64,000 nucleotides of DNA from Chlorokybus atmophyticus (lineage: Eukaryota; Plantae; Mesostigma and Chlorokybus algae). Within the stretch, counting starts at the first letter, position 1. The number at the start of each line of letters is the position of its first letter. The stretch lies in assembly GCA_009103225.1 (NCBI GenBank), contig RHPI01003389.1:1-64000 (forward strand). The letters run 5' to 3'. A program made the position numbers and the translations under genes. This document shows, one piece after another, positions 1-64,000 of this stretch. The notes beneath the pieces are model-generated. The model had not been told where the DNA came from and searched no databases. It saw only the letters and a program-made list of their open reading frames with translations.

Positions 1-2377
1 CGTTACCTGTGCCTGGGGATAGGGGAGTTGGTTTTGCTGACATGCAACAACAACAGAGTGGTGCTTGTTGGTTGATACTCACACACATGCACTCACACGC
101 GCAAAAACATGTACTCATCGTCTCACTATGCAACCCAATTGTGTCGCGCGTCTCTGGGAAGGGGGTGGGAGCAGCAGCGGTAGCAAGCAGGCACCTGAAT
201 CTGTTGTCGTTTTGTTGCATGCGGAAACACGTGCGACAACGACGACCACAAACCCACCACCAAAACAAACAAGCTCCTTTGCTTCCGCTGCTCATTATCC
301 TTTAATCCCAGGCATGCAACAGTATGCCGATCGGCGTCGTTCGTGTTCGTGCATGTACTGTACTCTGTAGAGCGTACACAATACGCTAGCTGACACAACA
401 TGCAGTGTGTGTACAGCGGGTTATATATGTAAGCGAGCGTGTCATGTACGCTCTCGTACCTCCAACGCACGCATCCCCGCCTTTCTCACACACACACGTG
501 TCCACCGCACAGCGTTTGTGCCAGTAACTCCGCAAGCCAAGCCAGGCCAAGCCTAGGCCCAGGCCTAGGCCTAGGCCTGGGTTTTGGCTTGGCTTGGCCC
601 AGTGTCCTCGCCAGTCTCAGCGACATGCATGCTATCGCTTTGCATGTGTTGCACCGCTTCATTCATGCCTGGCAGCCATGCTCGCGTGGCCGGCGGCGTC
701 GGTGGCGTCGGCGGCGGTCGGGGGGGCGCTGTCGCCGTGCTGCTCGCTGCTACCGCGCCTGCCTGACGGCAGCGCTCCACAAGCCGTAGTCGGCCGATCT
801 TGCCGTCGTCATACTCCTCCTCAACGACACCGCCGCCGCAGCCAGCATACCACCGCAGCTCAGCCTCCCCGCGCATGCAGCAGCGACGCCAACACCGACG
901 ACGACGCTCACAACAGCCGCAACCACAGCCACAACCTCACCAGCGTCACCCGCAGAGAGGCGTTGGTGGTAGGGCCCGCCGCGGCCGCTGGTTCTGAGGA
1001 GGAGGCGAAGGCGGCGGCGGCGGCGGCTTCGCCCACGTCGTCGTCCGCAGCCGTCACCACCACCACCTTGCCGATGGTAGGATTACTGAGAGTGGAGCAG
1101 TTGACATGGCCCAATCCGCACAGCAACAACTTCATCCGCGTCTGCATTCGACATCGCACTCTGGCGCAGCTGGAGCAAACGCCACCACGACCCGTTACCT
1201 GTGCCTGGGGATAGGGGAGTTGGTTTTGCTGACATGCAACAACAACAGAGTGGTGCTTGTTGGTTGATACTCACACATATGCACTCACACGCGCACACAC
1301 ACTGTACTGTACTCGTCGTCTCACTATGCAACCCAATTGTGTCGCGCGTCTCTGGGAAGGGGGTGGGAGCAGCAGCGGTAGCAAGCAGGCACCTGAATCT
1401 GTTGTCGTTGTGTTGCATGCGGAAACACGTGCAACAACGACGACCAGAAAACCACCACCAAAACCAACAAGCTCCTTTGCTTCCGCTGCTCATTATCCTT
1501 TGATCCCAGGCATATGGAACAGTATGCCGATCGGCTTCGTTCGTGTTCGTGCATGTACTGTACTCTGTAGAGCGTACACAATACGCTAGCTGACACAACA
1601 TGCAGCGTGTATACAGCGGGTTATATATGTGAGCGAGCGCGTAATGTACGCTCTCGTACCTCCAACGCACGCATCCCCGCCTTTCTCACACACACAAACA
1701 GTGCAATCAACTCAACTTCTCTGCCTACGCACACGTGTCCACTGCACAGAGTTCGTGCCAGTGACTCCGCAAGCCAAGCCAGGCCAAGCCTAGGCCCAGG
1801 CCTAGGCCTAGGCCTGGGTTTTGGCTTGGCTTGGCCCAGTGTCCTCGCCAGTCTCAGCGACATGCATGCTATCGCTTTGCATGTGTTGCACCGCTTCATT
1901 CATGCCTGGCAGCGGCCATGCTCGCGTGGCCGGCGGCGTCGGTGGCGTCGGCGGCGGTCGGGGGGGCACTGTCGCCGTGCTGCTCGCTGCTGCCACGCCT
2001 GCCTGACGGCAGCGCTCCACAAGCCGTAGTCGGCCGATCTTGCCGTCGTCATACTCCTCCTCAACGACACCGCCGCCGCAGCCAGCATACCACCGCAGCT
2101 CAGCCTCCCCGCGCGTGCAGCAGCGACGCCAACACCGACGACGCTCACAACAGCCGCAACCACAGCCACACAACCTCACCAGCGTCACCCGCAGAGAGGC
2201 GTTGCTGATAGGGCCCGCCGCGATAATGGCCGCCGCGGCCGCTGGTTCTGAGGAGGAGGCGAAGGCGGCGGCGGCGGCGGCTTCGCCCACGTCGTCGTCC
2301 GCAGCCGTCACCACCACCAACTTGCCGATGGTAGGATTACTGAGAGTGGAGCAGTTGACATGGCCCAATCCGCACAG
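1..2377. repeat. Tandem duplication (~1.2 kb unit) of the AKR upstream region and exon 1
   Basis: Sequence at 1 (cgttacctgtgcctggggatagg) recurs at 1193. Unit 1 ends at CACAG 1119-1123 and unit 2 at CACAG 2373-2377. The first unit is cut by the window edge. Confidence 0.95.
678..1076 (+). CDS. Orphan duplicated first exon of the AKR gene (plastid transit-peptide-like, 133 codons, intact GT donor)
   Basis: ATG678 MLAWPAASVASAAVGG...TRREALVVG...TLPM ends at donor gtagg (1077). It is near-identical to exon 1 of the copies at 1918 and 19242, and no exon 2 follows within its own unit. Confidence 0.75.
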
Positions 2378-5300
2378 TCATGTTGTGTCTGAGCCATTGA
2401 CTATCATCATCATCTCTGTCTTGTCTGTCTGACTGCTCCTGCTTTGCTGCCGTGTGAGACGTTCGTACGCTATTCGCTATCCGGTGCATTCTTTTCATTG
2501 CTGGACTCTCAAGCATTTCAGCATTCGCTGTGCCAATTACAGGCACATGCACGCTCATGGCTGGCTTCTGCAACCATCAATCAGAACCCAATCACCACTA
2601 CATTGGCTCAGGCAACAGCACAATCACTAGCACGCACGCACGCACGCATGGCAGCAAGGCACCGAAGGCAACGGGCTAACATACAGATCGCGATAGCAAG
2701 CACATACACACGCAAGCGCACAAGCACACGTGCACACGCACACGCACACGCACGAGCTGGTGCACACCCCCTCCCCCTCCCTCCCCACCCACCCACCCAC
2801 CCACCCACACACGCAGGTCCCCCCCGGCCTCCCCCTCTCCCCCTCGGGTCTCCTCCCCTCCGCGATCGTCAAGGGCTGCTGGCAGCTGTCGGGCGGGCAC
2901 AGGGGGGAGCGCGACACGGACAGGACCGCGGGGAGGGAGGCGGTCCAGGACTTTGAGAAGTTCGTGGAGGCTGGTGAGGGAGAGATGAGAGAGAGAATTG
3001 TTGGAGTGTGTGTGAGAGTGAGCGTGAGAGTGAGAGAGAAGAGGGGTTGATCGTGTGAGCTCGCTTGCGTGTGTGGGTGCGTACGTGTACATGTATGGTG
3101 TATACATGTATGGGGCACCAGTAGTAGTAGTCCTTGCTGCTGACTGCATGTGTTATGTAGACAGACTTGCAGTCCAACCAACGTCACTGTTGAGCAGAGC
3201 AGCACATACATGCACGCACGATCTCACACACCTCCCTCCCTCCCTGCCTGCACGCACGCATGCACGCATCTTCACACACACACACACACACACACACACC
3301 GCTCCTTCTTCCCAGGCATCACCACCTTCGACACCGCGGACATCTACGGCCCCTCCGAGTCCCTCATCGGCCGCTACCTATCCACTCTGAGAAAGAAGAG
3401 CGGCGTCGCGGTGTTCACCAAGATGTGTCTGTTCGGCCAGGACCAGGCGGACCCCACGTTCGAGTTCGTCAGGAGGAAGGTCGAGGGGAGCAGGGAGAGG
3501 ATGGGGGTGGAGAGGATCGACATGGTGCAGTTTTATTGGCAGGTGAGAGGAAAGGAGAGTGTGTGTGTGTGTGTGTGTGTCATGATGTGTGTGTCCCATC
3601 GCAGCATAGTTTCTGTCTGTTACTTGTATTGCAGTTTGTGACAGGCTTTGGTTGTTGTCGTGTTTGGATAACTCGTTTGTGTTGTTTGACTTGCTTGGCG
3701 TGCAGGGTGCTGCGCACTGCACTGTGTGTGTGTGCCGTGCTTGTTGACCGCATGTTGTGAGTGCAGCATACAAGCAACTGTGTATCAATAACTGCAACTA
3801 TGCATTCACTCAGTTGCATATGCAGACACGAGTCCGCTTGTCGATGCAAGTGTAGTGCACTGTCGGAACAGAACCTTGTGGTTGTGTCGTACTTTCACGT
3901 CACTGTCTGGTTCTCCCTCACTCTCTTTGTGCGTCTCAGGACTACTCCATCCCCAACTACGTGACGGCCGCCAAGCACCTGTCCACGCTGCAGGCGCAGG
4001 GCCGCATCCGCGCCATCGGCGTCACCAACTTCGACGTGCCGCGAATGCGGGAGATGATGGATGCAGGGGTGAAGATTGAAGCCGCGCAAGTAGGCGTGCA
4101 TGCGCGTGCGCGTGCATACGTGCGAGTGTGTGTGTGCGTGTGTGTGCATGTATGTGCTCATCCATTGTGTGCGTGCGTATACACATGTGCGTGCGCGTGC
4201 GCGCGTGTGTGTGTGTGTGTGTGTGTGTAGTTTATGTACAAGGGGTGTCCGTGCGTGCGTGTGCATGTGTGAGCACCTGCACGTATGTGTCATTGTTGTG
4301 TCACCAACAACATACCCACGTTCCCACCTGACATCCTTCGCTTGAAATCCAGGTTCAGTACTCCCTGTTGGACCGGCGTCCCGAGAACGGCATGGTGGAC
4401 TTTTGCCGTGAGAACAACGTCAAGCTGCTGCCGTATGGTGTTGTGGCCGGCGGCTTCCTCAGCGACAAGTACCTCGGCAAGACCTTCGCCGAGGCGCGCA
4501 AGGACATCAACACGTACAGCAAGCAGAAGTACGCGTCCGTCATAAACCAGGTGCGTGTGGTGGGTATAAGTCCGTTGGTATGGCAGGTGTGCGCATAGTT
4601 TACTCATGGCGGCAATGGTTGGTGCATGTGCCATGCCTGACTTCATTCGATGTACTATGTACTACTAGCATCAGCAAGCAGCAGATCTAGTGTGCACGTG
4701 GGCGCATATACGCACACGCCAGTGTATGCAGCGTGCTGATTCATGTAGAAAGAGCTGTATACGTGCGTGTGTGCGCGCACGCATACAGCGTCTTTCTACA
4801 GCGTGTAAATGTACATGATTCTACTGGGTATGCTCAGTTGCAACCCGCCACAATGTCTCACCTCACAAATGTCAACCTTACTCAGGTCGGCGCCTGGGAC
4901 TGGTTCCAGGATCTCCTTGGTGTCCTGAGAAGTGTGGCCGACCGTCACAACGCGAGCGTGTCGAACGTTGCAACGCGTTGGGTCCTGCAGCGTCCCTCTG
5001 GCGTCGTGGCCGCCGCGATCGTCGGGGCACGCAACGCCGCGCACGTCGACGACCACCGACGCGCGTTCGCGTTCGAGTTGAGCGAAGAGGATCTTGCGCG
5101 GATTGATGAGGTGTTGGAGAAGGGGAAGAGGCCGAGAGGGGATTGCTACACGTGGGAAAGGGGGGGAGTGTTCTGAGCGGGGAGCGAGTGTGTTTGGTGT
5201 TGTTGTTCGTGTTGGGTTTGGCACATGGCCTCGCCTTGATGTTGGGCCAGGTTGAGGCCTACATATGTAGTTCATTACTTTGTTTCTTTGAGCAAAGAGT

Positions 5301-6278
5301 TGTTCTGGCACGTTGCCTCGGTATGTTGTGGGGTTGGGTGAAGGGATGTTGTGCAAACGAGGTGTTTTTGTGTGGTGAGCGGCAGGAGGGGTGTTGCATG
5401 ATCAGGGGGGACGATTCGCGGACAAAACAATTGTTGTAAAATGCGTAATATTTTCTATCCAAAGAACAACAGGCCATGCAGTGTTGCTACGCGGTTTTGG
5501 TTTTTGTGTCTTGAGTGACTGTATGTTTTGAGGCAGTCCTGACCACGCGCAGTGTTGGTGAAGATGGGATGATTTCATGTACGTGCGTGCGTTAGAGCGT
5601 GGAGTCGGCCAACACGTTGCCCCAACAAGTTGTGTCACTGAGGGACCGTTTGCATTGAGGGTGTACTTGCACACTGATTGCAGCATTTAGAGTTCTTGTT
5701 TGGTTTAATACAAGTTGCAACGGTGGGTGATGTTAGCCAACGCCATCCCTCAAGAAGACAACAGTGGTGAAAGCACGCCAAGAAGTCCAATTCTTAGATT
5801 TGTGCAGTTTATGAAAAATCACTTGCCAGCAAAAGGAAGGTAGGTCTACAAAATAAGCATGCAGAAGTACGCTATCTATGTCGTCATTTGCATGCCTTGT
5901 GGTCGAATCTTCGCAACCATAGCATATGGTATGTACACGTGTGCAGGCTCAGGCCGACCTGTTGACGACCAATACCTGCACCGCGAGACGTTTGCTAGCC
6001 ACAACTGCGACTTAGTAAAGCATGCAAAGGAATTGGACGTTGAACTCCTTCTCGTTAACAATGTTTAAGAGGAGATGAAAGCGCTTGTGGAGAAAGCGCA
6101 TTCGAAGACGGCCACCGTGCGAGGAGAGATCTCCAAGGCAACAATACTCGCAACCGAATTCATAAGCAACCCTAGCACATTAATGTTCCCGCAATTGCTT
6201 TCCGATATTGCCGAACGACCTCTACAAGTGTAACAAGTGGGCTCCGACCACTAGGCTATGGTAGCGTCTTTTGCTACC
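1119..6278. repeat. Segmental duplication, copy A (partner 18493-23675)
   Basis: Colinear high-identity match across promoter, all AKR exons and introns, and about 1.1 kb downstream. Homology stops at 6278/23675. Confidence 0.95.
1918..5176 (+). CDS. Aldo-keto reductase copy A (At2g27680/RSP5-like family); exon 1 has a 2-bp frameshift
   Basis: Six exons, approximately 1918-2330, 2817-2973, 3316-3541, 3941-4089, 4353-4551 and 4886-5176. They give GCWQLSGGH, GITTFDTADIYG, RIDMVQFYW, IGVTNFD, QVQYSLLDRRPE and PYGVVAGGFLSDKY. Exon 1 is 413 nt because of an extra CA near 2170; ATG2226 is in frame with exon 2. Confidence 0.9.
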
Positions 6279-6555
6279 TTTAACATCTTCAGCGTATGAC
6301 TTACTATTGATGTGTTACGCAGCTTGGTTTGACAATCTTTCCAACCCTGCCAGTGGTACCCTTTTGGGCCAACCTGCTGGGTGGGTTGATTCCTCTAATG
6401 TGCGCACAATTCGGGTAAGTTGGCTTTCAGGCTATTCCGTTCCTGATGCAGCATTGCATTACCAGTCTCATGCTTTGTCTTGGTCCTACCAGTGTAATGT
6501 TTCTTGATGACTGGCCGCCTGTTGTTGCGCTCAACGCGTGTGTTGCTCTGTGCAG

Positions 6556-6712
6556 TTTGGACCCAACAGCAACTTCCATGCCCTTCATTGGCACCGTCAT
6601 TGACGTCAGCGGCCTAGTTATCTACTTTCACATAGCCCGCTTAGTGTACATGCCATTGCCAGCAAAAGCCACAAGGACTCACGCGCATCATCTAGCACCC
6701 AAACCACATTGA
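6556..6712 (+). pseudogene. Orphan terminal exon of an MgtE-family Mg2+ transporter
   Basis: After acceptor tgtgcag the frame reads LDPTATSMPFIGTVIDVSGLVIYFHIARLVY...stop, matching the MgtE last-helix pattern DP...S.PF..T..D..GL.IYF.IA. No upstream MgtE exons are seen in the window. Confidence 0.7.
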
Positions 6713-7939
6713 TAGCCTTCAGTGTTGTGTATATTTCGTTCCATGCTCGTCAGAACGTTTGCTACTGTTATGCTTAGCGGTCATGGTCAATTGATGTTTG
6801 GCATCCACCTCCCATGGTCATCAAGGTGGCAACCAGCAAGGCCCACTATTGCTTAATGTAGTTATTGTTGGAGCTGATGGCTAGTCGCAGTGGAGGCGTT
6901 AATAGTGATGGTAGGCAACACGATGGTCACCTAACGATGGCATGGTCCCCCCTTGCTGTGGTGTGGCAACTGATGTGTTGTCCAACGCACAATGTAGTAT
7001 ACTCTCTCTTATATACGCTGGTTTGATGTTGCCGCGCAAGTTCATCAAAGAACAGCTAGACAGCACAGCCAAAGAAGCAGGACCACCGGTGCCAGTCTTT
7101 AAATACCAACCACATTGATGGGCATTTGCACGAGGCAGCACCAAGCTTATTTTGCAATCAACGCATGCGCCTGCCTGGTAGTGATACACAATGCCAGATT
7201 CGTGCGCTTACCCAAACAAAGCTGCTTATAGTCGTGGTCTCAAGGCAGGTGAAGGCGACATCTCCTGGCTTTCATTGTTCGCACGCTGGAGTATGTGTCA
7301 ACCATGGCTGCGTGGGGAACCATTGTGCCCAGTAACTGAATCAGCAACAGTGTACGGCAGAGGCACGCGCAGCTCGCAACTGCAAGAGAACCTGCTAGCT
7401 GCGACAAGTGTGCTGTTAGCAGCTGAGGTGCTGTGCTTGCTTGCGGGTCAACCGTTATCATTGCTATGCTGCCATGTCTGGAGTAAGTCAGTGGAGCTAG
7501 TTCTTGTTGCAGTTCTGGACCGCACGTACATAGTTGTATAATGGTATATGTGTGCGGATGGTTGCATGTATGCATCTGTGGCATGCAGCAACAGAGTGCG
7601 CATGTCCATATATGCCTTGTGACAGCACGTATGATGGAGCATCCCGTGTAGTGCAACCAGGCTCATGATGCTGGCGTGCATGTCGCAATCCGGTTGGCAA
7701 AGGTGTGGACGTTAGGTGTGCATTGGCTGGAGCGGCAGTGCGGCCTGCTTGCACGCACCAAGTGTGGAAACACATGTGCTGCATGTACATGTAACTCCAT
7801 GACTATCGTACACGCACGTCCCAATCAGCAATGTCTGTTTCAATATTCCATTCGTATAGTAGAGGCCCCACGACAATGGACACAGGCAGCCGGCGCTGCT
7901 GGGTTGATAAGCGAACCAGTTGCAGTCTGAAGCTGTGTC

Positions 7940-8150
7940 AGCACCATGCAACACCGTGTGACTCCATCACATCGCACAGGACAGGCCTTCAACTCAAGCA
8001 GATTCGTGGCAGAGCTTTGAGGGCACATCATCACGTACGTGAGTCTCTGTTTGATGGATGCGTGGCCCCTGTCGATGCTTGACGGACCTGAGCTCAGGCC
8101 CTAGAGAGACGAGCAGTCTTGCCTTGGGTTGTGCTGCGAGACAGAGAACA
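7940..8150. repeat. Non-coding ~210-bp repeat R, copy 1 (partner ~13756-13978)
   Basis: Shared blocks ccatcacatcgcacaggacaggccttc, cacatcatcacgtacgt, tttgatggatgcgtggcccct and gacggacctgagctcaggcc, in the same orientation. Confidence 0.85.
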
Positions 8151-8362
8151 ACCCTAGGGCTTCAGATGCTTGCGTTGAAGTTGGCGGGTCCAAGGCCATC
8201 TGCTTCTCGCATTGGTGGCGCTGTGTTGTGCTTGTTTTCCAGAGAAGCAGGCTGGCCTACAGAGGAGGTGGGGCTGCCGGTCTGCACCATCACCGCCGCA
8301 GCTTTTCTCTCAAGCCCAAAGCGTTCTCCTTTACTTGCTCCTCCTCCTGGTCTCGTGAAGCA

Positions 8363-10580
<2,218 letters not shown>

Positions 10581-11469
10581 TCGAGTGCATGTACATCTTG
10601 TTGTCTGCCAAACACCTGCTGTTGTGTTTTCTGAGCACAAGTGTGGCTATGCTTGATGGGGGAGCCTTATCACTGGTACTTGCAATGCTGTGATTTGTGC
10701 GACAACGATAACAATTATGTGTTGGTTCTAGCCTTGCACAAGTCCATTTGCACGCAAGCAGACTCGTGTGGGTGTGTGCACGACCGTGTGAGGTAGAGGA
10801 GCACAGTACGCTGCACACACCATGTACAGTGAGTATAAATTACGTTTGCATGCAAGCACAGTTTTCTGCAATCCCGGCAGAGCACACTATGCATGTGCAT
10901 TTCCGTTTCGCATTGTTTGTACATACACAAAACCAGGGCGGTTAACACTTGTACACGGTGAACTACGTGGTAGCGTGAAATGTGAGTGGTGTGCTTGTGG
11001 GATGGTGATTGTCAGTATGCATGAGCATACTGACAATCACCATCCCACAAGCCACGCGCATTGTATGTACAATCGTGCATAGTAGTGTATTGTTTCCTAA
11101 TAGCAAATGCGTAGGGAGTTAGCGTAAAGGGTACCCTCTGGACATGCGCAGTGCCGAGGAGTGCGAAGCAAAGTAGCAGGTTGTATGCAAATATGATGTC
11201 ATGTCAGGAACATTGTGCTCTCACCCAACAGCTGCATCGCAGGCTTGTCCACGCTCTTACTGTGCCAGTGCGTTGGTGCTGGACGTGTTCAGACAGACAC
11301 ACTTCATCAACGCAAGACTCCCTCAACAGCCCGCACGTGCGCATGAAGAGTCCAACATCCACCTATCTTCACACGTACTCACGCCGGCAGCACTCTCTTC
11401 TCATTCAACACCAACATGACCTATTGTGACTCGCCCAAACTCCTTCCCTTCACCCCGCATACACTCCAA

Positions 11470-12800
11470 ACGCCCTCTCCTGCCACCGTCCATACTCACC
11501 AAACATCGCCGTAACAGACTCCTCAACCTCATGCTCGACGACCGCATCACCACAAAACACAATGGTGTACCCCGCCCGTGCGCGCGCAGACGCACGCAGT
11601 GCCGCGCACCACGTCATGCGTCCCATGAGGCCTCGCGGCTAACGCTCTCGTCGAGAAGAGGGGGAGAGAGGGGTTTGTGTGTGTCGGGAGGGAGGGAGAG
11701 AGAGAGAGGGTGCAGGTTGGGGCCGTAGAGGATGTGGGCGTTGGCGAACGGGTCCAACCTGCATACATGTTGCGTACGTGTTGGGGTTAGGATGCATACC
11801 AATACGTGACGACGTACTTTGCGTCGAGTGTCCCGTAGAAGTCGTAGTAACCGCAAAGATGACCATTTTATTGTTTGTTTGTGTGTTTGTTTGCTGTTCG
11901 AGTGCACCGTCACCATGGCCTCCACCCAGCCGCTATCGTTGTATGTTCACACATGTTGTTGTGACCTATTACCCCACAAACAGCAACAGCAGGTGTCTTG
12001 CATTTCCAGCACAATATGCTGTTGCTGTATGACCGCTGCGGCCGGCAGTCCTCACCCGTGAAGCACATGATGGCCGCAGCATATTCAACCCACGCATGCA
12101 CCAGACCGCTGTTGCGCGCTGCGGCCGGGTTGCGATTTCGCTGGTGGAAGAGTATGACCGCATTGGTGTTGTGAGGAACGATGAGGGGTCACGCCGTCGT
12201 GGCGACACCACCAGCGAAATGGAGAGGCATCGTCGATGAGAAAGATGACGGAGGGCTGCAATGTCCGTGTGGGGTTGAAGCGATGACATGATGGGTTGTT
12301 AGCGTCTGCTTTGGGCGAGAGAGTGTGTGTGTGTGTGCATGCGCATGCGCGCGCGTGTGCACGTATCGTGTGTAGGTGTGCATGCGCGTGTTTGCGTATG
12401 AGCGCAAGCGGATGCGGATGCGCGTGTAAACATGCGCGCACACACAGTGAATGTGTGTGCACGATTGTCACAGATGACATACTTGCCACGAACAACCCCG
12501 CCTCTTGCTTGCGGTCCCAAGGCGTCTAGCAGGCACCCTACGCTCCTAGCATCGCCCCCCGGGCACGGCAACCGCCACCACCACCACAACCCCTTTCTCC
12601 GTGTTTGCGTCTGCGTCGACATCGCACTCGAGGCGGAGCATCAAGACAAGCAGCGTTCTGAGGCTGTGTGACTGCCGCTGAGACGCAGGGTTTTACGGCC
12701 TCGTACAGGCCGCAAGTGTAGCCGAGCACGCAGGACGCAGTGTGGAGGGAAAGGAGCTGGAGGACACGCCACCACCTGATACCTGTGCCTGGGAATAGGG
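11470..12800 (-). pseudogene. Decayed multi-exon gene of unknown family, copy 1 (partner ~17470-18600)
   Basis: A canonical gtatgc..atgcag intron joins GYYDFYGTLDAKYVVTYW to LDPFANAHILYGPNLH. A downstream segment reads VVEHEVEESVTAMFGEYGRW. The paralogous segment at 17.5-18.6 kb has the same motifs with different frameshifts. Confidence 0.45.
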
Positions 12801-12921
12801 GGAGTGTGATTCTGCTCATGTGCTCAACGGAGTGGTGCGCGCTGATACGCGAGACATATGCACACGCACACGCACACGCACACGCACACTGACTTACCTT
12901 GCAGGCTGATTGTGTTGCGCG

Positions 12922-12952
<31 letters not shown>

Positions 12953-13300
12953 CCGCAGCGACCACGCGTGCTGATGCCGTTGCCGCTGACAACGACGTCA
13001 TCAGTGTTGTTGGGGACTATTGTTGTTGTTGTTGTTGTTGCATGCGGATATCACACATGCACGCAACAACGACAACCACCAAGGTCGAGAGCTCTTTGCT
13101 ACCGCTGCTCAGTTCACCATCCTTGGTGAACACCCCTGCACGCGACAGTGTGCTACACACAGCGCATGTATTGTACACTATGCACAGTAGAGTGTATATA
13201 ATCTACGCTCATATAGACAGTTCTCGGAGCGTATACGTACAGTGTACAACGTACGAGCAAGCGTACCTCATACGCAGGCATGGCCCGCCTCTCACACTGC
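12770..13300. repeat. Older diverged copy of the AKR upstream region, without the AKR coding sequence
   Basis: acctgtgcctgggaataggggg (12781) and gtacctcatacgcaggcatggcccgcctctcacac (~13263) match the units starting at 1, 1193 and 18565. Confidence 0.7.
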
Positions 13301-13469
13301 AGCTGCTGGTAGGGGAAGGCTTGTGACAGCTGACAGTGGCGTTAATGGCCCGTGATGTGGAAAACCGTCACTGCTACTGTACTCATGTTACATTTGTCAC
13401 ACACACACACACACAAGTAATGTATCATCTTCTATAAGCGCAAAGGGTGAGTCACTCACTACACAACTA

Positions 13470-13590
13470 TCACAACGTCACAACACATCTCAAGGCAACG
13501 TGCCAAAAGAGCTCTCTGCTCTCAAGTCAAACAGCCAAGTGTTTGACTACAAAAACCGCAGGCCTCAACCTGGCCCCCAACATCACAGCA
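13470..13590 (-). repeat. Inverted fragment of the AKR 3' downstream region
   Basis: The reverse complement contains tgatgttggg(gg)ccaggttgaggcct and ttttggcacgttgcc, matching 5227-5320 and 22590-22680. Confidence 0.7.
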
Positions 13591-14106
13591 ACCTGAGGCA
13601 ATCTGCGAACAGAACTACACTGTAACTCTCCGTCCAAAGACCCAATGCCCTATGTGTGTGGTTGTAACATATGCTGCATGTACCGCTTCCGCGAGCAATG
13701 CTTTGCAAGCACTGCTTGAAAAGCGAATTGGGCGCAAACCAAAAGCTGTTTCAGCGCCATGTAACACCATGCGATTCCATCACATCGCACAGGACAGGCC
13801 TTCGACTCAGCAAACCTGTGTGGCAGAGCCTTTGAAGGCACATCATCACGTACGTAAGTCTTTTGTTTGATGGATGCGTGGCCCCTGATGCCACTGTCGA
13901 TGCTTGGACGGACCTGAGCTCAGGCCTAAGAGAGTGAAGCCAGCCTTGGGTTGTGCTGAGAGAAAGAGAACAAGGCAGCAGCAGGTCAGGCTACTGAACA
14001 ATCCTAGACCAGAGTCGTAATGCACAGCGCCCACATCTTAGTGTTTACGCAGGGTTGGGGGTGTTCAATTTTACTCCTAACCTAGGTGTATCTTAGTTGG
14101 GGGTGT

Positions 14107-17005
14107 TCAACTGTTCCGTCTGCGCAGGGCCTCTGCATCGTCGTGCTTGCCCAGCTCGCACAGGACATGTGCCAGGTTGTTGAGGGACTTCGCGGTGTTG
14201 GGGTGGTCCGATCCCAGCTGCGCTTCGCAAATCGCCAGTGCCCGTCTGTGCAGGGCCTCAGCGTCGTCGAGCTTGCCCAGCTCGTAGAGGACAAGTGCCA
14301 GGTTGTTGAGGGACTTCGCGGTGTCGGGGTGGTCCAATCCCAGCTGCGCTTCGCGAATCGCCAGTGCCCGTCTGTGCAGGGCCTCAGCGTCGTCATGCTT
14401 GCCCAGCTCGCACAGGACAGATGCCAGGTTGTTGAGGGACTTCGCGGTGTTGGGGTGGTCCGATCCCAGCTGCGCTTCGCGAATAGCCAGTGCCCGTCTG
14501 TGCAGGGCCTCAGCGTCGTCGAGCTTGCCCAGCTCGCACAGGACAGATGCCAGGTTGTTGAGGGACGTCGCGGTGTCGGGGTGGTCCGATCCCAGCTTCG
14601 CTTCCCAAATAGCCAGTGCCCGTCTGTGCAGGGCCTCAGCGTCGTCGAGCTTGCCCAGCTCGCACAGGACATGTGCCAGGTCGTTGAGGGACGTCGCGGT
14701 GTCGGGGTGGTCCGATCCCAGCTGCGCTTCACAAATAGCCAGTGCCCGTCTGTGCAGAGCCTCAGCATCGTCGTGCTTGCCCAGCTCGCACAGGACATCT
14801 GCCAGGTTGTTGAGGGACTTCCCGGTGTCGGGGTGGTCCGATCCCAGCTTCGCTTCCGAAATAGCCAGTGCCCGTCTTAGCAGGGCCTCAGCCTTGCCGT
14901 ACCTGCCCTCGCATGTCAAGCAAGCGCCTTGCAAAGTCCACAGATGTGGCAAAAGTGTCATGTCTTGACATTCAACTTGCTGCAAGATGCGTTCACATCT
15001 GTGCAAGATACTCCAAGCCTTTGTTGTCTCATAGAGGACAATATAAAACTCCGCTAATGCCAGTGCAACATCAATGACCCGCTGCAAATAGTCCGCATCT
15101 AGCGGAACCTTGATCCCGCTGGGGTCACCACCCTCTGGCAAAGCCATGGACACTGCATACGCAAAGTGTTCCGTGTCTTGTCCAACCTTGCCCACTTCAG
15201 CGATAGCCAGAACCGCAGCCTGGGCGATCTGGACTCCCTCTTTCTTGCCATCCCATCTGCCAAAACTCTGCACCAGCGGGTGGAAAGCTATCCCTGCATC
15301 GAGAGTCCGCTCCGCTAATGCATACTTGTTGAGCAGTCCAGCCGCAACGTGGATATTATCAATGCTAACATCCTTCGCCAGCAATGTACAGGCAGCCTGT
15401 TTCAATAGGTCCAACCGTATTGGAGCTGCAGCAAACCATCCACCCAATCTCAATACGATTCTGGCCAAAGCAACTGCCTGAGGTGGATGTCTGGCATCAC
15501 TCAACATCATCTCCATACTCGTAGCAAACAAAGTTGTTAGATGCGGGCTAGTTTGGAATTCGGGGTCATCCAGTTCCTGGTTGAAGATCTCAACACCTTC
15601 AGTGTCAAGCAGGTTCAAGACCCACTCCGGGCCGCTCCCATACTCATGCATCAGCTTAGCAGAAACTGATAGGGATAAAGCATGGCACCCTAGAGCCACA
15701 GCCAGCTCCTTGACCTTTGCATCGGGAGTCTCTGGCGGCAAACCCGATTTGAGCAATTGACACGCATACATCTCTTCAAGGTTCTTCAGCTCCAGGAGGC
15801 CTTGGCTGGTTGAATACATGCGCTGACGGGCAGTCAGTATGACATGGCAAGGGCCTTCCCGCGGCAGGTATCCCGGATACTGATGCTCGTCATCCACGTT
15901 GTCTAACACCAGGAGACAAGGGGTTTCAGACTGTTCAAGCGCTGTCCGGATCGTCAATACACCATCTCGGTTCGGGTCCCGCACACTCGAATGCATCGTC
16001 CCAGACCTGTCATGAAAGGGTCTTTACCAAGCGTACCACATTAACAGTTTACATAAGCATCATAATCTTGCTCAAAGCTAGCAAACGCTCTTACCCGGTG
16101 TCGACAGCGCCTAGGCTGATGCCCAGCGGAGCTGCCAACCCAAGGAAGTTAACCTGCAACAAGTCTTTGCTGGCGGCAATCCAGAGCAGTTTGTCGTATT
16201 GGTTTTTATGGCTATAAGCGTACTTCAACGCCAGGTGCGTCTTGCCGGAACCCCCCATGCCTTGGATGCAGACACAGCCACATTCATCTTTCAGCATGTT
16301 CTTCAGCTCTGTCATCTCTTGGCTCCTTCCAATGAAGAGCTTTTTGTCACGATATGGCACCGTGTTGACTCTCTTTCCTGTTGTGCAGACTCGTCTGAGC
16401 CTCTTGCAAACTTTTTGCACAATCGAATCCACATAGGTGTCCTCGTAATTGTCATGTTTTGACATAACGTCCATGCATACAACCGCGAGCTCACAAATCA
16501 CTTGCGTCCAGTCCGCTTCATTCATGCCGCATTTTGTCCACAGCTGCCCCCCGTGATGCTCCCAGGCTGTACCTACTGCAAGCATAGACACACATACGCA
16601 TGACAAACAGACTTGAGGACCGACTTGTTTATCCCCGTGAATAATCGGTATACCTTTCTTGTTCTTGATCGCCTCTGCATCTATGTCATCAGGAGTGATA
16701 TGGTAACAGGCTGGCATGCAGTTTCCTCGATCCAGAAACACTCGCAGCTCCTTCATGCACCAGTAGCTCTCAAAGAACTGCGGAGACAACACCACGATGC
16801 CGCATTTCGCCGTTCGCATGGCTGAGTCCATTTCCACAGAAGAAAGATCTCCCATACAGAGTATCCTGTCGTCGAAGAACACCCGCAGCTTCTGCTTCTT
16901 AAGCTCGCGGTTCAGCCATGCGCTGAATGTCCTCTTTGTGTCCGGACCCCGATGACAGAGAAACACGTCGTAACCTTCTTCCCGAGTTGCTTGCTGTGCA
17001 GCCAT
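14107..17005 (-). CDS. TIR-NB-ARC-TPR (TNP-type NLR) protein
   Basis: Exons 17005-16654, 16572-16095 and 16006-14107, all GT-AG and in frame. TIR: YDVFLCHRGPDTKRTF...SYWCMKEL. Walker A GMGGSGKT, Walker B CLLVLDNVDD, GGWFAAAPI and FHPLVQ. These are followed by five full 42-aa TPR repeats and one truncated repeat. Confidence 0.93.
14117..14880 (-). repeat. Coding tandem repeat, 126-bp unit (42-aa TPR, LGSDHPDTA.SLNNLA.VLCELGK.DDAEALHRRALAI.EAQ)
   Basis: About six near-identical 126-bp units are visible directly in the DNA. Confidence 0.97.
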
Positions 17006-17099
17006 GAATCCACGGCAAGCCTCGAGTCACCACCACCACCAGCGGTGCTGCAGCAGCACCAAGTCGAAGTGATACTAGTGAGGGTATCCAACTACAAGC

Positions 17100-17171
17100 C
17101 TGCAGTCAGTGGTTTGAAGCAGAGCAGCCGAGCACAACGCAGCGCAGTGGATTGTGAAAACAGAAGCATAC
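17100..17171 (-). promoter_or_regulatory. Predicted 72-bp 5'-UTR intron of the TNP gene
   Basis: Donor AG|gtatgc and branch-like ctgac immediately before cag|. The spliced upstream frame stops before ATG17005. Confidence 0.55.
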
Positions 17172-17274
17172 CTCTTTCCGGAAGACCAGCTCGACCGCCG
17201 AGCTGTCCTTCCCAAACTTCGCCCGCCGCCCCCGCCGCCGCCGCCGCCGCAAACCATCAATCCATGGCGTGGAG

Positions 17275-17375
17275 ATTGCAAAGGTTGTTCATCGAGGCGG
17301 TGAGGAGCATTGTGGAGGAGGGGAGAGTGAGGGCGGCGGTGACGAAAGTCATGGACTTTTGGAGGGAGGTGAGAG
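17275..17375 (+). pseudogene. Remnant of a paralogous MDR/ADH penultimate exon
   Basis: EAVRSIVEEGRVRAAVTKVMDFWRE|gtgag matches LRRLVEEGRIKPAVTRVMDFWRG|gtgag at ~10265-10340. Confidence 0.8.
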
Positions 17376-17469
17376 ATGTGCGTGCGTGCGTGTGTGTACG
17401 CAGAGTAGTTGAGATTGCTTGCGCTTGGCATAGAGTGTTTCGTTATGGTTAACTATACCATATAGTCAA

Positions 17470-18600
17470 AAACAGCCCCAGCACAGCCTCCTCAAACTCA
17501 TGCTCAACGACTGACTGCATGGATACAAAATAGTGTGGTGTACCCGCCCCCGCGCGCAGTAGTAGTTGCACATTGCACTGTATGTGCGCGCAGACGTACG
17601 CAGTGCCATGCACCACTCGATGTCCTCCCAGCACGCCCTCTCGGTAACAATCGGCGAAGAGGGGGAGAGAGGGGATGTGTGTGTGTGAGGAGGGAGGGAG
17701 AGACAGAGAGAGGGTGCAGATGGGGCCGTAGAGGATGTGGGCGTTGGCGAACGGGTCCGACCTGCATACAAGTTGGGGATGTGTTGGGTATGATCGGGGT
17801 GCATACCGCATAACGCATGAGCGACGACGCACCTCGCGTTGAGTGTCCGTAGAAGTCGTGGTAACCGCTGATGATCGAGTCTCCAGCTGAGATGGTCATG
17901 CCAGCAATGACCACTTCGAAGAATGTTGTGTTTGTTTTGCTGTTTAAGTGCGCAGCCACCATGGCCTTCACTCAGCCGCTATTGAGTTGTATGTTCACAC
18001 TTGTTGCTGTTGTTGTCACCTTCCCCCCCCACGACTAACAACAAGAATAAGAAGAGCAGCACGTGTCTCGCATATCAACACACACACCACTGCACGTCCG
18101 TGAAGCACACGATGGATGACCACGTCCTTGTTGTTGGGATTGAGAAGGGATTCGCATCGTTGACGCGCTCCTCCCCACCAACGAAGCGGAGAGGTGTCTT
18201 CGATGAAGGATTGGATGGACGGCTGGCAGAGCCTGTGTGAGGAGTTTGGTGTGGAGAAATGAGTTACTAGCCTCCTGCTGTGTGCAGGAGAGTGTGTGTA
18301 TGAGCGTGCGCGTGCGCGTGCATGTGCGCGCGCGTGTGTGCGCATGTGTGGGTCTGTCTGCGCGTGCGTCAATGTGTGTGCGCGTGTGTGTCTGTTCACG
18401 TGCGTGCTAGTGCGTGCAGGCCGTATCTCGCATGACACACACCTGTCAACAACCTCCACCCCTCTGACTTGCTGTCCCACGACGACAACCACCACAGCAA
18501 CAACTTCATGCGCGTCTGCATTTGACATCGCACTCTGGCGCAGCTGGAGTAAACGCCACCACGACCCGTTACCTGTGCCTGGGGATAGGGGAGTTGGTTT
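17470..18600 (-). pseudogene. Decayed unknown gene, copy 2
   Basis: Contains GYHDFYG, DPFANAHILYGP, WEDIEWCMALRTSAR and SVVEHEFEEAV; colinear with 11470-12800. Confidence 0.45.
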
Positions 18601-19241
18601 TGCTGACATGCAACAACAACAGAGTGGTGCTTGTTGGTTGATACTCACTCACATGCACTCACACGCGCACACACATGTACTCATCGTCTCACTATGCAAC
18701 CTAATTGTGTCGCGCGTCTCTGGGAAGGGGGTGGGAGCAGCAGCGGTAGCAAGCAGCAGGCACCTGAATCTGCTGTCGTTGTGTTGCATGCGGAAACACG
18801 TGCAACAACGACGACCACAAAACCACCACCAAAACAAACAAGCTCCTTTGCTTCCGCTGCTCATTGTCCTTCAATCCCAGGCATATGGAACAGTATGCCG
18901 ATCGGCTTCGTTCGTGTTCGTGCATGTACTGTACTCTGTAGAGCGTACACAATACGCTAGCTGACACAACATGCAGTGTGTATACAGCGGTTTATATATG
19001 TAAGCGAGCGCGTAATGTACGCTCTCGTACCTCCAACGCACGCATCCCCGCCTTTCTCACACACACACGTGTCCACCGCACAGCGTTTGTGCCAGTGACT
19101 CCGCAAGCCAAGCCTAGGCCCAGGCCTAGGCCTAGGCCTGGGTTTTGGCTTGGCTTGGCCCAGTGTCCTCGCCAGTCTCAGCGACATGCATGCTATCGCT
19201 TTGCATGTGTTGCACCGCTTCATTCGTGCCTGGCAGCGGCC

Positions 19242-22200
19242 ATGCTCGCGTGGCCGGCGGCGTCGGTGGCGTCGGCGGCGGTCGGGGGGGCGCTGTCGCC
19301 GTGCTGCTCGCTGCTGCCACGCCTGCCTGACGGCAGCGCTCCACAAGCCGTAGTCGGCCGATCTTGCCGTCGTCATACTCCTCCTCAACGACACCGCCGC
19401 CGCAGCCAGCATACCACCGCAGCTCAGCCTCCCCGCGCATGCAGCAGCGACGCCAACACCGACGACGACGCTCACAACAGCCGCAACCACAGCCACAACC
19501 TCACCAGCGTCACCCGCAGAGAGGCGTTGGTGGTAGGGCCCGCCGCGATAATGGCCGCCGCGATAATGGCCGCCGCGGCCGCTGGTTCTGAGGAGGAGGC
19601 GAAGGCGGCGGCGGCGGCGGCTTCGCCCACGTCGTCGTCCGCAGCCGTCACCACCACCACCAACTTGCCGTTGGTAGGATTCCTGCGAGTGGAGCAGTTG
19701 ACATGGCCCAATCCGCACAGTCATGTTGTGTCTGAGCCATTGACTATCATCATCATCATCTCTGCCTTGTCTGTCTGACTGCCTCCTGCTTTGCTGCCGT
19801 GTGAGACGTTCGTACGCTATTCGCTATCCGGTGCATTCATTTCATTGCTGGACTCTCAAGCATTTCAGCATTCGCTGTGCCACTTACAGGCACATGCACG
19901 CTCATGGCTGCCTTCTGCAACCATCAATCAGAACCCAATCACCATTACATTGGCTCAGGCAACAGCACAATCAGTAGCACGCACGCACGCATGGCAGCAA
20001 GGCACCGAAGGCAATGGGCTAACATACAGATCGCGATGGCAAGCACACGCACACGCACGAGCTGGTGCACACCCCCTCCCCCTCCCTCCCCACCCACCCA
20101 CCCACCCACCCACACACGCAGGTCCCCCCCGGCCTCCCCCTCTCCCCCTCGGGTCTCCTCCCCTCCGCGATCGTCAAGGGCTGCTGGCAGCTGTCGGGCG
20201 GGCACAGGGGGGAGCGCGACACGGACAGGACCGCGGGGAGGGAGGCGGTCCAGGACTTTGAGAAGTTCGTGGAGGCTGGTGAGGGAGAGATGAGAGAGAG
20301 AGTTGTTGGAGTGTGTGTGAGAGTGAGAGAGAAGAGGGGTTGATCGTGTGAGTGAGGACTTGCGTGTGTGGGTGCGTGCGTGTACATGTATGGTGTATAC
20401 ATGTGTGGGGCACCAGTAGTAGTCCTTGCTGCTGAGTGCATGTGTTATGTAGACAGACTTGCAGTCCAAACAACGTCACTGTTGAGCAGAGCAGCACATA
20501 CATGCACGCACGATCTCACACACCTCCCTCCCTCCCTGCCTGCCTGCCTGCACGCACGCACGCACGCATCTTCACACACACACACCCCGCCCCTTCTTCC
20601 CAGGCATCACCACCTTCGACACCGCGGACATCTACGGCCCCTCCGAGTCCCTCATCGGCCGCTACCTATCCACTCTGAGAAAGAAGAGCGGCGTCGCGGT
20701 GTTCACCAAGATGTGTCTGTTCGGCCAGGACCAGGCGGACCCCACGTTCGAGTTCGTCAGGAGGAAGGTCGAGGGGAGCAGGGAGAGGATGGGGATGGAG
20801 AGGATCGACATGGTGCAGTTTTATTGGCAGGTGAGAGGAAAGGAGTGTGTGTGTGTGTGTGTGTGTCATGATGTGTGTGTCCCATCGCAGCATAGTTTCT
20901 GTCTGTTACTTGTATTGCAGTTTGTGACAGGCTTTGGTTGGTTGTTGTCGTGTTTGGATAAGTCGTTTGTGTTGTTTGACTTGCTTGGCGTGCAGGGTAC
21001 TGCGCACTGCGCTGTGTGTATGTGCCGTGCTTGTTGACCGCATGTTGTGAGTGCAGCATACAAGCAACTGTGTATCAAGAACTGCAACTATGCATTCACA
21101 TTCACAGTTGCATATGCAGACACGAGTCCGCTTGTCGAGGCAAGTGCAGTGCACTGTCGGAACAGAACCTTGTGGTTGTGTCGTACTTTCACGTCACTGT
21201 CGGTTCTCCCTCACTCTCTTTGTGCGTCTCAGGACTACTCCATCCCCAACTACGTGACGGCCGCCAAGCACCTGTCCACGCTGCAGGCGCAGGGCCGCAT
21301 CCGCGCCATCGGCGTCACCAACTTCGACGTGCCGCGAATGCGGGAGATGATGGATGCAGGGGTGAAGATTGAAGCCGCGCAAGTAGGCATGCATGCGCGT
21401 GCGCGTGCATATGTGCGAGTGTGTGTGTGCGTGTGTGTGCATGTATACATGTGCTCATCAATTGTGCGCGTGCATGTACACATGCGCGTGCGCGTGCGCG
21501 TGCGCGTGCGCGTGCGCGTGCGCGTGCGCGTGCGCGTGCGCGTGTGTGTGTGTGTGTGTGTGTGTGTGTAGCTTATGTACAAAGGGTGTCCGTGCGTGCG
21601 TGTGCATGTGTGAGCACCTGCACGTATGTGTCATTGTTGTGTCACCAACAACCTACCCACGTTCCCACCTGACATCCTTCGCTTGAAATCCAGGTTCAGT
21701 ACTCCCTGTTGGACCGGCGTCCCGAGAACGGCATGGTGGACTTTTGCCGTGAGAACAACGTCAAGATGCTGCCGTATGGTGTTGTGGCCGGTGGCTTCCT
21801 CAGCGACAAGTACCTCGGCAAGACCTTCGCCGAGGCGCGCAAGGACATCAACACGTACAGCAAGCAGAAGTACGCGTCCGTCATAAACCAGGTGCGTGTG
21901 GTGGGTTTAAGTCCGTTGGTATGGCAGGTGTGCGCATAGTTTACTCATGGCGGCAATGGTTGGTGCATGTGCCATGCCTGACTTCATTCGATGTACTATG
22001 TACTATGTACTACTAGCATCAGCAAGCAGCAGATCTAGTGTGCACGCAGGCTTATATACGCACACGCCAGTGTATGCAGCGTGCTTTCATTCATGTAGAA
22101 AGAGCTGTATATGTGCGTGTGTGCACGCACGCATACAGCTCTTTCTACAGCGTGTATATGTACATAATTCTACTGGGTATGCTCAGTTGCAACCCGCCAC

Positions 22201-22525
22201 AATGTCTCGCCTCACGAATGTCAACCTTACTCAGGTCGGCGGCTGGGACTGGTTCCAGGATCTCCTTGGTGTCCTGAGAAGTGTGGCCGACCGTCACAAC
22301 GCGAGCGTGTCGAACGTTGCAACGCGTTGGGTCCTGCAGCGTCCCTCTGGCGTCGTGGCCGCCGCGATCGTCGGGGCACGCAACGCCGCGCACGTCGACG
22401 ACCACCGACGCGCGTTCGCGTTCGAGTTGAGCAAAGAGGATCTTGCGCGGATTGATGAGGTGTTGGAGAAGGGGAAGAGGCCGAGAGGGGATTGCTACAC
22501 ATGGGAAAGGGGGGGAGTGTTCTGA
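19242..22525 (+). CDS. Aldo-keto reductase copy B, intact, with plastid transit-peptide-like N-terminus
   Basis: Exons 19242-19673, 20122-20278, 20604-20830, 21233-21382, 21694-21891 and 22235-22525 splice in frame with GT-AG sites. The AKR motifs are the same as in copy A. Confidence 0.92.
21484..21569. repeat. (GCGCGT)10 + (GT)n alternating purine-pyrimidine microsatellite in AKR-B intron 4
   Basis: Seen directly; the paralogous site in copy A (~4186-4228) has only about 2 units. Confidence 0.95.
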
Positions 22526-23842
22526 GCGGGGGGCGAGTGTGTTTGATGTTGTTGTTCGTGTTGGGTTTGGCACATTGCCTCGCCTTGATGTGATGTTGGG
22601 CCAGGTTGAGGCCTACATTTGTAGTTAACTACTATGTTTCTTTGAGCAGAGAGTTGTTTTGGCACGTTGGCTCGGGATGTTGTGGGGTTGGGTTGAGGGG
22701 TGTTGTGCAAACAAGGTGTTTTTATGTGGTGAGAGGCAGGAGGGGTGTTGCATGATCAGGGGGACGATTCGCGGATAAAACAATTGTTGTAAAATGCGTG
22801 ATATTTTCTATTCTAAGAACAACAGGCCATACAGTGTTGCTACGCGGTTTTGGTTTTTGCGTGTTTTAAGTGACTGTATGTTTGAAGGCAGTCGTGATTG
22901 CGCGCAGTTTTGGTGAAGATGGGATGATTTCATGTACTTGCGTGCGTTAGAGCGCGGAGTTGGCCAACACGTTGCCCCAACAAATTGTGTCACCGAGGGA
23001 CCGTTTGCATTGAGGGTGTACTTGCACACTGATTGCAATTGTTGAAGTTCTTGTTTGATTTGATACAAGTCTGCAATGGTGGGTGATGTTAGCCAAAGCA
23101 ATCCCTCCGGAATACAACGATAACAAAAGCACACCAATGCGATCCCTTTAGAATACAACAATGACAAAAGCACACCAAGAATTCCAATTCTTAAGTTTGT
23201 GCAATTCATGAAAAAACGACTTGCCAGTAAAAGGAAGGTAGGTCTACGAAATAGGCATGCAGAAGCATACTATCTATGTCGTCGAATGCATGCCTTGTGG
23301 TCGAATCTTCGCAATCACAGCATACGGTATGTACACGTGTGCAGGCTCAGGCCGACCTGTCGACAACCAATACCTGCACCGCGAGAAAGTTTGCTGGCCA
23401 CAACCGCAACTTAGTAAAGCATGCAAAGGAATTTGAAGTTAAACTCCTTTTCGTCGACAATGTATAAAAGGAGATGAAAGCGCCTGTGGAGAAAACGCGT
23501 TCGAAGACGGCCACCGTGCGAGGAGAGATCTCCAGAGCAACAATACTCGCAACCGAATTCATAAGCATCTCTAGCACATTAATGTTCCCGCAATTGCTTT
23601 CCGTATTGCCGAACGACCTCCACAAGTGCAACAAGTGGACTCCGGCCACTAGCTATGGTCGCAAAAGACGCTACCGTGAGTGAGGTCTGTTACAATTTAT
23701 CCAAAATCGTGACAACAAGTGAAAGATAAATTATCATATTATTCATCTCATGTGCATATGTGTGTGCTTTTGTGCTAAGATGCCCAACCAACTCTACCTC
23801 AGCGTTGTTGTTTTTGTCTTTGAAAGCGGGGGGGGGGGGGGG

Positions 23843-24016
23843 NNNNNNNNNNNNNNNNNNNNNNNNNNNNNNNNNNNNNNNNNNNNNNNNNNNNNNNNNN
23901 NNNNNNNNNNNNNNNNNNNNNNNNNNNNNNNNNNNNNNNNNNNNNNNNNNNNNNNNNNNNNNNNNNNNNNNNNNNNNNNNNNNNNNNNNNNNNNNNNNNN
24001 NNNNNNNNNNNNNNNN
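23843..24016. other. Assembly gap flanked by poly-G
   Basis: N run with G15 on the left and G12 on the right. Confidence 0.99.
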
Positions 24017-25496
24017 GGGGGGGGGGGGCTTGGACTTGTACCCATTAGATAATCAAGTAATGACCATATAAAGGGGGCGGTATCGGCTAATACATTACTG
24101 TCTCAACGTTGTGGGCAGTGCAGGCGGCGTGAGATGGTCGTTGTGGCCGACATCTACCAAGTCAGTCATAACAAAGACGACGGTGCTTGATAGGACGGCG
24201 ATACAGTCGTTGGGCTGGCTTAAAGCATAGCAGGTATGCAACTATCAAAAGCCGTGATTGAAAGTGTTGTGTGTGTTAGTAGTTTTGTGTGGAGAACATG
24301 GGTTTTTGCTTGATGTACGCAACGTAAGAGAAGAGCGTTCCGTTCTCTGCGTGCATGTTGTAAGACCAAAGCAACGACCAATACACGTCTGGCGAGTTGT
24401 TCAGTGCGAGTGATACCATTAACAGATTTCATTCACCACATGATCGCATGTCTTTAGGTAATTGGTCATGAGCTTTTTGCCAATGTTGGTGTTGCATAGA
24501 TTTGCACCTTGTTGTGATTTGGAGTATCGATGTGATTGCGCATACAAAATTGACTTACAAGCAAAATACTTATTGAAATGCTGCAGCAAGACGCGCTTGC
24601 CATAAGTAGCACACACATGCACTAGCTTGGTCCCAACCTAGCCAGTCATCACCATGATAAACCTCCCAAGATGATCAACAAGGATCTCAAGCATCTACTT
24701 AGCAAAACCAACACAGACTTGATGATGAGGATCTGACATGTACATGTGATGCCATCCTCTTCATTAACATGTGAACTTGACACATCGTACACTTGACATA
24801 GCGTTCAAGGGTTGTAACGAGCATTTACACTGTCATACTGGCAGCAGACTCAGGCGCATTGCTCCGAGACCATCAAGCGCAACAAGACCATGCCATCATG
24901 GAGCTGCGCAAAACATTGAGGACATGATGACAACGCTTATGTATAGATTGCAGCACCACTCATTGATGACTTGCACCACGGATGATCCGTGCAATGGCAC
25001 ATCGGCAGATGACGTCACTGCTGCAGATCTAGCGCGGCACAACCAATTTGGGCAAGAACAATGTAATATGTATGTGAAGGTTGTTCACTCCAAACTAAAA
25101 AGAGCTCACTGCGTGAAGAGTGGCACAGACGTTGCTTTGAGGTTGATGGCACGCACAGCCACAGCCACGTCTCGGACAATGAGCCTCAACGCGGATAGGG
25201 ATCAGAGAAAGCAGATCAGCAAGTTGTGCATTAGCATCAGATGCATGCCGGTTGTGCATCCATGTTACAAGCACCGGTATAGCTTCATCCTTGGCATGCG
25301 TGGCACGCCCACATGTCAAGTGCCCCACACGTTCTTGCACGTGACTAATACTGTGCAAACATGCAGAGTGCAATATGTTCTCCCTCCCCCCTCTCAACAA
25401 CAACTCCTGTACAACTATTGTTGCCACCACTAGCATGTCGTACCCACTAAGCTTATATGTACAAAGGATCGTCAGCTGGATTGCACACATGCAAAG

Positions 25497-25538
25497 TGTG
25501 TTGATGTGCTGTTGCTATAGCAACAGCACATCAACACA
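25497..25538. repeat. Perfect 42-bp palindrome
   Basis: tgtgttgatgtgctgttgcta|tagcaacagcacatcaacaca: 21-bp arms with no spacer. Confidence 0.95.
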
Positions 25539-25598
25539 ACATGCAGGAATGGGCACATACCATGCTTACACTCTACACCAGCGGTTCACCACCGTGCT

Positions 25599-25692
25599 GC
25601 CTGCTCTACCTAACACGCTAAGCCCTTGCCCCATTAGCCGACCAGCCTGCTCTACCTAACACGCTAAGCCCTTGCCCCATTAGCCGACCAGC
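25599..25692. repeat. Perfect 46-bp tandem duplication
   Basis: gcctgctctacctaacacgctaagcccttgccccattagccgacca occurs twice. Confidence 0.95.
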
Positions 25693-26425
25693 ATGCATGG
25701 TGTCCAGCAATTACCTGCACCGTGGCGATGGTGGTTAACGACCAGCCTTCTTCATTGCAATGACAGCAGCAGACTCCAAGGATTCCCCCGCCCTCCTCCA
25801 CACACACAACTCCGCCGCCGCCCACTCCCCGCTCACTCGCTACTGCGGGGCTGCCGACGCTGCCGCTAGGCCGCGATTAGGGCTAGGTCACTTGCAGCAT
25901 GCAAGTGTCACGTCAGCAAGAGATAACGTCGCCTATGCCGTTGCCGTGTGTCGTCTCTGTGCGGAGGTTCTTCCTGGTTGCCGCCTCCACGCAATCACTG
26001 GGTATTTGCATGTTGCTTGGTCACCACGACACCCGCACAGCTGCAGCGGATGTTTTCAGTTCGTCACTCACACAAGTCCACGCTATTGGCCAAAATAATC
26101 ACATATTGCCACAATGTACTGCTGATTCAGCGCGGCCGCAGACAGGCTGCTTCTTGCTGCAGTTGTCTCAAGCCTACATAATGTATTACAATTGGTCTGC
26201 AGGCATTTTGCGCGCGACAGTATTTGTAGCGAGGTTAAGTTTTGGCATGACTCTAGTGAACAGCATCACACCCTCGGTGGTATACCGGCACAGCAAGCAT
26301 GTTCCAGTAGCAACCTTGCATATAGTTGCTACAGTGTGCAGGTGCATTCCCAAGGGCACTTGTTGAACAACAACAAACAGTGCACACGTCCCCCCACTCA
26401 GCACAACAGTGCCACACATCTGTCA

Positions 26426-29400
26426 TTACTTCGTTGTTGAGGTCAATGCCAACATGAGCTTGGGCCTGTTGGGCTGCGGTTCTTGCACGGAGATGTTGAT
26501 GGTGAGTGTGTCAAAGACTCGGAAGGCAATTTTTCCGTCTTTGGAAACGACCGTCTGCCTCTCCTCGTCAAGAGTGAAGTCATCGGTTACAGCCGCTTCT
26601 CCTTTGCTCTTTGCATGCGGAGTCACGTAGATCGGACCCTCTATACCGTACTTTGGCACAAACACGATGATGCCGTTGGTTCGCACTTTGATCACACGCG
26701 CGTCGGCATCCACAGACCTGCCCAAAGAAGGGGATCATGAGCATGCAACTTTGTTGCGGATGACACGCATACTATTGTCATTGTGTGTAAGTGAAAGCCC
26801 ATACTTGTTGCGGAAGAAGATCAATGTGTGCAGTTGCACCGAGGCTCTTCCCGCCATCTGGGCATTGCGATGCCGGACATTGATCCCTGCCAAGAAATGC
26901 AATAACAAAGAGCTGAGCTGCAACACAACATGGTTGCGGAGTCGTCGTGTTACTACAATAGGATACATACCATTGCAGAGTTCCCGCATGAAGTTGCGGT
27001 CTCTCAGTCTGTCATAGAGCGCCTCCAGCTGTATGGAAGCTGCCAACAACCTATGGACCACAACGTCTGCACGCAAGACTGCACGTCAACAACAAGCAGC
27101 AACGCAGGGTAGCCCCACAACACACTTGGCCTTTGGTCTGTTCTCAGCAACATAGAGACCCAACCACACTTGGCCAATATGACGAACTGCACTTGACTCC
27201 CACCTGCGTATCTGCGAATGGGCGACGTGAAGTGCGTGTACAACGGCGTGGCAAGTCCATAATGATACATTTCCGGCGGAGTGATGTCGCCGCTGGCAAA
27301 GTACACCGCCTGAGTCATGCACCGCGTAGCAAGGATGCGTATCATCTTGTTGAAGTAGCCATCCGACATCTGTGGACAGCAGGCACTTCCAGTAAGAAAC
27401 ACACAATTTATACGCTTAAGTCACAACTCTATGCAATTAAGCTGCACACAAAAACACATTACATGTTGCCAACATTACAGTGCACCTGTGCTTGGTCCAG
27501 CGACTCGGCCAGCACTTTTGAGTTCTCCACATCGAGGTTGATGCCAATGGCACGTGCGGCCTTGAGCAGCGGCTCGAACATTTGCGGGGTGGGCGTGGGG
27601 TGGCGTCGCAGCAGGCTGCACGCGGGGAAGTGCTGCAGAACCTTCTCCGCCACCGTGATGTTGGCTAGAAGCATGAACTCCTCCACCATCTGGTTTGCTT
27701 CGCGCACCTGGTACATGCCTGCAGGTGATGCGTGTGATGTGACCTGTGAGACGACTGATGCATGTACATGCAAGCATGTGCGAGGTTGTGTACGCACCAA
27801 CGTCGAGGGGATCGAGAGTCTCGGTGTCCACCTCGAACTTGACTTCCGGTGATGCAAGCGTAAGAGCGCCACGGTCTACTCGCCTTTGTCGCAGTATCTG
27901 CATAGTGGAACTGCAACAATGAGATGATGGGGAGTTGATGGTGGTGCACGCGAAAACTACCTTTGCCACGGCGTTCATTCTCCTCAACGCCATCGTGGTG
28001 TCATCCGACAAGCGAGCATCATCCATGCGCGCCTGTACCACAGCAGCTTTTATCAACAAGCAGTGATGCTGCAACACACAAACATTGGCTTTCCTTCCCG
28101 GCAACCATTCACACCTGAGCCTCGGCATATGAAAAGGCATGGTTTGAGCGGATGATACTCTTGGTGAAAGACGTGTCTAGGATGTGCCCGTCCGGAGTCA
28201 TCTCCTGCTCGCACAATGCACATGAGATGTGAATAACACAAGCAAGCGTACTCCTCCGCAACAACGCCAACCAAAACTCGTATGCCTTACCCAAAGCACA
28301 GAGAAAGCAAAGCGCTCCACGTCCGCGCGCAGCGAGCATATGTCTTCCGTCAAAGCTTTCGGCAACATGTCGATGCGGCGTTCGACAAGGTAAACAGACG
28401 TGCCACGCTCGGAGGCCTCCGTGTCCATGGCCGTTCCCGGAAGCACAAAGTTTGTCACGTCCGCTATGTGGACTCCAACCGAGTAGTTGCCGCCGGGCAA
28501 GAGCTGCAGATGCAGCGCATCGTCTATGTCTTTGCATCCTGGGAAGCAAGTTCGCTGTTAGCGATGATAACTCAACAAGCAAGTGCACCACATGTACAGG
28601 ATAGCTAAGCTGTGCAACCTGGAGGATCCACACTGAACACAAGGATGTCGCGCAAGTCTTTGCGCTTTGGGTCGGAGTACGCCTCGGCCGGCACGCTCCA
28701 AGGCAGTGGTGGGACGCATTCCATAACAGCAGGCGCAAACGGCCGGGTGTTGATGTCATTCTCTATCAACAAAACCTGCAAAGCCAAGGACACAAGGGCT
28801 TGAAAATGTCTTCGACCACAGAGGCAAAGCAAAAACATTCATACCTCTGTTTCGGTCTCTCGATCACCTATCTTACCGAGCGTCCTGACATAGTGACCAC
28901 TTGGATACATCGAGGTGCGATCCCAAGTGTCAATAGAGACCACGATGCGCTTATCTGCCAAACTCTCAGCCTGCATGCAAACAGGCCAGTCAGACTGCCC
29001 TTTGCAAAACGTTTGCAAGCTCTGCAAGCATGGCGTACTTGCTTCGTGTGGATACGAATTTTGGGTATACTTCGCTCAACCGACATGAACAAGACTGCTT
29101 GCGTTGCTCCGCCCCCTTTGCCAGGCGGTTCTATTGAGCCACAGTAACTGGACATCATCAAGCACACACTGAGTTGAGAACACCATGGCTTGGCATGCAG
29201 TGTGAACATGCAGTGCACGCACGAGAACCCGCAAACTTACGGCCTCCAGTTGCGCTTCAAGATGCCAACAACGCGTCCCGTAGGCCGCTTTCCAGCTCGA
29301 GGCACTATTGGCGCATCGGACACAGTAGGAGCAATAGTCACTTCGTCCACACTGCCGCCACTCCCGCTGCTTCTGTTCTCCTCACTCTCCTCATCCTCTT

Positions 29401-31843
29401 CGTGTGCCTCTCTAAACACAGTGGAGTCGCCAAGCCATTGAGACTCCGGGAGCAGCTCCACGGCCACAATGTCGCCGTTGATGGCACGGTTCATGGGCTC
29501 GCGCCCTCGGATGAGGATGTCGTGGCCCACGCTGTCGCTGCCCACGTATGCCTCGTACGAGTTGTACGGGTTCACGCGCAGGGAGCCCTGATGATACTTG
29601 CCGGCACGAAGGCCGGCCGTAATCTCCGACATGGGCTTATGCTGCAAAAGCAAGGCACAGATCAGTACTAACCAACTCACCGACTGGCACAAAAAGCTTC
29701 AGTATGCTGCTCCTTGCCTCCTCGTACAGGATGCGCTTCTTGTTGGGTCTATTGTCCACGTCCATCGGCTCAGCATTGCCGTCTTGCTCGGCGCTGGCGG
29801 CTCCGGCGACCAAGTCCACGAGCTCCGGGACATCCTTCCTGGAGGCAGCGTACTGCAGCACTGAGCGCAAGTACCATCACTTACTCACAAACAATTTGAA
29901 CGCTTCAACTAAGACAACATCACTCTTTTCTGCAAATGTACTGGACTGCACGATGACCACACATGCAACTACCGCTCATTGCAAAGGTGATACCTGTTTT
30001 TGTAGACACTCCTTCCTCCCGAGCGCGCCTTGCATTATCGACATCGTTCGTTATTAATAGCACTCGCCTGCCGGGAAGATGCTTCTCATACCATGCTGTC
30101 GCTACTCTGATAGCTGTGGCACTTTGCAAGTGAGCCTCTTATGGCTATATGTGTCATGTGGTGACTGTCTGATAACGAAGGATGCACAGGCACTTTTTAA
30201 GCAACATTTGCAATGCCTTCCGTCATGCCTTACCTCTGTCATTGCGATCGTTTGGTGACTCGCCTGCAAGTGGTGTAATGTACGTCTCCCTGCAGCAATT
30301 GTCAGTGAAAATATAATGGACACACAACACCGTTGGCCAAGCCGCATTGCGAGACGCATGCGCATGTTACGACAGTTCTGTGATAGATTGGCCATTCATG
30401 CCTTAGTGCCACGTCTAGTAGCTGGCTTACTTGTGGTGCTCATTAGCAAACACGAAAAAGCGCCGTTGCGGGTTGGCAATCAGCGCCCGCAGCCTGTTGT
30501 ACGTGCTTGTGTTGCGATGTTTGGCTTCCTCCAATACAATAGAGAGCACAATCACATCCTCAATTGCCGCGTGTTCCAGAAAGTCCATCTAGACACGGGC
30601 AAGTTGAAACAATCAACATGAAAACCATGTAACATCACCACAACAGATAGTGCTTGTGTACCAGCCTGCTGAGCCTGACTTGAAAAAAATGGGGATACAA
30701 GCAACAGGCAAACACGCTATGACTGTAGTACCTGCTGGAGAACGACATTGGTGTCTACCACCAAGTACTGCGATGTGCTCTCTACCCCAAGGCGTGCAGC
30801 TGTTCTGTCGCATACGCGGCATAGAGGAGAGCCGCACGCTATGTCATCCCGCAAGTAGTGCTCTTTAACAACCTAAAAGGCTGCATGTAAGCCATGCAGC
30901 ACAGCCTGTGCAACAGTCAAACTGTTCTAATGGGACAGCATAGTGCGGTTGTCCATGCATCAGTCTGCTTCACCCACGGCTGAGATTTGTCTAGATGCAA
31001 TGCTTTGCTGCCGCAGGGCAGCCAGCTAGGCTGTCATCAGCAATTAACAGGCTCCAAGGGACCAATGCAATCACCGGTGATTGGCCGCAGGCTAGTTTTC
31101 ACATGCAACCTACGTACACAAGAAACTGTGCTCGCACCTAGTTACACGCAGCGCTGCATACATGTGCGTTGCGCACATGTGTGCAGCACTACATATTCTG
31201 CATGAACACACGCTTATATAAAGCATGCTTCTGCATGTCCATACGCAGCATGTGTGCTATATGCATGTACACATGCACCCATATTTTGCTGAGCACCCGC
31301 ACTTATGTAGGAATGTGACAATACAAGCGTGAGAACCGTTAGAGCTAGCATGATCTGGACATGTAGCCCAACGGTTGCACTGCCGCTTGTGTACCAAGTG
31401 CAATGCTCAACAACTATGCGGTGATCTTGGTGCAAGCATGCGCTGTGCTGGAGCGACTCACAAACTTGATTGTTATTGATATGTTTTATCACAGTGTCAT
31501 TCAGTGCAGTGATACTGTTGTAATGTTTGATTGCTTGACTTTTGGGTTCTACACTGGCGTGCTACGCGCCTACTAGTTTAAGCTGCTCAGGTGAGCATGC
31601 AACAACTTGCTATTGGGCGGCGCACAAAACCCATGCAAAACTCTGATCTTCGCTTCGCTTGCCAACAAGCTGGTAATTGCAAGCGAAACAAGCAGCAGCT
31701 TGCATGCGTGCTTATTTTTGAAACGTGGGGCGCTTTATTGCCATGACAGCTGCATGCTCTGCCTGGGACAACAACGCGAAACGTCGTACCTTGACGACTT
31801 TTCCTCCTCGCGTCTTCTTGACGAACGCCTTTGAGTGCAGCAT
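26426..31843 (-). CDS. DIS3: Exosome catalytic subunit DIS3/RRP44 (PIN + RNB + S1)
   Basis: [68 protein letters not shown], catalytic [39 protein letters not shown] and [10 protein letters not shown], over many short GT-AG introns. Confidence 0.97.
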
Positions 31844-32286
31844 GCCTGGTTCCCACAATCCTCTCCGTTGCCCACACCGCCGCCGCCGCCGCCGCCGCCG
31901 CCGCTGGCAATTTCCCTCGCCAGAAGCCCTAACTGCGCAACTCGCCAAGCGTATTCAAGTTACGAACGCAGCAATCATGTGCACATGCCTGACCGTCAGA
32001 TGGGACACGCCTCTGTTTGATGGTGTCGATGTGTCTACGTGGAAGCTTGAGGGCTCAGCACGGAACTCTGCACAATGCACACATTTCTCCATTCAGCATT
32101 GTTACCGGCCTGGACTTTGGTGGTAGCGGCGGCGGCATTGGCGGCGGCGGTGGTGCCGTAGTAACACTTGCAGTGCGTGTTGCTTACCAAGCTTGTTCGT
32201 TAGCCTTGGAACTTGTCTTGTGAGTGTGGCCACTTCGCTGCGTGGTGTTTGTTGCCCGGTGTGCGACCAAGTGGCCAAGCGTGCAG

Positions 32287-33894
32287 ATGGCGAGCGTTTG
32301 CTGCGTCGCAGCTTCCACTTGTGTCGCAAGCACAAGCACCAGCGCAAATCCAAGCGTTAGAGGCGACCAAACTACCCGCAGGAGGAGAGCAAGTGTCCAG
32401 CACACAGCCAATCTCAGCAGGAAGCATGCTGCTGAGGTCAGTGACAATGTGAGTGTTTCCTGCATTGCGGTTGGTGGCTTTGTCTCCGCAACAACTGCAA
32501 CAGTTGCTTAGCAACCGCCCTGAGTACACTAAGCTTGCTAATGATTGGTGTTTGTTTGGAACCAGTCTCCTAAGGAGCATGTTCAATTGACCCCGAGCAC
32601 GACTTCCGCCCAACAACAACGACACCCCGCATTGCTAGCATCCACACTGCCGCTTGCAGGCAGCTTGGGCTCGCTGCTCCTACTCCCTGACCATGCACAG
32701 GTACGGGATTATCACACCGATAACACTAAGTCACTTGTTTGAGTTTAGCAGAACCTGCAAGACATTGTGCTGACGAGCTGAGATGAAGTCTGGACTTGTG
32801 CTGGTGTGCAGGCTGCAACAGTAGCAGAGCAGCTTTACGCCGCTTCGCAGTACGCCGACTCGCTGGTGTCAGAGCAATTGGCTCACTTGTCTCCCGCTAG
32901 CGCCGGCGCCATCTTCCTGGCGGGCTTGCTCACAAGTCTCAGCCCGTGCACGCTATCTGTTCTCCCCCTCACCATCGGTTACATCGGCGGGAGCAGCAGG
33001 GGTGAGAAGGGTTCAAGGTGGGCGCTGGCGGGGGATGCGACGGCATTTGCGGGCGGGCTTGCCACAATGCTCGCGATGCTAGGAGTTGCTGCAGCGTTCG
33101 CAGGGAAGGCTTATGGACAGAATGTTTCGGCCTCGGGGCTCCCTGTCGTTGTGTCCTTCATTGCAATTCTCATGGGACTCAACCTGCTGGAGGTATGTGC
33201 AGGTGGTGGTGTAAGAAGCATGTGTGGTGTTGAGACACATGTGTTGCAACACACTGTGCTGGTTGCAAAGCATTGCTCAATGTATGTTGCTGCGAGCAGG
33301 TGCTGCCACTGCAGCTGCCTTCGTTTCTTGCTGATGTGGACATTAGAAAGAGTGCTGCGGGACTACCTAAGCGTAAGTGACACGCTGTGCAGTATCAAGC
33401 TGTCAAGCATTACACTGCTCATCCATGCATACCAACATGTTGCCTGTTGCGTCTCATGCAGCTGTGCAAGCATACTTGGCCGGCCTCACCTTCGCCCTCG
33501 CCGCATCTCCCTGCAGCACACCTGTGTTGGCTACGCTATTAGCGTATGTGGCTTCATCGGGGGTAAGCAGACCTACGCATGCATGCATGCACTCACACTT
33601 CCCCACCCACGCGCACCTGCTCCCAAACAGACAGAGAAACATCTGTTGGTATGCATTCTCATGCGCGCATGCTACTCCTTGCAGGACCCTTTGCTGGGCG
33701 GTGCGCTGCTGCTGGCTTACACGTCCGGCTATGTGGCGCCGCTGCTCGTGGCCGCAACGTTCACAGGCGCGCTTAAGCAGCTGCTCTCTCTGCGGCAGTT
33801 CTCGGCATGGGTGACGCCCGCCAGCGGGGCGCTGCTCGTGGCGGGCGGGATATTCACACTCCTGGATCGCACGCTACCTGCTGGCGTGTTCTGA
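32287..33894 (+). CDS. ccdA: Plastid cytochrome c biogenesis protein CcdA
   Basis: Transit-peptide-like first exons, then [21 protein letters not shown] and [18 protein letters not shown] (the two redox Cys motifs), and [10 protein letters not shown]...VTPASGALL. Confidence 0.93.
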
Positions 33895-35177
33895 GTACTG
33901 ATGATGATGCGCAGAGCACCTTGCAAATAGCATCAGTTCTGGCACATTCGCCAAAGACGAAGTGAAGTGATGTGCAAGCACTTGCACTGTAGGCGTGATC
34001 ATTTGGCTGCTAAAAGCTGTGCATTGATACGGCCTATATAACAGGTCGACATTTTATCGGTTTTGCTGCTGTGAGTGTAGGTATGAGACGCAAAGAACAG
34101 CGCCATTATTACTAGCATCACTATGATAACTATCACGTCAGCTGCATGGCTGCAGTGCTCGCAGTACTGTTATCCAGTTCCCTTGTTGTGCGGTAAATGG
34201 TGAGGTGGCCTGGATGCAGCATGGCACACAACCTAGGGAGCCTGAGACAATTGTCAATTTGATTGTACACAAGATATTATGCCTCATATGCTGCATGCAA
34301 GGGGTGTCATTCACAACTATGCACACGGGGGCATTTACTACAGGCACACAGCTGATGCGCCGGTTGTAAATGCCGGAGTGATTGTGTGCATTGCATGCGT
34401 GCCTAATAGCACGTCATATATCCTGTACACCACACAGTATGTTATATCCACCACCGGGCTACACCACCTACACTACTACTACTCTACTCACCTTCCCCGT
34501 TAGTCACAAATGCGTGCCAATGTCAAAGTCAATCACCTGTACAGCGTGCAGCGTGCACACACCCATTTGCGACTTCATACCCAAGTTCGCAAAGTTGTAT
34601 CCTTGTCAGTTGGCAAATGAAATGCTCTCAGCAAGTGTCTCGGCTCACGCCATGCTTGTGGCAGGGATAAGACTTCTTGCGAGGGAGCTGCACCAACACC
34701 TTGCCTAACTGCAGTGACACTCGAGTACTAACGTAAAACGCCATGCTGATCAAGTTCATTCCATTCTATGTAGAAGTACATACAAACCACAATACTCCAT
34801 TCGCATTACCTATACACTGTCAATGTAAGCACATCCAGTCGCAACCTTCAAGCTCGCTGTCAGCACAGGTGGATACCCTTGTCGTGCACAGCTGCCTGTC
34901 ATGCATAGCCAATGCCCGTAGCATCCTCCACAGACCCAACCCCCAGGCCATCAGCAACAAAGTACGCAGACTCGCCACTAGTAGAATAGACCCAAGCAAC
35001 TGCCCGCAATTCCCTTCAAGGTGATAGCTGGCGAGTGCTCAGCGCACATCATACTGCACCATACATGCTGTGAGCGGCGGGGAGTTGCGGTAACCATGTA
35101 CATGGGCATGAGCCCTCTGCTGCATTGTGTGTGCTTGTAGCAACTTACAGGCATGATACCTGTATACTATTTTGCGC

Positions 35178-36285
35178 TCAATTGTTCTCCGTGCTCGCTG
35201 CTAGTTTAGGGTATGGATACCGCTCTTGCTGCCGGTCAGATGGCGCAAGCTTCCCGCCCGTCACGTCAAACAACAAGGACGCTGCTGCCAGCGCCGCCGC
35301 GCACCCAACACCCGCCCCTAAGCGCCCAACTGCAAAAAAAAATAAAATCACCAACGGTCACAACATGACAACCTATGAACAGTGCTGCTGTATAACAACT
35401 GCATAGCTAGAGAGTGAGCGCGTACTGCGAAAACCCATGAGTGCACCGGCAGCGACACCGCCCGCAGCACCGTTCCAAAGGTCCTTCTTCCCTCGTAGCT
35501 CTTCTAGAGCGCAATCGGTCGCCGTGTACGCTGCACCAACTGCAGCAAATGTAAGAGCAGCAGAACCCATCACTGTTCCGGTTCTCCTCAGAGCCGGCCA
35601 GGGCTGCGCAATGCAAAAACATTAGTCAAAACACTTGCAGAAGCACATGCTGTCAGAAGAACATGCTCCAAGTATTAATCTGCACACAGGACACAGAAAA
35701 CAAGAGACGCTCGACTGATTGACGCATCATGCAATGTGCTAGCAATGCATGGCTGTCAGGAAAGCGCTAGAGCCTATTCAAACGCTCATTCAGTGGCAAG
35801 ACAGCCTCACTACCGAAATGTACCATAGCATGATTGCGCTTGATTATATGCCCTGAGATAATGACGGCACAGAGTGCAGTGGAGCATCGCAGTGCCCTAC
35901 AGCGTGGAATCACCAATGCATGCAATGTGAACAACCTTGCTTTTCAACTCAACACATCTACTTGTAACAACTATGAAGGCAAGGCTTAACAGAACGTCTC
36001 GCAGCTGGTACTAGTGCATTGTAGTAACAAGCGATTATTTGTCAACGTCATGTAAAAGCTACGGAGTATTCCGCTGTAAGACAGCACACTGCAGCACAAC
36101 CTGATGTTACTTGAGAGACTCGCAGACAAGCAATCACAGGGGCACATTACCTGGTTTTTGTACACAGTAGGGACATCCCTCCAGGTAGCGTCCACGGCAC
36201 CCACAACGGCTCCAAACACGCCGCTCACCGTTGCAGCGGTGGCAGTCTTCGTTAGACACGAGGCATCGGCAGGGTCCTGCACCAT
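35178..36285 (-). CDS. NDUFA11: Tim17/22/23-family protein, complex I B14.7 (NDUFA11) / OEP16-3-like
   Basis: ATWRDVPTV, ALTFAAVGAAY, ELRGKKDLWNGAAGGVAAGALMGFR and FDVTGG...ERYPYP resemble plant At2g42210 as recalled. The start codon is inferred. Confidence 0.8.
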
Positions 36286-36400
36286 GTTGCTCGCCTCGTA
36301 ACACCAGCGCCCCCCTCCCGACCCTCCCCCGGCCCCACCTCCGCCGCCTCCCCGACCGCTGCCGCTGGCCTGGTCTAGGTCAGTCTTGTGCTGCCCAGGC

Positions 36401-36409
36401 TTAGGGTTT
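36401..36409 (-). promoter_or_regulatory. Telo-box (AAACCCTAA)
   Basis: Exact motif about 115 bp upstream of ATG36285, in the divergent B14.7/CHD1 intergenic region. Confidence 0.55.
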
Positions 36410-36992
36410 CCCAAGATTCGAGCTACCGCATGCAGACGCATCGCATAACCCGGTTACAGCTTTAGGGCTAGCAATACAGGAAAGCGACCCTCCGCATGCG
36501 ATAGTATCACATCACCCGCTTTGGTATGAGCTTGCTGCTTAAGCATTGCATTCACTCGATCGGTGTTGCGTACAGGCGCTGTCGTCCGCCCTTCGCCGCC
36601 GCTGCCACCGTCGCCGCCGCCGCCTGGGTGGCCAGGCCACGCTGCGACTGGGCCAGGGACAGGGCTGAGGCGTGGGCTGCTGGCATCCTGCTCTTGCTTG
36701 AAGCAAAGAATGTGCTTCCTGCGCCAACCAAGTCCTTTCAGCGTCTTGTTTGTGGGGACGTAGCGAGGTGTGTTGCTTGCCGCCTGGGCGGTAGCGCCGG
36801 CCTGGGCAGGCCACGCGGCAGAAGCGAGGTTGATTGGTTGGAGAGTGTGTTGAACGTCAGTAAGCCTAAGCTGGGGTCATTGGTAGCTGTTGCGAGGCTG
36901 TTTCTGGTGCTGCTGGTGGAGTAGATCTATGTAGATCTGGAGCATGAGGCGGGAGCGTTGTTAGGTGTTTCATTGGTGGTCGAGCCACGAGC

Positions 36993-46126
<9,134 letters not shown>

Positions 46127-46696
46127 GCATACATGTCTTGCGGCGAGTTTGTTTTGCTGTCATGCAATTGCGCTCGCATGAAAGCCGTGCTGCATCTGTC
46201 ACCCGCTTGTCACCCTCGTGTGGTCTGCCTGCTGCATGACATGCTGCCAAGCGGCCCATGCATGCAGTCCGTTTCATAATAAAAACTTCACATTTGCCTT
46301 CCTTGGCTTTGATGTAGTTGCAGTATGCCATACCATGCGAGAAACAGTAGGAAATTCATTAGCCTGGGAACTCCAATGCCTTTGATAAATCGCACTATGC
46401 TACTACTGCACATGAACATATCATAATGTCATATTGCGCGCACCGCTCCCTATCGCCAGACACGTGGCACAAAGGGTAGTGTAGAGGCAGCACATATCAA
46501 ACAGCATGCAGTCAGGCTACACAATTCCCTCTTGCATCTCTTGTACATTGGGTCCCTGACTACGACTGCATGTACGCACTTTCATGAGTAATGGGTAGTG
46601 GCAGCAGTGTATAAAAGAAGGAATGGGGATGTCATGCATGTAGTTACATATCGTGTTTAACCGGTCAGAGCTCCTCCCCCCCCCCCCCCCCCCCCC

Positions 46697-46818
46697 NNNN
46701 NNNNNNNNNNNNNNNNNNNNNNNNNNNNNNNNNNNNNNNNNNNNNNNNNNNNNNNNNNNNNNNNNNNNNNNNNNNNNNNNNNNNNNNNNNNNNNNNNNNN
46801 NNNNNNNNNNNNNNNNNN
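46697..46818. other. Assembly gap flanked by poly-C
   Basis: N run with C21 on the left and C23 on the right. Confidence 0.99.
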
Positions 46819-49475
46819 CCCCCCCCCCCCCCCCCCCCCCCTCCTTTATCGCAGCCTCACCACCATAATAAGGGGTGGTGGGTGGTGGGTGGGTCTAGTG
46901 GAGGGGGTTTTCTATTGATCGAGGGGGGCTACTCGGCCATCATATGGTACTCAAAGTACCATACTCTGGCCGTCGTAGGGTGTTTTGGCCTGTTTTACGG
47001 TGTTTTTGCCGATTATAGGGGCCCTGGGCTAGGTGGGTAGGGGGGGTGTATACAAAAAGGGGGAGCTGTGCATGTAACTATAGCCCCCTGCCCAAAAAAC
47101 CATGGGGGGTACACTAACAGGGCGGCTTTAGACCGGGTGAATACGGTAGTTGTGTAGCCCGGTGGTCGACTAGATTTGGTGATGTGTCTGCATGGTTGAC
47201 GTATGATGTTTTGCCACTGCTCACTTTATGTTCTATGTATAAGGGATTGCGTCCTAGCTGCATGATGGTTATTGCTTGCGCATGCTGTAAGGCACAATGT
47301 CTAATGGGGTGGTGGTGTTAGTGGTAGTCGTAGCTAAAGTAGAGCAGAGGAGCCTGGTGGTAAACATGATCATGTTGATGTTTGCATGCATGCTATATGC
47401 TGATGACACTCCTTGCTAGCAAAATGCATGCGCCATTGCACGCCACATTGTATGTACAGACCACCCGCTAGCGACAGAGACGCACAAAAGGCGTCGCTGC
47501 TCCATCCCTCACATGTCATGCATGGTGTGAACTTGCATGTTTAAAACAGCCACGCACTTATCCTGTACACCGTTGCGATGTACCGCGCGCACATACGCAG
47601 CATGTATTCAAATCTTTCTCCTATCGTGCCATGCGTCTGCATCATTACTGGTTGTAAGGTTGTTAAGTCGTTTAGCCAGGGCGTACAGTAAAACTGCGTA
47701 GCGATGAGGGCATGTATCATGGCTCAGTTGCAGTCCTTGGCCTGAGGTACGTGCAGCAAAGCGGGTTTAGCAATGCAAGCATGCCGACTAATTGTAAAAC
47801 AACTATGTTGTGCTTGTGATTATAGCAACATTTGCCTGGTTTGGCGCCCGCTTTACCGAGTCACTATGTTACGCATAGTGAGCGATGTGCTATCACATTT
47901 ATAAGTGATGCGTTGCACCACAAATGCTGGTTGGTGCATATCTGTTGCATACAAGGCGCATGACTCGCTGAGCTGTTGCAGTATAGCTGAGCATTGCAGT
48001 ATATACACTTGCATGAATGCACCCTCGGTCATTAAAGTTAAGCGCTTGTCAGTGCGCTTTTATATTTATATTTTGGAGATGCGAGGCTGTCGCAATGCTG
48101 GCTGGCATTGTTGGCGCTAAACTTCAGCGCCACTTAGTGCATAGTGTCACCTGCTCAAGCTCATATAAACAGAGGGTCCCCCCCCAGTAGTAGCACACGC
48201 AAGCACACGCACCACCACACACACTTCACACAGTACACTCATTCGCTGCCTGACCTTGGCCTTGCTTACGTTGCATCCCTGGTGTTGTATGTGTGAACAA
48301 GATTGCTGCTGCATGTGTGCTCTCCCTCCTCCTTCTCCTCCTCTTGCACTTCACCTGCAAGTGCAGCTGCTGGACATTGCTGCAGCTGTCCATCCCCAGT
48401 CGCGTCAGCACTTTCAAGCTGCGGCACTTGGTAGCCTAGCTTCTTTAGCTACGTAGCTGCTTTGTAATTAGTTGGTGGAGTGCTTGTGCTGTTGCTGGCT
48501 TGGCTGTGCGGTGTGAAAGTGCACGCAACAGTGGCTGTGTGTTTGAAATGCTATACCCTATATGACCATCACGCTCGCCCCGTGCATGACATTGTTGTCA
48601 AGGGTCTGTAGAAGAGAACTTCCATTGATGAATTTTCCGCGCGCGGCTGTGCGCGGCCAGCAAGCCGAGTGGCGAAGCGGCTTTGCTGACCCTTCACTGA
48701 CCAACAGCAACTTCACAAGTTGTGACTCACAACGTGCAGAGCAGCCCGTGATGTCGCTGTCCAAGGTGGTTACCCCGCAGCAGGGAAGTTAGAAGCTAAA
48801 TTGTAGCGACTTGCGCGTTGACCGTGACCGCGCGCCTAGCTGTTTTAGGTGTGACGCGGGGTCACGTCACCCACTGTGTGGTTGTCATCCCCAACACAAC
48901 TCAAGCAACACTGCACCGCTCAACTGCAAGGGCTGCAACGGAATGGCGGGCTCGTAAACTGTATTACGTTTGACAACTGCGCCCGCGGCCTGAGCGCGAG
49001 TTAAACTACATTGACGGGCCAAACTACCGGTTAGTTACCGACGCAGACAGAACTGAATGCGCAATGGTCTGTACGCACGCCATTGAACCAGCTCGCGGTT
49101 CGAACCAAACGGCTTAACCGGGGCTGGTTTTATTTTGGTGCACTGCGTGAATTGGCCGCAGCTCATAAAGCCTGCGGGGGGCGGCGTCATCCTCCTGCGT
49201 GGCGTTGCTGTCGGCGGTGTCAGCGTCATCAGCGGTGGGAGGGCAATTTAAGCTTGGAGTCGCTTGAGGAGCTGTGGAGCAGTGTTTGACAGCTTGCTCG
49301 GCGTCTTTTAGGCGTTGCGTTGCAGCTGGCATTGGGACAATCAGCTCATTGAGCTCACAAAGGCTAATTGCGTCCCTTCCAGTCAGGCTAGGCAAGGGGC
49401 TGAAGCAGCGATAGCGGGAGGGGCTATCAGCATTGCATTGTAATCAATTGAGGTGACTTTACGGAGCTCGTCATC

Positions 49476-51419
49476 ATGGAAGGTGCTGCATTGGCGTCTC
49501 GTGGTGCGGCAGCTGCGGCCCCCAGCCTGACCCGCCTGGGCCAGGCCTCAGCTCGCAACCAGCGCAGGATAGAGCGACCTACCAGGCCAGCTGGAAAGGT
49601 AAAACGACCTGAATTGCCATCCGATTGATGGTTCATCCCCCCAACTGCCGTTACAATCAGGTTGCACGTGTCGCAGCTCCCAGCTGTTCAGCAGCCAATG
49701 TAATGTGATTGCACTCTGTCACTGCTGCCAGTGCGTTTGGGCTGCATCTAGTTGTCGATTACACAATTGCTCAAGCAAACGCCTGTGGCTGCCACAGGGC
49801 GTGCCTGGCTCCGGCTGGAAGCCACTTGCGAGCAGAAGAAGGCGGACAGCAACCACCATGTCAGCAGCCCCCGGTGCTGAGTTCAACAGTAGCAGCATCT
49901 CCATCGCGCCATCACAGCACTACACTGCACCCCTCTCGGTACGTGTTGAGCTCGTTGTTACTTACAGGCTCTAAGTATATTGTCTGTCACACCGCTTGTG
50001 CATCCACCAACCAACTTGTGTCTGCAGCTGGAAACCGAGCCTGGTTGGAGGCTGCAGCAGCTGCTCTTGCAGAATGCGCCAACAACTGACTTCGAGGCAG
50101 TTGTCAGCGACATCCTGGCAGGAATTCAAGTGCAAAAGGATGCTTTGGCTGTCGACACAAGAGCATACCAGGAGAAGCGACGCGAGCAAGCTGACCCGCA
50201 ATCCGAATGGGATCGCGACATGGCTTGGCTCACAAAGTACGCACCTTGACAAGTGGTTGTTGTTGTCCTTGACAGAATGACCAGCACTCAACCTCACATA
50301 ATGTTGCACAGGAAGGTGATATGGTCACGCGCTGTTGAATGCCGTTCCCACCTTGAGGACGTGGTGTACGCCATGATTGTGCAGCGCTTCCGGGATCTTG
50401 GTGTCTGCATGATGCCCTCAATGGCCAGGGTATGATGCCTTCACAGCATTGTGTCACATGTGATTTCTCAACATACGCGCTTAGTTGGGTGATAGCTGAC
50501 ATCGCTGATGGCATTTGCAGGCTCTGCAAGGCTCAGCAAAGGTAAACATATCCTTTGGCGAGGCAAGGTCAGCCCAGCTGGAGTCCATTCACAGCGACGC
50601 TGCGCGAGTCATGTTGGCTGAGCACGTTGCCCGTCTGTTCGACCGACTCAACCCTCCTGCCAACAAAGGCCAAGTCCGTCTGTTGAAGCGCGACGTGGCT
50701 GATGTAAGTGTGTTCGACTCCACCTGGTCTTGAAACATTGTATGAGATGTTACATTGTGTGTGCGTGCATGTGGCAAGCTTGACCTTTGTGATGCTGGCA
50801 GATGTATCGCCAAGCTATCGTTTACGGGTACTTCCTTCGCCGTGTGAGCGCTCGCTACCAAATGGAGATGCAGATGGAGGACGAGGCGCGGGTTGGGTTG
50901 GAAAGACTGTTTGGTCACGAAGCTGTGGTCGTCGAGGGATGCATGCCGCATCCGGAGCTCCAGCTGGACACTGCCACCGCCACCGCGGAGGTCATGACGA
51001 GCTCCGCCGAGGTGTCGACCATCATGGGTGGCACCACCATCATCGATGAGAGCAGCACACCAACCAGCGCCAACGCAACGACTGTGAGCTCCAACGTTGT
51101 GTCATTCTCTGGACGGCGCAGCCTGCAGGAGTACGTGCAGGCGTGCGACAAGTCCATCATCGGGCAGGCGGCTTTCGTCATCACGATGGAGGCTCGTCAT
51201 GTCATTGAGCGTCACATGGTGGCGCTGTTCGGGTTCAAGCCCGACGTCAAGCGCGGCGAGCAAGCCGGTGATCATGAGTCCGTCCACATCGGCTACCCCG
51301 CCTTCAGGCGCATGCAGCTCGAGGCCGTTGCCTTCGGGGCGTACTTGCATCAAGTCGAGGCGCAGGTCGCCCTCGAGGTCCCCATGTCGTACCACTGGCA
51401 GGTCACCGACAGCCGGTGA
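49476..51419 (+). CDS. DUF760 / UV-B-induced protein At3g17800-like, probably plastid-targeted
   Basis: Spliced reading gives LEDVVYAMIVQRFRDLGVCMMP, QLESIHS, YRQAIVYGYFLRRVSARYQME, SLQEYVQ and LEAVAFGAYLHQVE. The N-terminal exons are Ala/Ser/Arg-rich. Confidence 0.85.
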
Positions 51420-52214
51420 AACAACATGACGTCGATGAGGAGGCGGATGATGATGTTGGTTTAACATCATCGACAACCTATCGCTAAACCATTTGTAAAA
51501 TGTAGCTTAGTACGCACGCGCGCGGCGATTGCGCGATGATTCATGTTGCAGCAGGGCCCGGGGCTTTATCATGGTCAGCACGAGGACCTACATACCAACC
51601 ATTCGGCCTCTGCAGCAAATTGTCATTCTTTTCCTGCAGAACCATTAGTCTGTGGGCGTTATCGGTTCAGCCACAATGACAACTGACAAGACAGAATTGA
51701 AAAGGCACCCTGAGGAAGGTGCTTATAGCATTGCGACGGGACACATGTATATTTGGTGGATGATGTGTTATAACAAGTCTATAGTGCATCAGATACTTGC
51801 TCGTGCTCAGCGCATGCATGTCATACTTGGCTGGCACTGCTTGCAATACGTAGCCACTCCAAGCGCAAACACACACGCACCTGTGCTACAATGTCTGCTA
51901 CAGTGGCCATAACACAACATGAGAAGGGAAAACAACACCTCGCCCTTGTGCACAACAGGTAGAGAATCAACACCTCGCTCGAGACGGTTTGTGCGCAAGC
52001 CGAGTTATGCGGCATCAATCAGGCTGGGCCATCGGAATGTGTAAGCAATGCGTCGTGGATTGTGTGTGGATTGTATCCATGAGCTCTGACAGGTGTAAGC
52101 TGAATCGCAGATATTAATCATCCGCAGATAACATAGGAAGCAGCTTTGCGTGCTAGCTTGAAGCACTCAGTACCGGTCCGCAGCAAGAGAGGGGGGGGGG
52201 GGGGGGGGGGGGGG

Positions 52215-52514
52215 NNNNNNNNNNNNNNNNNNNNNNNNNNNNNNNNNNNNNNNNNNNNNNNNNNNNNNNNNNNNNNNNNNNNNNNNNNNNNNNNNNNNNN
52301 NNNNNNNNNNNNNNNNNNNNNNNNNNNNNNNNNNNNNNNNNNNNNNNNNNNNNNNNNNNNNNNNNNNNNNNNNNNNNNNNNNNNNNNNNNNNNNNNNNNN
52401 NNNNNNNNNNNNNNNNNNNNNNNNNNNNNNNNNNNNNNNNNNNNNNNNNNNNNNNNNNNNNNNNNNNNNNNNNNNNNNNNNNNNNNNNNNNNNNNNNNNN
52501 NNNNNNNNNNNNNN
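52215..52514. other. Assembly gap preceded by poly-G
   Basis: N run after G24. Confidence 0.99.
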
Positions 52515-52754
52515 CTCTCACCTCGGGGGGGGCTGAACCGGTTTGATATTACAGTAGCTGAATATGCCTCAGCTGAGGCAAAAATGTCGAAAAGTACAGT
52601 GCTGTAGTCTCTGAGCGTGTCCAAGCTTGCACCGAGGACTACCAGGCCATAAGCTGTATCTGCCATCCTTTGCTGTATGAATGTTGCCGCGTAGTGCCGA
52701 GCACAGAATCGTTGATGTACGTACTATCAGCATAGCAACCAAGCACATCACTCT

Positions 52755-53856
52755 CTAGCCTTCTCTCTTCAGCGGCCTGAGATACTTCCCGTCCATGAGG
52801 AACGCTCCCCCTCGGAACCGCACGGCCCACGTGTCTTTGGGCCTGCGGTCGATGATGCGGCCGGGCTCCCCGACCGAGATCGCCGAGCTCGGACGCAGCA
52901 TCGGCATCGGCTCCGCCGTCTTTAGGAACGGAGGGAGCTCGACGACAACGATAGCGCTACCGACCTGAAGCTCCTCCATGTCACCTGCGGGCGGGCGTGG
53001 TTGGGTGCGGACGCTTTTTCAAAACATGTGAGAGTGCATGCTGGCATGCGTGTGCACATGCACGCACGTGTGCGCGAGCATGAGTGCATGGATCATGCGC
53101 GCATGAGAGTGCATGGAGCATGCGAGCATGCGTGCGTGTGCCCATGCGTGCATGCGTGCGCATGGGCGTGCATGTGTGCGTGTCTCTCTGCGTCTCAGCA
53201 TCAAGCAGCACTGATTAAAGTCTGTGCAACTCCCCTTAGACCAGACATGGACCGCATGTGCAACGAGGCAGGGATCTGATGAATCAATGTGATATTGTGA
53301 TCCCACTGACACAACTTACTTCAGCCTTACGGACTGTCACCAAAGCACACACGCCTCCCATATAGCCATGCCAAGCACTTACACAGGCAACAGCAATCGC
53401 CAACGCAGGTAAAGGACTCGACAGCAGTAAACAAACGAAAGAGCGCAGTGATGGAAAAACGAGAGTACAACCATATAAGTCGTTGCGGTCACTGCAGCAC
53501 ATACACCCGCCCAAAGCAGCAGCAAGTAACGCTCCCCCTTTACCTTCAGCGTTCTGCTGCTGGCTGCTGCTGGCGCAAGCCGCCGTGTCTCGCCAGCGAC
53601 ATGATCGACGCCCAGACCGACGCCTACCCCGACCCAATCCAGCGACGTCATCAAAGACACCTCCAAGAAGGACTGTACCTCTACCACTGCTGCCAGCAGC
53701 TGTGCTGAAAGAGCAGCATGGCGGGCAGCAGCTGGCTGAAACACTGCTGCTGGACCTGGACGTTGATGACCTCGCCGACGACGACGGCGCCGTCCTCAAG
53801 CCTACCGGCAACCTAGAAACACCGCGCAGAGCCACAGCCGTCGCTGGCAGCGCCAT
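52755..53856 (-). CDS. CRR42: DUF3148 protein (plant CRR42 / cyanobacterial SipA-like), plastid-targeted
   Basis: Exon 1 (53856-53544) is a Ser/Arg-rich transit peptide. Exon 2 (52984-52755) reads LQVGSAIVVVELPPFLKTAEPMPMLRP...GRIIDRRPKDTWAVRFRGGAFLMDGKY. Splice phases are compatible. Confidence 0.8.
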
Positions 53857-54275
53857 GACAGCGACCGTCCCGCCGCTTATGTCCACGCCCACACCAACGA
53901 CAACCTTCGGTGAAGTTGCTGCTCACTATCGTCTTGTCATCCTCCGGCGGTGGCGGCGGCGGCGGCGGCGGCGGGGACGTCGTGGATGTCGCTGTTGCTG
54001 TTGGTACAGCTGTGGTTCCCCAGACCCGTATCTATAGCTGGACTCCCAGCTTGGGCTCAGCAGCTCGCAAGCTTCCACGTGGCTTCCCCCCAACAAGAAG
54101 AAGCGTGGCTAGCTGTGCTCAAATTGCTGAGGCAGAGGCGGGTTAGCTGCTTGCAGCTGAGGCAAGCTCAGGCTAGGCTGACACGCCGGAAGTTTAAGCT
54201 CTAGGCAAAATTCGTCTTGCTCTGCTCAAAGGAGCAAGCACAGACATAGAGAGAGACAGAAACAGAGGCACTGTC

Positions 54276-57200
54276 ATGGGTTGGTGGTCGTTGGGACGAC
54301 TGTTGCCAGGTGCGGAGCAGCAGCAGCAGCAGCAGGGGGACGATGCTGCTGCTCCGTTGCTTGAAGGAGGGAAGAAGAGAGGTGGCAGGCGCAAGCACAT
54401 GCCTGTGCATGACCGCCTCACCCTCAGCCCGTGGGATAAGTACTGGAAGCATGGAAGGTATGTGACGCGGGGCTAATTGCGTAAAGCGTGGCAGCAGGTG
54501 TGTGCGTCACGTCCCCTCTCTCACCTTTGCAAGCTTCCACATTTGTTGCTTTGTGCGTGTGCCTTTTTGACCATGGTTGTTGCAACAGTGCACTTCTTGT
54601 GAGGACTAGTCTGTGAAGCCAATTGCACCTGGCATTGACGTAGCAGTACTAACTGCTGATTGTTCCCCCCCCCNNNNNNNNNNNNNNNNNNNNNNNNNNN
54701 NNNNNNNNNNNNNNNNNNNNNNNNNNNNNNNNNNNNNNNNNNNNNNNNNNNNNNNNNNNNNNNNNNNNNNNNNNNNNNNNNNNNCCCCCCCCCCCCCCCC
54801 CCTCCCACACACACACACACACCCCTTTCACCCAAGCACGCACATGGTGGGAACGCATGCCTGCGTAAGCGCCTCACACAAGCGCATGCACACATGCACG
54901 TGCACATGCGCACGTGCTCGGAAGCAAACAAGAAATAGACCAGCGAACAAGAAGTGAAGGCAGTAATGCATGACAATCGTGCAAGCTGTTGTAAGCAAGC
55001 AAGATGTTAGTTCCCCCTCCATGCAGCTGATATTTGGTGCCAGACAACTGTCTGTTAGACAGCACCAAACACCCTGAAGTACTGCTACCAGCATGCCAAC
55101 AGCTCAGTCGCTTAGAAGTGAAAGAATGCATGTGTATCTGAATGTTTGAACATCACTCACTTCTTGCTCGAACAGTTGAGCTTGCAGTAAAAGCCTCTCA
55201 CACCAAGCTACAACAGCAGTTACGCTTGCCTTGCTTCACGGTCTTGTCACTTGCAGGACGCCCGTCAAGTTTATGCTGCAAATAGCTCTCACCATCTTGG
55301 TGTCGCTGCAAGTAGGTTGCTGCACGCACATGCACGCACATGCGCTTAGTATACCCTCTTGATAGTGCACGTACTACGCGTCGTTGACCTGGCCTTGGTC
55401 TTGCAGGTTTCCTGGTTGAACGGCAACGGGTCATACATGGATCGCACACAGGTACGTGTGCATGCATTGCACAGAACGTGAGTTCAACATGTGTACCAGT
55501 GCTATTGCCACGTATCATATCACGCCACACTTGCTACAAACCCACCTTGCGCTGTTCAATTGCCTTTAGCGCTCTCCATTTCAGGCCACCTTGACCCGCA
55601 TGCTTCTCCCTGAGGGCACCCCGCTCTCCCGCAATCAGGGCACCCTCAGCACCTTCGACGATTTTGGCTCCCTGCTGTCTCACGCAGTCGACAGCTACTC
55701 CAACCTCGATCGCTTCGTCGGCTGGTTCAAGCCGGCGGGGTTGGCCAGCATCGTCGTCGAGCCTGTGAAGGGGGGGGGCGGGCCGGGAGTGGCGGAAAAT
55801 GTGACGAGGAAAGAGGTGGTGGGACCGTTTGAGACGGGGGATTATAGAGCACTGAGACAAGCTGTGGCACAGGTGAGTGTTACGTGTGTGTGACAGCTGG
55901 CTTTGAAAACAACATATGCATGTACTTTCTGCATGCGTGTACTTGCTCTTTGCTTGCAGGTCTGTGTGTGACACATGTGTACTTGCATGTGTGCAAACGC
56001 ATGCGCGCGCGTGTGTGTGTGCGCGTGCGTGTGTCTGCGTGTTGGTGTGTGTTTACATGTAAGCACAAACACACAGGCAGACATGTATGTCTTTGCACGA
56101 GTACTTGTGTTGATATGCATTCGTTGCAAGTTTACATGAATACCATGAACACATGACGATGGTCGGACGTGTTGTTTAGGCAAAGTCTGCTACTCTCTCC
56201 ATGACCATCCTCAACCTCGACAGCAAGGCCGGCGTCGCCCCCGCCTGCTGGATGTGGGAGTACAGCGCCTCGTTCGACTTCGCTACTGACCGTTCCGTCA
56301 TCCGCTTCGGCATCGGCTTCGTGTCGCAAATGGCGCGCAAGATGTCGCACTGCACGAGCTACCCGCACGCGCCACTCAAGTGGATGAACAGACTGAGGAT
56401 ATTATCGATGGTCGTGAGCGCCGTCGCGATGTGGTCGCTGGCACTCGTGTCACGACAGATACACAGGCACGTGTGACCCCTTGACATAAACATGTTGTGT
56501 TGGTCGGACTATGTGAGATATTTGGCGTGTACTGAGTGTGGATTGAGTTGTCTGCAGGTCGTACAAGCTATACAGTAAGGCTAAACACTTGTACAGCGGG
56601 GCCAATGCGGGCCGCGGCATCAAACTCCCCGTGTTTTGGGAAGAACTGTCCAGCAGGGTACGTGATGAATGAGTTCCTCCTTTCTTGAACCAGTTGCATG
56701 CGGCACATGTCCCTGTTCCTTGCTGACAACACACACAACTTTGCTGCATGCAAACGACTATCTGCTACCCAGGACAAGCTCCGATTCTTCAACCTGTGGA
56801 GTGTGCTGACCCTGCTGTTTAACATCGCGTGCATCGCCAGCTGCTGCCTGCTTCTGGTGCCATCGCAGCTGTCGGACATCAACCACCACTGGTGAGCTTT
56901 TCTAGGTGTTCTTGTGTGATAAGCGTTTAGGCATATTAAGCAGCGCTTTTTCTTGCCTTCCAAATTGGTGGTGAACATCAGTCACTTGCCTGGTGATGGT
57001 ACAGCAAGTGTTGGCAGTTGCACATGCACATGGTTGTTCCTATTGTTCGGCAGCGGGTTAACAGCTGCTTGTGCAGGTGGGTGCAGTTCACAACGGGAGT
57101 ATCCGTGCTGCTGGGCTGGATAGCCATTGTGCAGGTGCAGAAAATATGTGTGAAGTTTGTATGTTTGCTGACATTCCCTGAGATGCACATGTATTGTTAT

Positions 57201-59792
57201 TTAACAACGCCAACAAGTCGTGCAGTGACATGAGTTGCTGATCACTTATTGTGCAGTACTTTGAATTTGACAAGGAGTTGGCGGTGTTCCTCTCCGCCAT
57301 CGAGATGGGCTGCCCTTACATCTTGCGTCTGATCATCGCGACGGGTCCCGTCTTCATCGGCTACGCCTTTTTCGCCTGGACGATGTTCGGCTCCTTCGCG
57401 GAAGCCTTCATCGATTTCGGTTCCGCGGCGGTGACTCTGTTCTGCATTGCCAACGGCGACAACATACACGACACGTTCGACCAAATGAGCGACGGCAACC
57501 GACTCATCGCGAGGCTGTTCGTGTCAACGTTTGTGATATTCTTCATATACGCAGTGCTCAACGTATTTATATTTGTTATTGAAGATGCGGTACAGAGCAC
57601 CAAAGCACGCGTCATGGCCAAGCAAATGCGCTCATGGTAGATTGATTAACACAACTGTTTCTTTGTGCAGTGTATGTGTGTATGTGTGTGGGTGGGTGTT
57701 TATGTGGGTGTGGGTGTACGTGTGTGGGTGTACATTGTGCTCAATGTGGGTTTGTCGTGCAGGTTCACCAACAACTCTCTTCTCGACGACACTCTCATGC
57801 AGGAGTTGCTAAATCCGTTGAACCGTTCTCCAAATGCGTCGTCATCATCCCACTCCAACCAAGCAATGGATGGCCTCATGCAGAGCCCCGCGCTTGATGC
57901 ACTTGCGGATAGTGCACAGCAAAATGATGGCGAGTTCAATGAGTTCAGTGAAGATGGCATCAACCAAGTTGACCCGGAAGAGGGCAACGCCGGCCTCACG
58001 CACCAGAATGAGGGTGAGAGAGGACGCGAGTACGTGTATGATGCCACGGCTCGTCAGGCCATGACAGGGGAAGGTATGTGTTGTTAGTCGTGTTGTACAG
58101 GTCATCATGTACAAGTGTATGTGCCGGCACGCGTGTGCATCCAGCTGCGTGTGCGTGTGTGTGCGCATGCGCGTGTGTGTGTGTTGATGCAAATGCTTGC
58201 GTGGCCGTCTACTACCTAAGGAAGCACCATGTATAAATCGAATAAGTTGTATGTAACCTTGTTTACAAGCATTGTGATGTGCACAGACGTTCTGCGTGTC
58301 ACGTTATGTATCTGAGCAGGTGCGTCACCGGAAGGTGGGCCGCTACACACCAACTCTTTCGGTAGAGGCCTGCACCCGATGGACGACCTTATATCCCGCA
58401 TGCTGGAGCACGTATTCTACGCGCAGGAGCGCGTGGCCCAACAGCACATGGAGCTGTTCAACAACAAGCTGGAGGTATGTGTGCTACAGTAAACACTTCT
58501 TCCGTCATATTCATCTCTGGTTTCATCTGATCAGAGGTAACCTGTCATCTCCACAGGCCATTCAGCAAGAGCACTTCAGGCGGCTGTCCAAGTCCCAAGA
58601 ACACACCATGGAGGTGCTGGAGAAGCGCCTGCGCGCTCTCACCTCCTCAGGCAGCAACAGCCAGCAACAGCAACAACAGCAGGCGCAAGCCACAGACAGC
58701 ACGGTGCGCACGCACACGCGCTGTGTGATGGAATGACTGCAGGGTGGCACCGCTAGCTGTGTGTACATGTGCAGAGTGTGTATGTGTGCGCTGTGTGAGC
58801 GCGCAGGCGTATCCGCCGGGGCATAGTTAGTACATGGCACCACTGACTGTGTCCATGTGCAAAGTGTGCGTGTTGATTGTTGCGTATGCATGCAGGCGTA
58901 TCCGCGTGGGCGGCAAGCGTGGCAGAAACTGCGCGCGTCAATCAACCCGTCGTGGCCTCTGCCCGCCACGCCTGCGCCCACGCCAACACGGACGCCGACG
59001 CAGAAGAAGCTGTCGCGCACGCCCACATCGTCCTCATCGCGCCCGCCGCTCAGCCCCCTCGACGTGGGATTGGACCGCTCGCTCGCCTCAGCTATGACAC
59101 TGTCTTCCGCGGGAGGCATCAACAGCAGGGGCGAACCCATAGACGATGCAGAGTTGGTAAGTGCAACATGCATGTGAACAAGGGTTAAGTCACTTTGTGC
59201 ATCAGTGGGGTATTGCCAAACCAACAACATGCACACACCACCGTTTTGTGCTCAGCCCTGTGAAGCCACTCAAACTGTGTGCATCTGACTAACTGAACTC
59301 CAGCATTGCTGTTCACTCGTGCTCACATGAGTCACATCACATCCATCGTGCACAAGCTGTTGTGATACAGGTCATCAGCTCTCTAATATGTGACCTTGCG
59401 TGTGCGCGAAGGCGTTCAAGCTGCAAGAGTCGTCTGCAGAGTTTGGCGAAACCTTCCGCAAGCTGCAGCGGTCGGGTGAGTCGTTCTTCCGCGTGGTGCA
59501 GGCGGCAACGGCGGCAGCGGCGGTCTCGGCCTCGGCCTCCGCGATGGCCTCGGCGGTGGCCACGCCCACGCAGACACCACCCCGCAGTGGGTACGCCACG
59601 CCGCGGGACAACAGTAACAAGAACAACAACAACAACAACAATGCCTCGGCTTCCCCGGTGCCTACGCCTGTGCAGTCCCTTGCCTCCGCGCTGTCCGCTC
59701 TCAGCTTAAGCGCGAGTGGGAGCACGCAAGACAATGAACAAGCTAGTGTTGGGGCGGATGATTATACAACAAAGGAGGACAAGCAGGGGTAG
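54276..59792 (+). CDS. Mucolipin (TRPML-type) cation channel
   Basis: LSPWDKYWKHGRTPVKFMLQ..LVSLQ, WEELSSRDKLRFFNLW, GVSVLLGWIAIVQYF, pore helix/filter TLFCIANGDNIHDTF and S6 FIYAVLNVFIFVIEDA, then a long low-complexity C-tail. A gap lies in intron 1. Confidence 0.9.
54674..54784. other. Assembly gap flanked by poly-C (mucolipin intron 1)
   Basis: N run between C9 and C18. Confidence 0.99.
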
Positions 59793-60229
59793 AGAGAGAT
59801 TGTACGAACAGGGTCTTGGCTCGTAACACAGCTGCAGAATTGAGCATCCGCAAAGGATGCTCAATTTTGCAGCTGTGTTGTTGCCGCATAGCCGCATGTA
59901 CACACCATGTCAGGGGTAGATGGGGGAGCGTAGACTTGCAGTCTGTTTTCATGAGCAGTTGACAGTGACTGTACCATAGCATTGCCCGGGCTATGGTACC
60001 AGAGCCAGAGCAAAACCTCATAGCTGATGTCAACACGCCGCTACTACGTGCCGCGCGCAATTCTGTGCGTGCGCGCACTGGTTCATGTGGTCATGTGGGT
60101 GTATCGCTGATGAGTGCCACCCAGATCAGCGTATTTGCATTAGCGAGGGCATTAGACTTGTGAGTGACGCCTGGTTGTTCTGTGCGGATCTTTGCCTACT
60201 GTGGCGTTGAGTATGGCTGCGCACTTTGT

Positions 60230-60320
60230 ACATATATATATATATGTATATATATATACATATATATACATATATAAATATACATATATATACATATATA
60301 TACATATATATATACACATA
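60230..60320. repeat. (TA)n-type AT-rich microsatellite
   Basis: About 90 bp of TA/TACA repeats between the convergent 3' ends of mucolipin and the LYR gene. Confidence 0.95.
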
Positions 60321-60530
60321 TAATACTGACAACTGCAAACAGGTCCAATGCAGATGCGTTTGCGTGTTGGCAATGAGAGAGTAACAGTCACAGATCTATG
60401 ACCTACCCTCTCATATGCACCCCTACGAGAAAACACTACAACACGGCCAAGCTAATGGCCTCTACGCTAGGCTCTCTGGACACGAGTCATGTCACCAGGC
60501 CAAGTTGAACACCAATCTACCACACGCAGC

Positions 60531-61941
60531 TCATCGTCTCTTCTGTCGCGCTCGCTCGCGTGCCCGAGCGAGCCCGCTGCTGTCGTCGTCATCATCGTCA
60601 TCATCTTGCAACACTGGTTTCTACACGCGCGTGAACCATATCAATATACTTGGATGCTAGTGCGAAAAGAGGCGAGCGCGCACAATACCACATGCGCACA
60701 TGAACAATTACCTGCACGCATCATCACGTGCATGCAAGTAGAGACAGACACACATGCACATGCACACTCACACTCGCTCCCGGTCGTGCACACACACGGA
60801 TGAATGGCATGGTGTGCTATTGTTGGGTGAGAGTGTTGAGCGTGCCGTTGCGTACTCTGTCTATGCATACTTGCATAATGCAACTTGCTACGCATACACA
60901 GTGCTGTATTTCTGACCTGTATGTGACATAGTGAGCACCACGCACGCACGCACGCACGCACGCACGCGACAACACTCACCGGCACTGCAGGTGCAGCGGG
61001 CTCTCGCGCGGCTCCTCCCCTCCCGACAGATGACACGTGCATTGCCCCCGGCGGCAGTGCTCCCGTGGGGATGTTGTGCAGGCGGGGGTAAGGGATGCCG
61101 TAGTGCACGGCGTATTCCGCGCGGCTCTCTGCCTCAAACACCTGTGAGTTGACATTCTCATCAACTCCCGCAACACAAACTTCTTGTGCAGACAATATCA
61201 CGCCGTGTAATCACACTGTAAGTACAATGCATAATCTGCAGCAAACCGATGACACGCTGTGCACTTGGTTGGTTGCAACTGCTTGTGTAGTGAGTACACA
61301 CACAAACACGCGTACCAGAGCTTCTATCTTCTTGGGGTCTGTTTCATCTCGGTGCTGCCGGAATATGCTGCGAGCCTCACCCTGCTTGCGCAGATAAACA
61401 TTAGAAAAACAACATTCAATAACACACGAAACACCGTCAGTTTCCTTGTTTGTTTGTTTGTTTCTTTGATGTTTGTTATTGATTGTTTACATCTCTACAT
61501 CAACGCGCATTCCTTTCAGCTAGCAAGCAATTTGTGCGTGCAAACTCGCATTCTGTGAGGCGAAAGAGCAGGATTTAGTAGACGTGCAACGGCGTGGATC
61601 ACACACGACAAGCATGGCAATGCGCGATAACACTCAAAAAGACAATTTGACCTCATACGCACGTGTGTACAAACTTGCTCTCTCATTTGCCAGAGTCAAG
61701 ACTAGGGTTTGAGATTACTGTACACGGGAGTAGTGGCATGAGAGCGAGAGACATGCACCCGGCTGCGCAAGCATGCGGGGATCAACGCCATGTGTGTGCG
61801 CAACAGGAGTGGACATACCCCGTACGCATAGCAATTGTCCCAACTCACCTGTATGTAGGCTTTCTCTTCCGCTGGTCCCGCCCAGTCCCGCCCAACCCTC
61901 AGCGCCCTCCTGTACGCAGCCAACACCCGCGCCCGCTGCAT
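60531..61941 (-). CDS. LYRM1: LYR-motif protein, LYRM1-like
   Basis: Four in-phase exons: MQRARVLAAYRRALRVGRDW..EEKAYIQ | GEARSIFRQHRDETDPKKIEAL | VFEAESRAEYAVHYGIPYPRLHNIP... | KPVLQDDDDDDDD...RQKRR*. Confidence 0.82.
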
Positions 61942-62001
61942 GCCTGCATGTGCATGCCTGCATGTGCATGTGTGTGTGTGTGTGTGTGTGTGCTCCTCGC
62001 T

Positions 62002-62009
62002 AACCCTAA
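62002..62009 (+). promoter_or_regulatory. Telo-box-like AACCCTAA upstream of the LYR gene
   Basis: The motif lies about 60 bp upstream of ATG61941; a related ctagggttt is in intron 1 (~61702). Confidence 0.45.
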
Positions 62010-63264
62010 ATCCCAACATGGTGTTACCCTCTCGCTTGTTGTGCTTGTGCACAGTGGCTGCCAGATGGCGCCAATCGACGCAGCTGACAGTCAGCGCACG
62101 GCTGATACGCCTGTTAGACGAATAGGAAGTTCCGTTTCCGGGTCTTGTCTCAACTAACGGACAGATCCTAACCGGGCTTTGTCATCTGAGTAAGGAAGAT
62201 CAACGTGATACCGATACAGCCGTTGATATCCAGCGTATCTGCCGCGTAAACCTGCTCAATGTCAGCGCGGAAGAATGCCTCTCACGCGCTTACGCCGACA
62301 GAGTTGCGCAACTCGCGGCCAAACGACGCGTCTGGCAAGCGTACCGCACTTGGGGAAAACCCCGCGAAAGGATAACGCGTTGCGCGTCGCAACTTCAAAC
62401 TTGAAATCTCCGAATCCACCAAACTTTATGGCCCGTTTCTAGGTTGCGTCGATGACCTGTCGGGTCCAGACTGGACTGGTAGGTAGAGGCTCATCTTATG
62501 CAAATTATTATATTATGTAATTCATACTAGAGGCTCACAAGGCTGTACGATGAGCACAGGCGATAAGCCCCTACCTTAGGGGGGGTCATCCAGGTAGGGG
62601 CCCTGCCTATTGGACACCTGTTAGCCCGGTCTATGTTTTCGAGCATCGCATTCAACCGGATTCTCTAGGTCGGACAAAGCCTAGGTCTGAAAAGGGTTTC
62701 CACCATTCACTTTGCCAAGTTCCTCGCCTTTTTCTTGACGCACTTTCCTCCACTTGCCAAGTGTCCTCGTGCTACGAATTATGTCGGATAGGCCCAGCAA
62801 TGATGTTATGCTAATGATGTGTGACAGTTCAGACAGGCCTGAGGGGGTCCCGTCACATGCGTGGCGCTTTGCCGCCCCTGACGCCGTGACGTGGATAGGT
62901 GCGCCTGTTGGATGTGCTGAAGGCGGCGGCGGCAGCGGCGGCAGTGGGGGTGGAGGAGAGGTTGTCGTCATTGTCGGCGGTGGCTGGGGAGTGTGGGTGG
63001 GGGCTTGAGGGGCACGTAGGGAGTGTGATTTGCGGAGCAGGGTGTCTGCTTGCCTGCGGGGCTTGGTTAGGGTTCGGGGGGTGGGGCTAGGGTTTGGGGA
63101 GCTGGGGGCGGCGGTATGGGCGGGGTTGCCAGTGAGCGCAGGCTGAGGAAACGTCTGTTGATTGTGCATAAGCGTTGACCTTGACGTGAAAGTCGAGTAG
63201 CATTGCGTTGACAGCCGGAAGCCAGCATCCAGGTCGTGTGTATTGCGCCGATCATTCCAGCCAC

Positions 63265-64000
63265 ATGCCTACCCTGGTGCAGCTCCAGGACCAGGTGGCG
63301 ATGGCCTCCTCGTGGCTAAAGGGCGTGCTGAGGCGGCCGAACAAGGAGGATCCGCCGGCTCGCATCCTTACCCCGGAGTAAGCATTGCATGCTATTCAGT
63401 ACGATAGGACATTCATGCTTGTCCAGTAGCCACCACTAACCATCTATGGAGCATGACTAGTCACTGTTGTTTGCTGTAACAATGCTAATGGCTTGGACTT
63501 TGATCGTTCAGACGCATTGGCTGGTTAGGCTGACACATTGTTTACGATTGGAAAGCATGATGGGCAGTTGTCGTGGGATTGTGTCGAATCTGCGTGAGTA
63601 TGGTTGATGAGAAGTGAGGCTTAGTCGCGCATGGACGTATTCTTGCAGGACTACTCTAGGCTGCCTTGGCAGTTGTCTTTGCTGTACCCTGCCTGTGTCT
63701 GCAGCTAATGGAAGGCATGTGTGCACACAGGGAGGCCGCAGTGCAGTTGGAGGAAGCGCTGAGGTGTCGTTTTGGGAAGCAGTTGTCAGGGCGAGCAGGC
63801 AACATGAATGCAGTGCTTAGCGACGGGTATGGTGTTTGCACAGACTCAACAATATCAGATGGTTGGTTAACATCACCCAAGTCATTCAGCACCAAACTGA
63901 TCATGTCTGCACAGCAACATGGCACTGTTGCGATACTACTGGCTGCTGCTCATCACTGCTGTAACATCCACATAGCCTGTGCAGGTTTGAGCATCGCTGA
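63265..64000 (+). CDS. 5' part of an unidentified gene (runs off the window)
   Basis: ATG63265 MPTLVQLQDQVAMASSWLKGVLRRPNKEDPPARILTP ends at a strong gtaag donor (63378). Two telo-box-like motifs lie upstream (63067-63095). Later exons are unresolved. Confidence 0.5.

Follow-up and report, generated by a model that had tools for sequence, protein, structure and literature searches.

Among the TIR proteins of plants, TNPs are the most widespread. The land-plant members, also called XTNX, include TN17 (At4g23440) and TN21 (At5g56220) of Arabidopsis, ZmTNP-IIa and the Marchantia TNP, all built in the order TIR - NB-ARC - TPR. Their genes are mostly intronless, low-copy and conservatively evolving (PMC5662649), and the motifs listed for their NB-ARC are Walker A, RNBS-B TTR, Walker B, GLPL and MHD (PMC9806590). 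Cell death needing TIR and P-loop has been shown for ZmTNP-IIa; most full-length land-plant TNPs trigger none and have no assigned function. Even recent reviews, up to 2026, place the origin of TNPs in land plants, and a 2022 preprint from the group of Chia et al. places it in algae.

The gene considered here, from the streptophyte alga Chlorokybus atmophyticus, is not new: earlier publications catalogue Chrsp94S08327 and report a test of its TIR, and Chia et al. (2024) list it as (TIR)(NBARC)(TPR). The same three-domain architecture is found in bacterial TIR-NB-ARC(DUF7779)-TPR STANDs (TPR proteins of the FxSxx-COOH system, Avs-like). Plant TIR-NLRs such as RPP1, ROQ1, RUN1 and L6 have the TIR fold, the catalytic glutamate and the NB-ARC fold in common with the algal protein, but their sensor is an LRR (plus C-JID) instead of TPRs. 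Fungal NB-ARC/NACHT-TPR NLRs resemble the algal gene in ending in a near-identical repeat array that varies at few positions, but carry other N-terminal effector domains (HET and others). We estimate at roughly 75% the probability that the locus is a transcribed, functional Chlorokybus STAND-type receptor gene that is an algal sister or stem form of the land-plant TNPs.

Gene model and expression

The window (the whole 64,000-nucleotide stretch of contig RHPI01003389.1 that was analysed, from C. atmophyticus CCAC 0220) contains on the minus strand, from 17005 to 14107, an intact coding sequence of 910 codons in three exons, which corresponds to JGI Chlat1 8932 / Chrsp94S08327. It encodes a TIR, an NB-ARC and 6.2 near-identical TPR_12 repeats in one polypeptide of 910 residues. 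Two open reading frames here, 16091-17005 and 14107-15996 (both minus strand), have Pfam matches to TIR_2 (2.5e-15), TIR (5e-14), the P-loop part of NB-ARC (2e-6) and TPR_12 (9e-116). An Rfam scan of the window gave no match. The parts of the gene are as follows:

17048-17171, minus strand: 5'UTR intron, 124 nt, GT..AG; joint between 17047 and 17172 in RNA runs X1 and X2, short side 30 nt
16654-17005, minus strand: coding exon 1, read from the ORF and sequence; ATG at 17003-17005; TIR strands and helices to alpha-C, including Glu86
16576-16653, minus strand: coding intron 1, 78 nt, GT..AG, phase 1, within the TIR; joint between 16575 and 16654 in X1 and X2
16095-16575, minus strand: coding exon 2; encodes the alpha-D/E region of the TIR, the linker and the P-loop
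16007-16094, minus strand: coding intron 2, 88 nt, GT..AG, phase 2, in the interval between P-loop and Walker B; 88-nt skip in X1 and X2
14107-16006, minus strand: coding exon 3; rest of the NB-ARC and all TPR repeats, with the stop at 14107-14109

Spliced contigs from both RNA runs bore out the two coding introns. Together with the 910-codon reading frame and the Pfam matches, these joints confirm the intact three-exon TIR, P-loop and TPR gene of the original prediction, and the transcript that was looked for in RNA exists. The locus is thus a real, expressed gene of a streptophyte alga. Because of the 5'UTR intron, the exons of the transcript outnumber the three of the coding sequence. An earlier reading of intron 1 as 81 nt gave way to the 78 nt of the RNA joints, so that the protein reads KKVGTAWEHHGG, not KKGTAW.

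The JGI model was corrected in two places, and this corrected gene model is an addition of the present analysis. Its 121-aa N-terminal extension (MVAAHLNSK...) was rejected as having no RNA support: RNA-supported splicing cannot connect it in frame with the TIR, an RNA contig runs unbroken across 16654-17047, and an in-frame TGA (17027-17029) stands upstream of the ATG. Also ruled out was the model's 32-aa internal gap, which deletes the GGWF region.

Domain motifs and repeat array

The motifs and the repeat array lie at the following positions:

16748-16750, minus strand: GAG, encoding Glu86 within SYWCMKEL, at the site of the catalytic glutamate of TIR NADases
16538-16564, minus strand: WEHHGGQLW, TNP-type TIR alpha-D motif, residues 122-130
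16238-16261, minus strand: Walker A, GMGGSGKT
15889-15915, minus strand: Walker B, LLVLDNVDD, from sequence reading
15418-15444, minus strand: GGWFAAAPI, from sequence reading
15268-15285, minus strand: FHPLVQ, of which FHP is MHD-like, from sequence reading
14116-14892, minus strand: TPR_12/TPR_10 array, presumed sensor part, 6.2 near-identical repeats of 126 nt (42 aa)

The glutamate that had been singled out in SYWCMKEL is residue 86, and it aligns with the WCLDEL glutamate of the solved TIRs of AT1G72930, RPV1 and RUN1. Its column is invariant in the 28 algal and land-plant TNP-type sequences of our alignment (A1), as are G226, G228 and K229 of Walker A and the Walker B aspartate; Glu86 is therefore predicted to be a catalytic-type glutamate. 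Walker A, Walker B and the MHD-like FHPLVQ were all found where the original prediction had read them. Set against the published TNP motif list, the NB-ARC has Walker A, Walker B and FHP, shows TAR at RNBS-B (within HVILTAR, also encoded by exon 3) and has LGCHALSL at the GLPL position.

Two further segments had been read as TNP-like, and indeed the Marchantia, Riccia and Panicum TNPs carry both ...RG.[IL]WE.HGG.LW and GGWF..PIP. Only the former held up as a signature. Among 153 matches, W-E-x-H-G-G-x-L-W was confined to algal TIR-NB-TPR proteins and land-plant TNPs, and it was not found in TNL TIRs or in the algal TIR-NB-LRR clade. GGWF..PIP was discarded as a TNP signature because bacterial NB-TPR proteins have it too. 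The segment with the diagnostic motif had been described as post-TIR, but up to about residue 178 the sequence can be aligned with the alpha-D/E part of RUN1's TIR, WEHHGGQLW sitting where RUN1 has GSFGEAF; the motif is therefore within the TIR, and a separate post-TIR domain was ruled out. In the TPR array, TRF found a period of 126 with 93% matches, and the repeats vary at positions 12, 28, 32 and 35.

Homology searches and structure comparison

An exhaustive HMMER search of 1.84 billion representatives ranked Chlorokybus paralogues first, followed by eukaryote-like contigs, land-plant TNPs and then proteins labelled bacterial. The nearest relatives outside Chlorokybus came from JGI samples 3300060284 and 3300060285 and Logan run SRR23617307, and the best named matches beyond Chlorokybus were land-plant TNPs, from Marchantia paleacea, Riccia, Adiantum, Panicum and Spirodela; no sequence labelled fungal was among the nearest matches. 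A word-index search with the NB-ARC region did not find land-plant TNPs, which reflects a limit of sensitivity, as HMMER does recover them. The alignment with land-plant TNPs is collinear across about 600 residues at 25-30% identity. On a land-plant TNP NB-ARC profile, Chrsp94S08327 scored 125 bits and bacterial NB-TPRs 105-164 bits, so NB-ARC similarity by itself barely separates it from the latter.

The AF2 model of the protein (pLDDT 84, pTM 0.73) had the TIR-NLR RPP1 as its top PDB match, and the best AFDB clusters (TM 0.57-0.65) include entries named AAA+ ATPase or TIR-NBS-like. The top Atlas cluster consists of streptophyte TIR/NB-ARC/WHD proteins; by language-model features, bacterial TIR + NB-ARC + TPR_10/12 clusters were nearly as close, at 0.96-0.97.

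Phylogenetic placement

In the NB-ARC maximum-likelihood tree, the algal proteins and land-plant TNPs formed a clade (100/98) with bacterial NB-TPRs outside it; TNL NB-ARCs were too distant and failed the NB threshold. AU tests favoured this clade, giving the two alternative groupings p = 0.036 and 0.033, values of only about 0.03 for groups that were set after inspection of the tree. The unrooted TIR tree was a polytomy and thus cannot place the algal TIR nearer to TNPs or TNLs, but adding the TIRs of bacterial TIR-NB-TPR proteins as an outgroup resolved it. Rooted in this way, land-plant TNP and algal TIRs formed a clade (96/81), land-plant TNL TIRs fell outside it in a clade of their own (100/98), and the bacterial TIRs made up a distant separate clade (100/100). 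Support at the base of the algal group is weak (90/52), and the algal set in this tree also holds TIRs joined to NB-ARC-LRR.

In neither tree is the corresponding domain of Chrsp94S08327 nested among bacterial sequences; set against TNLs and bacterial STANDs, both TIR and NB-ARC join the land-plant TNPs. The predicted membership of the TNP lineage was thereby upheld by the two trees and the common W-E-x-H-G-G-x-L-W. We consider it largely supported, from sequence comparison, that the Chrsp94S08327 family and similar genes on eukaryote-like contigs represent an algal sister or stem group of land-plant TNPs (XTNX), and Chrsp94S08327 itself is placed as a sister or stem form, not nested within them.

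Differences from land-plant TNPs

The algal protein has in common with land-plant TNPs the catalytic glutamate, W-E-x-H-G-G-x-L-W, P-loop, Walker B, GGWF..P[IV] and an FH-type MHD. Nonetheless, the description of the gene as land-plant type had to be dropped. Its TIR begins at residue 11, whereas land-plant TNP TIRs begin at residues 160-340 behind an N-terminal extension, and it lacks both the 100-200-aa insertion before the P-loop and the DWWDG insertion in the Walker-B region that land-plant TNPs have. RNBS-B is TAR rather than TTR, and the TIR retains a canonical DVFLxHRGxDT start, unlike that of land-plant TNPs. The TPRs are strong, canonical and bacterial-like TPR_12 repeats, whereas those of land-plant TNPs are degenerate and barely detectable with Pfam. 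The coding sequence has two introns, as against the mostly intronless XTNX genes, and the gene belongs to a small multi-copy family with near-identical repeats, as against low-copy conserved TNPs: in Chlorokybus there are six or more TIR-NBARC-TPR genes and one TN gene.

Alternative explanations and a possible mechanism

The locus might instead be an independent eukaryotic branch of bacterial-type TIR-NB-ARC-TPR STANDs (FxSxx-COOH/Avs-like), separately inherited or horizontally acquired, in which the TNP architecture would be a parallel. The algal and the bacterial proteins both have canonical TPR_10/TPR_12 arrays and the GGWF..PIP motif, NB-ARC profile scores do not separate them, and in language-model features bacterial clusters of the same architecture come nearly as close to the algal protein as the streptophyte cluster does. 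However, bacterial TIRs scored only 21-40 bits on the plant/algal TIR profile and are remote in the tree, the algal and land-plant grouping comes out ahead in the NB-ARC tree and in the AU tests, the diagnostic motif is common to the algal proteins and land-plant TNPs only, and the gene has spliceosomal introns, which bacterial STANDs do not, and several paralogues. We regard such an independent branch as unlikely.

That Chrsp94S08327 is a TNP relative with an inactive or non-executing TIR, or with a non-immune role such as stress or developmental signalling, a role that land-plant TNPs may have too, appears more improbable still. Chia et al. (2024) observed no HR with its TIR-eYFP construct in N. 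benthamiana, and the silence of most full-length land-plant TNPs in cell death would fit such a role. Yet the tested construct started with the unsupported JGI extension, which may account for its HR-negative score, given that the TIR of the paralogue Chrsp35S05191 was HR-positive in the same study and differs from that of Chrsp94S08327 at three residues only. The two proteins are 95% identical and differ in repeat number. Chrsp94S08327 also keeps Glu86 intact and, in the NB-ARC, Walker A, Walker B and FHP. Among EDS1-dependent TIR-eYFP fusions, HR was lost in E-to-A mutants; three EDS1-independent TIRs were named, none of them from Chlorokybus.

If the protein is indeed a functional receptor of the TNP lineage, homology with TNLs, ZmTNP-IIa and bacterial Avs/STAND proteins suggests how it may work; ligand, oligomerisation and NADase activity in the alga are what we infer from that homology. 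The TPR array would bind a ligand, upon which the NB-ARC would act as an ATPase switch, exchanging ADP for ATP and then oligomerising. The clustered TIRs could form NAD+-cleaving active sites using Glu86, and the outcome might be nucleotide signals, NAD+ depletion or both, together with cell death.

Significance

The value of our analysis is confirmatory, since the 2022 preprint had made the point and the published NLR catalogue holds the gene. What it adds are congruent TIR and NB-ARC trees, a common diagnostic motif, a list of the features that the algal form lacks and a corrected start codon. More tentatively, and with the odds against it, Chlorokybus-type proteins could retain the ancestral TNP state (canonical TIR, short linker, a canonical and concertedly evolving TPR_12 array, and multi-copy, fast-diversifying sensors), of which land-plant TNPs would be a derived, low-copy remnant with degenerate TPRs. 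TIR-NLR architectures might then have been shuffled in algae before land plants, as the TNP-type TIR is also fused to NB-ARC-LRR on algal-like contigs. The Chlorokybus family implies that the TNP lineage is no younger than the streptophytes, and this age bears on the origin of EDS1-independent TIR signalling.

Gene model and transcripts

The gene under study, on the minus strand, had been predicted as an intact three-exon gene with TIR, P-loop and TPR parts, and this structure held. Splicing of two open reading frames (ORFs) through two GT..AG introns gave a single coding sequence (CDS) of 910 codons with the Pfam domains listed below, and contigs from two RNA runs, X1 and X2, showed both expression and the spliced joints. 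The acceptor predicted for intron 1 missed the RNA-supported site by 3 nt; across the corrected joint, the protein therefore reads KKVGTAWEHHGG.

Features of the gene in the window
16091-17005, minus strand: ORF 1, TIR_2/TIR and the P-loop part of NB-ARC (Pfam)
14107-15996, minus strand: ORF 2, very strong TPR_12/TPR_10 signal (Pfam)
between 17047 and 17172, minus strand: 5'UTR intron, 124 nt; X1 and X2 contigs run unbroken over 16654-17047, then jump
16576-16653, minus strand: CDS intron 1, 78 nt, phase 1, exact joint in X1 and X2 contigs
16007-16094, minus strand: CDS intron 2, 88 nt, phase 2, exact joint in X1 and X2 contigs
14116-14892, minus strand: C-terminal TPR array, 6.2 copies of a 126-nt unit, 93% identity

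The X1 pieces carried 0-3 mismatches per 285-491 nt against the window, which agrees better with the Chrsp94S08327 locus (or an allele of it from another strain) than with a 95%-identical paralogue. The X2 contig differed at ~1.8% of positions, and its likely source is another strain, species or paralogue; it also lacked 5 nt at 15967, a deletion that, if real, would cause a frameshift near the start of exon 3. An X1 contig covered 17573-17759 and 17831-18016 on the minus strand, with a 71-nt GT..AG intron between, and is either an extra 5' exon of Chrsp94S08327 or a separate upstream transcript. Just past the stop codon, one X1 contig skipped 126 nt (13955-14082; CT..AC on the plus strand), which may be a 3'UTR intron; its short side measures only 28 nt.

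A word-index search returned JGI Chlorokybus atmophyticus proteins, including Chrsp94S08327 itself (Chlat1 8932; P0002), 99.7% identical to the spliced model, which identifies the window as Chlorokybus atmophyticus CCAC 0220. Unlike that model, the JGI protein is extended by 121 residues at its N-terminus and has an internal gap of 32 residues. We rejected the extension (16990-17971, minus strand) because the RNA-supported splice throws the upstream ORF out of frame and the RNA contigs do not show the mini-intron that the JGI model requires. The internal intron, removing 32 residues of the GGWF region, had no support from these contigs and is spurious. The exon that holds the ATG at 17005 also carries, eight codons ahead of it, an in-frame TGA at 17027-17029, and in the alignment all homologues begin ~10 residues ahead of the DVF motif.

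Protein anatomy

The TIR domain spans residues 11 to about 178, the limit of the alignment to RUN1. As predicted, a glutamate appears to occupy the catalytic position: Glu86 (codon 16748-16750) aligned to the glutamate in WCLDEL of plant TIRs with solved structures and was invariant across 28 aligned algal and land-plant sequences. The NB-ARC carries the expected Walker A (GMGGSGKT), Walker B (LLVLDNVDD) and FHPLVQ motifs, together with HVILTAR and GGWFAAAPI. The two segments originally proposed as TNP signatures fared differently. One, ..G.[IVA]WE.HGG.LW, was confined among 153 sequences to algal TIR-NB-TPR proteins and land-plant TNPs, but the same RUN1 alignment places it in the alpha-D region of the TIR, and we rejected its reading as a post-TIR motif. 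The other, GGWF..P[IV], is present in bacterial NB-TPRs too.

Amino-acid variation among the TPR repeats falls mostly at repeat positions 12, 28, 32 and 35. The 95%-identical paralogue, Chrsp35S05191, has three extra repeats (nine in all), and this differing number suggests unequal recombination or concerted evolution of the array. Of the other paralogues, Chrsp231S03547 and Chrsp235S03604 are 63-65% identical, and Chrsp102S00938 is truncated. An AlphaFold2 model of paralogue residues 1-625 (pLDDT 84, pTM 0.73) matched the TIR-NLR RPP1 best among solved structures, then the NB-ARC proteins NRC, Apaf-1 and CED-4; its best AFDB clusters (TM 0.57-0.65, organisms not shown) include the names AAA+ ATPase and TIR-NBS-like.

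Relatives and phylogeny

In an exhaustive HMMER search of 1.84 billion cluster representatives with residues 1-625, Chlorokybus paralogues ranked first and collinear TIR-NB-TPR proteins of 37-41% identity second, their only source being JGI samples 3300060284/5 and Logan assemblies. Third place went to proteins from Marchantia paleacea, Riccia fluitans, Adiantum, Panicum and Spirodela; judging from their layout and motifs, these are TNPs. Other labelled matches were bacterial NB-TPRs (a deltaproteobacterial MAG, Herbidospora, Saccharimonadales) and plant TNLs (Linum L6, an RPV1-like protein of Cryptomeria and a protein of Centaurea).

The JGI contigs without a label have a eukaryotic look, with few and short gene calls that lack Pfam matches. 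They are rich in TIR-NB-TPR and TIR-NB(-LRR) genes. Contigs L001, L002, L004 and L005 carry an expanded, mostly single-ORF TIR-NB-TPR family (37-51% identity mutually and to Chlorokybus) as well as TIR-NB and TIR-NB-LRR genes. A TIR/AAA ORF (234-1418) and an ARC-TPR ORF (1733-4414) of L004 have the appearance of one split gene. Contig L003 (Logan SRR23617307) encodes at 2860-6210 a 1116-residue TIR-NB-ARC-LRR protein with plant-type LRRs, whose TIR was placed in the TNP/algal clade, outside land-plant TNL TIRs.

The NB-ARC tree (79 rows, 357 columns, LG+C20 PMSF; UFBoot/SH-aLRT supports) united land-plant TNPs (100/100) and the algal sequences in one clade (100/98), with Chlorokybus inside an 18-row algal clade (99/96). 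The sister (99/96) was the nearest NB-TPR clade, whose sole labelled member is bacterial. Constraining the bacterial sequences to join either the land-plant or the algal ones cost 17.3 lnL units (AU p 0.036 and 0.033), a rejection that is significant but not overwhelming; the groups were also defined post hoc, with the tree in view. Less discriminating were the land-plant TNP NB-ARC profile, which gave 125 bits for Chrsp94S08327 versus 105-164 bits for bacterial NB-TPRs, and language-model features, which put the streptophyte TNP cluster first and bacterial TIR-NB-TPR clusters close behind.

Without an outgroup the TIR tree was a polytomy that separated only TNL TIRs from the rest and did not polarise the relationship. 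Rooted with 14 TIRs from bacterial TIR-NB-TPR proteins, it joined land-plant TNP TIRs and algal TIRs (Chlorokybus, the TNP-like proteins from JGI, and a clade of 12 rows including a TIR-NB-ARC-LRR protein) at 96/81, with land-plant TNL TIRs (100/98) outside. Given the NB-ARC clade at 100/98, both domains give the same history.

Within this clade, the algal protein differs from land-plant TNPs in lacking the N-terminal extension, the low-complexity insertion of 100-200 residues that separates the F.GR..EL motif from the P-loop, and the DWWDG insertion that follows Walker B. Where they have TTR, it reads TAR; its TIR start is canonical (DVFLCHRGPDTK) versus CDV[FY]IG.HG, and its TPR_12 repeats are strong and canonical versus TPRs barely detectable with Pfam. 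Its gene has two CDS introns and belongs to a multi-copy family, unlike land-plant TNPs, whose XTNX genes are mostly intronless. From these differences the algal proteins look less derived; the land-plant TNP stems are long (TIR 1.1-1.2, NB-ARC 0.86 substitutions per site). The original observation was correct and its interpretation largely so: the TNP-lineage assignment stands, with Chrsp94S08327 a sister or stem TNP instead of a land-plant-type one.

Relation to published work

A land-plant origin of TNPs (XTNX) was stated by Zhang et al. 2017, Johanndrees et al. 2023 and a 2026 review, with Chlorokybus outside their sampling. The gene and its TIR as such are already published: Chia et al. 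2024 (Plant Cell) catalogued jgi|Chlat1|8932|Chrsp94S08327 as an NLR, (TIR)(NBARC)(TPR), plus five sister genes, and the 2022 preprint of that study gave the TNP family of TIR-NBARC-TPR receptors an algal origin. Their construct table lists five Chlorokybus TIR-eYFP fusions assayed in N. benthamiana, of which Chrsp35S05191 and Chrsp5S06988 were HR-positive and Chrsp235S03604, Chrsp35S05232 and Chrsp94S08327 HR-negative. E-to-A mutation abolished HR in all EDS1-dependent fusions, and the three named EDS1-independent TIRs are from Ginkgo and Physcomitrium; the text gives no Chlorokybus gene ids. Structural clustering set the Chrsp94S08327 fragment apart (324 versus 4), and its TIR differs from that of the HR-positive paralogue at only three residues. 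The fragment opens with the codons of MVAAHLNSK..., that is, with the RNA-unsupported JGI extension.

What we add are congruent outgroup-rooted domain trees, a diagnostic alpha-D motif, the list of missing land-plant features and an RNA-backed correction of the gene model. This correction extends to the start codon and gives a testable explanation of why the Chrsp94S08327 TIR was published as HR-negative.

Follow-up and report, generated by a model that had tools for sequence, protein, structure and literature searches.

The closest described systems to the locus analyzed here are fungal NLRs with TPR arrays of high internal conservation (HIC), kinesin light chains, the NB-ARC-TPR candidates of the brown alga Ectocarpus, and X-TIR-NB proteins of land plants. 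In Podospora anserina NLRs (Pa_2_10340, PaPnt1; the 42-residue repeat protein of PDB 4Y6C), an N-terminal HET, Patatin or sesB domain and an NB-ARC are followed by 42-residue TPR_10-type units that are more than 85% alike, the HIC threshold being 85% over at least 100 aa (Dyrka et al., 2014). Unit number is unequal in close copies of these genes, mapping on kinesin light chain places the variable residues at the concave face, and both allelic unit-number polymorphism and positive selection have been shown. The KLC1 and KLC2 TPR domains (PDB 6FUZ, 3ZFW, 7AI4) have the same 42-residue TPR type but belong to transport adaptors without NB-ARC or TIR, and their repeats are mutually diverged and conserved across species. 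In the published KLC1-JIP1/TorsinA contacts, V305/L347 contact the cargo tyrosine and R327 contacts the cargo C-terminus. The Ectocarpus candidates form an algal family with fast repeat turnover and a proposed diversification of recognition; the discussion of a 2026 paper ascribes their diversity to exon reshuffling through alternative splicing and to repeat exchange between paralogs, with weak internal conservation. The same paper describes near-identical repeat arrays in NLR-like proteins from all domains of life, plants included, so the original view that a variable repeat sensor fused to a plant-type TNP combines features not usually described together was not upheld. As for TNP itself, Johanndrees et al. 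searched two charophytes without finding orthologs.

We analyzed a window of 64,000 nt of DNA from the early-branching green alga Chlorokybus atmophyticus (contig RHPI01003389.1, positions 1 to 64,000), in which a TIR-NB-ARC-TPR gene was delimited on the minus strand. Its features, all on the minus strand, were as follows:

14107-17005, whole gene from start to stop codon, by open reading frames and translations; product of 910 aa
16654-17005, 16095-16575 and 14107-16006, exons, which splice to a coding sequence free of internal stops
16576-16653, intron 1, 78 nt, GT..AG, within the TIR-coding part; contigs of the X2 and X4 runs join 16575 to 16654
16007-16094, intron 2, 88 nt, GT..AG, within the NB-ARC-coding part; spanned by joined X2 and X4 run contigs
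16700-16975, Pfam-matched part of the TIR domain (TIR_2 2.5e-15, TIR 5.2e-14)
16745-16762, WCMKEL motif in the TIR, located by motif coordinates and holding the candidate catalytic glutamate
15889-16261, NB-ARC core from P-loop to Walker B, by Pfam NB-ARC and motif coordinates
16238-16261, P-loop GMGGSGKT of the NB-ARC
15889-15915, Walker B motif LLVLDNVDD of the NB-ARC
14878-15003, diverged capping TPR ahead of the array, non-homogenised and alignable to paralog P0003; AlphaFold2 helices 59-73 and 77-94
14122-14877, array of six near-identical TPR units of kinesin-light-chain type, 126 bp (42 aa) each, all within one exon
14752-14877, 14626-14751, 14500-14625, 14374-14499, 14248-14373 and 14122-14247, full units 1 to 6 (unit k runs from 14877-126(k-1) down to 14752-126(k-1))
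14797-14799, most variable codon, unit position 27 in helix A, given for unit 1; D/H/S/S/L/H over the six units, aligned with KLC1 V305/L347
14671, 14545, 14419, 14293 and 14167, first coordinate of the position 27 codon in units 2 to 6
14857-14859, second hypervariable codon, unit position 7 at the end of helix B, given for unit 1; S/C/W/R/R/C, aligned with KLC1 R327
14731, 14605, 14479, 14353 and 14227, position 7 codon in units 2 to 6
14107-14121, C-terminal tail RRNS plus stop codon, by translation

The gene matched the Chlorokybus JGI model Chrsp94S08327 (P0002), and its spliced product was collinear with, and aligned without gaps to, that of paralog P0001. At the intron 2 junction, the X2 contig differed from the window in 3 of 776 letters. 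The protein ends in RRRNS, the last residue of unit 6 included, as does P0001. Pfam returned an NLR-like layout, with an N-terminal TIR starting at about residue 12, an NB-ARC, and C-terminal repeats matched by TPR_12 (9e-116) and TPR_10 (6.7e-83); this domain order is that of land-plant TNP.

Outside Chlorokybus, the best named matches were land-plant X-TIR-NB proteins of Marchantia paleacea, Diphasiastrum and Adiantum, which we infer to be TNPs from their architecture rather than from their annotation. Against the M. paleacea protein KAG6551759.1, the TIR was 32% identical (E 9e-27) and collinear, and the NB-ARC plus helical linker 27% identical (E 2e-36), in line with the proposed fusion to a plant-type TNP. 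The alignment reached a single kinesin-light-chain-type unit at the land-plant C-terminus, whereas clear units number six to fifteen in the alga, and Pfam detected no TPR in the land-plant X-TIR-NB proteins. These also carry an N-terminal 'X' extension of about 350 aa, so that their TIR begins at about residue 350, while the Chlorokybus protein has no such extension.

The six-unit array lies within one minus-strand open frame (14107-15996), and one 1.9-kb exon encodes it together with the capping TPR. Tandem Repeats Finder reported a repeat at 14116-14892 with a period of 126, 6.2 copies, 93% matches, no indels and a score of 1302, and this and the unit alignment agreed with the six near-identical 126-bp units originally predicted. 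Unit-to-unit DNA identity was 87-96%, synonymous sites included, and amino-acid identity averaged 86.7% (range 83-93%) over 252 aa, which exceeds the HIC threshold; DNA identity over the array was 93%. All six units were mutually distinguishable. In Ectocarpus, Zambounis is said to have found in 2012 that each TPR repeat is an exon of its own. No splice joint was found inside the Chlorokybus array, all units of which are held by one continuous frame (14107-16006), unlike the Ectocarpus type.

Variation was confined to 20 of the 126 nucleotide columns, with 11 codons varying in amino acid and five only synonymously. The variable codons read as originally described, in a unit register equal to the present one minus 10: GAT, CAT, TCT, TCT, CTT and CAT (D/H/S/S/L/H) at position 27 (formerly 17), S/C/W/R/R/C at 7 (formerly 39), H/L at 35 (formerly 25), K/T at 20 (formerly 10) and D/N at 17 (formerly 7). 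The clustering of differences at a few codons was likewise seen, positions 7 and 27 carrying 7 of the 16 amino-acid changes. Among the six units, at least 16 non-synonymous and 7 synonymous changes were required, so the differences are indeed mostly non-synonymous, but because 74% of sites are non-synonymous this ratio equals the neutral expectation and is by itself no evidence of selection.

The AlphaFold2 model of the array was a TPR solenoid of high confidence (pLDDT 91.7), with the KLC1 and KLC2 TPR domains as the nearest solved folds (37-46% identity, gap-free over four units). The groove was mapped through the gap-free sequence alignment to KLC1 and the published KLC1-JIP1/TorsinA contacts, rather than through model coordinates; the equivalents of KLC1 cargo-contact residues were unit positions 7, 20, 23, 24, 27, 28, 30, 31 and 35. 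Six of the 11 variable positions of the Chlorokybus array fell on them (p=0.005), as did 8 of 16 when variable positions were pooled (p=8e-4) and 6 of 7 multi-state positions (p=1e-4). The nine groove codons received 11 of the 16 non-synonymous changes (p=1.8e-4), while synonymous changes were unclustered, and entropy was 1.12 bits in the groove vs. 0.14 bits elsewhere. Between-unit amino-acid differences were enriched 8- to 10-fold at positions 20, 23, 24, 27, 30 and 31 (helix A), 35 and 7. These results indicate that the variation of the array is focused on predicted ligand-groove residues, at the positions by which kinesin light chains contact their peptides, as the original prediction of variable residues in a concave ligand groove had it.

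Comparison with the paralog gave the same picture. Relative to the nearest P0001 unit, 15 of 54 groove residues differed (28%), but only 7 of 198 other repeat residues (3.5%) and 17 of 654 residues of the non-repeat protein (2.6%); non-groove repeat positions therefore change no faster than the remaining protein, and groove residues change at about ten times the rate seen elsewhere, the orthology of the compared units being uncertain. In an independent contig of run X4, the only codons to differ from unit 5 were five groove codons, each with a non-synonymous change.

The near-identity of the units was then compared with that in relatives. P0001, which is 97% identical to the present protein outside the repeats, has nine units with a mean identity of 86%, among which units 7 and 8 repeat units 4 and 5 exactly, in a three-unit block duplication. 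This difference in unit number between close paralogs, nine vs. six, indicates together with the block duplication that unit number changes via unequal exchange at the 126-bp period, in agreement with the unequal crossover originally invoked. By contrast, units were only about 50% alike in the five relatives with readable arrays (P0003, P0004, P0125, P0126 and P0127). Near-identical units occurred in one recently duplicated pair only, and not in P0003, P0125 and P0006 (Chlorokybus paralogs or relatives) or in P0004, P0126 and P0127, so the near-identical state is derived and of recent origin. This restriction to a single pair contradicts the original suggestion that TNPs were ancestrally diversifying sensors; as a derived state, the array is silent on ancestral TNPs and is no demonstration of such a role.

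The DNA identity of 87-96%, with synonymous sites counted, shows that the units arose from a single one through recent in-register tandem duplication. The array had also been proposed to evolve in concert. In the strict sense this was not borne out, as the units are about 7% apart in DNA, not less than gene copies are, with a pS of about 0.09 between units vs. about 0.05 between paralog-like copies, the latter a rough synonymous divergence taken from contig differences. One amplification burst with later unequal exchange suffices to account for the data. A four-gamete test was also considered as a sign of exchange between units, and 10 of 21 site pairs were incompatible; CpG transitions, which may recur, make up 7 of the 20 variable columns, and this support is weakened accordingly.

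Based on the groove-focused variation of recently amplified units, we consider that the array probably forms the ligand-sensing end of an NLR-like Chlorokybus TIR-NB-ARC-TPR protein. Each TPR unit would act as a cassette supplying a few groove residues, and point changes in the groove, together with gain, loss and re-ordering of units, could alter the putative groove ligand. Binding of that ligand may release the NB-ARC switch, leading to oligomerisation and activation of the TIR enzyme. A stronger reading is tentative, namely that the fungal route to new receptor specificities has been taken independently in a streptophyte alga, with in-register unequal exchange and inter-paralog exchange of near-identical TPR cassettes and with about eight groove residues under positive selection, in a collinear homolog of land-plant TNP; if true, it would open a first way to learn what receptors of the TNP type sense. 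The Chlorokybus evidence differs from that in Podospora, consisting of a paralog-level difference of six vs. nine units and a groove dN/dS of 1.2 where allelic polymorphism and positive selection have been shown in the fungus; one such gene pair was detected in the alga, and its N-terminal domain is a plant-like TIR.

It is conceivable, though we would not favor it, that the pattern is a passive by-product, in which a recent amplification by slippage or unequal exchange was followed by drift of the least constrained groove residues, perhaps in a redundant copy, with neither selection for diversity nor a special mechanism. Count-based dN/dS agrees with drift, being 0.8 for the whole unit, 1.20 at the groove codons (11 non-synonymous and 2 synonymous changes; p=0.58 vs. 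1) and 0.39 elsewhere; neither the whole-unit nor the groove value was significantly above 1, and positive diversifying selection at the groove codons is unproven. Diverged arrays, too, vary most at the groove positions, so that part of the pattern reflects ordinary low constraint, and both the limitation of near-identity to one recently duplicated pair and the CpG transitions that explain several recurrent changes fit a passive origin. However, low constraint accounts for the pattern incompletely, as near-identical arrays stayed groove-biased among the positions free to vary in diverged arrays (p=0.003): positions 2, 5, 9, 14, 21 and 40, which vary in diverged arrays, were invariant in 15 of 15 near-identical units, while groove positions showed up to six residues each. 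Groove replacements were moreover radical, with D/H/S/L/T/R at position 27 and S/C/W/R at position 7. The conservation of the paralogs at non-groove repeat positions and over the 654-aa non-repeat part, with the frame intact, further indicates that neither copy is decaying.

A collapsed, expanded or chimeric array, in which the assembly mixed units of several paralogous loci, was considered improbable. Contigs of four public short-read runs do fragment to 40-120 nt inside the array, where summed k-mer depth reaches 5-10 times the flanking value. Besides this gene and Chrsp35S05191, at least one more locus has the unit, as judged from loose ends that are identical and fall at one and the same place in it; unit order comes from one assembly, and according to the literature such arrays need long reads. 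Yet the six units are all distinguishable, the frame is intact, the cap and tail are common to the paralog, and several public contigs match array segments without a difference, while unit near-identity and groove focus do not depend on unit order. That the protein is a housekeeping scaffold or regulator with endogenous partners bound in its TPR groove, in the manner of kinesin light chains, appears very unlikely: although kinesin light chains are the nearest solved folds and the immune role of this algal family is predicted from architecture, TIR plus NB-ARC is the layout of switches for death and immunity, the gene is one of a multi-copy Chlorokybus family undergoing rapid rearrangement, and a conserved endogenous partner should keep groove residues constant, the opposite of what was seen.

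With this locus, the lineages whose NLR-like genes contain near-identical repeat arrays come to include a streptophyte alga, and the locus shows, within one gene family, such an array arising recently from ordinary diverged repeats. If the array is the ligand-sensing end, ligand specificity would lie in an enlarged kinesin-light-chain-type groove that varies from unit to unit and also differs in two near-identical paralogs, the groove differences of which offer natural variants for tests. When the array alone was used as query, P0001 and P0002 were the sole proteins of 346-1100 aa more than about 61% identical to it. The results of this array-only search were dominated by long bacterial TPR proteins.

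The array is carried whole by a minus-strand open frame (14107-15996), and a second open frame upstream (16091-17005) codes for a TIR domain and the P-loop. Pfam matched the upstream frame to TIR_2 (2.5e-15) and NB-ARC (2.2e-6), and the downstream frame to TPR_12 (9e-116) and TPR_10 (6.7e-83). The spliced frame encodes 910 aa with no internal stops. Both introns were found as joints in contigs from two RNA-like public runs, and one contig across an exon junction matched the window at all but 3 of 776 letters.

Features of the TIR-NB-ARC-TPR gene and its array
16654-17005, 16095-16575 and 14107-16006, minus strand, exons in the spliced frame
78 and 88 nt, minus strand, two introns with GT..AG ends, joints in contigs of two runs
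14752-14877 down to 14122-14247, minus strand, six full units, in a register set to begin at RRALAI

The original prediction of a near-identical six-unit array with clustered codon differences was confirmed, every listed pattern being found with the codons as stated; its unit numbering equals that used here less 10. Tandem Repeats Finder delimited 14116-14892 (unit 126 bp, 6.2 copies, 93% matches, 0 indels, score 1302), and a 24-nt unit probe occurred six times in the window, all within the array, with none expected by chance. Twenty of the 126 nucleotide columns varied; 11 codons varied in amino acid (7, 10, 13, 17, 19, 20, 24, 27, 30, 35, 42) and five synonymously only (5, 29, 37, 38, 40). 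Mean pairwise unit identity was 87% in the window array and 86% among the nine units of the closest paralog, Chrsp35S05191, and it was 50-53% in the Chlorokybus relatives P0003 (eight units) and P0125 (Chrsp235S03604, fifteen units), as well as in three further relatives, P0004, P0126 and P0127; the near-identity of the window units is thus unusual within the family. Published work sets high internal conservation at 85% identity across 100 aa or more, a level that the window array reached. As the units were alike in DNA (87-96% identity) with a synonymous divergence near 0.09, their likeness stems from recent common descent rather than protein-level constraint. Further, the capping TPR before the array (14878-15003) was diverged and alignable with P0003, and replacement or amplification affected the internal units only, so the near-identical state is derived and recent. 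This, together with the 50-53% likeness of the relatives' units, contradicts the proposal that ancestral TNPs, the land-plant TIR-NBARC-TPR proteins, were diversifying sensors.

The AlphaFold2 model of long-frame residues 290-629 was confident (pLDDT 91.7, pTM 0.86), and in each unit helix A covers positions 16-31, while helix B runs from 35 to 42 and on through 1-11 of the next unit. The best PDB matches by structure and sequence were the TPR domains of kinesin light chains 1 and 2 (37-46% identity), and the Podospora 42-residue repeat protein 4Y6C was also among the matches. The array aligned with kinesin light chain 1 (KLC1) without gaps across four units. KLC1 residues known to contact the JIP1 and TorsinA peptides (R266, N259/N301/N343, N302/N344/N386, V305, L347, L348, K309, N351, Y313, K340, R327) were transferred by residue count on the aligned KLC1 sequence, with each residue letter checked, and fell on unit positions 30, 23, 24, 27, 28, 31, 35, 20 and 7. 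This groove set, fixed independently of the algal data, held 6 of the 11 variable positions of the window array (p=0.005), 8 of 16 when the two paralogs were pooled (p=8e-4), and 6 of the 7 positions at which at least three different residues occurred (p=1e-4). Consistently, mean entropy across the 15 near-identical units was 1.12 bits in the groove vs. 0.14 elsewhere (p=1e-5), and the bias persisted among positions free to vary in the diverged arrays (1.26 vs. 0.26 bits, p=0.003). A contig of public run X4 differed from unit 5 by K20M, N23D, N24S, L27S and E31K, that is, all five changes altered the amino acid and all five lay in the groove. Therefore, the expectation that the variable residues line the ligand groove held, as mapped by sequence alignment to the KLC1 contacts.

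Selection on the units was evaluated from minimal substitution numbers.

Changes among the six units and count-based dN/dS
Whole unit: 16 non-synonymous, 7 synonymous, dN/dS 0.81
Nine groove codons: 11 non-synonymous, 2 synonymous, dN/dS 1.20, not above 1 (p=0.58)
Other 33 codons: 5 non-synonymous, 5 synonymous, dN/dS 0.39

Nei-Gojobori counting over all unit pairs gave a similar pN/pS of 0.80. Non-synonymous changes were concentrated in the groove (p=1.8e-4), while synonymous ones were not (p=0.28). When each window unit was compared with its nearest unit in Chrsp35S05191, 15 of 54 groove residues differed vs. 17 of 654 outside the repeats (odds ratio 14, p=5e-10), while the non-groove repeat residues (7 of 198) were not distinguishable from the rest of the protein (p=0.31), indicating that the groove changes about 10 times faster than all else in a conserved, intact gene. 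Such an excess fits diversifying selection, but neutral change at unconstrained sites may also account for these counts. The proposed dN/dS comparison thus showed a groove concentration of non-synonymous changes and no ratio significantly above 1.

Beyond the repeats, the window protein and Chrsp35S05191 aligned without gaps and differed at the same 17 of 654 residues, while unit number was six vs. nine. In the paralog, units 4 and 5 equal units 7 and 8 at the protein level, and units 6 and 9 agree over their first 19 residues; three units were thus duplicated as a block, the joint falling inside a unit. No unit pair was identical between the two genes, the best matches being 2 to 7 residues apart. 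In detail, the terminal units, window unit 6 (14122-14247) and paralog unit 9, have identical flanks and differ at 7 of 42 residues (4, 20, 22, 23, 27, 30, 31). Helix A of this paralog unit carries arginines for L22, a core leucine, N23 and H27, plus K20R. Contigs of runs X3 and X1 left the array at 14603 and 14855, both times at codon 8 (units 3 and 1), and continued into the same foreign sequence; these identical loose ends in two runs indicated at least one further genomic locus carrying the 126-bp unit, possibly with an intron or truncation at codon 8. In the four-gamete test, 10 of 21 pairs of unit sites were incompatible, which is weak evidence because CpG transitions, 7 of the 20 variable columns, can recur. 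Unit number and the block duplication support unequal exchange with a 126-bp period, while ongoing homogenisation, the other part of the concerted-evolution proposal, was not demonstrated.

Exhaustive searching without a profile, using the TIR-NB-ARC-linker part as query, returned other Chlorokybus paralogs, then metagenomic TIR-NB-TPR proteins, then land-plant proteins of ~1,190 aa from Marchantia paleacea, Diphasiastrum and Adiantum. Pfam placed TIR near residue 350 in two of these three (Marchantia, Diphasiastrum), and the NB region lay near 600-790 in the Adiantum protein and from ~670 in the Marchantia alignment, which is how XTNX/TNP proteins are laid out. The Marchantia protein was collinear with the algal TIR (32%, 9e-27) and NB-ARC plus linker (27%, 2e-36), which makes the algal gene a homolog of TNP-type proteins, although the N-terminal extension of the land-plant proteins is absent from the alga. 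The Marchantia C-terminus (1139-1188) holds one kinesin-light-chain-type TPR unit, alignable to every array unit of Chrsp35S05191 and falling where the algal array starts. The multi-unit array may be an algal elaboration, or a multi-unit ancestor may have been reduced in land-plant TNPs. TNP orthologs were reported absent from Klebsormidium and Chara (Johanndrees et al.).

Near-identical WD40, ANK and TPR arrays with hypervariable concave-face sites and repeat-number polymorphism are established in fungal NLRs. A 2026 paper found an enrichment of such arrays among ATPase-containing proteins across all domains of life, including plants, and set them beside brown-algal NB-ARC-TPR receptors; its text does not mention Chlorokybus and contains no streptophyte or chlorophyte terms. 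The array therefore belongs to an already known type, to which the Chlorokybus example is the addition. Judged from sequence, it is a real case, in an algal TNP-like gene, of a high-internal-conservation, groove-variable putative TPR sensor, and the original prediction as a whole was partly supported.

Along the entire array the protein equals the Chlorokybus JGI model Chrsp94S08327 (portal Chlat1), which marks the source as a Chlorokybus strain; a preprint cites the annotation holding this model as CCAC 0220. The model seems mis-built, with ~137 aa surplus at the N-terminus and 32 aa (SMEMM...WFAAA) skipped that occur in the window open frame and in Chrsp35S05191; an X4 contig reads through this part, with no joint reported there. 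A long spliced X4 contig is ~98% identical to the window and lacks 5 nt at 15967, which would break the frame; the transcript in this sample may therefore come from a broken paralog or allele. In one X2 contig, exactly 126 nt just 3′ of the stop codon are skipped (13956-14081, minus strand, GT..AG ends), which could be a 3′-UTR intron or an inter-paralog indel; its equality with the repeat period may be coincidence. A 15-nt direct repeat (GTTGGGGGTGTTCAA) occurs at 14054-14068 and 14096-14110 (spacing 42 nt), the second copy overlapping the stop codon. A segmental duplication has copies at 161-6204 and 18730-23603 (spacing ~17.3 kb, pieces 89-99% identical), with the receptor gene just upstream of the latter.
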